In this document: positions 1 to 64,000 of the stretch, piece after piece
Layout: each line of letters begins with the position of its first letter
How positions within the stretch are numbered: position 1 is the stretch's first letter
Assembly (NCBI GenBank): GCA_963791045.1
Contig: CAWBQK010000006.1
Coordinates: 64,001 to 128,000 of the forward strand
DNA length: 64,000 bases
Reading direction: 5' to 3'
Source of the DNA: Candidatus Latescibacterota bacterium
GTDB taxonomy: Bacteria > Krumholzibacteriota > Krumholzibacteriia > WVZY01
Notes under the pieces: model-generated
Seen by the model: the letters and a program-made list of their open reading frames with translations, nothing else
The model's database searches: none
What the model was told of the DNA's origin: nothing
Program-made: the position numbers and the translations under genes

Positions 1-210
1 TTCAAAGGGAAAACCGATCTATTCATCCTGCCTGGGTTTGAGTTCCAGGTTGTTGACAGCATGCTGACTAACTTTCACCTTCCTGAATCGACCTTAGTGA
101 TGATGGTCAGCGCTTTTACCGGCAGGGAAAAGATCCTTGAGATCTACCAACTGGCTATGAAAGAAGGATATCGATTTTACTCATTTGGAGATGCAATGCT
201 GCTGGAGTAA
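1..210 (+). CDS. queA: S-adenosylmethionine:tRNA ribosyltransferase-isomerase, C-terminal part (truncated by window edge)
   Basis: Frame 1 reads ...TDLFILPG...[18 protein letters not shown]...[13 protein letters not shown], the QueA C-terminal signature. Confidence 0.95.
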
Positions 211-242
211 GAAGACGCGAATTATTTGTTTGGGAGAATGAT

Positions 243-1196
243 GTGGAAGAAACGAAAAAAATCACCCCTGCGGGGTTGATAAACCTGACGATTGTATATT
301 TTGTATGGGGAAGCACCTATTTGGCTATCAGGATTGGTATCCGGAGTGGATCCGGGTTTCAACCCTTCTGGTTTGGTGGACTGCGGGTTCTGGTAGCCGG
401 GGTTATTCTGCTGCTCCTGGGTGTGATGAGAGGTAAGGATATTCGCCCAAATAAAATGGACCTCAGCGTATTGATTGCTTCTGGATTCCTGCTCTGGATT
501 GGAGGAAATGGACTGGTTGTATTGGCTGAGCAGCGGGTCGACTCAGCTATTGCAGCACTGGTTGTTGCCAGCACGCCAATTTGGGTGGCACTATTTGAGT
601 CCATTTTGGATAGAAGGATGCCGTCTTTATTGTTGATCGGCTCACTGATTGTAGGTTTTGGCGGGATTATTGTGCTCAGTTTACCGTTATTAACCTCGGG
701 AGTAAGGGCTGATATCTTATCTATCCTGGCTTTGTTGTTGGCCAGTTTCTGCTGGTCTTCGGGCCTGGTCCTCCAGACCCGAAGACCTGTAAGCTTGAGC
801 AAAGGTATCAGTTCTGCCTATCAACAGTTATTCGGGGGATTGTTTTTTGCTTTGATCGCCCTGATAGTCAGGGAACCATTGCCAACGCCTACAACGGAGG
901 CCTGGTTGGCCTGGGGATATCTGGTGTTGTTTGGATCGATCCTGGCTTTTACGGCTTTTGTGACTGCTCTCCAACAACTGCCTACAAGTTTGGTTACAAC
1001 TTATGCCTATGTCAATCCTGTTATAGCTGTGCTGTTGGGTTGGATGATATTAAGGGAACCGATTACTCCTTGGACTGTTGTTGGCGGCCTATTTGTATTA
1101 GTAGGAGTAACAGGAATTTTTCGAGTAAATAATAACAAAGCGGATGGGAAGAAGCATAGAAAAAAACAAGAAAAACTAGATGAGGGTTATTCTTGA
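243..1196 (+). CDS. EamA/DMT family transporter (YedA-like)
   Basis: VYFVWGSTYLAIR start motif, about 10 TM helices, YAYVNPVIAVLLG motif. Confidence 0.9.
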   Translation: MEETKKITPAGLINLTIVYFVWGSTYLAIRIGIRSGSGFQPFWFGGLRVLVAGVILLLLGVMRGKDIRPNKMDLSVLIASGFLLWIGGNGLVVLAEQRVDSAIAALVVASTPIWVALFESILDRRMPSLLLIGSLIVGFGGIIVLSLPLLTSGVRADILSILALLLASFCWSSGLVLQTRRPVSLSKGISSAYQQLFGGLFFALIALIVREPLPTPTTEAWLAWGYLVLFGSILAFTAFVTALQQLPTSLVTTYAYVNPVIAVLLGWMILREPITPWTVVGGLFVLVGVTGIFRVNNNKADGKKHRKKQEKLDEGYS

Positions 1197-1248
1197 TACG
1201 GTATAATCAAAAATCATCTTATTATGATAGACAAGGTTTGGAGTTCTA

Positions 1249-2553
1249 ATGCGCGCAGTAGATATCATCATCAAGAAACGTGATCGGCAGGAATTAACGA
1301 AAGAGGAGATCGATTTTTTTGTCCAAGGGTTTACGGATGGATCAATTCCTGACTATCAAGCTTCAGCCTGGGCGATGGCTGTCTTACTAAATGGTATGAC
1401 TCCCCAGGAAACAACAGATCTTACTTTGGCCATGGTGAATTCAGGAGATATCCTTGATTTATCTTCTGCTGTTCCTCTGGCGGTGGATAAACATTCCAGT
1501 GGTGGAGTGGGTGATAAGACAACTTTGGTTGTTGAGCCCTTGGTTGCTGCTTGTGGATTGCCAGTAGGGAAGATGTCGGGCAGGGGGTTGGGTTTTACTG
1601 GCGGCACATTGGATAAAATGGAATCAATACCTGGGTTCAGAGTCAATCTGACCGAGGTTGAATTCTTATCCCAATTGAACGAGATTGGATTGGTCTTGGC
1701 TGGCCAAACAGCGGATTTGGCACCCGCAGATGGTAAATTCTACGCCCTTCGCGATGTCTCCGGCACTGTGGATTCCATCCCTTTGATAGCGTCCTCGATC
1801 ATGAGCAAAAAGATCGCAGCCGGTGCGCAGGCTATTGTTCTGGATGTCAAGATCGGTTTAGGTGCGTTTATGGATACTCAGGAAGAAGCTAAACATCTGG
1901 CTAAATTTATGGTGGATATAGCTCACCTGGCCGATAGGGAAGCTGTCGCCCTGATCTCGGATATGAACCAGCCCTTGGGAGTTGCCGTAGGTAATATTTT
2001 GGAAGTAAAGGAAGCGATCGATACATTGCAGGGAAGGGGTCCCGCAAGTTTTGTAGAACACTGCCTGGATGTTGCAGAACAGATGTTAATCCTTGGAAAA
2101 GCAGCTGCAGCTAATGGAGAAGGTCGCGAAAAAGCAGAACAGGCCCTCAAAGATGGTTCAGCCTGGCAGAAATTTCTCAAGCTTGTTACGGCTCAAGGTG
2201 GTGATGTCTCCTTTGTTGAAAATCCTGATAAATTTCCGAAAGCAGCGATCATTGATATAGTACCATCTCCAAAGACCGGTTATTTGAGCCAGATCCATGC
2301 TCGTATTGTTGGAGAAACATCAGTCGATCTTGGTGCTGGCAGGGCAAAAAAGTCTGATGAGATAAATCATTCAGTGGGTGTTGAGATCCTGAGGGAAGTC
2401 GGAGATCATATAACGAAGGGTGATGATCTTTTTATCCTCCATGCGGCAAATCAGGCTGATTTTGATTTGGCAAAAGAACGCTTATTAGGCGCTCATAAGT
2501 GGAGTGATACTCCTGTAGAAAGGCTGCCATTGGTTTATGAGATAATCAGCTGA
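1249..2553 (+). CDS. pdp: Pyrimidine-nucleoside/thymidine phosphorylase
   Basis: DKHSSGGVGDK, KMSGRGLG.TGGTLDKMESIPG, ASSIMSKKIA motifs. Confidence 0.95.
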   Translation: MRAVDIIIKKRDRQELTKEEIDFFVQGFTDGSIPDYQASAWAMAVLLNGMTPQETTDLTLAMVNSGDILDLSSAVPLAVDKHSSGGVGDKTTLVVEPLVAACGLPVGKMSGRGLGFTGGTLDKMESIPGFRVNLTEVEFLSQLNEIGLVLAGQTADLAPADGKFYALRDVSGTVDSIPLIASSIMSKKIAAGAQAIVLDVKIGLGAFMDTQEEAKHLAKFMVDIAHLADREAVALISDMNQPLGVAVGNILEVKEAIDTLQGRGPASFVEHCLDVAEQMLILGKAAAANGEGREKAEQALKDGSAWQKFLKLVTAQGGDVSFVENPDKFPKAAIIDIVPSPKTGYLSQIHARIVGETSVDLGAGRAKKSDEINHSVGVEILREVGDHITKGDDLFILHAANQADFDLAKERLLGAHKWSDTPVERLPLVYEIIS

Positions 2554-3613
2554 TGTTTTTGGTTGAATTAATTCCCTTTTTGCTAGCAGCTATTTGAGAT
2601 ATGTACTTTTCTTGCCCAAGGTTATAAGTTTCCAGGGGTAATTCTTTATTAATTAATGAAATTAGGGTGTTCGTTAAGAAAGTATTCACAGGAGTAGAAA
2701 TAAGATATTCAATCCCGGCCCTGACAACCGCACCGTTGAGCTGATCGACCTCACTCTGGTCCCTGCCGCTGTATAAATCGTTGTGAAATGAGGGCATTTT
2801 CTTCCCCCTTCCACTTCCTATCATGCTCGATAAAAAGGGTTGGGAAAGTCTGTCCGGCACATATTTTATTATTGCTGCAAGAATTTTTACTGGAACGCCT
2901 GGCAAATTGACGACTTTAATTCCCTGAATATCCATCACTTCCAGTGCTTCGCGAACCTGATCCAATTCTATTCTATAAAGATCTGGATCTGAATAGATTT
3001 GGGTCGGAGTCATATCAAGGATGGCAGAACTGGCATTCCCAAGCAGATTGGTTATAAGCTTGGACCATTTCATGCTCTCGGCGCTAGGATACAATTTGCA
3101 AGATATGCCTGCTTCCATGAATATTTCTACTAGATCTCTGGAAATCGGATGGTTGTCGGCAATACCCATCCCCCGTTTTTTTTGAAGAATAACTTTACCC
3201 TTGCCTGGACAATCGACAGCTGATGTGACTGTGCCGGGAATAATCAGATCAGATCCAAGAGCTTTGGCTAATCTTTTTTCACTTTCAACGCCATTTTGCA
3301 GACAGAGCAATGGAGGGAGTTTTTCATGGAGGCGGAGAAGGTCCGGCAGGATGGTTCCAAGGTGATAAGTTTTGACAGCCAGGATAATCAGATCCAATTC
3401 TTTGTTGAGGGCCAGGTCCAGCGAACTGGTGAATTCAGGAGAGGATAGGGTAGATATTTTTCCTTTTATCTCCATTACTATTCCCTGATTTTGAAGCGCG
3501 GTGATGGAATCTTCCTTTTCCAGGAACAACACATCGTGTCCATTAAGAGCCAGAAAACCGCCCAGGTATGAACCGATTGCCCCAGCACCCAGGACGAGAA
3601 ATCGTTTAATCAT
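2546..3613 (-). CDS. Ketopantoate reductase family (PanE/ApbA)
   Basis: GAGAIG Rossmann motif, LAVKTY, LQNG, KWSKLITN, SEVDQLNG. Confidence 0.88.
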   Translation of the reverse strand: MIKRFLVLGAGAIGSYLGGFLALNGHDVLFLEKEDSITALQNQGIVMEIKGKISTLSSPEFTSSLDLALNKELDLIILAVKTYHLGTILPDLLRLHEKLPPLLCLQNGVESEKRLAKALGSDLIIPGTVTSAVDCPGKGKVILQKKRGMGIADNHPISRDLVEIFMEAGISCKLYPSAESMKWSKLITNLLGNASSAILDMTPTQIYSDPDLYRIELDQVREALEVMDIQGIKVVNLPGVPVKILAAIIKYVPDRLSQPFLSSMIGSGRGKKMPSFHNDLYSGRDQSEVDQLNGAVVRAGIEYLISTPVNTFLTNTLISLINKELPLETYNLGQEKYISQIAASKKGINSTKNIS

Positions 3614-3628
3614 AAGTACAAGAGTGTT

Positions 3629-4276
3629 TCATGCGTTCGTAAGGTGACTGGTGTTATTGTGTTCAAGAAAGATCCAGTTATCATTGCTTGGTTTGTATTG
3701 AATCGTAGTATATCCAGTATTGGAAAAGTTGAAATTTGGCCCCTGAAAATTAGAGCGTGGTGCCTGCCCTAGAATTGCATGAATAACCATATTCAAAAAC
3801 CCACCGTGAGAGACAATCAAATAGCGTCCCGATGGATATTTGACCAGCTTATTAACTGCTGTGGCAGCTCTTAAGAACAGGTCCCATTGGCTTTCACCAG
3901 TATTGGCAATAGGTTGATGGATGGGGATGAATTCAGGAGGGGGAAGGGACTGGATGGCTTCTTTATGGAGCAAACCAGCCAGTTCACCATTATCTCGTTC
4001 CATCCAGATCGGATCAAACTCAAGGTTTGTTTTAGTAGCACCGGTAATTATTTTTGCGGTCTGTTTAGCCCTGGTTTGGGGGCTGGATATCGCCAGGTCA
4101 AATTGGACTCCCGCTCTGGACCAGGTGGATGCCAGCTGCTCCGCCTGGAACACCCCGACATCGGTCAGTGGAAACTCAGCTTGTCCTTGATGCCGGTTTT
4201 CTGCATTTCCGATGGATTGCCCATGCCGTAACAGCACAATAAGTTTATCGGGATCTTTGTTTTCAACTTCCTTCAT
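3629..4276 (-). CDS. Histidine phosphatase (phosphoglycerate mutase-like) family
   Basis: LRHGQS and VSHGG motifs. Confidence 0.9.
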   Translation of the reverse strand: MKEVENKDPDKLIVLLRHGQSIGNAENRHQGQAEFPLTDVGVFQAEQLASTWSRAGVQFDLAISSPQTRAKQTAKIITGATKTNLEFDPIWMERDNGELAGLLHKEAIQSLPPPEFIPIHQPIANTGESQWDLFLRAATAVNKLVKYPSGRYLIVSHGGFLNMVIHAILGQAPRSNFQGPNFNFSNTGYTTIQYKPSNDNWIFLEHNNTSHLTNA

Positions 4277-4317
4277 ATGTTGTTTGCTTCCCTGAGTTAG
4301 GTACCTATTGGTTCAAA

Positions 4318-5232
4318 TTAAGAACTCCACTTAGGATTTCCGTTTAAAAAGACAGGACCTGTTACTTTTTTCTTCCCTGCTTTTTGGAGCTGATCCAAAA
4401 GGAGGATCCCTGCGCCCGTTCCAATTGCAGGGTATCCATCATATGTACATAACACTCCAACCCCGGGAGAGGTTACGGAAACCGCCCTAGCTTGGTGTAT
4501 GATCAACCGTTCATCATTCCAAAGAGTAAATGTACCAGGCCAGGGAGAATATGCCCGGACTGTTCGAGCAAGTAATTCTGCGCTAAGTTCGAAATTCAAT
4601 TCCCCTGCACTCTTTTTTAATTGGGATGCGTAGGTAGTTTGAGAAGGATCTTGTACTACCGGTGTGATCTCACCTTCAAGATAAGATGGTATTGTGTCAA
4701 TCAATAGACATCCACCCAATTGGGCCAATCGATCGGATAATCTTCCAGCGGTTTCATCTGGCAGGATTTCAATAGACTGCTGAGCCAGGATTGGACCATC
4801 GTCTAATCCTGGACCCATTTTCATGATCGTTACACCAGAATGGGAATCTCCGTGGAGTATTGCTGCATTGATCGGTGAAGCTCCACGCCAGCGGGGAAGC
4901 AAAGAGGCATGTACATTAATACAGCCGAACTGAGGCAGGTCTAGCAATGCGGGTTTCAAGATTTGGCCATACGCTGCTACGCAGATCAAATCCGGACTCC
5001 ACTCATGAATTTTCAGGAGAGCGTCCTTTTCGTTCGCATTTTCTGGTTGGAAAACATCAAGTCCACACTGTACAGCTGCATCCTTGACCTGTGGTGCGAC
5101 CAGCTCCCTGCCCCTTCCGGAAGGTCGATCAGGTTGTGTGATCACGCCAACGAGCTGAAATTTCTCAGCTAACATGGTAAGTGATGGCACAGCAAAATCT
5201 GGTGAACCCATAAACACGATCCGACTATCCAT
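4318..5232 (-). CDS. fmt: Methionyl-tRNA formyltransferase
   Basis: IVFMGSPDFA, TQPDRPSGRG, INVHASLLPRWRGASPI. Confidence 0.96.
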   Translation of the reverse strand: MDSRIVFMGSPDFAVPSLTMLAEKFQLVGVITQPDRPSGRGRELVAPQVKDAAVQCGLDVFQPENANEKDALLKIHEWSPDLICVAAYGQILKPALLDLPQFGCINVHASLLPRWRGASPINAAILHGDSHSGVTIMKMGPGLDDGPILAQQSIEILPDETAGRLSDRLAQLGGCLLIDTIPSYLEGEITPVVQDPSQTTYASQLKKSAGELNFELSAELLARTVRAYSPWPGTFTLWNDERLIIHQARAVSVTSPGVGVLCTYDGYPAIGTGAGILLLDQLQKAGKKKVTGPVFLNGNPKWSS

Positions 5233-5302
5233 GCTCCGATTTTAACATAGGAGCTGAACAGGAGGTAGGAGTGGATTCAAAATTCAAGAGCTGGGAGAGC
5301 TG

Positions 5303-7401
5303 TCAGTCAGAATCTGTTGCCTGCTGTTCTTTGGGTTTAGAAGGGATCCCCACCGCAACCTGGTCTCGACCTCTTGCTTTTGAACGATATAAGGCTCGAT
5401 CAGCAATTACGACGAGATCATCAATGTCAATGGTGTGATCTGGTAGTGTTGCGATTCCCTGGCTGATGGTCGGTTTTGGAATGGTATTGCCTTCCACGTT
5501 GAATAAGGGAAGTTCGGAGAGGGTTCTTCTGATCCGGTTGGCAACCATATTGGCCTGTGTTGTGGTGGCATTTGGCAGGACAATACCGAATTCCTCTCCA
5601 CCCCAACGCCCAACAGTATCCGTTTTCTTAATATGAGATTCTATGGCCTGTACTGTCAACCGCAGTACCTGGTCGCCGATAGTGTGTCCATACGTGTCAT
5701 TATATAGTTTGAAGTGATCGATATCGAGCATGATCAATGAGAGAGGTGATTGGGCGGCGAGGGAGATCTCTGCTTCCTGATAAAGGATCTCAATGAAGTG
5801 ATTGTGGTTGCTAACGCCTGTTAAAGAATCCAATTTCGCTTGGCGTGTGATTTCTTCATAGTGATGGGCATTTTGAATGCTCAGGACAGCTTGCTGGCTA
5901 ATTTGCTCCATGAGTAACTTGTCGGTATTATCGAACATATAGGGTTTGTAACTGGCGACTGCAAGCAAGCCTATCAGTTTATCCTCGGTCAGTAAAGGCA
6001 CACCTAACCAAGATCTGGAAAGCTTTTTTTCGCCGACCAGAATTGGCCTCATAGAAATGGAATCAATTTCCTGTCTGAGATCTTGGATCAGGAGGGGTTG
6101 TTTGTTTTCAACGATCCAGCTAGAAAGGCCTTCGTTGGCATCAACGATAGATGATGGAAAACGCTTTCCATCATCATACAGGATGCGTATATCCATCTGA
6201 TGGGTTTCTGGCAGATAGAGAGCCACAAAATAGGCTTCACAACGGATGACTTTCGATAATTGGGTGTAGATGAGCTCCAAGAGGGTATCAATATTCAGCG
6301 TGCTTGTGATGGCTTTTCCGATTTCGTAGAGAACAGCTAACCTATCAGCCTGGTCTTTCAAGCTCTTATGTAGAAGTTGAGTCTCAGTATTATCGTGGAA
6401 AATAATCGTATAGCCGACCAATGATTCCTGAGCATCTGAAAGGGGGAGCAGGTTGAGGACAAAGTATTTTCTATCACGTCCCTCACCTTTGGTAATAACT
6501 TTTACTGGTGTCCGATCTTCTTTGGAAAAGGATATCCAATCCGCCAGATCTGTGAGCACTTCCGAGGTGGGCTTTCCAACTATCTCGGAAAATTTTAGAT
6601 TGATTATCCCTTCAGCCGCGGGATTGATATCAACAACACGGTCGTTCAGATCTACGACAATAATGCCATCCCGCATATTTTCAATTGTAGTATCTCGGGC
6701 AATTGGAATGATATCCAGAAATTTTTGAGCGAAAAGTATGTAGACTAGTATTATGCCGGTTAACAAGAAACTCAGCGAGTTCAGATCAAGATAAGGGTAA
6801 GGATTAAGGTCCAAAAGGAATAATAGGGTTGCGATAGCGGGAAGTAATCCTGCTAAAAGGATAAGGCGTACTTGATTTCGAAGTAATTTTGGGTCTTAAG
6901 GTAGTGCTGTAAAAGTAAAAATAGTCCACCTAAGTACAGCAAGTAGGAGTATGAAATAAGTATCCAGAACCATAGTCCATAAACATTTTCAAAAACGATC
7001 ATACCAAAAGCAGTCGTCAGATTATGTTCAGACCAAAATAAATTATGGTATTCATTTGTAAAGGCAAGAATGATCGAAATCATTGGAAACCAGGAAAACC
7101 ATGAGAAGAATTGTCTTCCTGTTAGAGCAAACCTACTTGTATAGCGGATGCAGAACAATATCCAGAACGTAGTTATCCAGCAAACACCGATAAACTCCAG
7201 TTTTAACCAGATTGTTTTTCCAGGGAATCCGGGAACCATTTGCTCAAGAGCATATCCGAACGACCAAACTGAAAGTGAGAAAAACAATAGTATCAGGGCT
7301 TGGGCTGTTTGCTTTTTCCGGTGTGCCCAGAGCAGATAACCAATATATATACTTAAAAATCCTGCAAGTATAGATGGGATAACTATTATTGAAAATTGCA
7401 T
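5303..7401 (-). CDS. Membrane (HisKA_7TM-like) PAS-GAF-GGDEF diguanylate cyclase; one frameshift near 6888 joins ORFs 6853-7401 and 5303-6814
   Basis: N-terminal 7TM sensor (WSFGYALE, LAFTNEYHNLFW); DIIPIAR..IENMRDGIIVVD PAS; DIDHFK..ND.YGH..GD and RWGGEEF. The intervening sequence reads LLRNQVRLILLAGLLP in the downstream frame. Confidence 0.9.
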
Positions 7402-7473
7402 CGTATTAATAACACTCTATGGATCCTGATGGGTAATTGCTAGCTAAAAACCAATTTCATTATATTCTTCTTG

Positions 7474-9792
7474 TTATGAAGGAGTTCGTTCAAGATCAAA
7501 ATAGAAAGTTGCCCCTTTCTTTTCGATAGCTTCAACCCAGATATCTCCGCCATGGCGTTTGATGATCTTCTTTGTCAGAGCCAATCCTATTCCTGTACCA
7601 TGGAACTGATCCTGACTGTGAAGTCGTTGAAAAGTTTCAAAGATTTTCTCCTTATCCTCCATGTCAAAACCTATACCATTATCCTGAACATAATAAATAA
7701 TGCGTTTACTTGATTGGTGGGGCTGGTAGCCAATGGTGATTGTTGGATCCTTTTGTTTTTCTGTGAACTTAATTGCATTACTAATCAGGTTGTGTAGTGC
7801 CATTTTCATTAGTTTTTCATCTGCAAGGCATTTTGGAAGGTCTTTGATATTGATCCTGATCTTGCGCTTTTTGATTTGATCAGAAAAATTGTTGAGAATT
7901 TCTTCAACCATGAGCAAAGGGTCGATTTGGATCGGATCGATAGTTTGTCTGCCCAACAGGGATAACTTAGTCAGGTCATCGATCAGGTTGTCCATTAAGA
8001 GGGCATGATTCGTTAAGCTTTCAATATGGTCCAGAGCTTTTTTATCTATATTTTCGGGATATTTTTGGAGCAAAGTTTGGGATGTTTCTTTTACCCGTTT
8101 TAATGGAATCCTGAGATCATTTGATACAGAATATGTAAAGGCCTCTAACTCTTGATATGTGTCTGTCAGGTTGGCACTCACAGACGAAAGTTTTTCATTT
8201 GCGGTTTGATAATCGTCCAATATATTTGTCAGAGCCGCATTAAGTCTTTCAACTTCTGAAATGCGCTCATTCAGCCGTTGGGTTCGATCCTCAACGATCT
8301 CTTCCAGTTGCTTCTGGTAATGACTTAATTCATCCTCAACAGATTTCTGGGCACTTATATCGGTATGGGTGCCCACGAAACGTAGGGGATTACCATACTC
8401 ATCCTGTTCTGTTATCTTTCCTCTACCCAGAACCCAGAGCCAGGAACCGTCTTTCCTTTGAAACCTGAACTCGACGATAAACTTCTCAAGAGAACCAGAT
8501 AAATATTCCTCGGCGTGCCTGAAGACTTTTTCAACATCATCGGGATGAACCCTTTTTCTGAATTCTTCCAGATGGTGGGGATACTCATCAACTTCATACC
8601 CTGCCATGGTGTAATATAAAGGATCGAAATGTACAGTGTCTTTTTGAAGATCCCAATCCCAAATACCGTCATTCGTAAGCAAACTGAATTTGGATAGGTT
8701 TTCCTCACTTTCCCGCAGGGCTGATTCCACATCTATCAGATTGGTCATATCTGAGGCGATAGTGAGAATTAGATTTCTGCCATCAAGGAGCTGAGGTAGC
8801 TGAGTCCAGCGCAGTACCCAGCTAAGAATACTTCCATCTTCACTATAGAGCTTGTATATACCTTCCCGTTGTTTTTGACTGGATTGGATGAGCCGGCCGA
8901 TCTCTTCTGTCACCTGAACTGCATTTTCACGGAAACAGTATTTCAGCCACTCTTCGGCAGTTCGCAATTGTCTGGGAGAATAGCCACTTTTTTCGATCCA
9001 GGCTGTGTTCACGATGATGATCTCGCCATCATCCGCATGGAGCATAGTGGGGAAGGGTGAATTCATCAAAGCGGATTGAAGTTGATCATCACTTTTCTTT
9101 TTTAAGATTTCGGCAGCATCCCTGGCTTCCATTTCCAGGCTCAGTTTCAGGTTTGCCTGTGATAAGGATACCTCCTTTTCGTTTAGTTCATTGAAATTCT
9201 CTTCATATCTTGTGATCACCATGATAAGAGTTATTGCTGCCAGTAGGATCGCCACGAACAATAGGATAATAATAGCAAGAGGTGTGAAGATAATGACCGG
9301 ATCTGGCATATAGCCCAGTGTGTTCAGTAAAAATAAGAGCAACAACGAAAGGGTACTGATGCCAGCAAAATGATAAGCGGCCATGCCACCTAGTATCAAC
9401 CCCCCCATAACTGTGATCGTAATGTACTCGGAAAGAAATGGGCTGTATAAACCATTACTCAGCACAATGATAACTGTAACCAGGATCCAGATACCATAGC
9501 CGAAAATATGTGCCGCAAGATTTACCTTCCCCCTCCGATTCAGGAATTGGACCAGGAGTATAAATGTCAGGACCGATCCTGTGGTTGCGATCCCAATAAC
9601 TGTATTGGAAAAAATAAAAGGAGTAACGCCGAGAGCTACAATACCGGTAAGCAGGATGATAGTAGAAAGCGTGTGAAGAGTTTCGGCGACTCGATAATCT
9701 TTAGAGTCTGGCAGCCGAGGGAACTTGAGATATTTTTCTAAGATTCTGGCGGTGAATTCTGAGAATCTTGAGGGTTTTTTATCAGTATTCAT
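7474..9792 (-). CDS. Membrane-bound PAS sensor histidine kinase-like protein (H-box His replaced by Asn)
   Basis: TM region, two PAS domains, SVSNDLRIPL H-box, NLISNAIKF, DNGIGF, GTGIGLAL. Confidence 0.9.
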   Translation of the reverse strand: MNTDKKPSRFSEFTARILEKYLKFPRLPDSKDYRVAETLHTLSTIILLTGIVALGVTPFIFSNTVIGIATTGSVLTFILLVQFLNRRGKVNLAAHIFGYGIWILVTVIIVLSNGLYSPFLSEYITITVMGGLILGGMAAYHFAGISTLSLLLLFLLNTLGYMPDPVIIFTPLAIIILLFVAILLAAITLIMVITRYEENFNELNEKEVSLSQANLKLSLEMEARDAAEILKKKSDDQLQSALMNSPFPTMLHADDGEIIIVNTAWIEKSGYSPRQLRTAEEWLKYCFRENAVQVTEEIGRLIQSSQKQREGIYKLYSEDGSILSWVLRWTQLPQLLDGRNLILTIASDMTNLIDVESALRESEENLSKFSLLTNDGIWDWDLQKDTVHFDPLYYTMAGYEVDEYPHHLEEFRKRVHPDDVEKVFRHAEEYLSGSLEKFIVEFRFQRKDGSWLWVLGRGKITEQDEYGNPLRFVGTHTDISAQKSVEDELSHYQKQLEEIVEDRTQRLNERISEVERLNAALTNILDDYQTANEKLSSVSANLTDTYQELEAFTYSVSNDLRIPLKRVKETSQTLLQKYPENIDKKALDHIESLTNHALLMDNLIDDLTKLSLLGRQTIDPIQIDPLLMVEEILNNFSDQIKKRKIRINIKDLPKCLADEKLMKMALHNLISNAIKFTEKQKDPTITIGYQPHQSSKRIIYYVQDNGIGFDMEDKEKIFETFQRLHSQDQFHGTGIGLALTKKIIKRHGGDIWVEAIEKKGATFYFDLERTPS

Positions 9793-11516
9793 CAGTCAAA
9801 ATAATCCAGGTCTTTTAATGGGTCTTGAACTGCAGGCTCAATATCAAGATCAATAAGCTGCTGATGTAACTCTTCGATGACATTCTTTAACTCAGCCATG
9901 CGTATCTCTCGACCGGCCATGTGATCCACCATTTTTGTTAGTTCTTTTGTCCGGTCTTTAATTCTAGACTCCAGTGAATCAGCATGAATTCTCAACCGTT
10001 CGTAAAGTCGTGCATTGTGGATTGCATGAGCCGCCTGAGAGGCAAACAAGTTGGCAAGTTTAGCTTCTGGTGAGCCAAATGCGGATTGTTTCCTGCTGTC
10101 CATAGTGATGTAGCCAATAAAGTTATCATGAATTACAAGGGGTACTCCCATCCAGCCTTTGACATGATGCATTTCTCCCCAACCTTGATAGCGTGAATCT
10201 CGCATGGCATTGTCTATGATGATAGGTTTCTTTTTTTCTATCATTTCCTGGCACAGAAGGTTTGTGGTTGGAAATGTTTTGCCAACAACTAATTCTGGAT
10301 GGGGATGATTATGAACTGTTTCTAAATGCAGTTCTCCATCCTTCAAGAGGAAAATAGAAGCACTATCAAATGATAGGGTCTCCTCCAGCTTGACAAGAAC
10401 TAGACTCAGAAGCTCCTCCAGAGAAAGAGTGGAAGATAGAGAATTGGTCACGACATGCAAAGCTTCCAGTTGGTCAGAGAAATCCTGTATGTCTTCTCTG
10501 ATCATTACTCTTTCAGAGATATCCTGGGTTGTTCCTACCATTCGTAATGGAGAACGATCAGGTCCCCGTTCAACGACCCGGCCTTGATTTAGGACCCAGA
10601 TCCAGTCACCAGATTTGTGTTTCATGCGTATTTCTGTTTGAAAATGAAAGGTATCTCCCGCAAAATGTTTGAGGATCATTTTGTTGGATTTCTCCAGATC
10701 ATCCGGATGGGAAAGTTTTTCCAAGATATCAATTGTCATTGGATCGAGCTCAGTTTTTCTATAACCGATAATTTCTGCAAATCGATCATTGATCAAAATG
10801 GTATCAGTTTGCAGATCCCAATCCCATAAACCTGAACCTGTACTGGTCACGGCCAGTTCAAGGGTTTCCGCTCTTTCTTCCATTTTTTTTCCTGCTTCAA
10901 TCCAGTCGGTATTATCCCGGATGGTACCCTGGAAACCAGTTACTTCACCCTCGCTGTTTGTTATCGCTGTTGAGGTTAGAAGGGTATGGAGGATATTGCC
11001 GTCTTTGTCTACCATCTCCACAGGGAGATCCTTGATAAAACTGCTATGTAATATTCTGGATTGTTCATTCGGGTTCAAATAAGCCTGGATAGCCGATGTA
11101 TTTAATAGATCTTTCTTGGTTTCGAAACCAAAAAGATTTACAGTTGCCTGATTGGCGTCTACCCATTTTCCATCTTTGGTAGTGACAAAGACTGGATCTT
11201 TTGAGGTCGTAAAGAAACGGTGTAATTTATCTTCACTATCTTGAAGAGAGCGGGTTTTTTCGCGAATAGACTTACGGAGAACGAGGATATAAAGGAAAAG
11301 GATAATGATAAAACCGGCTGCCAATGATAACCCGATTGTAAACCAGGGAGAGGCACTCTGGCTTAAGGAAATCCAATGGGGTGTCAGATCTGGATTGAAA
11401 GTAGAAAAAGTACCCGTGATAAAACCACCCCCCAATAGGAATTGAAAGGATTTCCCAGGTCCATTATGAGGATCGTGAAGATCTGGTTGAGTCCAGCATC
11501 TGAGAAAATATTTCAT
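9792..11516 (-). CDS. TM-PAS-PAS-GAF sensor with coiled-coil tail and no output domain
   Basis: One TM, PAS (DANQAT..LFG), PAS3 (GLWDWD, HPDD, GDWIWV), GAF (WMGVPL...NARLY), tail MAGREIRMAELK. Confidence 0.85.
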   Translation of the reverse strand: MKYFLRCWTQPDLHDPHNGPGKSFQFLLGGGFITGTFSTFNPDLTPHWISLSQSASPWFTIGLSLAAGFIIILFLYILVLRKSIREKTRSLQDSEDKLHRFFTTSKDPVFVTTKDGKWVDANQATVNLFGFETKKDLLNTSAIQAYLNPNEQSRILHSSFIKDLPVEMVDKDGNILHTLLTSTAITNSEGEVTGFQGTIRDNTDWIEAGKKMEERAETLELAVTSTGSGLWDWDLQTDTILINDRFAEIIGYRKTELDPMTIDILEKLSHPDDLEKSNKMILKHFAGDTFHFQTEIRMKHKSGDWIWVLNQGRVVERGPDRSPLRMVGTTQDISERVMIREDIQDFSDQLEALHVVTNSLSSTLSLEELLSLVLVKLEETLSFDSASIFLLKDGELHLETVHNHPHPELVVGKTFPTTNLLCQEMIEKKKPIIIDNAMRDSRYQGWGEMHHVKGWMGVPLVIHDNFIGYITMDSRKQSAFGSPEAKLANLFASQAAHAIHNARLYERLRIHADSLESRIKDRTKELTKMVDHMAGREIRMAELKNVIEELHQQLIDLDIEPAVQDPLKDLDYFD

Positions 11517-11715
11517 AGTTGCCTTCTAACTTCATGTGAAGTTGAAGATTTGAAAAAAGGTTGTTTTAATTATAGTAGAAACTCATTGATTTTTCTTACA
11601 TAAACAATGTACCTTTCCATTTTGCACGCCTGAAAAGATCCCTTAACGTGAGGATAACAAAGTTGTAGGTCGAAACCCACTCTGGAGATAGCGTTAATCT
11701 GGAAAATTGAGATAA

Positions 11716-11745
11716 GAATAAAAACGGATGAGTCCGCTTTTATTC
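11716..11745 (-). terminator. Intrinsic terminator downstream of the tRNA
   Basis: GAATAAAAACGGA-TGAG-TCCGCTTTTATTC inverted repeat with T-tracts. Confidence 0.7.
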
Positions 11746-11751
11746 AGAGAG

Positions 11752-11833
11752 TAGGGCGGGTGGGACTCGAACCCACATGGGTTGAACCGGGGGATTTCAA
11801 GTCCCCTGCGTCTGCCAATTCCGCCACCGCCCC
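11752..11833 (-). tRNA. tRNA with Leu-type body but anticodon TGA (Ser) as written; probably tRNA-Leu(TAA) with one substitution
   Basis: GGGGCGG TG GCGGAATTGGCAGACGC A GGGGA CTTGAAA TCCCC CGGTTCAACCCAT GTGGG TTCGAGT CCCAC CCGCCCT A; full cloverleaf, CCA not encoded. Confidence 0.92.
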
Positions 11834-11847
11834 AAACTCTGCCCTTT

Positions 11848-11875
11848 ATTGTACCCATCCTCTGATTTGGGTCAA
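11848..11875 (-). promoter_or_regulatory. Sigma-70-type promoter of the tRNA
   Basis: TTGACC-N16-TACAAT on the minus strand, 14 nt upstream of the tRNA. Confidence 0.7.
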
Positions 11876-11896
11876 GGTATATTCTATGGAGAGGGA

Positions 11897-12727
11897 TTAA
11901 AAAAGAGCGTTTGCCAACTGGGCGCGGTAGTCAATGACCAGGGGATGATCATTCTCAAATAACTCAAAAACCCCCAATATGATCTTTCTTGGCTGGCCAC
12001 TTCGATAGCCTTTATCTTTTTTTAGTATTTCAAGCATTCCATCCAGGGCTGCTTCTATATTCCCCACCTGGATCAAATGCAAGGATCGGTAATAATGAGG
12101 ATCAAGTGGGTTTTCAGATTGTTGGCCAGGTTCGAAATTATTCAACAGTTCTTCCACCAATGGCCTCAACCTTTCTGCGCTCTGATACTCGGTGCTGGTT
12201 GGGAAATGGTGGATAATTGTTAAAGCTTCCAGATATTCGCCCTGCCAGATCAAGCTTTTTGCGAGGAGTAACTTGGCGCCAGGATTACCCGGGTCATCCT
12301 CTAAGATCTCCAGACAGGTATCCTCCACTTCTTCGTAACGGCTGGATTCCAGATAACTTGCAGCTTTTTCAAGAAGCAAGTTTTCAGGGCCGGGAGCAAA
12401 GCTCCGGACAAAGTCGATCAGCTGTAAATTGGTTTGAAGGCCTTCCAGTTGGTGGGTGATCATTCCATTTTGGAAGGTCTTAAGTGTGGGGACGGTATGA
12501 ACCTGGTATCGCCCGGAGAGTTGAGGATTTTTATCCACATCCAGATTCGCCAGGCGAAACCGTCCGGGATTTTCCAATACTAGAGATTCTAGCTGGGCAT
12601 TGGTCCGTTTACAGGTATCATTCCATTTGGCCCAAAAGTTTACCAGTACCGGAATACGATCTGAGTAGACCAGTACCTCAACTTCGAAATCCAATTCGCT
12701 AACTGATATGATATCTGGCTCTTCCAT
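11897..12727 (-). CDS. Thioredoxin-like/TPR co-chaperone (YbbN/CnoX family), no CxxC
   Basis: PVLVNFWAKWNDTC thioredoxin fold plus TPR C-terminus ending YRAQLANALF. Confidence 0.85.
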   Translation of the reverse strand: MEEPDIISVSELDFEVEVLVYSDRIPVLVNFWAKWNDTCKRTNAQLESLVLENPGRFRLANLDVDKNPQLSGRYQVHTVPTLKTFQNGMITHQLEGLQTNLQLIDFVRSFAPGPENLLLEKAASYLESSRYEEVEDTCLEILEDDPGNPGAKLLLAKSLIWQGEYLEALTIIHHFPTSTEYQSAERLRPLVEELLNNFEPGQQSENPLDPHYYRSLHLIQVGNIEAALDGMLEILKKDKGYRSGQPRKIILGVFELFENDHPLVIDYRAQLANALF

Positions 12728-12735
12728 AGCTTTGC

Positions 12736-13155
12736 CTATTCATCTTCAGCGATCATTCCTGGCTGTTCAAGGTCAACAACTTCACCGTGATGGTCGATGA
12801 CTATTTTAAAGCCTGTCATCCCCATATATGCCCGACCATCTTCTGGCAGGCCTTGTTAAATCAATTGATCAAATTGGCGATCGATATTTTTCAATTGTTC
12901 GAGGAAAACTGCCCGGGAGAAGATGTCGTCCTGCCCGGTCATTTTTGCTGCTTGATCGCTGATGATTTCCTCGTGGCCTTCAATTCCGTTTTTCATCAAA
13001 TTTAACACCTGGCGGTCAACATCCGCGGAAGGTATGTGTCTTTTAAACCCATTGTCATCTACAACATAGCAAGGTTCTGGACCAATAAAAGTAGTTTCTA
13101 CCTGCTGGTCATCCTCGTCAAATACCAGCCCGGCAAATAGAGGTTCCGTGGGCAT
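12736..13155 (-). CDS. Hypothetical acidic protein; frameshift near 12857
   Basis: ORF 12856-13155 continues in another frame as QGLPEDGRAYMGMTGFKIVIDHHGEVVDLEQPGMIAEDE*. Confidence 0.7.
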
Positions 13156-13290
13156 AAATCAAATCACTCCAAATCTAATGACTAATCTTTACCCGCTAAT
13201 TGTATGATGCCTGGAGCATGTGAACAATAAGATATTTATAAAATCGTTTAATTTACCCTTGAGAGCTGGATTCACCCTGATCGAAGCAGG

Positions 13291-14309
13291 TTAATTGAAG
13301 ATATCGACGTGAGTACCTGAGACATTATATATAGATTGCTCATTATAGGGCACACTTGGCAGCGTCCAGCGGTAAAGCCACTTGGAAGCTTTGGATGGAA
13401 GGTTAATGCAACCATGACTGCGGGCTTTTCCAAAATCATTATGCCAGTATGTCCCGTGGAAAGCAATTCCGCTTTCGGTGATATATATGATCCAAGGAAC
13501 TCCTGGCAGGTCATAGCCATTATAGGCCAGGTTGCCGGCTGCCATATGCCGGGAAGGGCGCTTGTAATTTGTGATGTGATGGCCTGGTGGTGTGATGTAT
13601 TTGCCAGTGCTAAAATCTGCACCCGTAGCTGCCTTAACCATATAAACAGGATTATTGTATTCAAATGCGATCACAGTTTGGGTTTTTGTATGGACCTCGA
13701 TGCGTTTGAATATACTGGGTACATTGGGAGAGATTAGGCTCAGTTCGCTTTCAGGAATGACCCGCAAATGAGAAGCAGGGACGTAATAATCCAGGTCCCA
13801 TTTATCTTCCAGGATGTGATAATAAGGGATCCCGTCCGGTCCATTTACAAGACCCTTGATCCAGTGAGTGGTCTCGTAATAAAAGCGGTATGCTACGTGG
13901 TATCGTTCACCGGGGTTCCAAAGAGCATCTGTAAAAGGTACTGTGACTTCAGCCAATATTCCTGCGGCAGGAATATCATATAGGACAGGATTTGGGTCTG
14001 TGCGGACTGGTTGAATACCCCCTGAGTGGGCGTATCCTTCTGTTCCGACTTTATACCAGATCCTATTGTGTTCTGGTTCACCATACCCAAGCTCAATATT
14101 GCTGATTGGGAAGACTAAATCTTTCCAGTGGATCCGAATGCGCTCACTGTCAAATGTGGGCTTTCTATAGGTATAGATCCTCTCGTAAATCACTCTTCCC
14201 TGCTGGCCAGCGTAAATATTAAAGGCAGGGTTAATTGGCGGCCAACAAGACTGACAAGCCCTAATCCGCTCAGATTTAAAAAGTCCTTACGATTGAATTT
14301 TTGGCTCAT
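13291..14309 (-). CDS. L,D-transpeptidase (YkuD) with Tat-like signal; frameshift near 14220
   Basis: HGTYWHNDFGKARSHGCIN catalytic motif; upstream ATG 14309 gives MSQKFNRKDFLNLSGLGLVSL. Confidence 0.85.
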
Positions 14310-14311
14310 AA

Positions 14312-15307
14312 TTAATAATGGATATTAACCAGTGTTCCCACACTACCAAAGTTGAATGCCCATTCAGCGTCTTCATTTCTCATATTTACACAGCCATGAC
14401 TCATTGGATATCCGAAATTATTATGCCAATAAGTACCATGAATACCATACGAACCATAGAAGTACATTGTCCACTGAACGCCGGGGAGATAATATCCCGG
14501 GCCAGCCATTAAAGTTGAGGTGTATTTGACATAAACCCGAAAACGTCCGGTGACGGTTGGCGTCCCGGGGAGACCGGTGGAAACAATAAAGGTATTGATC
14601 AATTTGTCCCCATCATAGGCGTACATGCGCTGGGTGGTTAGGTTTATATCAAACCAGCGCTCATCCGGGTATACACCGGAAGGTAAAACCGATTTTATAA
14701 GAGAAGAATAGGTATTCGGAATAGGGGTAGGTTTTGGTGTTGGAGTGATTGTCGGTGTAGGTGTGTTTGTCGGTGTTGGTGTCGGCGTTGGTGTATTGGT
14801 CGGTGTGGGGGTGAAAGTAACCTTACGAACATTATCCTGGGCAGACAATGTCGTCTGGGCAGTAGCCTGGAAGTCGGGTAAGGCGAAGGAACCATCCGGA
14901 GTCCAGAGCCAGATCAACAAAACGCCGATCAGGATCACGGCAATTGTGGACAAGGAAAGAATGGCTGGCTTGTTAGATGTCAAAGCTTCCTTAGCAATAG
15001 AAATTGGAAGTTTGACGCGTTTAGGTTTTTGCCCGGGATTTGTTTTCCGGAAGCGTTGGATAGCCCAGTGCATGCCCTTTTTTGCTTGAATACTGGCAGG
15101 ATTGATTTTCAGCGCCCTTTTTAGATAAGAAATACTGGCTTCTGGTGAAGAAACAGAAGCGAGGTATAGCCAGGGTTCTTCAAAATCTGGAGCAAGTTGG
15201 ACTGCTTTTAAAGCCAGGCGCCGGGCCTGCTGAAGTTCGCCCCTGTTCAGGGCGTACTTGGCTTCGTTTAATGCTTCGAATGCTCCTTCCGGCAATTTTT
15301 GGGACAT
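14312..15307 (-). CDS. TPR-TM-Pro/Thr linker-L,D-transpeptidase (YkuD)
   Basis: N-terminal TPR, TM helix, (TP)n linker, HGTYWHNNFGYPMSHGCVN. Confidence 0.9.
   Translation of the reverse strand: MSQKLPEGAFEALNEAKYALNRGELQQARRLALKAVQLAPDFEEPWLYLASVSSPEASISYLKRALKINPASIQAKKGMHWAIQRFRKTNPGQKPKRVKLPISIAKEALTSNKPAILSLSTIAVILIGVLLIWLWTPDGSFALPDFQATAQTTLSAQDNVRKVTFTPTPTNTPTPTPTPTNTPTPTITPTPKPTPIPNTYSSLIKSVLPSGVYPDERWFDINLTTQRMYAYDGDKLINTFIVSTGLPGTPTVTGRFRVYVKYTSTLMAGPGYYLPGVQWTMYFYGSYGIHGTYWHNNFGYPMSHGCVNMRNEDAEWAFNFGSVGTLVNIHY
14725..14815 (-). repeat. Coding Thr-Pro tandem repeat (linker)
   Basis: Encodes TPTPTNTPTPTPTPTNTPTPTITPTPKPTP. Confidence 0.8.
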
Positions 15308-15309
15308 AA

Positions 15310-16083
15310 TTATTCCAGTGAAATAACTTCTCTGTTCAAGAAACACATAATTCCCGCAGTAATGCCGCGGGCAACAAGCGCTGGATTTTGCGTCAGTAAT
15401 TCCCTGTCCTGGTTCATGTAGCCGGTTTCTATGATCACTGCAGGTGTATTGGGATCCACTTCTCCAAAGGCATGATAACTGGTCATATCATCGGTTATGC
15501 GGTAGTCATCATACCTAAGACCTGTGGCTTCGGCATAGCGGTTCTTTATACATGCCATCAAGCGGGCAGCCTGCTCAGGGCGTTTGTTATCTGCCGCTTC
15601 GGCAATTTTGAACCCGGTTCCCAGTTCTGGAATATATTCACATGTATCAGCATGGATCGAGATCAGGCCATTGCTCTTATATCCGTTCAAATTGGCATCA
15701 AATTCCTGCAGCATATCTACCTGGATCCCTTCGCTTTCCAGATATTGGCGGGTCAGGTCAGCTATAGTGTAATTGATATCCACTTCCTTATAACCACCCA
15801 GGCTTTCGGAGCAAACCGCACCTACATCATCTCCATGGCCCCAGTGACCGACGACCAATCCGACATGCAGATTTATCTGGGGAGTTGCCGCGTTGGCATT
15901 CTCCCCGCTACCATTCATAGATTGGAAGGGGGATGGACTTAACCCGATGCCCGTAGCGGGCAGTGCGGTAAATAATGTAGCGGAGAGGATGGCAGCCAAC
16001 AAAACGTTGAGTATACCTTTTGTGGTTTTACTCACCATATTACTGGCCGGCTGCATTCCATGAGGATTTATTTGTGATTTCAT
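15310..16083 (-). CDS. N-acetylmuramoyl-L-alanine amidase (Amidase_3)
   Basis: N-terminal TM; Zn ligands in VGHWG, KEVD and ISIHAD; catalytic IETGYM. Confidence 0.88.
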   Translation of the reverse strand: MKSQINPHGMQPASNMVSKTTKGILNVLLAAILSATLFTALPATGIGLSPSPFQSMNGSGENANAATPQINLHVGLVVGHWGHGDDVGAVCSESLGGYKEVDINYTIADLTRQYLESEGIQVDMLQEFDANLNGYKSNGLISIHADTCEYIPELGTGFKIAEAADNKRPEQAARLMACIKNRYAEATGLRYDDYRITDDMTSYHAFGEVDPNTPAVIIETGYMNQDRELLTQNPALVARGITAGIMCFLNREVISLE

Positions 16084-16300
16084 TCCGTTATAATACTGGT
16101 AAAAGGCATTCCGGAACCCAGTTTAATTTTACCTTACTTTTCGTATAGAAACAGTAAAATGCCGCTGCCAGGTAGCCCTTAGTTATTGGAATATGGGCTT
16201 AATATAGGACAAATCGATCATCTTTATCCAGTTTTGGTCGATTTTCTTACCCAGATATGCCAAATTCTTAAAATCAGTTATTTCTCATAGGTGCAAGAAT

Positions 16301-16876
16301 ATGACCAAAAAGCTCACTCCCCAGGAAGGTCAGATCCTTCTTCACACTGCCCGCCAGGCAATAGAAGGCCATCTAAAAGGAGAAGGTACTCCCCCCATCA
16401 AATTGGATGAATACCCTTCGCCTTTAGCACAGAAAGGGGCATGTTTTGTCACATTAACCATTGATGGGGCCTTGAGGGGTTGTATTGGGTCCATTGAAGC
16501 ATCCCAACCGTTGATCAAGGATGTCCAGGAAAGAGCAGTTGGGGCAGCTTTTAATGATCCAAGATTTCCTGAACTCAGGTTGGATGAGTATCCTGACTTG
16601 AATATTGAGGTTTCACGATTAACCCCACCGGAAAGTTTGCAGTATTCCTCGCCTGATGAACTTGTGAAAAAATTGCGACCAGGCATTGATGGAGTTATCC
16701 TCCGCGCTACCTTCAGAAGAGCTACATTTCTTCCTCAGGTTTGGGAAGGGCTGCCTGAGCCAGAACAATTCCTGGGGAGATTATGCGTGAAGATGGGAAT
16801 GGATCCAGCAGCTTGGAAGCATCAGCACCTGGATGTGGAAATTTATCAGGTTGAAAAGTTCATTGAACAGGATTAA
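16301..16876 (+). CDS. amrA: AmmeMemoRadiSam system protein A (AMMECR1 domain)
   Basis: ACFVTL...LRGCIG, DPRF, IEVSRL, ATFLPQVW. Confidence 0.92.
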   Translation: MTKKLTPQEGQILLHTARQAIEGHLKGEGTPPIKLDEYPSPLAQKGACFVTLTIDGALRGCIGSIEASQPLIKDVQERAVGAAFNDPRFPELRLDEYPDLNIEVSRLTPPESLQYSSPDELVKKLRPGIDGVILRATFRRATFLPQVWEGLPEPEQFLGRLCVKMGMDPAAWKHQHLDVEIYQVEKFIEQD

Positions 16877-19194
16877 TTTAGATCGATCTGGAAGTTTGCT
16901 GATTCGGACAGCGAAATAGTGTCCTTGCCTGAGTGTGTGATAGTCGTTTGATGTTTTTCGCGTCTAATTTCATATCCTTTAAACTTTAGCGTAACAGGCC
17001 AGGGAAAAGGGTTTTCTCCTTCAATTCTCAGTTGGTTATCTTGAAGAAAACTTATACCGAGCACTTCGAGAAAGAATTTCACAGGGAAAAGTGATTCTAG
17101 GCTATTTTCTATGCCTTTCCCTGTGCCTGTTTTACTTCCATAACCCGGGAAAAACCCCCCTGATTGTCTAAGAACAGGAATGATTGCAGCCATCCAGCGA
17201 CCGATCAACTCTGCTGCTGTATGATGCCATCCAACACTTAGCAGCGAGTGCCCCAAGAGCAGATTCCAGAAAAGTTGCATCGTTGACTCTCCTAGAATCA
17301 GTGACAGGACTGAATCCAAAAGGGGAATAGTAACATTCTGGGTCAAGTAGTATCTGCTTAAAATATCACGGGTTTCATCCTCGGGCAGAACCCCGGCCCA
17401 GAGGGGAAGGAATTGGATAATATCCTTGCCAGAAGTGGTGGGGGCGATCAGGTTTATTTGGCCATTCGGGGCATTTGTGTTTAAAATACAGTAGTCTAGT
17501 TTTGAATATACAGTCTCGGATATTTCCCAATCAAATTCTCCTCCCCAGGTAAAATTTCCGGAGTTAAATTCCTCAATTCGGTACTTTCCTAACCGATCCA
17601 GTCCGTGACATATGATGCTGAATTCTTCTGAAGTATGGTCCGCACTCTGCCTGTGATGTAAGATCCCAATTCTGGAAGCTTGTGAAAAATCAGTCCTGAG
17701 GATATTTAATCCTGGATGCAAGTTATCGAAAATATCAAATCCCTTGACAACTTGATGGCTGTGACTGTCCCGGTTTTGAAATTCGTGATCTTTAATATTC
17801 CAGGACTCTTGCAAGAATTTGGAAAGTATTTTTTTTCTCTCTTGTGTTTGATGATCAGAATTATTCCCGAATATTTGAAGAAGATTTTCGATCCTGCAAA
17901 TATCATTGTAAATAATGGCACACAGTCCGGGCGATTCAAGATAAGGATAGGAGATAATTTGGTTTGCTGATGGTAGCTCAGCAGGAGTATCTGATCCACC
18001 GACATACAATATGCCAGGATGGTTTAACTCAGGGATACCATCAGCGTCCCTGTCCAGACCGGGTGAGAACCATTCTTCCAACCATTCAGTGGTTTTTTCA
18101 AGATAATTTGACCAGATATCCCCGGAAAAATTACAACGATGGATCTGCCACAACAGCTCTGCGGCTAATATGGGTGGACTGGAGTTATTATTGGAATTTC
18201 CCCTGCCGGGATTCGAATAACTACTTTGATTGAATACAAGATCAAGGATAGTACTTGCTGTTTCAGAAGTCTGGTTTTCGCGGGATTGTAGCAGCATCAG
18301 CGCCTGAATTGGAGAAATATTTATATCGTGGGGGCGATTGTGTTTTTCTTGAAAAGCAAGCTGATGATATCTCAAAATGCTTTGTTTTTGAGACATAGCC
18401 AGAACAAAATCCCAATCTGGATCTCCGGTGATGATCTCTAATTGGCTTTGATGGGTGACTTTTCGATGAGATATCTCGCCGGCCCAATCCAGTTGAATAA
18501 TATTTTCCAAACTTTCAAGAGCTGCTTTTTTGGAATTTGAACTTATGCATATCCAGCGCACATTTTCAGTACTGTTTGGCGTAAAAGTGAGTTTGGTTTG
18601 GAGAAAAGGGGATGGATCTTCCTTAAAGTATGTATTACCAGCTAAAAACAGGACCAGGTTGTGATTATTAATGTTCCCGGTCAGGATGGAGCGACCATTT
18701 ATTTTCTCGGATGTGATCAGATTTCCAGCTCCATCCATTTTCAGCATACAGACAATGTCTTGTAAAATATCCCTATTTTGATCCCTATGGTTGGTAATCC
18801 AGCTATCCCCACAGATCACACCCGGGTCTGGGGACCAGTAGATTGACTTAACTTCCAGATCTTCTAGAGGGTGGTGTTTGAATTCGATCCAATCCCAAGA
18901 GAAACACTCTAGATGAAGTGATGGATCGTAATCCGTGTTTTTGACCTGAGACCGGAATGGCTCATTGAAGCGAGGAAAAAACTGGAAGGTGATCCCCGGA
19001 TTCTCATTAATTAATTCAACCGCTGGATAAAAGGGGTTGGCTTTTGTTAGGGGCAAAATCCAGCCCTGATTTAGCTGCGAGCCTTTTGATGAGTAAAGGT
19101 CTCCGCATCCCAGGAGAAATTTCTCAGGTTGGGGATAATTCCAGTTGCTTGATCCCATATCACCTATTCTAAAGTCAGGCTGGAACCCAGTCAA
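16873..19194 (-). CDS. Hypothetical protein with a glycoside-hydrolase-like (alpha/alpha)6 region (MGH1/GH63-like)
   Basis: 773-aa ORF; WF...DRDADGIPE, ESPGLCAIIY and FLPLWAG segments resemble six-hairpin glycosidases. Confidence 0.5.
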   Translation of the reverse strand: MTGFQPDFRIGDMGSSNWNYPQPEKFLLGCGDLYSSKGSQLNQGWILPLTKANPFYPAVELINENPGITFQFFPRFNEPFRSQVKNTDYDPSLHLECFSWDWIEFKHHPLEDLEVKSIYWSPDPGVICGDSWITNHRDQNRDILQDIVCMLKMDGAGNLITSEKINGRSILTGNINNHNLVLFLAGNTYFKEDPSPFLQTKLTFTPNSTENVRWICISSNSKKAALESLENIIQLDWAGEISHRKVTHQSQLEIITGDPDWDFVLAMSQKQSILRYHQLAFQEKHNRPHDINISPIQALMLLQSRENQTSETASTILDLVFNQSSYSNPGRGNSNNNSSPPILAAELLWQIHRCNFSGDIWSNYLEKTTEWLEEWFSPGLDRDADGIPELNHPGILYVGGSDTPAELPSANQIISYPYLESPGLCAIIYNDICRIENLLQIFGNNSDHQTQERKKILSKFLQESWNIKDHEFQNRDSHSHQVVKGFDIFDNLHPGLNILRTDFSQASRIGILHHRQSADHTSEEFSIICHGLDRLGKYRIEEFNSGNFTWGGEFDWEISETVYSKLDYCILNTNAPNGQINLIAPTTSGKDIIQFLPLWAGVLPEDETRDILSRYYLTQNVTIPLLDSVLSLILGESTMQLFWNLLLGHSLLSVGWHHTAAELIGRWMAAIIPVLRQSGGFFPGYGSKTGTGKGIENSLESLFPVKFFLEVLGISFLQDNQLRIEGENPFPWPVTLKFKGYEIRREKHQTTITHSGKDTISLSESANFQIDLN

Positions 19195-19317
19195 TCACTG
19201 CTTCCATATCGATCTGATTTCTTATACTGGGTTAGGGGTTAGAATGCTTAATTTATGCTAGAATACCTCCAGAACGAGGAGCTTAGATTGCGGATAGTTT
19301 AGCGCTGTCCTAATATT

Positions 19318-22300
19318 ATGAATGATAAAGAAAACCCCCAGGATCCGAAGGATCGTTCAAAAAAACCGATAAATAGGTCTGAGATCCCTGGAAAACGTCC
19401 CAAACAGGATGTTTTTGACCTGTCTTCAGAAAATCTTCCAGAGAAGGATTCAGCTCTCGATGGGGATAGTGCCCTGGATAGAGCGATTGGCTCTGCAAGA
19501 AGAAGACCCGTAGCTTATCAGCGCACACAAGCCCACTTACCCGGTGAATTCCAATCTGAGAAAGATAAACAGGATGCAGCTTCAGAAAATCATTCTCCTC
19601 AAAAACGGTCACCATTGGATGACACACCGCCGCCTTCTTTAGGATCAACCCCCTTCACTCCTCCTCCGGCTTTAGATGAACGTGGGATGCCCTTACCGCG
19701 CAGGATGGATGAACCTCCTTCTCCTGGAAGGACATCTCCATCATCAGTAAACAGAACAATAACATCGACTATCCCTGTACAACCGCAGTCAAGACTAAAA
19801 AAGTGGTGGAAGGCCAATGGTCCTGGCAGTTTGTCTCGAGGGCAGAGTTGGGGATGTGTTATGCGTATGGTTGTGATCGGGTTGTTTGTCGGCATTATCT
19901 TGGCCATCATTGGTGGATCTCTTGCTGTTTTCTATTACAATCGGATCGCTTCTACCCTGCCTGAAGTACAAGATTTACGAGATCAGGCGGCCCAATTTGA
20001 AACTACCCGGATTCTGGATCGAGATGGCAATGTATTATATGAGCTCGTAGATCCCAATGCGGGTAAAAGAACCTATGTTCCCCTGGATCAGATTTCACCT
20101 TTCCTGGTCGCAGCAACGATTGCTACCGAAGATGCGAATTTCTACAGCCATCCCGGATATGATGTGATGGCAATCGCCAGATCTTTCTATTACAACCTGA
20201 TCAGTGACCAGATCGTATCGGGTGCTTCCACGATCACCCAGCAGCTGACAAAAATGCTGTTACTTGCCCCTGAAGAACAGGTCAGTCGAACATATACCCG
20301 GAAATTGAGAGAAGCAATCCTGGCTGCTGAGATTACCCGCCAATACAGCAAGGATGAGATCCTGGAGCTATATCTGAATGAAATCAATTTTGGCAATTTG
20401 GCTTATGGTGTTGAGGCGGCTGCCCAGACCTATTTCAATACCTCTGCGAAAAATTTACTCTTGGTCAAGCCTCTTTCCTGGCTGGATTTCCGCAGCTTCC
20501 TGCAGTTTATGATATTTACACCAATCGGGATGTGACCTTAGGGCGACAGGAGAGTGTATTGGTTTTGATGTATCAAACAAGTCTGGAGCAGGGCTGTATT
20601 CTATGTCAGCAACAACCAGCAGCCGATTTGTGTTGGGGCAGGGGAAGCCACCGCGCGGCGGAAGAGATCAAAAAATATGATTTCCAGGCCCTACCTGGAG
20701 ATTGATCCATCCCCACTGGGTCTATTACATTACTTCCATCCTGGAAAACACTTATGATCCGCAGACTATATATCGATCTGGCTTTACTGTATATACAACC
20801 CTAGATCCAGATTGCAGGATAATGCCCAGGAAGTTGTCAAAGAACAGGTGGGAATCCTCGAGGCAAAACATGTAACAAATGGAGCTTTGATTGCCATTCA
20901 GCCAAATACCGGTGAAATTTTGGCCATGGTTGGTTCAGCCGATTTTGAAAATAAGGATATTCAGGGTGAGATAAACATGTCTGTCAGCCCGCGCCAGCCG
21001 GGATCTTCAATTAAACCACTTACTTATGTGGCAGCTTTTGAAAAGGGTTGGACTCCCGCAACTTTGATCTGGGATGTACCTTCCGAATTTCCTCCTTCGG
21101 GAGACCCCAATGATCCCCGGGATCCCTATGAACCTGTCAATTATGATGAAAAGTTCCATGGTCCGGTTACTGTCCGATCTGCCCTGGCAAATTCCTATAA
21201 TGTTCCTGCCGTAAAAACTCTTGATTTTGTTGGAATTTATGATGATCCGGAAACAGAAAAAGAAGAGGGATTGATCCCCTTTGCCCAGCGCCTGGGGATT
21301 ACAACATTGAACAGGAATGATTATGGACTTGCTTTAACTCTGGGAGGGGGAGAGGTGACATTACTGGATCTAACAGGTGTTTATGCTACATTTGCGAATG
21401 GGGGCAGGCAGGTTCCACCAGTAGCTATCACCCGGATTGAGGATTTTCAAGGAAATCTGATCTACGAATATCAAACGCCAGCTGGAGAGCAGGTTATTCG
21501 TGCTGAACACGCCTTCCTGATATCGTCGATACTGTCGGATACAAATGCCCGAGTTCCCGGATTTGGTACCAGCCCGGTGATCAATTTGCCTTTCAGGGCA
21601 GCTGCCAAGACAGGAACTACAAATGATTTCAGGGATAATTGGACCTTGGGTTATACGCCTGATCTTGCTGTTGGCGTTTGGGTTGGAAATGCGGACTACA
21701 CCCCCATGCAAGATACAACAGGATTGACAGGAGCAGCGCCGATCTGGGCTGAAGTTATGCAGCAGGGTATCCAGCAATTGACAGGAGGAAATCCCTCTGG
21801 TTTTTCAAGGCCGGCTGGAATCATTGAACGTGTGATTTGTTCGGTCTCTGGAACTGAACCATCCAAGTATTGTCCAAGCCAGCGCAGTGAATATTTTGCT
21901 GCTGATCAACCACCACTGCCCAGCGATCAGGACCTGTGGGAAGAGGTAGTTGTAGATACCTGGACAAATAAATTATGGACATCGGAGTGCAGAGATTATC
22001 ATACTGAAAAACTGGGTATTCATGTGGATGACCCATGGGCGAGAAAATGGCTTAAGGATGATAAAAACGGCAAGGAATGGGCAAAAAGCATGGGGTTGAC
22101 GAAAAAACCCTATATCATTGATGAAACTAAATTATGCAGCGATTCTGATCCGAGACCATTACTGGAATTCGGCTCTCCAAGGAATGAGGATATTATCATT
22201 CTCAGCCCCCTGGATATTTTTGCCAGAGTGGATGCTACCAGTGGTTTTAAGAATGCCAGACTTGAGTATGGACCTGGTAATGATCCGGTTCAATGGAAAG

Positions 22301-22617
22301 TCCTTCAGGAAATCAATGAACCGGTTACATCCATTTCAGAGATACTGTCTTGGGATATCAGTGATTTTCCCAGCGGTTGGTTGACTTTGAGGTTGTATTT
22401 AGAGGGATCGAATGAGGTTTATGCTGAGAGGAGAATTCAGGTCAACATCCAGGTTCCATCACAAACGCCAACCCCAACATTCACTCCCTCACCGACTGAA
22501 ACCTTGACGCCAACGATCACACCAACTCCAATTCAGAGTGCTACACCTACACCCACTGAAACACCTACACCCACAGAGACACCTAACCCATCCCTCACGC
22601 CTATTCCACCGCCGTGA
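19318..22617 (+). CDS. Class A penicillin-binding protein (PBP1A-like transglycosylase/transpeptidase); frameshifts at about 20455-20810
   Basis: EDANFYSHPG and GASTITQQL (GT51); PGSSIKP, NSYN, AKTGT (transpeptidase); Pro/Thr-rich C-tail. Confidence 0.92.
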
Positions 22618-22646
22618 GCTTGATAATGAAATATGATCTGAATAAG

Positions 22647-22676
22647 AAACCCGGATGTGAAAAGATCCGGGTTTTT
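22647..22676. terminator. Intrinsic terminator between convergent genes
   Basis: AAACCCGGAT-N8-ATCCGGGTTTTT. Confidence 0.8.
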
Positions 22677-22737
22677 GTTAATTTTGGTTTTAGTTATTTG
22701 AAAAGCGAAATAGTCTACAAATGGTAGGAAGATTAAA

Positions 22738-24942
22738 TCAGATAAGTGAAAGCTGAGGAGAGTCAGATTGGAAGGGGTCCAGGTCTAACATTTCCAGGAA
22801 GTCAGGGCTCCTGACTTCTGCCAGATGCCTGATATGCCGAAATTTTACCAAACCCCATCCTTCATGAATGTTTTCCGCCAGGGGAGGATGGTGATCCAGT
22901 TTGTAGTGGATCAGTCCAGCCCGGCTGCCTGGTAAAATGATCCAGCGCTTTTCGGCACTGCTATCGATTTGTTTAAGTATTCTGCTCAACAAACCGGATG
23001 CGGAAATAAAAAAACTGCAAGCCGGGGTCAGATTATTGATCCATTGCAAGTGGACGATCTTTCCGGGAGCGTTTATCCTGGAAATTTTATAACCCAATTC
23101 TTCCCCTATCCCATTCAGTAAATCTTCGATCTCAATGAGATCCTGGACACGCTGGCCCGGATCTTCGTTTGGGTTTAGCTGCCAGGTGCAGAGCGGTTCT
23201 GGCGTGTTACTAGCATAGGATGTTAAACAAGCCTGGATCAATCCTTCGCGGGGCGTCAGGAGAGCTGGAAAATTGTGATAGATATGTTGGTAGATCTCCT
23301 CTTCAGGGATAGGGTAATCTCTTTTGACCAATAATTCAACAATCTTTTGTTCCACAAGGTCAGATCTAGGAGTTGAGGAGATCTTCAGTTCCTGATGCCA
23401 CCAGTTTTTAGATTTTGGGTAATGGAGGAAGCCTTGCCGATAGGCGATATTGTCATTAAAATCTTTCAGCAGCTGGGGAAAATACAGCTCAGCGTCCTTG
23501 CCATCCTCAGGAAACCCCGCTGTTTCAAGCCTGCTTAATGCTGCGGAGAAAATCGTCAGGGTATGGATCGGTTCACCAGCTTCCTGGAGTATTTCTAACC
23601 CCGCTTCACGGATATTTTCCCGATGATCTTCGGTGTTCCCAGTGTCTAGGTTCCTCCCTTGAGAGATCCAGTAAGTTTCCCCTAAAAGAATATCTGGATC
23701 CAGAGCAATATTTTCAAGTTTAAATCCTGCCTTTGATGCTGCACTGATTGCTGCTAGGAGGGATTTGACTTCGATTTCTGGAAGCAATCCAAAACAGGTT
23801 GTTCCAGGTATCAATATATTGTGGATTTCGGATAAAGTGAGCTCTATGGCCTTTGTCATCCAGGGCCAATCAAAATTCTTTATATTGAGAATACTGCGTA
23901 AAGGAGCGGCAGCTTCCTGCCCCCACAACCATCCGGTCCATAGTGCTGAAAGAGCCCAGAAGGATGGTGTAGGTTTAGGAAAAACCATCACTACCGATTG
24001 GAGATGAATATTATTTAGCTGTGGAATTAACTCCCTGATCCTTCCAGGAAATAGACATATTCCGCCGGTCTGGGGAGGAAGATCAGGCCAGGTTGTAACA
24101 GGTACGGGATCTTCATTTCCACACCAGACATCTAGTGCTTCCTCCAGGGCAAACCACACATTTTCTTCAACGTAGAATTCATCGAGTTCATTATCCTGGT
24201 ATTGAAGATCCAATGGTTGTCTGCAGCGATAAAAAGAATGGAGCAAGAGAATTTCCAGGAGATTTAGTTCTTTTTCTGGTAGGTTTGAGCCAGTCAGTTT
24301 ATTTAATACAATGAATAAGGCATAAACTGAACGTGGGGGATAGGAACTCAATGCGTTCTCCACTTGAAGTCGAATAGGATCATCCGGTGCTGCAACACGG
24401 GTTAGTGCTCGGGCATGTGTAGGACTGCTCTCCTTGAATCCCAAAGCATTCTGAATATCATCAGACGATACATCTCCCTCTGTTATCTCACCACACTGAC
24501 TGCATCTGCATTTTTTATGGACCGGTTCTAGAGTGATCCTGGACCAGGTGAAGGAACTGGCGTGGGTTTTACCGCCGCATAGGGGGCATTCTGTTTCGTA
24601 TAGAGATAAGATTAGGGGTTTTAAACGGTCTTTGCCCTTGTAACTAGAGGCTAAGTTGACCAGAGCGCTGCTTAAATCTGCTCTGGAGGGTGGGTTTGCA
24701 AGGGATTCTATTAAAAAACGCAAGATCGGATTATGGACTGGCGTCAGGATTTGAAATCCATTCCTGGCAGCTTCAAGAACAGTCTGAGGAGAGCTGCCGA
24801 ATGGGCAGAGAATGATTCCTTCAGCCGCTGAGTTTTGTTTTAACCAGGTGCTTACAACCTGCGGTCTGTACGCTGGCAGGCATGACTGCAGGGGATACCC
24901 AGAATTTAGCTGTTCACCACTAATAAAAGGCTGTTTGTTCAT
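22738..24942 (-). CDS. DNA methyltransferase-like protein with Zn-ribbon and degenerate catalytic motifs
   Basis: ILCPFGSSPQTVLEAARNG resembles motif I; CPLC...CSQC; no DPPY/NPPY. Confidence 0.55.
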   Translation of the reverse strand: MNKQPFISGEQLNSGYPLQSCLPAYRPQVVSTWLKQNSAAEGIILCPFGSSPQTVLEAARNGFQILTPVHNPILRFLIESLANPPSRADLSSALVNLASSYKGKDRLKPLILSLYETECPLCGGKTHASSFTWSRITLEPVHKKCRCSQCGEITEGDVSSDDIQNALGFKESSPTHARALTRVAAPDDPIRLQVENALSSYPPRSVYALFIVLNKLTGSNLPEKELNLLEILLLHSFYRCRQPLDLQYQDNELDEFYVEENVWFALEEALDVWCGNEDPVPVTTWPDLPPQTGGICLFPGRIRELIPQLNNIHLQSVVMVFPKPTPSFWALSALWTGWLWGQEAAAPLRSILNIKNFDWPWMTKAIELTLSEIHNILIPGTTCFGLLPEIEVKSLLAAISAASKAGFKLENIALDPDILLGETYWISQGRNLDTGNTEDHRENIREAGLEILQEAGEPIHTLTIFSAALSRLETAGFPEDGKDAELYFPQLLKDFNDNIAYRQGFLHYPKSKNWWHQELKISSTPRSDLVEQKIVELLVKRDYPIPEEEIYQHIYHNFPALLTPREGLIQACLTSYASNTPEPLCTWQLNPNEDPGQRVQDLIEIEDLLNGIGEELGYKISRINAPGKIVHLQWINNLTPACSFFISASGLLSRILKQIDSSAEKRWIILPGSRAGLIHYKLDHHPPLAENIHEGWGLVKFRHIRHLAEVRSPDFLEMLDLDPFQSDSPQLSLI

Positions 24943-25012
24943 TTACTTCCTCCGGTGGTGAAAATGACCCTCCTCTCAGGTGGTTTTTTTAACGGAGAAT
25001 TGATGATAGATA

Positions 25013-26452
25013 TTATTGGTTTGATTGGACGGTATGGAGCAGTGCCAAGTTGGGAGCGACCATTTTTTGGATCGGGAATCCGGCAATTATAACTATTTCC
25101 TGTCCGGCTTCTACTGGTGTTCCTTCGATCACGGCTGCGTCAACATGATTGATCATCTCTTCAATGGTTTCTGCATGAGGGATGAGGTAAGGAGTGGTTC
25201 CCCACAACATGGAAAGATATTGATAAGTTCGGAGATCTGGTGTAAATGCCAGGATAGGAACGTTCGGCCTGGCTTTTGACATCAGACGGGCTGTCCGTCC
25301 ACTGCGAGTGAAGACAGCAATAGCTGCAACTGCGCGGTCCTGGGCTAACTCGCGGGCCGCCCTTGTGATATACACTGCATCATCATGGCTGGAATCATCA
25401 CTTATATCAAGATTTAACCGGCCCCAATCATCACTGTGTTCCTCGCTTTGGCAGATGATCGAAGCCATCATTTCAACAGTTTTCACGGGGAACTCACCGA
25501 TAGCAGTTTCTCCGGAGAGCATCACTGCATCGCTGCCATCAAGAACTGCATTCGCCACATCTGACGCTTCAGCCCGGGTGGGGCGGGGGCTGTTGATCAT
25601 CGAATCCAGCATTTGGGTAGCGATGATCACGAAGCTGAGATGTTTATTTGCAGTTGCTATGATCTGTTTTTGGACAATTGGAACGGATTCGGGGGGCATT
25701 TCAATTCCGAGATCTCCCCGGGCAACCATCACACCGTCTGAGGCATGAATGATCTCATGCATGTTCGTTATTGCATCAGGGTGTTCAAGCTTGGCGATGA
25801 TCGGGATCCTGGACCTATCGGGTTTGATTGTCAGGATAGCTTCTCTGAGCCGTTTAATGTCTCCAGCTCTGCGTACAAATGATAAGGCAATCACATCTAT
25901 TTCATGATTAAGACCAAATTCCAGGTCTTTCAGGTCTTTTTCAGTTAATGCCTGGAGTTTGAGATTTGCTCCCGGCAAATTGACACCCTTATGTGCTTTT
26001 AAGAGACCGCCCTGAACTACCGTGGTTATGACCTGTTGACCTTTGATCGCCCTGACCAAGAGCTCAAGCTGCCCATCATCCAACAGGATCCGTCCATCAA
26101 CGTTTACGCTCTGAGGTAATTCAGAGAAGCTTACCTGGACAATATCGGAAGTCCCAGGTGTATCTTCAGTTGTAAGGATTAATTGGTTTCCTTGGATCAA
26201 GTGTACAGGTCCATCTGCCATCTCCCCGGTACGAATCTTGGGGCCAGATAGATCCTGCATAATGGTTACTGGACGATTTAATTCAACAGCACATTCGCGC
26301 AAGGTCTCGATGACGCGGGCATGTCCCTGATGGGTTCCATGAGAGAAATTGATCCGGGCTACATCCATGCCAGATTCAAGTAGGCTTTTAATGATTTGCT
26401 TGTCCTCACTCGCAGGACCCAGGGTGGCAATAATCTTCGCCCGGCGTTCCAT
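25013..26452 (-). CDS. pyk: Pyruvate kinase
   Basis: KIIATLGPAS, RINFSHG, DLSGPKIR, MVARGDLG, ATQMLDSM, MLSGETA. Confidence 0.97.
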   Translation of the reverse strand: MERRAKIIATLGPASEDKQIIKSLLESGMDVARINFSHGTHQGHARVIETLRECAVELNRPVTIMQDLSGPKIRTGEMADGPVHLIQGNQLILTTEDTPGTSDIVQVSFSELPQSVNVDGRILLDDGQLELLVRAIKGQQVITTVVQGGLLKAHKGVNLPGANLKLQALTEKDLKDLEFGLNHEIDVIALSFVRRAGDIKRLREAILTIKPDRSRIPIIAKLEHPDAITNMHEIIHASDGVMVARGDLGIEMPPESVPIVQKQIIATANKHLSFVIIATQMLDSMINSPRPTRAEASDVANAVLDGSDAVMLSGETAIGEFPVKTVEMMASIICQSEEHSDDWGRLNLDISDDSSHDDAVYITRAARELAQDRAVAAIAVFTRSGRTARLMSKARPNVPILAFTPDLRTYQYLSMLWGTTPYLIPHAETIEEMINHVDAAVIEGTPVEAGQEIVIIAGFPIQKMVAPNLALLHTVQSNQ

Positions 26453-26485
26453 AAATTCCTCTTGTTCTTATTTCAGGTAGATTAC

Positions 26486-27780
26486 TTATATGTAGTGTAA
26501 TTCCCGGGCTTGTTCTGTCAACTCTTCTGTAAAATCAGGATGAGCGACATTGATAAGCGCTTGGGCTCGTTCACGAATGGTTTTACCATATAAACTGGCA
26601 ACCCCGAATTCAGTGACAACATAGTGAACGTGATTTCGGGTGGTGATCACACCCGCCCCGGTTTTTAGTGTTGTAACAATACGGCTGAAATCTTTTGCCT
26701 TGCTGGGAAGGGCGATGATCGGTACACCTCCCTTGGACCGGGAAGCACCGTAAATGAAATCCAACTGTCCGCCAACACCACTATATAACTTGGTGCCAAT
26801 GCTGTCAGCGCAAATCTGTCCTGTCAGGTCAACTTCAATAGCTGAATTGATTGCGACCATACGGTGATTTTGTGAAATGACAAACGGATCATTTACATAT
26901 TCTGTGCGCAGGAACTCGATCAACGGGTTATTGTGGACCCATTCATAAAGCTTTTTGGTGCCCAGGATGAAACCCGCGATGATCTTGCCGGGATGGATCG
27001 TCTTTTTGGCGTTAGTAATAACGCCTGCTTCCACCAGATCGATCACACCATCAGAGAAGAGTTCTGTGTGGATGCCAAGGTCTTTTTTATCATAGAGGTG
27101 TTTGAGGACTGCATCTGGCACTGCTCCGATACCCATTTGCATTGTTGCTTCATCCGGAATCAGATCAGCAATGAATTTGGCAATTTTCTCAACTTTTTCT
27201 GATGGTTTCCCTTCTCCCATTGCCAGCTCCGGGAGATCATAATCGACCGGGACTATGTAATCGATGTCACTGATATGAATGAATGTATCTCCCAGAGTGC
27301 GGGGCATTTTTTCATTAACTTCGGCAATGATGATCTCAGCAGACTCCGCAGGACTTTTACTCAGACCAACTTCCACACCAAAGCTGCAATAACCATGGGC
27401 ATCTGGCGGAGAGAGATGTACGAAGGCCACATTCACTGGCAAAACTTTATTCTTGAAGAGCAGCGGAAATTCAGAAAGCAGGACGGGGGTAAAATCTGCC
27501 CGACCTTCCTGAACAGCATTTCGTGTATTATGACTGATGAACATCGTATTGACACGCAGATGACCTTTAATTTCCGGAGCAACATAATCGGCAGAACCAA
27601 CAGTTAAAGCCTGATTGATCTCCACATCTTTAATTCTTGAGCGCGGTCAACCAATGCTGCCAGGATCTGGCTGGGCACTGAGCAGTTGCCGGTCAGGAAG
27701 ATCCGATCACCAGATTTTACAGCTTTTACCGCTTCAGCCGGAGTACATACTTTTTGTCGATATTGATCTTGCCAACTCAT
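26486..27780 (-). CDS. Acetyl-CoA hydrolase/transferase (4-hydroxybutyrate CoA-transferase-like); frameshifted near 27630-27670
   Basis: Start MSWQDQYRQKVCTPAEAV; QMGIGAVP, GIHTELFSDG, SGVGGQLDF, VVTEFG. Confidence 0.92.
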
Positions 27781-27820
27781 AATTCTTTCCTGCCCTCCAG
27801 GGCGTTTTTATAAGCTTGAT

Positions 27821-28885
27821 TTATGATTTTTCCCTGAGAAGTATAGACTCCGCTTTGAAGGGCTGGATTTTCTTTGAGGGAATTTTAATGCCAAGTTCGG
27901 CGATTTGTTTGATAAATGGCCAGGTGGCATTGCTCATGGCGTGGGTTGCTGTCCGCCCCAATACACCGGTCATATTTGGAACGCAATAGTGGATCACATT
28001 TTCTTCAAGATAGGTGGGATTACTGTGACTTGTCGGTCGGCTGGTTTCTATGCAACCTCCCTGGTCAATAGAGCAGTCGATTACGATCGAATGGCTGTGC
28101 AGCAATTGAACCATCTCTCTGGAAACGACAATCGGAGAAGGAGCACCTGGTACCAGGACAGCACCAACAAAAACATCAGCAAAGGAGCACACCTTCCTAA
28201 GGTTGAACGGATAGGAAACCAAGGTATTTATACAGCTTGAAAATTCCTGGTCGATCTCCTGCAAAACCTCTAGGGAATTGTCTAGAAGATGAATATTAGC
28301 ACCCAATCCGAGGAAAGAGCGGGCTGCGTTGCGGCCGACTGTTCCACCGCCAAGAATGACAACATCTGCAGGCGGTACACCGGGCACGCCGGAAAGAGAG
28401 AAACCTTTTCCTCCATAATTATTCTGGGCTAATGTAGCTGCAATCTGGGGCACCATTCTGCCGGTCAATTGGCTGAGGGGTTTTAAAACCGGAAGGCTGC
28501 CATCTTCTTCTTGTATGATCTCGTAGCCAATAGCAGTGATATTTTTATCGATCAAAGCGTCGACTTTATCTGCCCAACCTGCGGAAAGATGAAGGAAGCC
28601 CAATAATGTTAATCCATCTGGCATCCAGGTATATTCTTCTTTGACCGGACTTGTAACCTTAAGGATCAAGTCTGCCCGACCATATATTTCCTCACCGCTG
28701 TAAACGATGGTAGCGCCAGCTTTCTGGTACGTATGATCAGGGAAGCCGCTTCCCAGGCCGGCTTCCTTCTCCACAAAGCAAGTATGGCCCTGTTGGGTTA
28801 GCAGTTGAATGCCAGCCGGAGTGAGACCTGCCCTATATTCGTTATCGCGACGTTCTTTTGGAATACAGATATTCATAAAGTTCAC
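27821..28885 (-). CDS. ald: Alanine dehydrogenase family protein (C-terminus probably frameshifted)
   Basis: IPKE..DNEYRAGLTP, GVPGVPPADVVILGGGTVG, IDQGGCIETSRPT, HYCVPNM. Confidence 0.85.
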   Translation of the reverse strand: MNFMNICIPKERRDNEYRAGLTPAGIQLLTQQGHTCFVEKEAGLGSGFPDHTYQKAGATIVYSGEEIYGRADLILKVTSPVKEEYTWMPDGLTLLGFLHLSAGWADKVDALIDKNITAIGYEIIQEEDGSLPVLKPLSQLTGRMVPQIAATLAQNNYGGKGFSLSGVPGVPPADVVILGGGTVGRNAARSFLGLGANIHLLDNSLEVLQEIDQEFSSCINTLVSYPFNLRKVCSFADVFVGAVLVPGAPSPIVVSREMVQLLHSHSIVIDCSIDQGGCIETSRPTSHSNPTYLEENVIHYCVPNMTGVLGRTATHAMSNATWPFIKQIAELGIKIPSKKIQPFKAESILLREKS

Positions 28886-28899
28886 CTCATCGTTGTTGA

Positions 28900-29817
28900 T
28901 CAGGTTAATAATTTGACCAGGATGGATTTTTGAGCGTGGAGACGGTTGTGAGCCTGGGGGAAGAGGCGTGAATGAGGTCCATCAGCAACTTCATCGGTGA
29001 TCTCCTCACCGCGGTGAGCCGGCAGGCAGTGCAGTACAATCACATCTTTGTCAGCACCCTCCAGTAGTTTTTGGTTGACCTGATAAGGAGGAAAAACTGC
29101 TTTGCGTTTCGCTTCTTCCTCGTCCTGGCCCATGCTAACCCAGGTATCTGTGTATATGACCTGGGCGCCTAGAACTGCTTCAATGGGATCCCTAAGCTGG
29201 CGAATCTTGCTGCCGCTTTCCTGAGCGAATTCCTCACCCAGGGCGACGGCTTCCTGGTCCATGCCGTACCCTTCCGGATTGGCGATGGTGAAATTCGCAC
29301 CAAGTTTGGCGCAAATATGCATCAGTGATACTGATACATTATTCCCATCTCCGATATAAACGACGTTAAGTCCTTTAATTTTCCCAGGTTTTCCTGGATC
29401 GTGAGGGCGTCTGCCGCAGCCTGACAGGGGTGGTTGTAATCACTCAATCCATTAATGACTGGAATATCAGCCCATCTAGCTAACTCAAGCACGTGTTGAT
29501 GATCAAAGACGCGCGCCATCACCACATCAACGTATCCAGAGATCACACGGGCCACATCAGCGATGGATTCCCTTTTTCCCAATCCGATTTCTGCTGGTGA
29601 AAGGTAAAGGGCATCTCCACCCAAATGGCGCATTGCCATATCGAAGCTAACCCGGGTCCGAAGACTGGGTTTTTGGAAGATCATAGCTAAAATTTTGTCC
29701 TTAAAATATGGGGGGATTGCCTTTATCATTCCATTCTTTTTTCAGCTCAACAGCCAGATCGAGGATGGCTTGAATTTCCTCCGGGGAGTAATCAGCAATT
29801 GCCAGAAAATCTTTCAT
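28900..29817 (-). CDS. argF: Ornithine carbamoyltransferase, split by two frameshifts
   Basis: [53 protein letters not shown]. Confidence 0.93.
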
Positions 29818-29920
29818 AGCACACTCCTGTATTTGAAAATCGCTTGTAGTGAAGTATAACATGTCAATACCAACCTCGAAGGCCTCCGTATTGAAAATAA
29901 TGCTTACATAAAAAACAAAA

Positions 29921-29948
29921 CTCCCGGAAATAATCCATTTTCCGGGAG
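29921..29948 (-). terminator. Terminator hairpin downstream of tRNA-Gly
   Basis: CTCCCGGAAA-N8-TTTCCGGGAG, followed on the minus strand by T-tracts. Confidence 0.75.
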
Positions 29949-29962
29949 GCTTTATTCATGAG

Positions 29963-30034
29963 AGCGGGTGACGGGATTCGAACCCGTGAATGTTAGCTTG
30001 GGAAGCTAATGCCTTACCACTTGGCCACACCCGC
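29963..30034 (-). tRNA. tRNA-Gly(CCC)
   Basis: GCGGGTG TG GCCAAGTGGTAAGGC A TTAGC TTCCCAA GCTAA CATTC ACGGG TTCGAAT CCCGT CACCCGC T. Confidence 0.96.
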
Positions 30035-30051
30035 AATTTTCTAGCGAGAGC

Positions 30052-30080
30052 ATTATAACAATAAGATCAGGTCGGGTCAA
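30052..30080 (-). promoter_or_regulatory. Sigma-70 promoter of tRNA-Gly
   Basis: TTGACC-N17-TATAAT on the minus strand. Confidence 0.8.
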
Positions 30081-30198
30081 CTTCCCCTATGTTTAGAGAT
30101 GTATTATTATGTTTGATCAGAAAATATTCAATCTCAGTTATCTGAGATATGAAGATTTCATTCATAAAACCTAATTATTTTTGGCCATACACGAAGTG

Positions 30199-32136
30199 TC
30201 AATCCTTTATCGAAAATTCTGCAATGACTGGCAAATGGTCTGAGGCTGGAGTTTGAAGTACCTCGATCTTACTGACTTCCAAGTCCGGGCTGTGCCACAA
30301 GAAATCTATCCGTTCATCAGGTTGTGTGGCATAGTAGGTGAAGCCATCTCCAGCGCCTGACTTCGCCCAGGAATCTACCAGACCAGTCCTGGCGATCAAT
30401 TCCATTTCGGCTGAATCCGGACCAGCATTTAGATCACCCATCAATATGGTTTGCCCACGGCCGTCCCAGAAATCCAGGATCACTGGCACCTGAATTTGGC
30501 GGACCTGACTATCTGCGACAATATGATGAAGGTGAGTTACGATTACCAGCAGTGGTTCAGCTTCTCCCACATCTATGGTTGCCCACAGGTATCCCCGTTT
30601 GATAAGAGTGCCATCATCAGGCAGCTCGCCCATTCCTGATTCTATGATCGGATATCGTGAAAGCAAGGCATTACCCCAGGTTGGTTCTCCAGTTCCCAGG
30701 AAGAGGACTTGCATATCTAGTCGTCTGGAGAGCCATGAGGTCATATCAACAGCACCATCCATCAGTCGGACTCTGGAAACTTCCTGAAGCCCGATAACAT
30801 CCGCCCCGGAATTCTCGATCACCCGGGCAATAGCATCGAAATCCTGGCGTCCAGACACGTCATATCCGGAATGAATATTGTAGGTCATTACCTTTACAGG
30901 GAGACCTTCTGACTGGGATGGGATTGGAAGAGGTCCCCAATAGATCCAGCATATTATTGGGATCAGTACCAGGATCCCCGCCAAAATGGTTCCCGAATGA
31001 TCCCAGATTTTGTTGGGTTTATCCCTGTTCTGGAACGCGCCTGCGGTGATGAGAATGCCGAGGATCCCGGCAGCGATAGCCGGGAAACTGTCCCGCGGAA
31101 TTGGCAATGCTATGTCCAGCGCCAGATAAAAAGCAAATGACAGTGCTAAGAATAGGACCATTCCACCGGTGGTTGCCAGGGTTGTCCGCCAAATTCCTGG
31201 CTTTGATCCAAGATCATTATTTAATCCAATACCTGCCAGGCCCCAGCCGAGGAAAAACTGCCCAACAAGGAGAGTTAGTATAGCAAATCCTGCTAAATGG
31301 TTAGCATTGAAGAGTGCTATAACCAGCAGGATCCCTAAACCTAATGCAAGCAACGGGTGCAAGAGTCTGGGATTGGAGTAGCCTAATCCTAACCCGCGGG
31401 CTGCAACCAGATACCCCAACATAATAATAATAAATCCTATAGGAAATCCTAATCCGGCCACTTCTTCCAGCCACCCCGAACTTTGGAAATAAAGTAACTG
31501 TAAGACCATGTATGAACCGATAACCATTAATCCCAAGCTGAACTTACCCTCTGAATCAAAATTCAACTCCTGGGTTAGTTCGTTCTCCCGGATCAGAGCA
31601 ATGAATATCAAACTGGCAATGATGAGGATGATAGCCAGGGGTAAAAATCCAGTAACAGTGCTTAGATCGCGAGGACCAAAAATACCCTTTAGTCCTGTAT
31701 CTATGGCGAACCCCAGGACCAGACCGTAGGTCCAGCGTCCAGATGAGCTAGTTTTTGATTCCCGGGTGTAGCCAATGAATATAGCAATAAAATTGAGGAA
31801 TAATCCGATCCCAGCGATGTTGAGCCAGAGATCGATCCCAGGTTTGCTGTTGATCTGCTCAAGGATCCTCAATAAGGACAACCCGCCAGCAGTGATCCAG
31901 AGAGCTTTTTTTGTTCCCGCGATGCGACGAAGCAGAGGTGCTAGAAAACCAAGGGCAAAGGTGCCAAAAGCGTAAGGTATCAAGCTTAATGTTCCTACAG
32001 CAACAGTATCCCGTAGGTACCAGGCTAAACCAGGAATAAAGGACCTCATGAATTGGAGGCCAAAGGTGATTACCAGGACGGGGAGGGAATAAGAGCGAAT
32101 CTGGGTTGCGATCCTTGAATAATATGACTGTTCCAT
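30199..32136 (-). CDS. Multi-pass membrane protein with C-terminal EEP (endonuclease/exonuclease/phosphatase) domain
   Basis: About 12 TM helices then MTYNIH, GLQEV, GDLN, RIDF, SDHLP. Confidence 0.88.
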   Translation of the reverse strand: MEQSYYSRIATQIRSYSLPVLVITFGLQFMRSFIPGLAWYLRDTVAVGTLSLIPYAFGTFALGFLAPLLRRIAGTKKALWITAGGLSLLRILEQINSKPGIDLWLNIAGIGLFLNFIAIFIGYTRESKTSSSGRWTYGLVLGFAIDTGLKGIFGPRDLSTVTGFLPLAIILIIASLIFIALIRENELTQELNFDSEGKFSLGLMVIGSYMVLQLLYFQSSGWLEEVAGLGFPIGFIIIMLGYLVAARGLGLGYSNPRLLHPLLALGLGILLVIALFNANHLAGFAILTLLVGQFFLGWGLAGIGLNNDLGSKPGIWRTTLATTGGMVLFLALSFAFYLALDIALPIPRDSFPAIAAGILGILITAGAFQNRDKPNKIWDHSGTILAGILVLIPIICWIYWGPLPIPSQSEGLPVKVMTYNIHSGYDVSGRQDFDAIARVIENSGADVIGLQEVSRVRLMDGAVDMTSWLSRRLDMQVLFLGTGEPTWGNALLSRYPIIESGMGELPDDGTLIKRGYLWATIDVGEAEPLLVIVTHLHHIVADSQVRQIQVPVILDFWDGRGQTILMGDLNAGPDSAEMELIARTGLVDSWAKSGAGDGFTYYATQPDERIDFLWHSPDLEVSKIEVLQTPASDHLPVIAEFSIKD

Positions 32137-32392
32137 CTAAAACTCCCTGATAAATAACTGCAGTTTCGAATATCTGGTCATGAAGACAGAGTGACTGAGC
32201 ATCTTTGCATTGTTCAATGAGAGGTAGCTATATTGAAAATTAAAAAAGGAAGAAAAAAACTATATTTATAATAGCATATCAAAAATTTTATTACAATTAG
32301 CACCAAATATCCATTGAGATATAAAAATTTGTTAGTAATCTTATTAACCAAAACTTGGTAGAATAGGCAGTATTGATTTATGAGGAGAAGGA

Positions 32393-34416
32393 ATGATCTC
32401 GGAAAAAAAATCCAAGTCATCTGATGAGCGGCTGCTAGTGAGCGTTCTATTTGTGGATATTATTGGTTTTTCATCCATGGCGGATCAGCTCAAGCCGGAA
32501 CAGATCAGTTCGGTTACTGGAGATTTATGGGGTGAAATCAACCAGATCATCAAGGAACATGGTGGTTTGATTGTCAACCAACTGGGAGATTCGCTGATGG
32601 TGATCTGGGGAGCACCTGAATCCCAGGAAGATGATACTGAAAAAGCAGTGTTTGCTAGCCTGGCATTAATGGACGGACTCAATCGTTATCAAGAATCAAC
32701 TAAGCATCCGGCAGCAAAATCCCTCCGTTTGAGGATGGGTATCCACACCGGGCTGGCTCTGGTTGGTAATGTTGGCGCGCGCGGTGATTTCACAGTGCTT
32801 GGTGATACAGTTAAAATTGCTAAAAGCATGGAAGAATGTGGCCGGCCGGGTGACTTGGTTGTCAGTGAAGCAACTTTCCAGAATATCAGGGGAGCGTTTC
32901 AGGTCAAACGCCTGGCCCCGATCCAACTCGTGGATACAAAAGCTCTCGTGAATACCTTTCAGATTATCGAAGAGCTTCCTCAACCAACCAAACTTCGGTA
33001 TCGCAGTAAAGGCGGCCTGGAAACAAACCTTGTTGGCCGTAGCGATGAGATGGATCATTTGGCTGACATATACCTAAACGTTCAGGAAAAGAACGAAACT
33101 CACCTGGCGCTGGTCACCGGTGCGGTTGGTGTAGGTAAATCACGTCTGTTATTTGAATTTGCGGGACATCTTGAAACTGAAAACCCACTCCTGACAGTGA
33201 TGTCCAGCAGAGCTCTCGAACAAACCTCCCGGATTCCTTACTATCTCTGGAAGGAACTTTGGTGCAATCGTTTTGAAATTAATGAAGACGATCCGCTAGA
33301 AGTCTCTCAAAAAAAGACTATTGATGGTGTCCTGACTCTATGGGGCAGGGCGCTTGGAGAAGTAACGGCAATAGAAGCTGCTCATTTCCTGGGCAGTTTA
33401 ATCGGAGTGAATTGGGCGAAAAGTCGCTATCTGGATTCTTATCAAACCAAACCCAAAGAAAGGGTAGAAAGAGCTTTTGAATTGATGGGAGAACTGCTGG
33501 TTCGGGCTTCGCAGCGGGGTCCATTGGTATTGATATTGGATGATCTTCATTGGGCGGACCCTGGCAGCTTGAAATTGATAAACATCTTTGGGGAACAAAT
33601 GGTCAAGCCTTGCCGCTCTTATTGCTAACCAGTGCCAGAGAGGATTTCCTGGATGAGGGTGGGTCCGATTTCTTGAGCGCAGACCGCATCGAATTACAGG
33701 CATTGCCAATTTCTGCTGATCTTGTGCGGGAAGCCTATCCAATATTGAAGAAAGAGCCTGAAAATGTATTGATCGCCCTTGCAAGAAAATCTCAAGGGAA
33801 TCCTTATCATCTTGAGGAGATGATTAAAAAATTGCTAGAGGTGGGAGAATTAAATGAGGCCAATGTCAATAAACTACCACAAACATTGGATGGTCTGTTG
33901 CGATCACGTTTGGATTCTCTATCTCTTGAAGGCCGGGCGACAGCTTATTTTGCCGCCGTATCTGGAAGAGTATTTTGGAAAGGCTCTGTCCTGGCAGCCT
34001 ATCGGGGCGCACCTGGCGTGACTCAGGTTTTAGATGTTTCAAGTCATAACCTGGTAGGCAAAGTACAGAAATCCCTGGACGAATTGATGGAAAAAGAACT
34101 GGCTTTTTTGAGGGTGGGAAGCTCATTCTCAGGTGATCGGGAATACATATTCAAGCATTCATATCTGAGGGAAGTAGCCTATCAACGATTGCCGGATGAC
34201 TTGAAAGAAGCATGTCATCATGCGGTGGCAACCTGGTTGGCTGATAGGATTGGACCTGAGAGAAGCATCAGTGTGGCCTATCATTTTGAAAAAGCCAGGG
34301 TCTTTGATCGCGCCCAGGAGTTTTATACCAGGGCTGCAGATTATGCCAGAGAATTAGGAAGTATTGAAGAGGCGGATGATATCCAGTATCATGCCCGCAC
34401 CTTGCCGAATGAGTAA
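32393..34416 (+). CDS. Class III cyclase-like domain + AAA/STAND ATPase + short TPR; frameshift near 33590
   Basis: VLFVDIIGFS, LGD, RMGIHTG; Walker A GAVGVGKS, Walker B LILDDLHWAD; GNPYHLEE, YIFKHSYLREVAY. Confidence 0.88.
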
Positions 34417-34426
34417 ATGGGGGTAA

Positions 34427-36385
34427 ATGATGTCAAAAATCTATTTGGAAGATATTCCCCTGGATGAAGCCAGGAATCGATTACAAGAGAAAATCAAAGC
34501 TGCCGGTTTGTGGAAGCTTCTTGAGGTAGAAACCTTGGGGCTGGATGAAAATCTAGTAGGAAGGATGCTGGCAAGAACATTGTGGGCTAAGATCAACTCG
34601 CCGCATTATAACGGTTCAGCGATGGATGGTTTTGCTGTTAAATCAGAGCTAACACACGGCGCTCTGGAAACAGCTCCGGTCTCACTTCAATTTGGCAAGG
34701 ATGCTATTTATTTGGACACCGGCGACCCGCTGCCCGAATGGGCTGATGCAGTGATTCCCATAGAAAATATTGAAGCATTAAACGAAAACGGTGAAGCAGC
34801 CAAAGACTCCCGCCAGCCCAGCTCTATCCAGATCAGAGCAGCTGTCTCCCCCTGGACCCATGTCCGTGAAATGGGTGAGGATATGGTTGCAACCCAATTG
34901 GTATTGCCGCAAGGACATAAGCTAAAACCTGTAGATCTGGGGGCTGCAGCAGGAGCAGGTTATGATTCTCTGGATGTAGCCCGCAAGCCAAAAGTTGCTG
35001 TGATCCCTACAGGAACAGAGCTGGTGTATCCGGGAGATCCGCTTCAGGCAGGAGATATCATTGAATATAACTCAATCGTGCTGGCTGCACAGGTTAAAGA
35101 ATGGGGTGGAGAAGCCACCCGGATTCCGAACGTCCCAGATGATTATGACCGAATCAAATCAGAAGTAATAAAAGCAGCTCAAGAGCATGACCTGGTATTG
35201 CTTGTGGCGGGTTCTTCAGCGGGCTCAGAAGATTTCTCGGCCCGGATTGTGGACGAGTGTGGAGAGCTGCTCGTGCATGGTGTGGCAGTGAGACCCGGCC
35301 ATCCTGTCATCCTGGGGATGATAAAAGGGGAGGGGAAAGAGACGCCAATTGTTGGGGTGCCGGGTTATCCTGTTTCTGCAGCCCTGACAGCAGAGATATT
35401 TGTGGAACCATTATTGGCAAACTGGTTAGGCCGGGTACCGACAAAACCAGAAGAACTTACTGCCTCAATTACAAGAAAAGTAAACTCTCCAGCTGGAGAT
35501 GATGAATATTTGCGAGTGGCAGTTGGATACCTGGGGGATAAAGCTCTGGCAGCGCCTCTTTCCCGGGGATCTGGCGTGATCACATCCCTGGTCAGAGCTG
35601 ACGGCTTGGTGGTCATCCCACGTGGCGTGCAGGGTTTACAGGCTGGTGCTGAGGTCAAGGTTCGTTTATATCGCTCGCGTGATGAATTATATAATACGAT
35701 ATTTGTGATTGGATCCCATGATTTGACCCTGGACCTGCTGGCCCAGTTCCTATCTCCTCTCGAGCGCAGACTGGCATCGGTGAATGTTGGCAGCCTGGGC
35801 GGTATTATGGCTCTAAAACGGGGAGAAACCCACCTGGCAGGCTCTCACTTGCTGGATCCTGAGAGCGGAGAATACAATCTTACTTATATCAGGCAGCATA
35901 TTCCTGAAATTCCTTTGCGTGTAGTAACATTAGTGGGGCGCACCCAGGGATTGTTCCTGGCCAAAGGAAATCCTAAAAAAATCCAGGGATTGGAGGATTT
36001 GAACCGCCAGGACCTCAGTTTTGTGAACCGCCAGCATGGGGCTGGAACCCGTTTATTGCTTGATTACCACCTGGAGGAGCTGGGCATTTCACATGATAAT
36101 ATCAGAGGTTACTCGCATGAAGAATATACTCACCTGGGTGCAGCAGCTGTGGTGGCTTCTGGAAGGGCAGATTGTGCCCTAGGTATTGAAGCAGCTTCAT
36201 TCGCATTGGATCTTGATTTTTTGCCCCTATATTCTGAGCGATATGATCTTTTGATTCCGGAAAAGTATGCCCAAACAGAGTTGTTGAATCCTTTGCTGGA
36301 TTTATTAGAAGATCCTATATTCAGAAAAGCTGTTGCGGAACGACCAGGATATGATGTCTCGGAAATGGGTAAGATTGTTAAATAG
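34427..36385 (+). CDS. moeA: Molybdopterin molybdotransferase MoeA fused to a PBP (LysR-substrate-like) domain
   Basis: SAMDGFAV, TGTEL, AVRPGHP, GVPGYPVSA; C-terminal GSHD, VGSLGG, NRQHGAGTR. Confidence 0.93.
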   Translation: MMSKIYLEDIPLDEARNRLQEKIKAAGLWKLLEVETLGLDENLVGRMLARTLWAKINSPHYNGSAMDGFAVKSELTHGALETAPVSLQFGKDAIYLDTGDPLPEWADAVIPIENIEALNENGEAAKDSRQPSSIQIRAAVSPWTHVREMGEDMVATQLVLPQGHKLKPVDLGAAAGAGYDSLDVARKPKVAVIPTGTELVYPGDPLQAGDIIEYNSIVLAAQVKEWGGEATRIPNVPDDYDRIKSEVIKAAQEHDLVLLVAGSSAGSEDFSARIVDECGELLVHGVAVRPGHPVILGMIKGEGKETPIVGVPGYPVSAALTAEIFVEPLLANWLGRVPTKPEELTASITRKVNSPAGDDEYLRVAVGYLGDKALAAPLSRGSGVITSLVRADGLVVIPRGVQGLQAGAEVKVRLYRSRDELYNTIFVIGSHDLTLDLLAQFLSPLERRLASVNVGSLGGIMALKRGETHLAGSHLLDPESGEYNLTYIRQHIPEIPLRVVTLVGRTQGLFLAKGNPKKIQGLEDLNRQDLSFVNRQHGAGTRLLLDYHLEELGISHDNIRGYSHEEYTHLGAAAVVASGRADCALGIEAASFALDLDFLPLYSERYDLLIPEKYAQTELLNPLLDLLEDPIFRKAVAERPGYDVSEMGKIVK

Positions 36386-36472
36386 TTGCTTGATCATCCT
36401 CCGGATGATATTCAATAACAGAGAGGTGGGTAATTCAATCTTTTTCTTCACAAATATTCAATCTCGTCTATA

Positions 36473-37726
36473 ATGGTGTTGAAAAATTTCAAGTTCTTTA
36501 AATGTTGGAGGAAGGACGATGGCTGTATTAAAAGAAATAAAGGTGTGATAGGTATCCTGACTGGTGGCGGAGACGTACCTGGACTCAATCCGGCAATCCG
36601 GGCTGTGACCATCCGGGCATTAAGGGAAGGCTATCAAGTGATTGGTTTGCGGCGGGGCTGGGCTGGAATAATGGAACTCATCCGTGACAAGAAAGCTGAT
36701 AACCAGTTTAATTTTGAAATCCTGACCGAAGAGCGTGTCAATAAAATGGGTCGCACAGGTGGAACTTTTTTGCACACATCCCGAACACGTCCCAGTAATG
36801 TATCCAAGGATTCAGTTCCAATACACCTGAGAGATGTATACACAGAAGAGGTGAACGATCTCACTCCAGAAGTTGTTAAAAACCTTGAATGGCTGGGAGT
36901 TGATTATTTGATCCCGATTGGTGGCGATGACACCCTCAGCTATGCAGTAGAGTTATACCGAAAGGGTGTGAATGTTGTGGGGATACCTAAAACAATGGAT
37001 AATGATGTGCCAGGAACAGATTACTGCATTGGATTCAGCACCGCAGTAACGCGGACGATCGAGATCGTAAATAACTTGCGCACGACTGCCGGCTCCCATG
37101 AACGTTTTCTGGTATTGGAGGTTTTTGGTCGCTATGCGGGATTTACCGCCATGCTTCCAACAATGGCCGGTGCTGCGAATCGTTGTGTGATCCCGGAATA
37201 TAGATTTGATATTGAACAATTAACAGAGTTATTGGCAGAAGACCGTTTCAAGAATCCCAGTCGCTACTCGATTGTCCTGGTGTCAGAAGGCGCTCTGTTC
37301 ACCGGTGAAGAGATGATCTTTGAAGATTCCATTGTTGACGCCTATGGTCATAAAAAATTGGGCGGTATAGGGGATTTGGTATCCGAAGAATTGAAAAATC
37401 GCTCGGCAAAATATAATGACGGGAAAAAGATCAATGTTGTTAACCAAAAGTTAGCTTACCTGGTTCGAGGTGGAAGCCCCGATGCCATTGATTCGATCGT
37501 TCCTATGGCGTATGGCAATCTGGCCTTGGATCTGATCCTGCAGGGCGTGCACGGGCGGTTGGTTGTGCTTAAGAATGGTCGATATGACAATATGCCAATT
37601 GAAGTCCTCTCCGGAAATAGCAAAGTAGTTGATGTAGAACGTTTCTACAACACTGAACGCCTGCGGCCGCATTATAAAAAGTTTGCTATGAAGCCTTTGT
37701 TCATTATGATGGCCGAGGATGGCTAG
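36473..37726 (+). CDS. 6-phosphofructokinase with PPi-dependent signature (true start probably ATG 36519 with an indel)
   Basis: ILTGGGDVPGLN, IGGDDT, PKTMDND, EVFGRYAG. Confidence 0.93.
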   Translation: MVLKNFKFFKCWRKDDGCIKRNKGVIGILTGGGDVPGLNPAIRAVTIRALREGYQVIGLRRGWAGIMELIRDKKADNQFNFEILTEERVNKMGRTGGTFLHTSRTRPSNVSKDSVPIHLRDVYTEEVNDLTPEVVKNLEWLGVDYLIPIGGDDTLSYAVELYRKGVNVVGIPKTMDNDVPGTDYCIGFSTAVTRTIEIVNNLRTTAGSHERFLVLEVFGRYAGFTAMLPTMAGAANRCVIPEYRFDIEQLTELLAEDRFKNPSRYSIVLVSEGALFTGEEMIFEDSIVDAYGHKKLGGIGDLVSEELKNRSAKYNDGKKINVVNQKLAYLVRGGSPDAIDSIVPMAYGNLALDLILQGVHGRLVVLKNGRYDNMPIEVLSGNSKVVDVERFYNTERLRPHYKKFAMKPLFIMMAEDG

Positions 37727-37789
37727 AGAGCGTTTCCAGTCAAATGCTGTTGTATAATGAAACCAGAACGGGAAATTATTTAGTTCATA

Positions 37790-38212
37790 TTGGAGGGTCA
37801 GGTGTTCTTTTTAGCCGGGAAAAACGAGAGGTTGGGTTATAAATGTTTCTGGGTCACACTGATCGGAATACCTATTGGCCTTATGGTCTGGTGGTTTTTG
37901 AGATGGTTCTTTTTACCAAGTGATGAACGAACCTCAGCGGTAGAAATCGAGGCTCCCCGCTCAGAAGCCAAGCGCTTACCTATCAAGAAAGATGATTTCC
38001 GAAAATTGAAAGGTGTCGGCCCCAAGAGTGCAGAAGCACTTTACCGGGCAAGAGTGTATTCCTTTGAGCAGTTGGGTTTGATGGATCTGGAAAAATTAGA
38101 AGGGATCTTGAAGAAAAATAATCTTCCCGCCTCTGGAGCGGCTTTTTGGCAGAAACAAGCTAGTTTGGCCGCCGCTGAAGAATGGAAGTTGTTCGAAAAA
38201 TTGCAGAAATAA
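37790..38212 (+). CDS. Small membrane-anchored helix-hairpin-helix protein
   Basis: N-terminal TM, DDFRKLKGVGPK HhH motif, W.KQASLAA. Confidence 0.75.
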   Translation: MEGQVFFLAGKNERLGYKCFWVTLIGIPIGLMVWWFLRWFFLPSDERTSAVEIEAPRSEAKRLPIKKDDFRKLKGVGPKSAEALYRARVYSFEQLGLMDLEKLEGILKKNNLPASGAAFWQKQASLAAAEEWKLFEKLQK

Positions 38213-38238
38213 ATAACACAAGCTGTAGATATAAACAT

Positions 38239-38276
38239 AAGGATACGGTTTCTTTAGGGAAAACGTATCCTTTTTT
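38239..38276. terminator. Intrinsic terminator between convergent genes
   Basis: AAGGATACG...CGTATCCTTTTTT. Confidence 0.75.
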
Positions 38277-38279
38277 ACT

Positions 38280-40856
38280 TTAACGAGAAACGGCTAACTT
38301 CACCATCTTTCCGGCTTTATCGAAAGTCACCCGGGCGTAATGACGATGAGTTGTTTTGCCTTTGTCTTGCGGCGTCTCATAACTCTTGCTCAAAGTTACC
38401 ACGTGGCGCTGCCCAAGGGTTTCCTCATGTACTTTACTGCCAAAATGAGCTGTAGCGCAATCATGACCATCTCCGCTGCAAACCTTCTTTTCTGTGCTTA
38501 GAACCATTTCTGCACCTTCCATACCCGGCAGATAACGTTTAACAACATGTTTTACGTGCATGAGCGTTGCAGATGGGATGTCTGTTGTGAGGTTAGCGCG
38601 ATCACAAACGGTTTTTACTTCCACCGGTTTGTGCCGCGGATCGGCCACAGGGGTTTTAGCCTGGACCCTTTCCGCAGTTGAAGGACTTGCCAGAGGATCA
38701 CCGAAGTGCAGGAAGGAAATTAGAGTTTTCTGGTCTTCGCCATCCAGATATCCCTGGCGAGAGTTCATCTCATGGGCCAGCTCGATCTTTGCTTTTTGCA
38801 AGGCAATTCCGCTTGAAAGGCCCAGATCAATAAACTTCCAGAAGTTCTCTGCTAGAAGATCAGCTGCAATCAGGGGAGAAGCTACAGAACCATACGCCGT
38901 TACTGAGGACCCTACTACAGCGTGAGATCCCCGGGAAAGATATTTCAGAGATATGGAGTCTTCGATTTCACGTCCTTTTAAATGGGCCCCATAACAAGCC
39001 TCTGAGAATACGAATAATGGAGCATCATCAAATGCGTTGATATCTTGAGGTCGGAGAGCGATCGGATAATCTGGACCGACGCTGCCGTTAGTGAAATCCT
39101 TCTGGCCAAACCAATTTGGAGAATCCTCAACACCGTGAAGGTTAAAGTATCCATAGCGTGTCACAGGCACGGGAATCTCACTATCTTTTCCATAAGGAGG
39201 GGAGGTGACCAGATCACCACGCTCCTTGATGGTTTTGAAGACATCCTGGGATGCGGATTTCCAGGCTTCGGCCACATAGCCAAAACTTCGATTGTGGTGG
39301 GCTTTACCTTTGAACAGGGAAGCCAACCAGTCTAGAAAACGTTCCCAGAGGTTTCTTGGATCCTGGATCTTCCCCATATGATGTTCAGAGATATGGCGAA
39401 GCATATCTAAAAGCAATCCAGGGTCGCTATCGGCCCCTCCAGGAAGACGGCCAACAGGCCACTCAGGGATGAAATAATTTTCATCGATAGTTCCATATGG
39501 GTTATCAGATGGAACTTCTGCATCAACATCAGCAACTGGATTTGGCAGTTTATGATAGGGGACTACATCGGGACCACCCACGATTAACAGAGCGCCTATC
39601 ATCAACCCTTTTTCATTCAATACCCGATCCGTATCTGCCAGGGCGAGTTTCAGGGCCCAGGGATCATCGGAAAGAGTAGGTTTGAGCCCAAAGTTAGCCA
39701 TACTAGAGGGATCATCTGCCAGCAGCATAATAGCACCCCAGCCTGGTTTTAATCGTACTGCATGGGTTGTCTTTCTCATTTCTGTGAGGATTATTGAAGC
39801 GGTTTCAGGACCATATTTATTTTCCAGCCCTTTCCGTGTGGAAAAAACAACATACATGGGGAATTTTCCGCCTTCCCGCTTGGCTTTTTTCTGGGTCGCA
39901 AACTCGAGGTCATCGTCAATATTGATCAATATTTCCGGGGTATGAATTCCTTTGGATTCCATGGTTTCACTGAAGTTATGGAACTCATTCAATTCAGGGC
40001 CTTTATCTTCAATGGAACCGGAAGTCAATTGGTTCCTGCCCAGAGCGCCATTTACAGCGGCCGGGATAGGGATTTCCATAAAAGTGCTTAGGATTTCTGG
40101 CCATAAATTTTTATAGGCGTGATTTTCTCCCCACAGGCGGCGCGCCACCTGTCCGGTAAGATCAAGTGAGGCAGCTTTGTGTATCAAGCCAACACCTTTA
40201 TCAGATTGTCCCCCTTTGATCAAGGAATCTGCCAGGACCAGAAGTGGTAAAAGAGCATTGGGAAATTTCCTTTGATAATGTTCTGCCAGTTGTCGCAAAG
40301 CCAGGTCAGGTGTTTCTGAATCCATGACAAGCAGTTCTAGATGTGTAGTAGCTGCCAAAGCTGATTTTGGGTCTAAACCCAATAGTTCCGGTAGATTTTT
40401 CGCAGCAGATTTGTGATCGCCCTTTTCTAGGTAGGCTTTAACTTTCGCTAGTGGGCGTGCCCAATCCGGGATATGTTTCTTAATCTCTGGATCACGGAAT
40501 AGCCGCTGATTGGGTGCCAATGCAAATAATTCACCTATGATTTCCTCTTTCATCTCCTCAGGATTATTGACCTCGAAGCGCACTTGCTGTGCTTCTTGAT
40601 AATCTGGATCGATCTGACAAATACTGTCAATCAGAGCAATAGCCTGATCGTTTTTAGCGGCGATTGCAGTAGCCTGGGCATGGATCAGCTGGACTGGTAG
40701 GTCACCAGGATAAATCGCCAACCAGGTTAATGTTGCTTTCCTGATAAAGTTATATTCATTTACAGCTGCCGCGACACCGAGAATTTCAATCAATTGGTCT
40801 CGCTGCCAGGGTTGTCCCTGACGGGGTGGAGTTTGAGGAGTTTTTTTCATAAGCAC
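38280..40856 (-). CDS. TPR-fused clan CD cysteine protease (peptidase C25/gingipain-like), no signal peptide
   Basis: LLIVGGPDVVP, PSDNPYG, WPVGRLPG; His-Cys dyad in FNLHG and FSEACYG; AVVGSS; LHFGDP. Confidence 0.8.
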   Translation of the reverse strand: MLMKKTPQTPPRQGQPWQRDQLIEILGVAAAVNEYNFIRKATLTWLAIYPGDLPVQLIHAQATAIAAKNDQAIALIDSICQIDPDYQEAQQVRFEVNNPEEMKEEIIGELFALAPNQRLFRDPEIKKHIPDWARPLAKVKAYLEKGDHKSAAKNLPELLGLDPKSALAATTHLELLVMDSETPDLALRQLAEHYQRKFPNALLPLLVLADSLIKGGQSDKGVGLIHKAASLDLTGQVARRLWGENHAYKNLWPEILSTFMEIPIPAAVNGALGRNQLTSGSIEDKGPELNEFHNFSETMESKGIHTPEILINIDDDLEFATQKKAKREGGKFPMYVVFSTRKGLENKYGPETASIILTEMRKTTHAVRLKPGWGAIMLLADDPSSMANFGLKPTLSDDPWALKLALADTDRVLNEKGLMIGALLIVGGPDVVPYHKLPNPVADVDAEVPSDNPYGTIDENYFIPEWPVGRLPGGADSDPGLLLDMLRHISEHHMGKIQDPRNLWERFLDWLASLFKGKAHHNRSFGYVAEAWKSASQDVFKTIKERGDLVTSPPYGKDSEIPVPVTRYGYFNLHGVEDSPNWFGQKDFTNGSVGPDYPIALRPQDINAFDDAPLFVFSEACYGAHLKGREIEDSISLKYLSRGSHAVVGSSVTAYGSVASPLIAADLLAENFWKFIDLGLSSGIALQKAKIELAHEMNSRQGYLDGEDQKTLISFLHFGDPLASPSTAERVQAKTPVADPRHKPVEVKTVCDRANLTTDIPSATLMHVKHVVKRYLPGMEGAEMVLSTEKKVCSGDGHDCATAHFGSKVHEETLGQRHVVTLSKSYETPQDKGKTTHRHYARVTFDKAGKMVKLAVSR

Positions 40857-40913
40857 ACATTCCGATGTGGACTAAATTTAGTGCAATTGGATCTTAGAAT
40901 TTGAATCAACTTA

Positions 40914-43900
40914 TCACACCCTGACTTGCTGACGCTTTTCTCCGTGCACCAGGTTTAATGTGACCAGAACTCCAAGTTGGCGGTGAATCTTTAAATCATT
41001 TGGTGCCAGTTTTGAGGCATTTCGCAGCATTTTTTCTGCCTGATTGTACTTTTTCAGGTCTTTAAGAACCTTTCCCGCCTGATAATAACCTTCCGCTTCT
41101 TCCGGTTCAATATCGATTGCTTTTTGGATCTGTTCCAGGGCCAGATTGTATTGCCGGCGGTCATGGTGCACACGGCCTAATTCCAGAATAGCCTCGTAGT
41201 TAGGAGTCACAAGTTTCTTCGCTTTATAAAGATGATGAACAGCCTGGTCCAATTGACCAGTATTTCGCAACATCCGGCCAGTTGTGAGATATAGATGGGC
41301 TTTTTGTTCCTTGGTGTGACCAATTTCATCGTTTTGTAAAAAGTCCAGGGCGGTTTTTATTGCCTGATCCATCTCTCCAGCCTCAGCTAAAGTAGTTACC
41401 AAATCCATTACTAAGGGATATTGGTCAGGAAAGTGACTTCCGATTATTCTCAATTCGTCAATTGCTGCCTGAGGGCCATCGATATACTTGATCATAGATG
41501 CACGCTGGAGTTTCAGTTCCAGAGATTCCTCATCAAGAGAGATAGCTTTGTCGATCACCCGCATAGCTTCTTCGCTTTGTTTTTGAGCAGTCAATGTTCG
41601 GGCAAAGAGTGCTAATAATTCAGTGTCGTGGGGTTCCTGTCCCATGAGAGTTACCAGATGTTTTTCAGATTCCCGGTAATTGCCATTTTCGAAGGTTAGT
41701 AATGCTGCAGTTTTTCTGGCTTCTTTGTGCTCTGGCGCCAGGGAAAGGGCTTCGTTGATGCTGGCCAATGCTTCCGGCATACGATGTAATTCTCTTTTTG
41801 CAAGGGCTCGCTGGATCCAGCTTTCAACATATTCAGGATTCAATGAAAGGGCAGTATCTATCGATTTCACAGCCGTTACTCCTTGCTTGGCAGTTAATTG
41901 ATGTTTACTAAGCGCAAGGTAATGACCGACGTATTCGGGTTCAAGTTTAATTGCCTTCTCATAATATGCAACACTTTGTTCGTAAGATTGAGCCATTTCT
42001 GCTGCCATCGCGTACCAGCGGGGTTCGGAATCCCAGATCTGAAGGGCTTTTTCCATCGATTCTTCAGCTGTCAGCAAGTCGTCAACAGCACTCGCAGTCA
42101 GTGCTTGCAGAACAAAATAGAGAGGAAGTTGAGTCTGGCGGGCCCGTTTAGCTCCTTCAAGAGCGGAGGCTGAGGCTTTGAAAGCTTGACTGGGTTTGCT
42201 TTTGATCAGGGCCAGAGCGATCTGAGCATCCAGGACAGGATCTTCCCCGAGTACATTGATGTGATCCAGAGCTGTCTGGGATGCAAATACCTTTTGGCGG
42301 CTATTGCGATAGGATGCAATCAAAGCTGCTTTTTCTGCGGATGTTGTTGCCAGAGATTGCAGAGCATCAGCTGATTCCTGGGTAGGAGCAAATACTGCGT
42401 TTCCCCTGATTTCCAGTCTATTGAGAATGGATTTTTCAACATCAAGCTCGCGGAGTACCTTCAGGCAGCTCTGGAAGCTTTGATAAACATCCGAGGAGAT
42501 TGAGATCTGGCTGGGAGCATTATGGATGACTTTGAAGCTCTCGAAAAAGAGCCGGTTCTCGGCCAGTAAGACATAACCATAAGCTAATTCATAAATAGCT
42601 CGTTTTTCTAATGGAGAGAGGTCAACGGCATGCTGCAAATGAACAGCTGCATCATCCCAGTGCTGGATCTCAAGGGCAGTTTTGCCTAAAGCGATTTCCA
42701 TCCCTGTGCTGAACATACGCTCCTCAGACGATGTGTTTTTCCAAGCAGTCACTGCTGCATCATATTTTGAACGAGCCTCTTTCAGGCTTCCCTGCCGGTT
42801 TAGAATGCGGGCTTGAAGGGCACTTACTCTGTGGTGCTCAGCGTGTTGAGAAACCAATAAATTACTGATCTCGGCAGCTTTAACCTCTTGGGATTGATCC
42901 AGGGCTAATTCTGCTGCCAGGCAAAGACTGTTGATCTTTTCCTCTGAGATTTTCTCTCCCTGGGGAATTGATCCAACTGTCAGATTGGTAAAAGGTCTAA
43001 AGCTGTTTCTGTCCGAAGTGTTCCACAGGCAAGATCCGCGGCCAGAGCCAGAGCAGCCTCAATTTCTTCAGCTGAACTGCCGTTTTCTTCATATTCAGAA
43101 AGGGCTTCCTGGGCATGATAAAAAGCTTCTTCGGATGCTCCGATTTGACTTTGCACTTTAGCCATCTTTTTGTGGAGAGCTGGTTGTCCTGGTGAAAGGT
43201 CCAGGGCATTTGACAAACTAGCAATCGCAGCCTGGTGGCGATCTCCCTTGATAAGTAGATCTGCTTTTTGGATGCGCCATTCAGGTTCATCAAGTTCTGC
43301 ACTGATAGCCTGGTCCAATAATTCAAGGGCTTTTTGCTGATCATCAAGCATGGCATAACCTGCCGCCTGAAGGGACCAAATTTTTGGCAGCAGGGGGGAC
43401 GGATCAGGATTGGCTTTGCAGATACTGATTGCCTTGTTTAAACTGTTCATTCCAGCTTCCATTTTTCCTAAATGGATCAGGGCATCACCAGCAATAAGAA
43501 GCTCCTCTGGTTGAATATCATCAAAATCTGACAGCATCATAAAAGCTTTACATGCTTCATCTTGATTCCCGGCTGATGATTGGGCTTTTCCAAGCAATAT
43601 ATAAGCTCTGGGATTATCAGGGTTGATACGGATTAATTTCTTTAATGAGGAAAGACCCTGTTCCGGGGAGCCAAGTTCTAATGTAAATGATGCTACCCAG
43701 GAGAGATTATCAGGATCCTGGGGAGCAATTTCAGCAGCTTTCTTAGCTGTTTCAAGTGCATTGGCTGTTAGGTTGGCAGCTTGATATGCTTCTGCAAGGC
43801 TGCGGGTCAGAGTCAAATCAGTGGGATAGCGGTCATGGCCATCTTTAAAAGCAGCGATAGCCGTTTCGGTTTCTCCTAATTTGAGAGCTGCTCTTCCCAA

Positions 43901-46234
43901 ACCGGCACTGATTCTGGGTGACCAGCTTGGGTTTGTCATCAGGTGGCTTTCTCTGGCTTTTTGGAAAGCGAGGACTGAGTTTTTATAATCACCGCTGGCT
44001 GCCTGGGCATCTCCCAGTAATACCTGAGCAATTTCGTTTTCCGGTTCAATGGAAAGCGCTTTGCTGAGAGCCGCAGTAGCAGCCTGGGGATCCCTGCCGA
44101 CCTGGATCAGTGAATCCGCATAAGAAAGGAAGGCATCTGCGCTGTCAGGGTCCTGATCAACAACCTGGATCAAATAAGGCAGCGCTTCCTGGGGATTCTT
44201 TGCGTTCAGGAGGAGTTTTCCGTAAAGTAAATTCGCTTCAAAATTGGCAGGAAAACGATCATTGATCTCTTTCAGAATAGTCAGGGCCTGATCATGATGA
44301 CCCAGGGTATAGTATGATTTTCCGATCCCTAATTGGACATCATATCTAGATCTTTGATCAATTTCTTCAGATTCAGCAGCGGCAAATGATTTTTGGTAAT
44401 GATCCAGCGCCTTAGAATGATTGTTTTCTTCCGTTTCCGTCTTTCCCAGCTGATAATAGATCATGGCCTTAGTACTTGCAGAAGTCAATCCAGAGTTGAG
44501 AGTTCGCCGGGACTGTTTATCAAGGCCGAATAATTTCTGACATTCTGCCAGGGTTAACCAGGAATTTTCTAATTGAGGAGTGAGCTCTACTGCACGGTTC
44601 AAATATGCAAACCCTTCTTCTTCCTCTCCAAGTTCACAGAGAGCTTTTCCTTTTAAAGACAATGCAGAACTGTTCTCTTGATCCTGCGCGAGGACCTGGT
44701 TGGCAGCAGATACTGTTCGGCGATATTGTTTTGCTGAAAAAGCGCAGTTTGCAAAATCTATCAGATCTTTGAGGGGTAATGACGTAAAGAGAGCGGTATC
44801 TTGCTCAATAGCTGTCTGCTGTTTAGTCAGGATCGAGGCACGGACTTCAAGGGCTTCCTGCCAGTTCTCCGCTTCCTCAAGGTATCCCGCCACCTTTCTT
44901 TGCAGTACAAGGTCTTTTGGGAAAAGAATCGTCAGGATCTGAGCTGCTTTAGATGCATCTAAGTAATTCCCCAGGGATCTCAACGCTTCTATATAATTCA
45001 AATGCGAAACCAGGTGATTTGGATATTTTTCTAGATAGTGTTTGGCAGCCTGGGCGCTCTCGCGGAATAGACCTGCCTTCAGGAGAATTGAGCTGAGGTG
45101 TTCTTGGGGCTCGGTAATGGACAAGTTTAATGCTTGCAAGGCTAATTGTTCAGCCCGGATAGGTTGATTTTGTTCTAAAGCAAAATCAGACAGGGTAATA
45201 AGTAAAGCAGGATGTTCGGGCAACGGATCGGGCAGTTTTTCAATTAAGTCTCCGATGGCTGCATATTGTTTGTTTAGCAGTAAGGAATGGATGATGTCGG
45301 CAACTTCTGAGAGTTTTTCTTCAGATATATCCTCTTTTCCAAGGGAACCTTTTAAGTCTTTCCAAGCCTGATCACTCACCCTGGATTCATCCAGGTGGGT
45401 TTTGACTTTTGTAAGGTTAGCAGTTACCTTACCCTGCAGTTTTTGATTTTGCTCAGCGGCTTTCTCCAACAGTTTTAATGCTTTGCCATCATTGCCTGCC
45501 AGCTGATTTAAGAATGATAGTATCAATACTTCCTGTATGCTGCCGCTTGCAAGATCCAGACTTGATAAGAGAGCCTGGGCAACCTTTCCAACCAGATCAG
45601 GAACTTCTTTTTGGATCACTTTAAACCATTTTTCCAGGTTTCCTATCTCCAGGTTGACCACGACTTCGACCAGAAGATCTACCAAGCATTCAGGTGAAGA
45701 AGGATTTGAGAGCAGAACTTGCAGGGCAAGATCTGGATGGAGAAAACGAAGAAAATCCGCAGGGTTGTTCACCAGGTTGAATAAAATGGTAAGAGGTGTC
45801 TCCCATTCAATCCTTCCCTTATACTGGTTCAGAATCTCAGGCCAGTTTTTGCCAGCTCCTTTTTCTCCCAGTAAGGCCAGTGCTAACAAAAAACTCTTTT
45901 TCAGATCTGGGGATTCGCCCTCATGCTCTTCAAATTCCTGATAAGTTTGGTGTACTATTCCCTTTATTTCAGCCGGTATGTTTTCAAAGGAATCGATCGG
46001 GTAAGGGATCTCTTCATCTATACTTCTCGCGAAGAGAACAGCACCTATCCGGCCCGGAGTCCAAGATTGAGGTTCCACTCCGATATCCTGGATGAGCTTT
46101 TGAGAAAATTCAGGGTTGTCGAACTCAGCCCAGATGGTGGGATTGCGCCTTAAAGCTGAAATCGCCCAGGACCATGAGTCTTCAGGAAAAATGCTTTTCA
46201 GTGTTTTGAGTCGTTGAAGCTCCAGTTGTTCCAT
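40914..46234 (-). CDS. Giant TPR protein (~1,770 aa); one 1-nt deletion near 42985 joins ORFs 42980-46303 and 40914-42857
   Basis: Many TPR units (e.g. KAIDIEPEEAEGYYQAG). The gap reads NLTVGSIPQGEKISEEKINSLCLAAELALD in frame with the downstream ORF. Confidence 0.88.
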
Positions 46235-46244
46235 TGCCTGTCCG

Positions 46245-46580
46245 TTAGTTAATGCCGATATAGAGGGTGAGGACGATACCAAAGACCATAAAGATGGATC
46301 CACTGATGATCAAGAAAACCCCAATGCCTTTAGTGGTCTGGATTAGGTTTGTGGTCGCTGCCATTAAATTTGAGGCATTGTCGACCAGGCCCGATAGATC
46401 ATCCGCAATTCCTTTTTGAACCATTTGGACGATTGATTTACTGATCGCGCTGGTATCCCTGCCGATCGAGCGGATGATCAGGATGGCAACACCGATTGCA
46501 AAGGTGATCAAACCGATCAGGAATAAACCTGATGCCATAGCAGATAAAACGCGAGCAATTTCAAAAACAGTCATAGTCAT
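46245..46580 (-). CDS. Small protein with two TM helices flanking an amphipathic segment
   Basis: 111 aa, AAAGGAG RBS, ends 10 nt before the TPR gene start. Confidence 0.85.
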   Translation of the reverse strand: MTMTVFEIARVLSAMASGLFLIGLITFAIGVAILIIRSIGRDTSAISKSIVQMVQKGIADDLSGLVDNASNLMAATTNLIQTTKGIGVFLIISGSIFMVFGIVLTLYIGIN

Positions 46581-46615
46581 TGTAAAAACTCCTTTTTAGT
46601 GATTTCTTCTAATAG

Positions 46616-46632
46616 TGCAAGTTGCATGCCGA
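46616..46632 (-). promoter_or_regulatory. Putative sigma-54 (-24/-12) promoter
   Basis: Minus strand TCGGCATGCAACTTGCA versus consensus YTGGCACGNNNNTTGCW; exact GG-N10-GC spacing. Confidence 0.7.
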
Positions 46633-46762
46633 TTGCTAGAAAAAGTTGAATGGTCAATTTCCATCCATAAAAATTAAAAGTTCTTGTGATTATTATGCAA
46701 GAACTACGCCAAATTTACTGAGAAATGTATCGCATCAATTTCCTCAAGGATTTTGCCAGCTA

Positions 46763-46791
46763 TTGACGAATTTTAGTCAGCAAGTTACAAT
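46763..46791 (+). promoter_or_regulatory. Sigma-70 promoter for rplY
   Basis: TTGACG-N17-TACAAT. Confidence 0.8.
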
Positions 46792-46889
46792 CTCCCCGGC
46801 TAAAAATATCGTCACCGACATGTGGCGGTCTTTTTTTGTGGACCGCGTTTGGAAGATGGTATGCTATAGCTGGTAATCATTACTCTATA

Positions 46890-46932
46890 GAAGCGAAGGT
46901 AACTGCCCATTGTGGGGGGTGAGAGGCGCTTC
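46890..46932 (+). ncRNA. Candidate bL25 ribosomal leader (5S rRNA loop E mimic)
   Basis: GAAGCG-AAGGUA-ACUGCCCA-UUG-UGGGGGGU-GAGAGG-CGCUUC hairpin immediately before the rplY start. Confidence 0.7.
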
Positions 46933-46936
46933 GAGG

Positions 46937-47644
46937 ATGGAAGAAATGGAAAAGTATATATTAGATGCAGAGAAACGAGAAGTAATCGGCAAAAAAGTTA
47001 AAGCCCTTCGCCGTGAAGGTAAACTCCCCGCAGTCATTTACGGCCAGGAGATCGAAACCATGGCAATCACTTTAGAGACCAGGCAGGTTCAACAGGTCTT
47101 AAAAGTTGTTGGTGCCAACACATTGATCAGCGTTAAACTTGGCAAGGAAGAATATCTGGCTCTGGTTCGAGACATTCAGCGCGAAGTGATCATGCGTGAT
47201 CTGCTTCATATGGATTTTCAGGCTGTATCACTCGAAGAAACTATCACCACCACAGTGCCAGTGGTTATGGTTGGTGTGGCACCGGTGATAGAAGAATTTG
47301 AAGCTTTGCTGATCTTAAGTATGGATGAACTGCAGATCGAAGCAAAAGCGAAAGACCTGCCGGATACAATATCTGTGGATGTCTCTGGAATGATGGAAGT
47401 AGGAGACAACATCCAGGTAAAAGATCTTGTAATCTCAGGTGATGTAACAGTCCTCGATGATCCGGATGAAGTAGTGGTTGTTGCAACCGTTCCAACCTTG
47501 ATGGAAGAGATCGTTGACGAGGTAGAAGAAGGTGCAGAACTCTTTGAGGAACTCACCGACGCCGAGTTGATGGAAGGTGAAGAAGGCGAAGAAGTTGGAG
47601 CAGAATGCAGCAGCAGCAGAAGAAGAAGAGTAAACTGTAAGTAG
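46937..47644 (+). CDS. rplY: 50S ribosomal protein bL25/Ctc (acidic tail frameshifted near 47605)
   Basis: REVIGKKVKALRREGKLPAVIYG, LLHMDFQAV, LPDTISVDVS. Confidence 0.95.
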   Translation: MEEMEKYILDAEKREVIGKKVKALRREGKLPAVIYGQEIETMAITLETRQVQQVLKVVGANTLISVKLGKEEYLALVRDIQREVIMRDLLHMDFQAVSLEETITTTVPVVMVGVAPVIEEFEALLILSMDELQIEAKAKDLPDTISVDVSGMMEVGDNIQVKDLVISGDVTVLDDPDEVVVVATVPTLMEEIVDEVEEGAELFEELTDAELMEGEEGEEVGAECSSSRRRRVNCK

Positions 47645-47652
47645 TAAAGAAC

Positions 47653-47691
47653 AACCATCCCGATAGGATATATCCTGTCGGGATGGTTTTT
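47653..47691 (+). terminator. Intrinsic terminator after rplY
   Basis: AACCATCCCGATAGGA-TATA-TCCTGTCGGGATGGTTTTT. Confidence 0.88.
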
Positions 47692-47717
47692 AAATTAAAT
47701 GGAGTATGATAGAGTCC

Positions 47718-48339
47718 ATGAAGAAATCTGTCTTGTTTGGTTTTGTTGTTCTGGTAGTCCTCATTTCGGGCTGCAGTTCACCAACAGTTGAAATCGATAC
47801 CTTCCCCAACTGGAACTATTGAGCAAACTTTTACTCTGGATCCCACCCAAATTGCGGCAGAGCGCTATCCTGCAGCTGGTGTGGTTTATCAGTGGAGCAG
47901 CAGCGCCGAAGCGAGTACAGAGTTTGCCAGCCCTGAATGGGGAGCTGAACAAGTAGTCGGAGAACCGGATGCACCCGGCTGTGGTGATTATCAATTTGCA
48001 TGGGCTTCAGCAGCCAGTGATTCAATCGCTACACTGGAAGTTACATTTTCAGCATCAGTTTATCCCCTGGAAATTGTCATCCATGAAAGTTATAACCCGG
48101 ACCAAGTCGTAAAAGTTGAAGTTTTTGATTCGGAAAGTGGTGGGTACTATAGTGTTTTGCAGAAAAATCCGGTCCAGGTGGATCGTCCCTGTCCATATCA
48201 GCTGATTGTTCCAATTGATGGGATTGATTTCAAAACGAATCTGCTGCGGATAACTATAGATCAATCTCAACTTGGTCTGGGTTGGAATGAGATCGATGCT
48301 GTGCAGCTAATTGGATCAATAAATCAGCCAGAGGAATAG
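47718..48339 (+). CDS. Lipoprotein with discoidin/galactose-binding-like beta-sandwich; frameshift near 47785
   Basis: MKKSVLFGFVVLVVLISGC lipobox; QWSSSAEASTEF...WNEIDAVQLIG. Confidence 0.7.
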
Positions 48340-48346
48340 GTCTATA

Positions 48347-48957
48347 TCAGAGAGTATTTTGAATCAGATCCAGGAAATCTACTACGATCTGAGCTGTAAC
48401 TCCCCATAAGATTTCCCCCTCAAAATTATTAAAGAATACAACTGGAAGTTCAATACCAGGTCCAAAGGGTGATTCCCAGGTTTTTATTTGATGATTATCT
48501 GGATCTGCCAGCCAGTCGATTGGGATCAGGATAGTCTTTTCGACTTCTTCTTTTGAGAGAGCAATTTCATAAGGCCAGGGCAAGAGTCCTACATAGGGGC
48601 TGACCTCATAATCGGTCACGGTTAGGATCGGGCAGGATTGTCCCAGGATCTCAACATCACCCGGGGATACACCAATTTCTTCCTGTGTTTCTCGTAAAGC
48701 GGTATCTTCAAGGGTATTATCATCAGCTTCCACTCTTCCCCCGGAAAAGCGATTTGGCCGCTGTGGCGGTCATAAATATGTTGGGTGCGCTTGATGAAGA
48801 GGAATTTCCAGATATTTCCATCCTGCACAAGTGGCATTAAAACTGCTGCAGGCGAGGTCTGTTTAGTCTGGATATCTGGTAGAGGAGGACAGGTCCGGGG
48901 ATTTTCTGCTTTGAAATTCTTGAGTTGTTGTTTGATTTTCTCGGGATCTATAATCAT
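48347..48957 (-). CDS. Nudix CoA pyrophosphatase (NudL-like), frameshift near 48735
   Basis: AAVLMPL, HSGQIAFPG, TALRETQEEIG Nudix box, ILWGVTA. Confidence 0.9.
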
Positions 48958-49213
48958 GATTGATCCAAACGGCTAAACCAGTTACCAACCACCAAAAATA
49001 GAATACTTCCAATTACTCCAAAGCCTCCCGATACAGGACCTATCATTAAGAATTCGATCCTCCAGGTTGAACCTAGTAGATGGCCAACGATAAAACCAGC
49101 CCAGGATAAGACCAAATATAATACAAACTGACCACCGCCACCTCCTTTCAAAAAATGAAATGCAGATCCCAGGAACATTGCCATCAGGAAACTGTATATA
49201 AACGCTGGTGTGG

Positions 49214-49217
<4 letters not shown>
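48954..49217 (-). CDS. Small Gly-rich 3-TM membrane protein
   Basis: 87 aa hydrophobic ORF, translationally coupled on both sides. Confidence 0.75.
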
Positions 49218-51454
<2,237 letters not shown>

Positions 51455-51611
51455 AATCTTTTCCCTCAGCGATTATAGCATGCCCGCCTGACTCTGAAAA
51501 ATTCTGGTTTGAAGAATGTTAACAGTGCATAACAGTCTCAAGTATCTTCCCCAATCCGAAGGCTCTTTGTTATAATAACTTGGCTTTGACTAACAATTTG
51601 CGGGAGGAATT

Positions 51612-53040
51612 ATGGTTCAGGAGATCAAGTTTGGAACTGATGGTTGGCGTGGACATGTCGGTGAAGATTATACTTTCGCTAATGTTCGGCGGTGTACGCA
51701 GGGTTTTGCATCTTACCTGGCAGATGAAGGATAGAGAGGATAGTTGGGTTGTCGTTGGACATGACCGGCGTTACCGGGGGGAATATTTTGCTGCTGCGGT
51801 TGCTGAGGTGCTGGCTGGCAATGGCTTAAAGTCTATTTGACCGATGGTCCCACACCTACACCAGTGATATCCTATGCAGTAGTCGATAAAAAAGCTGCTG
51901 CTGCAATAAATATCACAGCCTCCCACAATCCATTTACGGATAATGGTTTTAAAGTCCGGGATGAGAATGGCGGCGCAATCGATCCGGAAGGATTAACCAG
52001 ATCGAAAAGAATATCCCTGATACAGAAGAAGAGGTCAAAAGGATCCCGCTTCGGATGCACTTGAAAAAGGGCTGGTAAAGTATTTTGATGCTGCGCCAGC
52101 CTATATAGAACACATAAAGACACTGATAGACCTTCAGCCAATAAAGGATGCAGGATTGCGGGTGCTTGTAGATCCGATGTGGGGGAATGGAGTTGGGTGG
52201 TTCCCAAAATTGATTGGTGGAGGAAAGACAGAGGTTTTTGAGATCCACCAGGAACGAAATCCAAATTTTCCCGAAATGACCCGGCCGGAACCCATACCCC
52301 CTAATGTTGATGTTGGCCTTGCTGCCATAAGTGAGTATAAGGCGGATGTGTTGTTGATCAATGATGGGGATGCAGATAGGGTTGGGATTGGCGATGAAAA
52401 CGGCGAATTTGTGGATCAGCTGCGTGTTTATGCTCTGCTGGCCTATTATTTATTAGAGGTTCGAGGAGAGCGAGGTCCGATAGTAAAAACCCTTTCCACA
52501 ACTACTATGCTGGAGAAATTGGGAGAGATCTATGATGTCCCTGTCTATAATACAGGGGTGGGTTTCAAGTATGTTGCCCCAAAAATGCTTGAAGTGGATG
52601 CCATGATCGGGGGAGAAGAATCCGGTGGATATGCATTCAAGGGCAATGTTCCTGAACGGGATGGCATTCTGGCTGGCCTCTATTTCCTGGATTTCATGGT
52701 CAAGATGGACAAAAAACCCTCTGAGCTACTGGAGTTTTTCTTTGAAAAGGTTGGTGCTCATTATTATGATCGCATCGATACTCCCTTTAAAGGAGATCGG
52801 GCTGAAAAGATTCGAAGGATCGAAACAGCCAATCCGGAAACTATCGGTGGGTTAAAGGTCAAAGATCTGGTAACAATTGATGGATATAAATTTGTCCTTG
52901 AGGATGGAGGTTGGTTGTTGATCCGTTTTTCTGGAACAGAACCGATCATCAGGGTTTATTGTGAAACAACATATGCTGACCGAGTTGAAGCAATCTTGAA
53001 AGATGGACTCACGATTGCTGGTATTGATGATGAGGATTAG
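51612..53040 (+). CDS. Phosphoglucomutase/phosphomannomutase family, several frameshifts
   Basis: [37 protein letters not shown]. Confidence 0.92.
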
Positions 53041-53857
53041 TGAAGTTAACAGATACTCATTGTCATTTGAACTTTCACAACTATCAGAGATGATTTGCCT
53101 GAAATCCTGGATCGAGCCCGAGCGACTGGCCTTTCCAGGATATTGGTTCCAGCCATCGATTTGGAGTCCAGCTAGGAAATTCTCGATCTGGTGGAAGCTG
53201 ATCCGATATTATTTGCTGCCGTCGGTATTCACCCCAACAGTGGTACAAGTTGGGATTCAAATACCCTTGATTCGCTCAGAGAATTGGCCGGCCATCCCAA
53301 AGTTGTAGCAATTGGGGAAATTGGCTTGGATTATTACCGGGACAGAACGCCAAGAGAACTTCAGAAAGAAATTCTCATTGAACAACTGAAGTTGGCACTG
53401 GAAGTGGATCTCCCCGTGATCCTGCATGTCAGGAACAGATCTGAAGAAGACCGGTCATGTATTGAGGATCTGCTATTGATATTGGAAGGTTGGGTAGCTT
53501 CTGCGATTCCACCATTCTCGAACCGCAGCCATCTCCAGGTGTGGTCCATAGTTTTTCCGGGAATACGCAGGAGAGCCAACGTGCTCTTAAGGCTGGATTT
53601 TATATTGGCATTACTGGCCCGGTGACATTTAATAAAGCAGACCAGTTGCGAGATGTTGTTCGGGAGATTGACATCTCCAGGATTCTGGTAGAGACAGATG
53701 GCCCGTTCCTGTCTCCCAACCATACCGGGGAAAACGCAATGAACCTGCCCACGTTCGGTATATTGTTGATAAAATAAGTGAAGTAAAAGGGCTGCCGTTT
53801 GAAGTGGCAGCAAGACAGACTGCTGAAAATGCCGCCTGTTTATTTCAGTGGGAGTAG
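53040..53857 (+). CDS. tatD: TatD family DNase, several frameshifts
   Basis: LTDTHCHL, VGIHP, AIGEIGLDYY, VILHVR, VVHSFSG, LVETDGPFL. Confidence 0.9.
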
Positions 53858-53861
53858 AAAG

Positions 53862-54825
53862 TTGATTGATGTCGGTTTCTTAACATACCTTGAGGATCAA
53901 TTGAACAAGGTAGATCAAAAAATGGTATCCAAGTCCAAGGGATATCACCCAGACCTGACAGCAGCTTTGGAGCATCTAATGAACTCAGGGGGGAAGCGGA
54001 TCCGTCCGATCATTACTTTGTTAATGGGTACTTTGCTTGGCGCAGAGGAAGATAAGCTGATATCCCTGAGTGCATCAATTGAAATGCTGCATACAGCCAC
54101 ACTGGTCCATGATGATTTGATCGATGGTGCCTTGCTGCGCCGAGGAAATCCGACCTTGAATTCACATTGGACACCTGCCGCAACTGTTTTGACAGGAGAT
54201 CATATTTTTGCCCAGGCTGCATTGCTGGCAGCTGAATTGGATAATACTGAGGCGATGAGTTTGTTCGCCGAAACGTTGAGCATCATTGTTAATGGAGAGA
54301 TCTCACAATTATTTGGACGCAACCATTTACCAAGCCGGGATGATTATTATCATCGGATCTATGAAAAGACCGGATCATTATTTGCACTATCTGCAAGGGC
54401 AGCTGCTTTGATCAGCCCGGCAGATCGAAAATATATCCAGCCAGCCGAGACATTTGGCAAGGAGATAGGAAAAGCTTTCCAGATCGTGGATGATGTATTG
54501 GACTTTACTGGAGATCAAGATCTGGTAGGAAAGCCAATTGGCAATGATCTGCGACAGGGTACTCCCACATTACCGGCGATCTATTATGGTGAAGCAGCAT
54601 CCTGAAGATGGAGTCTTGCTGGCTTGCCTGGATGGAAGCGCCACAGAAGCTGAGGCTGATAGATTGATCCTGCGAATCAATCAAAGTGGTGTGATCGAAA
54701 AGGCGCTGGATGAGGCCAGGAAATGTGCTGAAAAAGCGGTTCAAAACCTGAAGGTTTTCCCCGAAGGCAAGGAAAAGGATTCCCTCGAAAAATTAGGGAA
54801 ATACATCATTGATCGGGATCTATGA
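53862..54825 (+). CDS. Polyprenyl diphosphate synthase, frameshift near 54595
   Basis: GGKRIRP, LVHDDLID...RRG, FQIVDDVLD, GKPIGNDL. Confidence 0.92.
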
Positions 54826-54844
54826 ATCCTGACCAAATATGAAT

Positions 54845-54879
54845 AAAAAACCCGCCTATTGAATAGGCGGGTTTTTTTT
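54845..54879. terminator. Bidirectional intrinsic terminator
   Basis: AAAAAACCCGCCTATT-G-AATAGGCGGGTTTTTTT. Confidence 0.88.
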
Positions 54880-54939
54880 ATTAAAAATAGTACACGCCTG
54901 AGTCCTTCTTGCTGGAATCAGGCGTCTTGTTTTTTGTTA

Positions 54940-56423
54940 TTAGTTTTGATTGTAGAAATTATAGATTGCAGCAGAAAGCTGTCCAACCAGGAATGAGCCA
55001 TTGTCCCAGATCAGCTGCTCGGGATGGTAGAGGAAGATCACCAGAATGTAATCCCCGCCCGGGGAGAAGATGATCCCTGCGTCTCCCAGGGTTTGCATAA
55101 TCCCGTTGATATGTAACCCAACCATGTTTATGAGCCACTTCTGTGACATCAGGCACACCAGCTTCCAGCAGGGAAGGCATTTTATTCTGGGAGAGATAAT
55201 CGATCATGATCTGGCATTCAGCTTGAGTGATCTCATCCCCAAAAACTGCCTTGAAGGTTCCCTGGCCATTATCAGCGCATAAATAGATATCTTCCAGGAG
55301 CATGCCAATATCAGATGGGGTGCTCTGATTGTATAGATCTGGATCGGTAGTGACATCCTCCCGCTGGTTTGCAGGAGTCTTGTAGACCCGCAATAAAGGG
55401 GAGCCCAATCCGAATTCTCCAGCCAGGAAAGTGTTTTCAAGCCCCAGGGCTTTCATGTCTCTGTCACTTCCAGTGGAGCCAGGTTGGTATGGATCACGCT
55501 CTCCATCACCCAATCTGCCGGATCATTTCCGGATTCGATGATCATTTTTTGAAGCAAATTGAGGGTTTCTGGATCCTCATCCTCATCGATCCGGCGGAAG
55601 ATGGAGGTCATGATCGGAATTTTTACGATACTGGCAGTAGTAAAAGCGACATCCGGATTGGTGGAGATTTCAAAGCCATTTTGATAGGCAAAATGGACTT
55701 CTTCCAGGGTGCTGACATTCAGCATATACAGCCCGGCAATGCCATCAAACTCATTCAGATCAATGGTTTGTTTTAGCAGGGTTTCCAGATTTTGGAGGGA
55801 AGGCCTGGGAGGACTGGTTTGTTTGCGGGGCAGATTGACTGAGCGGTTGTTGATGGATTGCATGGCGGTATCGATCAACAAGACTGCGGTATCGAGATCC
55901 AATTCAGTGCCGAATGTTCCGGCGACAAAATTCACAGTCCCGGGTTGGGGGACAGCTGGAGATGGTGGTTTATCATAGCGGGATGCGATCTCATCCACCA
56001 GGTATGTGCTCAGACGGGTTTCGGAATAATGTTGCCCGCAGAGGGATGGAGAGACTTGATATCTGCCGCCCCCAGAGATAATCCCAGAACCCGACCCAAA
56101 AAGATTGTTTGGTTCGTTCCAGATCTGCTGCGGCCAGCATGCTTTCCAGATCCAGCTCAAATCCGCAGATGGAGGGTTCAAAGAGGATTGATTTGGTCAT
56201 CATAGACCAGTTCAACCGGGAGGGAATAAGCTTCAAGCAGTCGCTGGGCTGCCTCCTGGCGGTCCAATCCACCAACAGGGACTTCAGCTATTGTCATATT
56301 GCCGGGATAGGTTGTCCTCAGACGGCTGAACTGGACAAATTGCAAGATCGAGAAGAATACTGCAGCGATCAGGAAAAATACTGCCAACCAGCTTAATGCT
56401 GAAAATCTGGGTCGTCGTCTCAC
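54940..56423 (-). CDS. Membrane-anchored class A beta-lactamase-like serine hydrolase (probable DD-peptidase), several frameshifts
   Basis: TM; IAEVPVGGLD PG-binding-like segment; ASIVK (SxxK), ESGND (SxN), HKHGW. Confidence 0.8.
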
Positions 56424-56587
56424 AAAATAACTCCTATCAAGGAATAGGTCTTGCTGCGGGGGTAGTTTATCACAGGAAATCATGGATGCCAAATCGGATA
56501 GGAAAATACCAGGAAATAAATCCGTCTTGGAATATCCAAGACAGATTTAGATATTTGCTCAGTCAAGAAGTGATCTAGTTAGTGAGC

Positions 56588-56903
56588 TTAGACTTCGGGG
56601 AGTTCGATCACACAATTGTCTTTGCCGAAATCTCCCAGAATATATTCATCTGCTTCCCATTCGTTGTACCATTTTTTATTATTCAACAGATAGCGGAACT
56701 CATATTTTTTCCAGGTTCCAGTTCAACAGTCACCTTAAAATCCCCATTCTTGAGGGATTCCATGGGGTGTTTGTGAAGCTCCAGTCATTAAAATCTGCCA
56801 CCAGATGAGCTGAGTGAAATCGATAATCCGGCTGTTCATGTTTTGCAAGACGAAAGGTTACTTTATACACATTTCGACTCTTGATATATTGTTTTTTTAG
56901 CAT
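56588..56903 (-). CDS. Isoamylase early-set/CBM48 glycogen-binding protein, frameshift near 56765
   Basis: MLKKQY...KVTF...LVADFNDW; continues KNGDFKVTVELEPGKKYEFRYLLNNKKWYNEWEAD. Confidence 0.85.
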
Positions 56904-57161
56904 TTCACGTCCTTGTATATGACATTCGTCCAAAATTCACGTTTATTTTATCACATAATAGATATTTCAAGATCAGAGAGCTGTTTGAAATCAAGGGTGC
57001 CTGGAAATCTGGCGAAATTTCCAGTATCCAGATTATGGATCGATCTCGATCAAGGACTGACATTTTGCACCTTATTGAAGTAAATTTGACATGGAAAATA
57101 AGTCTCAATAATGGGTAGGATTAGAGTAATCTGAGCGGATGAGTGTCTGGAGGATATGATA

Positions 57162-58118
57162 ATGTTGAAACTGGTTTTAACTTATTTATCACAAGCTGCC
57201 TGGGCCAGGCGGATTGTCCAGGGGTGGGGGTTTGCAAAACGGACAGCGGCAAGATTTGTAGCTGGGGAAACTTTGGATGAAGCATAGCCGTTGTGAAGGA
57301 CTCAACAGCAGAGGAATTTTCACCACTCTGGATCACCTGGGAGAGAATGTCACTTCCGCGAAGAAGCTATCCTGGCGGCAGACGAGATCATAATGATCAT
57401 TAACCGCTTGGTTGAAGAAGGTGTCCCTTCCGGAATATCAATCAAACTGAGCCAGATCGGATTGGTCCTTGATCCTGGAAATCTGCCGTCAGAATTTGCT
57501 CCGATCATGGAAAGAGCCATGACAAGGAATATCTTCATCCGCATCGATATGGAAGATTCGTCATTGACCCAGGCAACTCTGGATCTTTTTAATTCGGCTA
57601 GAAATGAAGGGATTTGAAAACTGCACAGGTATTGTGATCCAAGCAAGCCTCCTTGCGCAGCCTGGATGATATTAAAGGTCTTGATGTCTGAATCCTGTAA
57701 GAGTCCGGATCTGCAAAGGCGCATATAAAGAGCCGCGAAAAGTTGCTTATCCCAAGAAAAAATCTGTGGATCGAGAACTTTGACAGGATCACTGAGCTGT
57801 TGCTGGATAGATCCCTGGAAATCGGAACCAGCGTCAGTCCGGATGGAAGGTTTCCTGCTCTACCGGCAATCGCTACCCATGATCAGATCAGGGTAGAAAA
57901 TGCCCTATCCTATGCTGAACGGATTGGACTCGATAAGCGAGGACTGGAGTTCCAGATGCTTTATGGCATCCGCGAGGACATCCAGGAAAATTTGACAATC
58001 AGGGCTACCGGTGAGGGTATATGTTCCCTATGGCAGTGAATGGTATCCTTATTTTGTACGCCGCTTGGCTGAACGACCAGCAAATCTGTGGTTTTTCCTC
58101 TCGAATTTTTTCCGGTAA
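57162..58118 (+). CDS. Monofunctional proline dehydrogenase, many frameshifts
   Basis: [64 protein letters not shown]. Confidence 0.9.
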
Positions 58119-58192
58119 TGAGTAATATTTCAGTCTCTGGTATCTGAAGAAACCATTACCATCCCCGGAAAGCTAGATATAATCAGAGACAG

Positions 58193-59094
58193 ATGACAGA
58201 GACGAGAAAATTGGATCTGGTTCAGCATATTCGCCCCTTGCACCTGATGACCCTGGTTGTTTTATACATTTTGGGTGGAGGATTTGGTCGTTATCTGGGC
58301 CATAGAATTGATCCGGCTTTTATCATTGATCGGATTAGTTTGGATCCTGTCCTTATCGATAGGTATGAATTTCCTGGGAGATTATTTCCACACGCCATTT
58401 GACCGGGGTTTGATCAGAAAAGAGCAGACGAAAAAGATCACAAGAAAATCACGATAGCAGGATGAGGTCCTATTATATATCTCTGTAGCTTGCCTGGCAG
58501 TAGGCGCAGTTCTTACATTGATCCTTGGGATATCAGGATCACTATCTCTTTCCAGCGGTTTAGTTATGGGCTTTATTTTCCTCTTTATTGCCTGCTGATC
58601 ATTCCGGGAGTTTCGCTGGACCTATCCGGGATCGGGGAATTTTTCACTTCCATTATTCTGGTAGTATTGCCGCCTGCTATCGGGTATCTTTTGCAGGTCG
58701 GTGAATTTCATCGATTTCTTATATCTGGGCATCTTTCCTTTATTTCCCCTTCATCTGGCAATGATTTTGGTTATACGTCTGAAAACTTATCCGAATGATC
58801 TCGGAAGGGCAGGAAAACCTTGCTTGTGCGCCTGGGATGGCAGCGGGGTATATATTTGCATAACCTGATGGTTCTGAGTGGATTTTTATTATTTGGAGTG
58901 GCGTTGATTTTTGGCATGCCTTTTCGGTTGATCTTGCCGGTATTCTTGACGCTTCCTGTGGCTGGATACCTGATCTGGTACTTGTCCAGCCTCAAGTATG
59001 GCGCTCCTGTCCGCTGGCCGCTAATAACTCTCTTATCCCTGATAATTTCTTTTTACCGGTCTATTTGGTCACTTTTACAGTCTGGATCCGGTAA
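58193..59094 (+). CDS. MenA/UbiA prenyltransferase-like membrane protein, many frameshifts
   Basis: RPLHL...YILGGG, GEF, D.RKGRKTLLVRLG. Confidence 0.65.
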
Positions 59095-59112
59095 GGCCGG
59101 ATCTCAATACTT

Positions 59113-60351
59113 ATGCCAGAATTTTTATCCTTGGTTTCCCCTGAAGATGCCTTATCCCTCCTGTTCAGTTATCTTCATCCTGTTCTCAGAGATCAAGAAA
59201 CAGTAACGGAACAAGCCCTGGGAAAAGTCACAGCTGAAGATATTCTTTCTCCCCAGGATCTGCCGGAGTTCAGGCGATCAACGGTTGATGGTTATGCAAT
59301 TTCGGCCCGGGATAGCCACGGAGCAAGTGAATCCCTTCCAGCCTACTTGAAAGTTGGCAGGCGAAGTATTGATGGGAAAAGAACCTGGATTTGATTTGAA
59401 AGATAAAGAATGTGCCCTGATCCATACCGGGGGAATGCTGCCGAATGCTGCCAACGCTGTAGTGATGCTAGAGGATACGCAGGTACTGGATTCCGGGGAG
59501 ATTGAGATCTACCGCTCAGTTGCTTCCGGAGAAAATTTGATCGAGATAGGAGAGGATGTTCCTGAAGGGGGTGTTGTGATTCCCAAAGGAACCCGCCTCA
59601 GACCAGCGGAGATTGGCGGTTTACTTGCGCTGGGAATCACAAGAATTAGAACTGTCACACCTCCTAAAATTGGGATCATTTCCAGTGGCGATGAAGTAAT
59701 TCCGACCAGATAAAAAACCCAAACCGGGAGAAGTTAGAGATATCAATTCTTACACTTTGGGAGCGATGATCAGCGAGTTGGGTGCTGAGCCGATCCATTA
59801 TGGTATCATTCCAGATAACCGGAAAAAATTAAGGGAAATCATCCAGGTCGGGTTAAGTGAATGTGATCATCTTATCGTGACAGCAGGCTCATCGGCCAGC
59901 TCGAGGGATTTGACCGCGGATGTAATGAACGAGCTTGGGGATCCGGGTGTGCTGGTGCATGGTGTGAGCATAAAACCGGGAAAACCGACCATCTTAGCTC
60001 TTGCGGGCGAAAAAGTGATGATCGGCTTGCCGGGCAACCCGGTCAGTGCTTTGGTTATTGCTTATATCCTGGTGAAACCAATTATTGAGATGTATCTGGG
60101 ATTGGAAAACCGGAATTTCTCATCTTCCATCCCGGCAATACTAATAATGAATATTCCTTCCCAGGCGGGCCGGGAGGATTGGATCCCGGTTAGATTGATT
60201 CGAAGGGGAAAAAGAGACTTTCCTTGCAGAACCGATCTTTGGACGAAGTAACTTGATCTTCCTGCTGGCAAAAGCGGACGGCCTGGTGAAAATTTCCTCT
60301 CCAAGAACAGGATTAGAAGCAGGAGCAGTTGTGTCAGTTCGATTATTCTAA
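59113..60351 (+). CDS. moeA: Molybdopterin molybdotransferase MoeA (second paralog), several frameshifts
   Basis: RSTVDGYA, IHTGGMLP, ISSGDEV, IKPGKPT, GLPGNPVSA. Confidence 0.92.
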
Positions 60352-60360
60352 AGAAGAGAA

Positions 60361-62637
60361 ATGAATATGAATTTCATCCTGACCATACCAGCAATATTCT
60401 ACATATGTCTTGCTGTATATAGTATCAGTCTGATAGCTAATGCAATCCAGAAACTGCGCATTTATAAGATAGCTGATTACCTTCTGGTATCTCATGCTTT
60501 GTTCTATTCTTATTGATCACTGTGATCCTTTTTGGTTCTGAACTAAGATGGTGGAATTTCCTGAGTCAAGGCATCAGGCTGAGGTTGCCCTGGTATGCCT
60601 TGCTGCTATTCAGTGGTGTGATTTTTGGTCTGACAACTGCTGTTTTCAGAACAGAAAATCCGGGCTGGACCTGGTTAATCATCTCCCTGGTCATTATCAG
60701 TGTTGCAGTTGTGGCGGATGAAATGGGTATACTTCCCGGTGATCTCAATTGGGGTCATCAGCAGGATGGATATTTCCATTCGATACTATCCACTGTGATC
60801 CAGGCTGTAGGTTGGGGGTTCTTTGTTATCCTGACCAGTATTCAGGTATTCAGGAATATCGAATAACAGATCGAAGTGTCGTCAAACAACGAGCAATATA
60901 TTGGACCGCAGCGTTAATTCTCTACATCGGAAGTACAGTATTATTGATGATGGACCATAAGTTGATTGCCAGTTTGCTGCTCTTATTCACGACTATCATA
61001 TTAAATTTCCTTGTTCTTAACCTATCGACTGCCGGACTTGAAGATCCTGGCCTTCCGTGGTGCTGGATATGCGTTGACCGGGATCATCATTATCTTGGTC
61101 TATGCCCTGGGCTTCCTGATCCTTGAGGGATTTTTTGTAGAGCTCGATTGGTATAAACCGGTTTACAACGGAGTTTTCTTTTCCGTTATTGTCCTGATTT
61201 TCTTCCTGCCAATCAATCGGCTGGTAAACTCTATACTTGAACGTATGCTTTCAAGTGAAGGGGCGAGGACCCTGGAAATTCGGAGCTACAGCAAAACACT
61301 CAGCAGCATTCTTGATATTGAACTGCTATCCAAAGTTACTATTGAGATGATCTGTGATTCCCTGGAATTAAAAAAGGGTACTTTGTTCCTGGTGGATCGG
61401 ATAGAACCTGATAAGGACCCACCAAACTGGCACCTCAAGGCAGTCCAAGGGTACATCGGTGACCTTGCCAGATCTTGATTTTCTGCCTGCTTTCAGCCCA
61501 ATCACCAAGGTCCTTGTAGAAGAAAAACGTCCATTAACTCAATCTGAGCTGGAATTCATACCCAAGTTCCAGACCATTCCGGAAAATGTGCTGGTCTGGA
61601 TTAAAGCTCTGGATGTGGAAGCGTTGGTGCCAATTCATTCAGAAGATGAATGGATCGGTTTGTTTGCCCTGTCCCAGAAACGCTCAGGTGCATCCTTTTC
61701 AGATGAGGAGCTGGAACTGCTTTCTTCCCTCGCGGATCAAACCTCCGTCGCACTGCAGAATGCGCGCCTGGTTCAGAGCCTGACAAAGATCGATAGCCAG
61801 TTGAGACGAGCCAAGGCATCCCAGAATACTGCGCTGGATAAGATCGAGCAGATCAAAAAATCATCATCTGACATTATCAGCATCAAAGCTCATGAGCTGC
61901 GATCGCCATTGACTGTGGTCACTGGGTATTCCCAGCTGCTGGCAAATGATGAAAAATTGATGGGAGATGAATATTACAGTGAGCTGGTAAAAGGGATAAT
62001 TTCTGGTTCAGATAGATTACAGAATATCATTGAGAATATGATAGACACGGCCAGTGTCCAGCCAAAAAACCTGAATATTGACACTACCCCGCTGTCCCTT
62101 TACACGCTGGTAGACTCGGTTTGCAGAGATCTGGGAGGACAAGTAAGAGCTAGAAAGATCACACTGTCCCATGATAATTTGGGTGAAATCCCACCTGTAT
62201 ACGGTGACAGTAAAGCTCTAAAGAAAGTTTTTGAGATCCTGATCAATTATGCTATGACTCACACGCCAAGTGGAGGAAAAATCACCATCACCGGTCGGCA
62301 TATACCACCTCGGTCTGATGTGTTGAAGTGGGAGGGAGCAGAAATTGTGGTTTGTGACACGGGGATCGGGATTGATTCTGACGCCAAAGATCGTTTCTTC
62401 CAGGAACGAATGAATCCGATGATGGCAGATTTCTCTCTTCTTGATGAGTTGGCAGCCGGTGAGGAAAAACCTGGAGAAGAATTGGCAATTGTGCGCAGCA
62501 TCATAGAGGCGCATAATGGGCGGGTCTGGGTCGAGAGACTGCAAAAAGACGCCGAACACCTGCCGGGAAGCGAGTTCCATGTAGTTTTACCGCTGGAACA
62601 ACAATCTTACCCGACACAACCAGATCGTTCAAAATAA
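60361..62637 (+). CDS. Multi-TM GAF histidine kinase-like protein with degenerate ATP-binding boxes, several frameshifts
   Basis: TM fragments; GAF ending LADQTSVALQNARL; AHELRSPL; DTGIGI. Confidence 0.82.
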
Positions 62638-62661
62638 AATATTTAGGGGGAAATGTAGGGG

Positions 62662-63789
62662 CTATTCATCCGGGTAAACCCGCGGAACCCTGGCACCTAT
62701 CCCGCAAGTAACTTCGTAGTTAATGGTCTGCCAAACACGAGCCAGGTCATTCACGCTGATAACCTCATCACCCTGTTTTCCGATCAGGACAACCTCATCA
62801 CCAATTTCAGGGTTGGGGACTTTCTCCAATTTCACCATGAATTGATCCATGCAAACCCTGCCTATAATAGGTGCTTTGACACCATTGATCAGGACTGAAT
62901 TTCCTGGGACCCTGCGGTATCCGTCTGCGTAACCGACCGGGATTACTCCGATTAACTCTTTTTCGGTTGTCACATAAGTATGCCCATAACTGACTCCATG
63001 ACCAGGGGGAAGTTCCTTCATGCTGGCAAGCACTGACTTCCAGCTCAAGACTGGCTCAATACCGGCTGGTAGTTGAACCTCCGGGGATGGTGACAATCCA
63101 TATATGATGAGGCCGGGCCGAACCAGCTGAAACCGTGTTCCAGGATGGGCCAGAGCACCTGCGGAATTAGCCATATGCACGATCCCGGGGAGAAGATTCT
63201 CATCCTCAAGGTCTTTGATGACTTTATGGAATACTTCTTCCTGCTTCCTGGTGGGCTCGGGATCAGCTTCATCTGCTTTAGCCAGGTGTGAGAATAATCC
63301 TTCCAGATCAATTCGATCCATTTTCTTTGCTAACCGGGCAAGTCCCAGTGTTTCTGCCGGATGGCAGCCCAATCGCCCCATTCCGCTGTCTACCAGCAGG
63401 TGCACCCTGGCAGTTTTCTGGCACCTGGCTGCAGATTTCTCTACTAGGCTGATGTGTTCCTTGGTCCAGACAGACAGGGAAACATCCAGGCAGATCATCT
63501 GTTCAATACGTTCTGGGGCGATATATCCCAGAACCAGGATGTTGCTTTTGATGCCTTCTTCGCGCATTTTAAGAGCCATTCGGGGGCGGGCAACGCCAAA
63601 CCAATCCACGCCGGCTTCTTCAGCAGTACGGGTGATCGGCATGTAACCATGGCCGTAGCCATTAGCTTTTACCACGGTCATTAAAGGAACACCAGTTTCC
63701 TTTTGGATGATCTTGATATTCTTTTGGAGGGCTTTGAGATCTACTTCCACCCAGGTGGCATAGGATTGTTCAGCTTTCATCGGATTCAA
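62662..63789 (-). CDS. alr: Alanine racemase
   Basis: VVKANGYGHG, DSGMGRLG, HMANSA, VRPG, GYADG, GRVCMDQ, TINYE. Confidence 0.97.
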   Translation of the reverse strand: MNPMKAEQSYATWVEVDLKALQKNIKIIQKETGVPLMTVVKANGYGHGYMPITRTAEEAGVDWFGVARPRMALKMREEGIKSNILVLGYIAPERIEQMICLDVSLSVWTKEHISLVEKSAARCQKTARVHLLVDSGMGRLGCHPAETLGLARLAKKMDRIDLEGLFSHLAKADEADPEPTRKQEEVFHKVIKDLEDENLLPGIVHMANSAGALAHPGTRFQLVRPGLIIYGLSPSPEVQLPAGIEPVLSWKSVLASMKELPPGHGVSYGHTYVTTEKELIGVIPVGYADGYRRVPGNSVLINGVKAPIIGRVCMDQFMVKLEKVPNPEIGDEVVLIGKQGDEVISVNDLARVWQTINYEVTCGIGARVPRVYPDE

Positions 63790-63870
63790 TTTTCCTGAGG
63801 GAATGTTTACTTATTTACAGGGCTATTCTACCAGAGAATAGAGTGGGGGAAGATCTAGGAAAATCAAGCC

Positions 63871-63899
63871 TTGACAAAGTAGAACAAATGTTCTACACT
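63871..63899 (+). promoter_or_regulatory. Sigma-70 promoter overlapped by a LexA (SOS/Cheo) box
   Basis: TTGACA-N17-TACACT with palindrome GTAGAAC-AAAT-GTTCTAC at 63879-63896. Confidence 0.85.
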
Positions 63900-63948
63900 A
63901 TCTGCAGATACACTTATTATCTTTTTTTCACTAGAACAGGAGGTACAC

Positions 63949-64000
63949 ATGTCCGCCAACAGCATTCCTTTTATACCCGAACGAGTTCAGATCAAAAGAG
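63949..64000 (+). CDS. Start of an unidentified gene (truncated by window edge)
   Basis: AGGAGG RBS then MSANSIPFIPERVQIKR... Confidence 0.7.
   Translation, partial: MSANSIPFIPERVQIKR

Follow-up and report, generated by a model that had tools for sequence, protein, structure and literature searches.

The window, the whole stretch of 64,000 nt analysed here, carries on its forward strand the gene rplY, and just 5′ of that gene lies a hairpin (46890-46932, forward strand). The rplY product contains the Pfam domains PF01386 (1.2e-20) and PF14693 (2.3e-17) and matches the bL25 chains of solved ribosomes as well as the TL5-5S complex 1feu; judged by these matches, it is a bL25 with a 5S-binding N-domain. 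Upstream of rplY, on the opposite strand, are a 111-aa membrane-like ORF (46245-46580) and a 1107-aa repeat-rich protein that looks TPR-like by eye (42980-46303). The features of the rplY leader and gene are:

46763..46791, forward strand: promoter-like sequence (TTGACG, 17 nt, TACAAT), from a consensus scan that by itself is not enriched over shuffles
46808..46839, forward strand: terminator-like hairpin (8-bp stem, 6-nt loop, then C and U7), an optional second leader element
46890..46895, forward strand: lower stem, 5′ strand GAAGCG, from folds and from pair changes across 99 distinct sequences
46895..46901, forward strand: 5′ side of the loop-E-like loop, GAAGGUA, corresponding to 72-78 of 5S rRNA
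46896..46901 opposite 46921..46926, forward strand: internal loop, AAGGUA opposite GAGAGG, read from the window sequence
46902..46920, forward strand: upper stem-loop, the helix IV equivalent, with the first A-U and C-G pairs kept and the remainder variable in both sequence and length
46921..46927, forward strand: 3′ side of the loop-E-like loop, GAGAGGC, corresponding to 98-104 of 5S rRNA
46927..46932, forward strand: lower stem, 3′ strand CGCUUC, from the fold, covariation counts and RNAalifold
46933..46940, forward strand: Shine-Dalgarno region GAGGAUGG, directly 3′ of the lower stem and GAGGAAGG-like in the family consensus
46946..47644, forward strand: rplY, two-domain (CTC/TL5-type) bL25 of 232 aa when read from the conserved ATG, assigned with Pfam
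47653..47688, forward strand: intrinsic terminator of rplY, a stem of 16 bp with a T run behind it

Fold, start codon and origin of the rplY leader

The minimum-free-energy fold of 46886-46940 is the hairpin as described above (-19.5 kcal/mol, z = -3.66), and 1 out of 200 shuffles folds as well. For the entire 151-nt leader the folding z is -2.91. The original prediction had GAAGC (46890-94) and GCUUC (46928-32) closing GAAGGUA opposite GAGAGGC, with a cap above them; the letters of the window agree exactly with that description, and the fold gives the same structure. A sixth lower-stem pair, G46895-C46927, lies beyond the two strands named there. The cap is an imperfect short stem in which ACUGCCCA (46902-09) faces UGGGGGGU (46913-20) across a UUG loop.

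The start of translation had to be revised. It had been placed in a GAGG-ATG context at 46937, and the loop string GAGAGG had been taken for a ribosome-binding site buried in the hairpin; both assignments are wrong. The ATG at 46937, beside GAGG, is not kept and reads ACG or AAG in three out of six close relatives. When six close relatives whose proteins are 69-88% identical are aligned, the conserved rplY start proves to be the ATG at 46946. The Shine-Dalgarno sequence is the strong GAGGAUGG at 46933-40, which is unpaired in the folds and is taken in by no alternative pairing. Across the family, 0-2 nt separate the lower stem from the GAGGAAGG-like Shine-Dalgarno sequence, which in turn lies 5-9 nt from the AUG.

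Further upstream, both promoter-like hexamers are invariant across all 7 close relatives. The terminator-like hairpin at 46808-46839 begins ~10 nt past the predicted transcription start, and in 6 of the 7 close relatives its stem is invariant and its loop variable. The additional hairpins proposed for the leader, GCGGUC..GACCGC and CUAUAG..CUAUAG, are present in the window, although neither is kept beyond the closest relatives. The string GAUGGUA at 46854-60 was considered as a second mimic of loop E and rejected, as it is not kept in close relatives. At 46856-46876 there is a tiny upstream ORF (MVCYSW and a stop codon). In an alignment read by eye, the six closest relatives have 5-6 codons at this place ending in F/Y-S/N-stop, one close relative having an in-frame 3-nt indel. 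Neither L005 nor the more distant members showed the ORF, and its conservation may merely reflect close kinship.

The window has a GC content of ~45% and lies within a segment of ~125 kb (contig C6, about 10-135 kb; the window is C6:64001-128000), whereas the remaining contig and the genome outside this segment have 55-57% GC. The assembly has a second L25 gene at C7:89890-90567 (L044), set within a spoVG-prs-rplY-pth arrangement. Compared with the L25 of a genome from the same family, the C7 copy is 60% identical and the window copy 31%. Because of the GC contrast and the presence of a second, native-like L25, the segment is probably foreign to the assembly. It probably comes from another organism, of the lineage of those relatives whose MAGs are labelled Anaerolineales, and was probably brought in by a chimeric join or by mis-binning; a very large transfer is less likely. 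We therefore took the 5S rRNA genes of the relatives as the reference and dropped the assembly's own 5S rRNA, given a 45% GC segment in a 56% GC genome that has a second, native L25. No RNA sequencing run is listed as containing the stretch, and the DNA runs listed for it contain small shares only.

Distribution and covariation of the hairpin

A covariance model built from seven close sequences (R1) matched 96 out of 151 genomes of one Anaerolineales-type order of Chloroflexota, the order of G203, at a cut-off of E up to 0.01. There is one match per genome, with the exception of a spurious, Shine-Dalgarno-like second match in G201. Of four inspected genomes of the order that R1 did not match, three also have the motif and one (G218) does not, so the true share of the order is greater than 96/151. 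The hairpin is kept in more than 100 Anaerolineales-type genomes. When 151 genomes sampled across the whole phylum were searched with a second model built from 100 sequences (R2), 14 were matched, 13 of them from the Anaerolineales-type order; the fourteenth match, in G413, is on a different contig from the L25 gene of that genome and is spurious. R1 was also run on 150 genomes of the class to which the source assembly is assigned, where it gave weak matches only, none of them convincing. The best of these falls inside a 577-aa ORF and was rejected.

We aligned 100 copies of the hairpin, comprising that of the window, those of three further close relatives and one match from each of the 96 genomes. 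Each of the 100 is immediately followed by an L25 (rplY/ctc-type) ORF (protein identity 33-100%). In many genomes rplY follows a same-strand ORF after a short spacer, and the hairpin is the sole conserved element of this spacer. Of the 100 family members, 88 are picked up by a simple motif scan, which finds the motif in none of 38 outgroup L25 upstream regions (six loci from other phyla, 30 from the class of the source assembly, G413 and G218). The same scan gave 0 out of 30 and 0 out of 20 in two sets of Bacteroidota L25 upstream regions. In 12 of the 100 leaders (e.g., L101, L105, L091, L129, L147, L164 and L170) we also observed a small conserved hairpin, CCGG-YGGANN-CCGG, which precedes the loop-E-like hairpin by 10-25 nt and is absent from the window.

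Among the 99 distinct sequences of the alignment, standard pairs occupy 97.7% of the pair cells, compared with 81.7% in shuffles and with 34-51% when the partners are slid by 1-3 columns. Compensatory changes on both sides are found in 11 of the 13 pairs, including 5 of the 6 pairs of the lower stem, in an alignment that was fitted to the covariance model. The columns of the lower stem are, however, kept in register by invariant neighbours, and the same two helices are predicted independently by RNAalifold. Across the family the upper stem-loop may be as short as a few nucleotides or as long as about 50 nt, and in all rows of the alignment the upper stem begins directly after the internal loop, just as helix IV starts right behind A78/G98 in loop E. 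Thus, of the checks proposed together with the original prediction, conservation of the element upstream of L25 genes and covariation of its stems turned out in its favour, as did the comparison with described families.

A hairpin followed by a U run, corresponding to that at 46808-46839 in the window, is present in 38 of the 100 family leaders, as opposed to 5-18 in shuffles. In 21 leaders it comes after a promoter-like site; the pattern TTGAC..TAnAAT itself is found upstream in 40 of the 100 members. The stems of the U-run hairpins vary by lineage (CGUCACC/GGUGGCG, CGUCUCC/GGAGGCG and GCGCCUCC/GGAGGCGC). The hairpin at 46808-46839 might act as an attenuator or be a structural element of the 5′ end. 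Both its frequency relative to shuffles and the change of stem sequence between lineages are in line with a mainly transcriptional control of rplY through this promoter-proximal, terminator-like structure, the loop-E-like hairpin then being accessory or acting on the processing or stability of read-through transcripts. However, the U-run hairpin is missing in most members, and many of those without it have a short spacer and yet keep the loop-E-like hairpin. Moreover, the U-run hairpin is located upstream, and therefore binding at the loop-E-like hairpin could not control it co-transcriptionally. We consider mainly transcriptional control to be quite improbable.

Likeness to loop E of 5S rRNA

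The internal loop is near-invariant across the family (GA-R-GGUA opposite GAGAGGC), in contrast to the stems, which vary. With the number of sequences out of 99 given after each letter, the 5′ strand reads G99, A99, N (A55 G38 U4 C2), G99, G99, U96, A98, and the 3′ strand G92, A95, G99, A99, G99, G98, C99. Of the 30 5S genes parsed from the order, 29 have the loop E sequence GAUGGUA / GAGAGU(A/U), in agreement with the GAUGGUA / GAGAGUA on which the prediction of a mimic was based. The position numbers 72-104 used here are, we assume, those of E. coli 5S rRNA.

The leader has the same letter as loop E of the same genomes at positions 72, 73, 75-78 and 98-102, or 11 out of 14 (binomial probability of 11 or more matches, 4e-5). 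The copy takes in all four loop E pairs adjacent to helix IV, which bears out the identity first noticed between the GGUA/GAGA cores, and 80/96 remains a Y-G pair. The leader differs from 5S rRNA in having R for U at 74, G for U at 103 and C for A at 104. Due to the last of these, 72-104 is a Watson-Crick G-C pair; the other two distal pairs, 73/103 and 74/102, become purine-purine. The likeness to 5S rRNA is confined to the loop, and a search of nine 5S loci with R1 and R2 gave no match at E up to 10. At the level of the letters, the proposed rRNA mimicry is thus only partial: it extends to the four pairs adjoining helix IV and not to the three distal pairs, which are replaced, and it is not accompanied by a cross-match of the leader models to 5S genes.

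The pairs of bacterial loop E are non-canonical (sheared A-G, reverse-Hoogsteen U-A, G-G and G-A). L25 presumably contacts the minor groove of loop E and the adjoining helix IV. Like this L25/TL5/CTC site, seen in 1feu, the leader has a symmetric purine-rich loop between two helices. It differs from the site in having an A-U pair at 79-97 where 5S rRNA has C-G, and its lower helix and sequence context are unrelated to 5S rRNA.

Apart from protein, bacterial loop E binds divalent metal ions. The leader loop might accordingly be imagined to sense a small ligand or a metal ion, for example Mg2+, and to act on rplY translation in the manner of a riboswitch, an explanation to which only the invariance of the loop lends itself. 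Set against it are the lack of a match to any Rfam riboswitch, the very small size of the element (about 43 nt, one hairpin), its exclusive association with rplY and the lack of an alternative pairing with the Shine-Dalgarno sequence. We regard ligand or ion sensing as very improbable indeed, the least likely of the explanations considered.

Both RNAs were available from 64 genomes of the order. Leader and 5S loop are both canonical in 55 of these and both variant in seven, and two genomes are discordant. One of the two (G212) combines a canonical 5S rRNA with a variant leader; the other (G298) has a variant 5S rRNA, on a short contig that looks foreign, and a canonical leader. The seven genomes in which both are variant form one clade (99% support in a quick L25 tree) and belong to one family, that of G278. 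We sampled this family fully (21 genomes, 14 of them with both RNAs). Its 5S rRNA is variant in 13 of the 14, which combine A at 100 with C, U or A at 76, and its leader is non-canonical in 13 of the 14, G622 and G623 being discordant. In the deviant leaders, 77/99 and 78/98 are often covarying Watson-Crick pairs (U-A, A-U, G-C, C-G). The nucleotides that change are therefore not the same in the two RNAs: 77, 78, 98 and 99 in the leader versus 76 and 100 in 5S rRNA. GA-R-GG / GAGGC is constant in every member, including the deviant family. Counted by gene, 15 of the 16 5S genes of the G278 family (L270-L274, L333-L348) depart from the usual loop E, some of them with A98.

The protein of this clade has changed as well. 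All eight of its bL25 sequences depart from the other 91 at three positions of the N-domain, where those 91 show 89-100% conservation; the altered residues adjoin an RNA-binding arginine. At the positions that align with the universally conserved residues (R, R, Y, H and D), nothing has changed. The joint deviation of 5S rRNA, leader and bL25 fits one protein reading both RNAs, as seen in a single lineage only.

Conservation and covariation show that there is selection on the structure of the hairpin, and they do not identify its ligand. It could be a structural element of rplY mRNA that is independent of bL25, for instance a 5′ stabiliser against RNase, a standby structure, an enhancer of translation or a site for some other protein, with its loop a recurrent RNA module. 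Such a role would suit the unpaired Shine-Dalgarno sequence, as well as the fact that the universally kept part comprises only GA-R-GG / GAGGC, half of it like loop E. However, all 100 copies of the hairpin are associated with rplY, with a single copy per genome, and invariant internal-loop nucleotides are typical of a specific ligand site. In addition, 11 of the 14 loop positions agree with the rRNA binding site of the very protein encoded downstream, and the loop deviates in the family where 5S rRNA and bL25 deviate. We therefore think a bL25-independent role unlikely, though clearly less far-fetched than transcriptional control or ion sensing.

Proposed mode of action and relation to known leaders

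The hairpin is a conserved 5′-UTR structure that precedes an r-protein gene and adjoins its ribosome-binding site, as is characteristic of r-leaders. We consider it probable that it is the operator of a new autoregulatory leader for two-domain bL25, based on partial rRNA mimicry and belonging to the Anaerolineales-type order. We infer binding by bL25, repression and the mechanism of repression from sequence comparison, the likeness to the rRNA site being the sole indication of binding. In this autoregulatory scheme, bL25 present in excess of free 5S rRNA would bind the hairpin at its purine-rich loop and at the foot of the upper stem, and the bL25-bound hairpin would block or trap the 30S subunit, so that translation of rplY would be repressed. 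With 0-2 nt between the lower stem and the Shine-Dalgarno sequence, a protein bound there would be placed to do either. Since the Shine-Dalgarno sequence is unpaired, a steric mechanism, with bL25 on the hairpin excluding or trapping the 30S subunit, is the most likely one. The strength of the Shine-Dalgarno sequence argues against simple competition, and would be compatible with entrapment or another mode.

If this is correct, the long bL25, which is the form of most bacteria, gains a leader with a readable copy of loop E. Feedback control of 5S rRNA-binding proteins would also extend to the deep-branching and mostly uncultured Chloroflexota, and leader and 5S rRNA would provide a compact natural RNA pair for studying how bL25 recognizes non-canonical RNA. 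More tentatively, and with somewhat less confidence than doubt, we suggest that this is the first autoregulatory operator for a two-domain bL25 and that it co-evolves with the protein and with the imitated rRNA site. Were this so, its natural variation would map the minimal recognition element of bL25, the GA-R-GG / GAGGC core. The alignment of ~100 sequences suffices to seed a new Rfam family for annotating Chloroflexota genomes.

The original prediction held that no leader of this form had been described, and we found none. With Rfam 15 at gathering thresholds, the whole window yields two tRNAs only, and the leader has no family match at E up to 10. The literature that we searched contained no L25 leader for Chloroflexota, for long bL25 or with mimicry of loop E. 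L25 autorepression via a 5′-UTR hairpin is established in E. coli (PMC4408793, PMC10931766), and Aseev, Bylinkina & Boni (2015) describe it for four gammaproteobacterial families (PMC4408793). By their account, the enterobacterial rplY leader is confined to species with a short, one-domain L25, and its operator hairpin HII does not resemble loop E (PMC4408793). Section 3.8 of a 2024 review likewise calls its features inherent only to species with short bL25, and states that in E. coli the competition by the repressor needs the weak Shine-Dalgarno sequence GAGA (PMC10931766). Eckert & Weinberg (2020) also recovered an rplY (L25) leader; their main text names the L25 r-leader for Enterobacteria only, and the word "Chloroflexi" does not appear in that main text (PMC7247131).

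The leader described here shares with the enterobacterial one its location in the rplY 5′ UTR and a conserved hairpin right before the ribosome-binding site. A GAGA(G) string, which is important in the enterobacterial leader, is found here too. In contrast to the short L25 and weak GAGA of that system, the present one has a two-domain bL25, a strong Shine-Dalgarno sequence and a copy of loop E. The architecture also differs from the enterobacterial HI/HII operator, in line with the lack of an Rfam match, although that leader may not be in Rfam. The likeness to the enterobacterial rplY leader is thus one of way of working and not of family membership.

Leaders that mimic rRNA sites are known for L4/S10, S15 and L20 (PMC4408793; surveyed in PMC7247131). 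Their ligands and RNA structures differ from those of the hairpin upstream of rplY, but the logic would be the same, namely that a free r-protein binds a look-alike of its rRNA site in the mRNA, near the ribosome-binding site.
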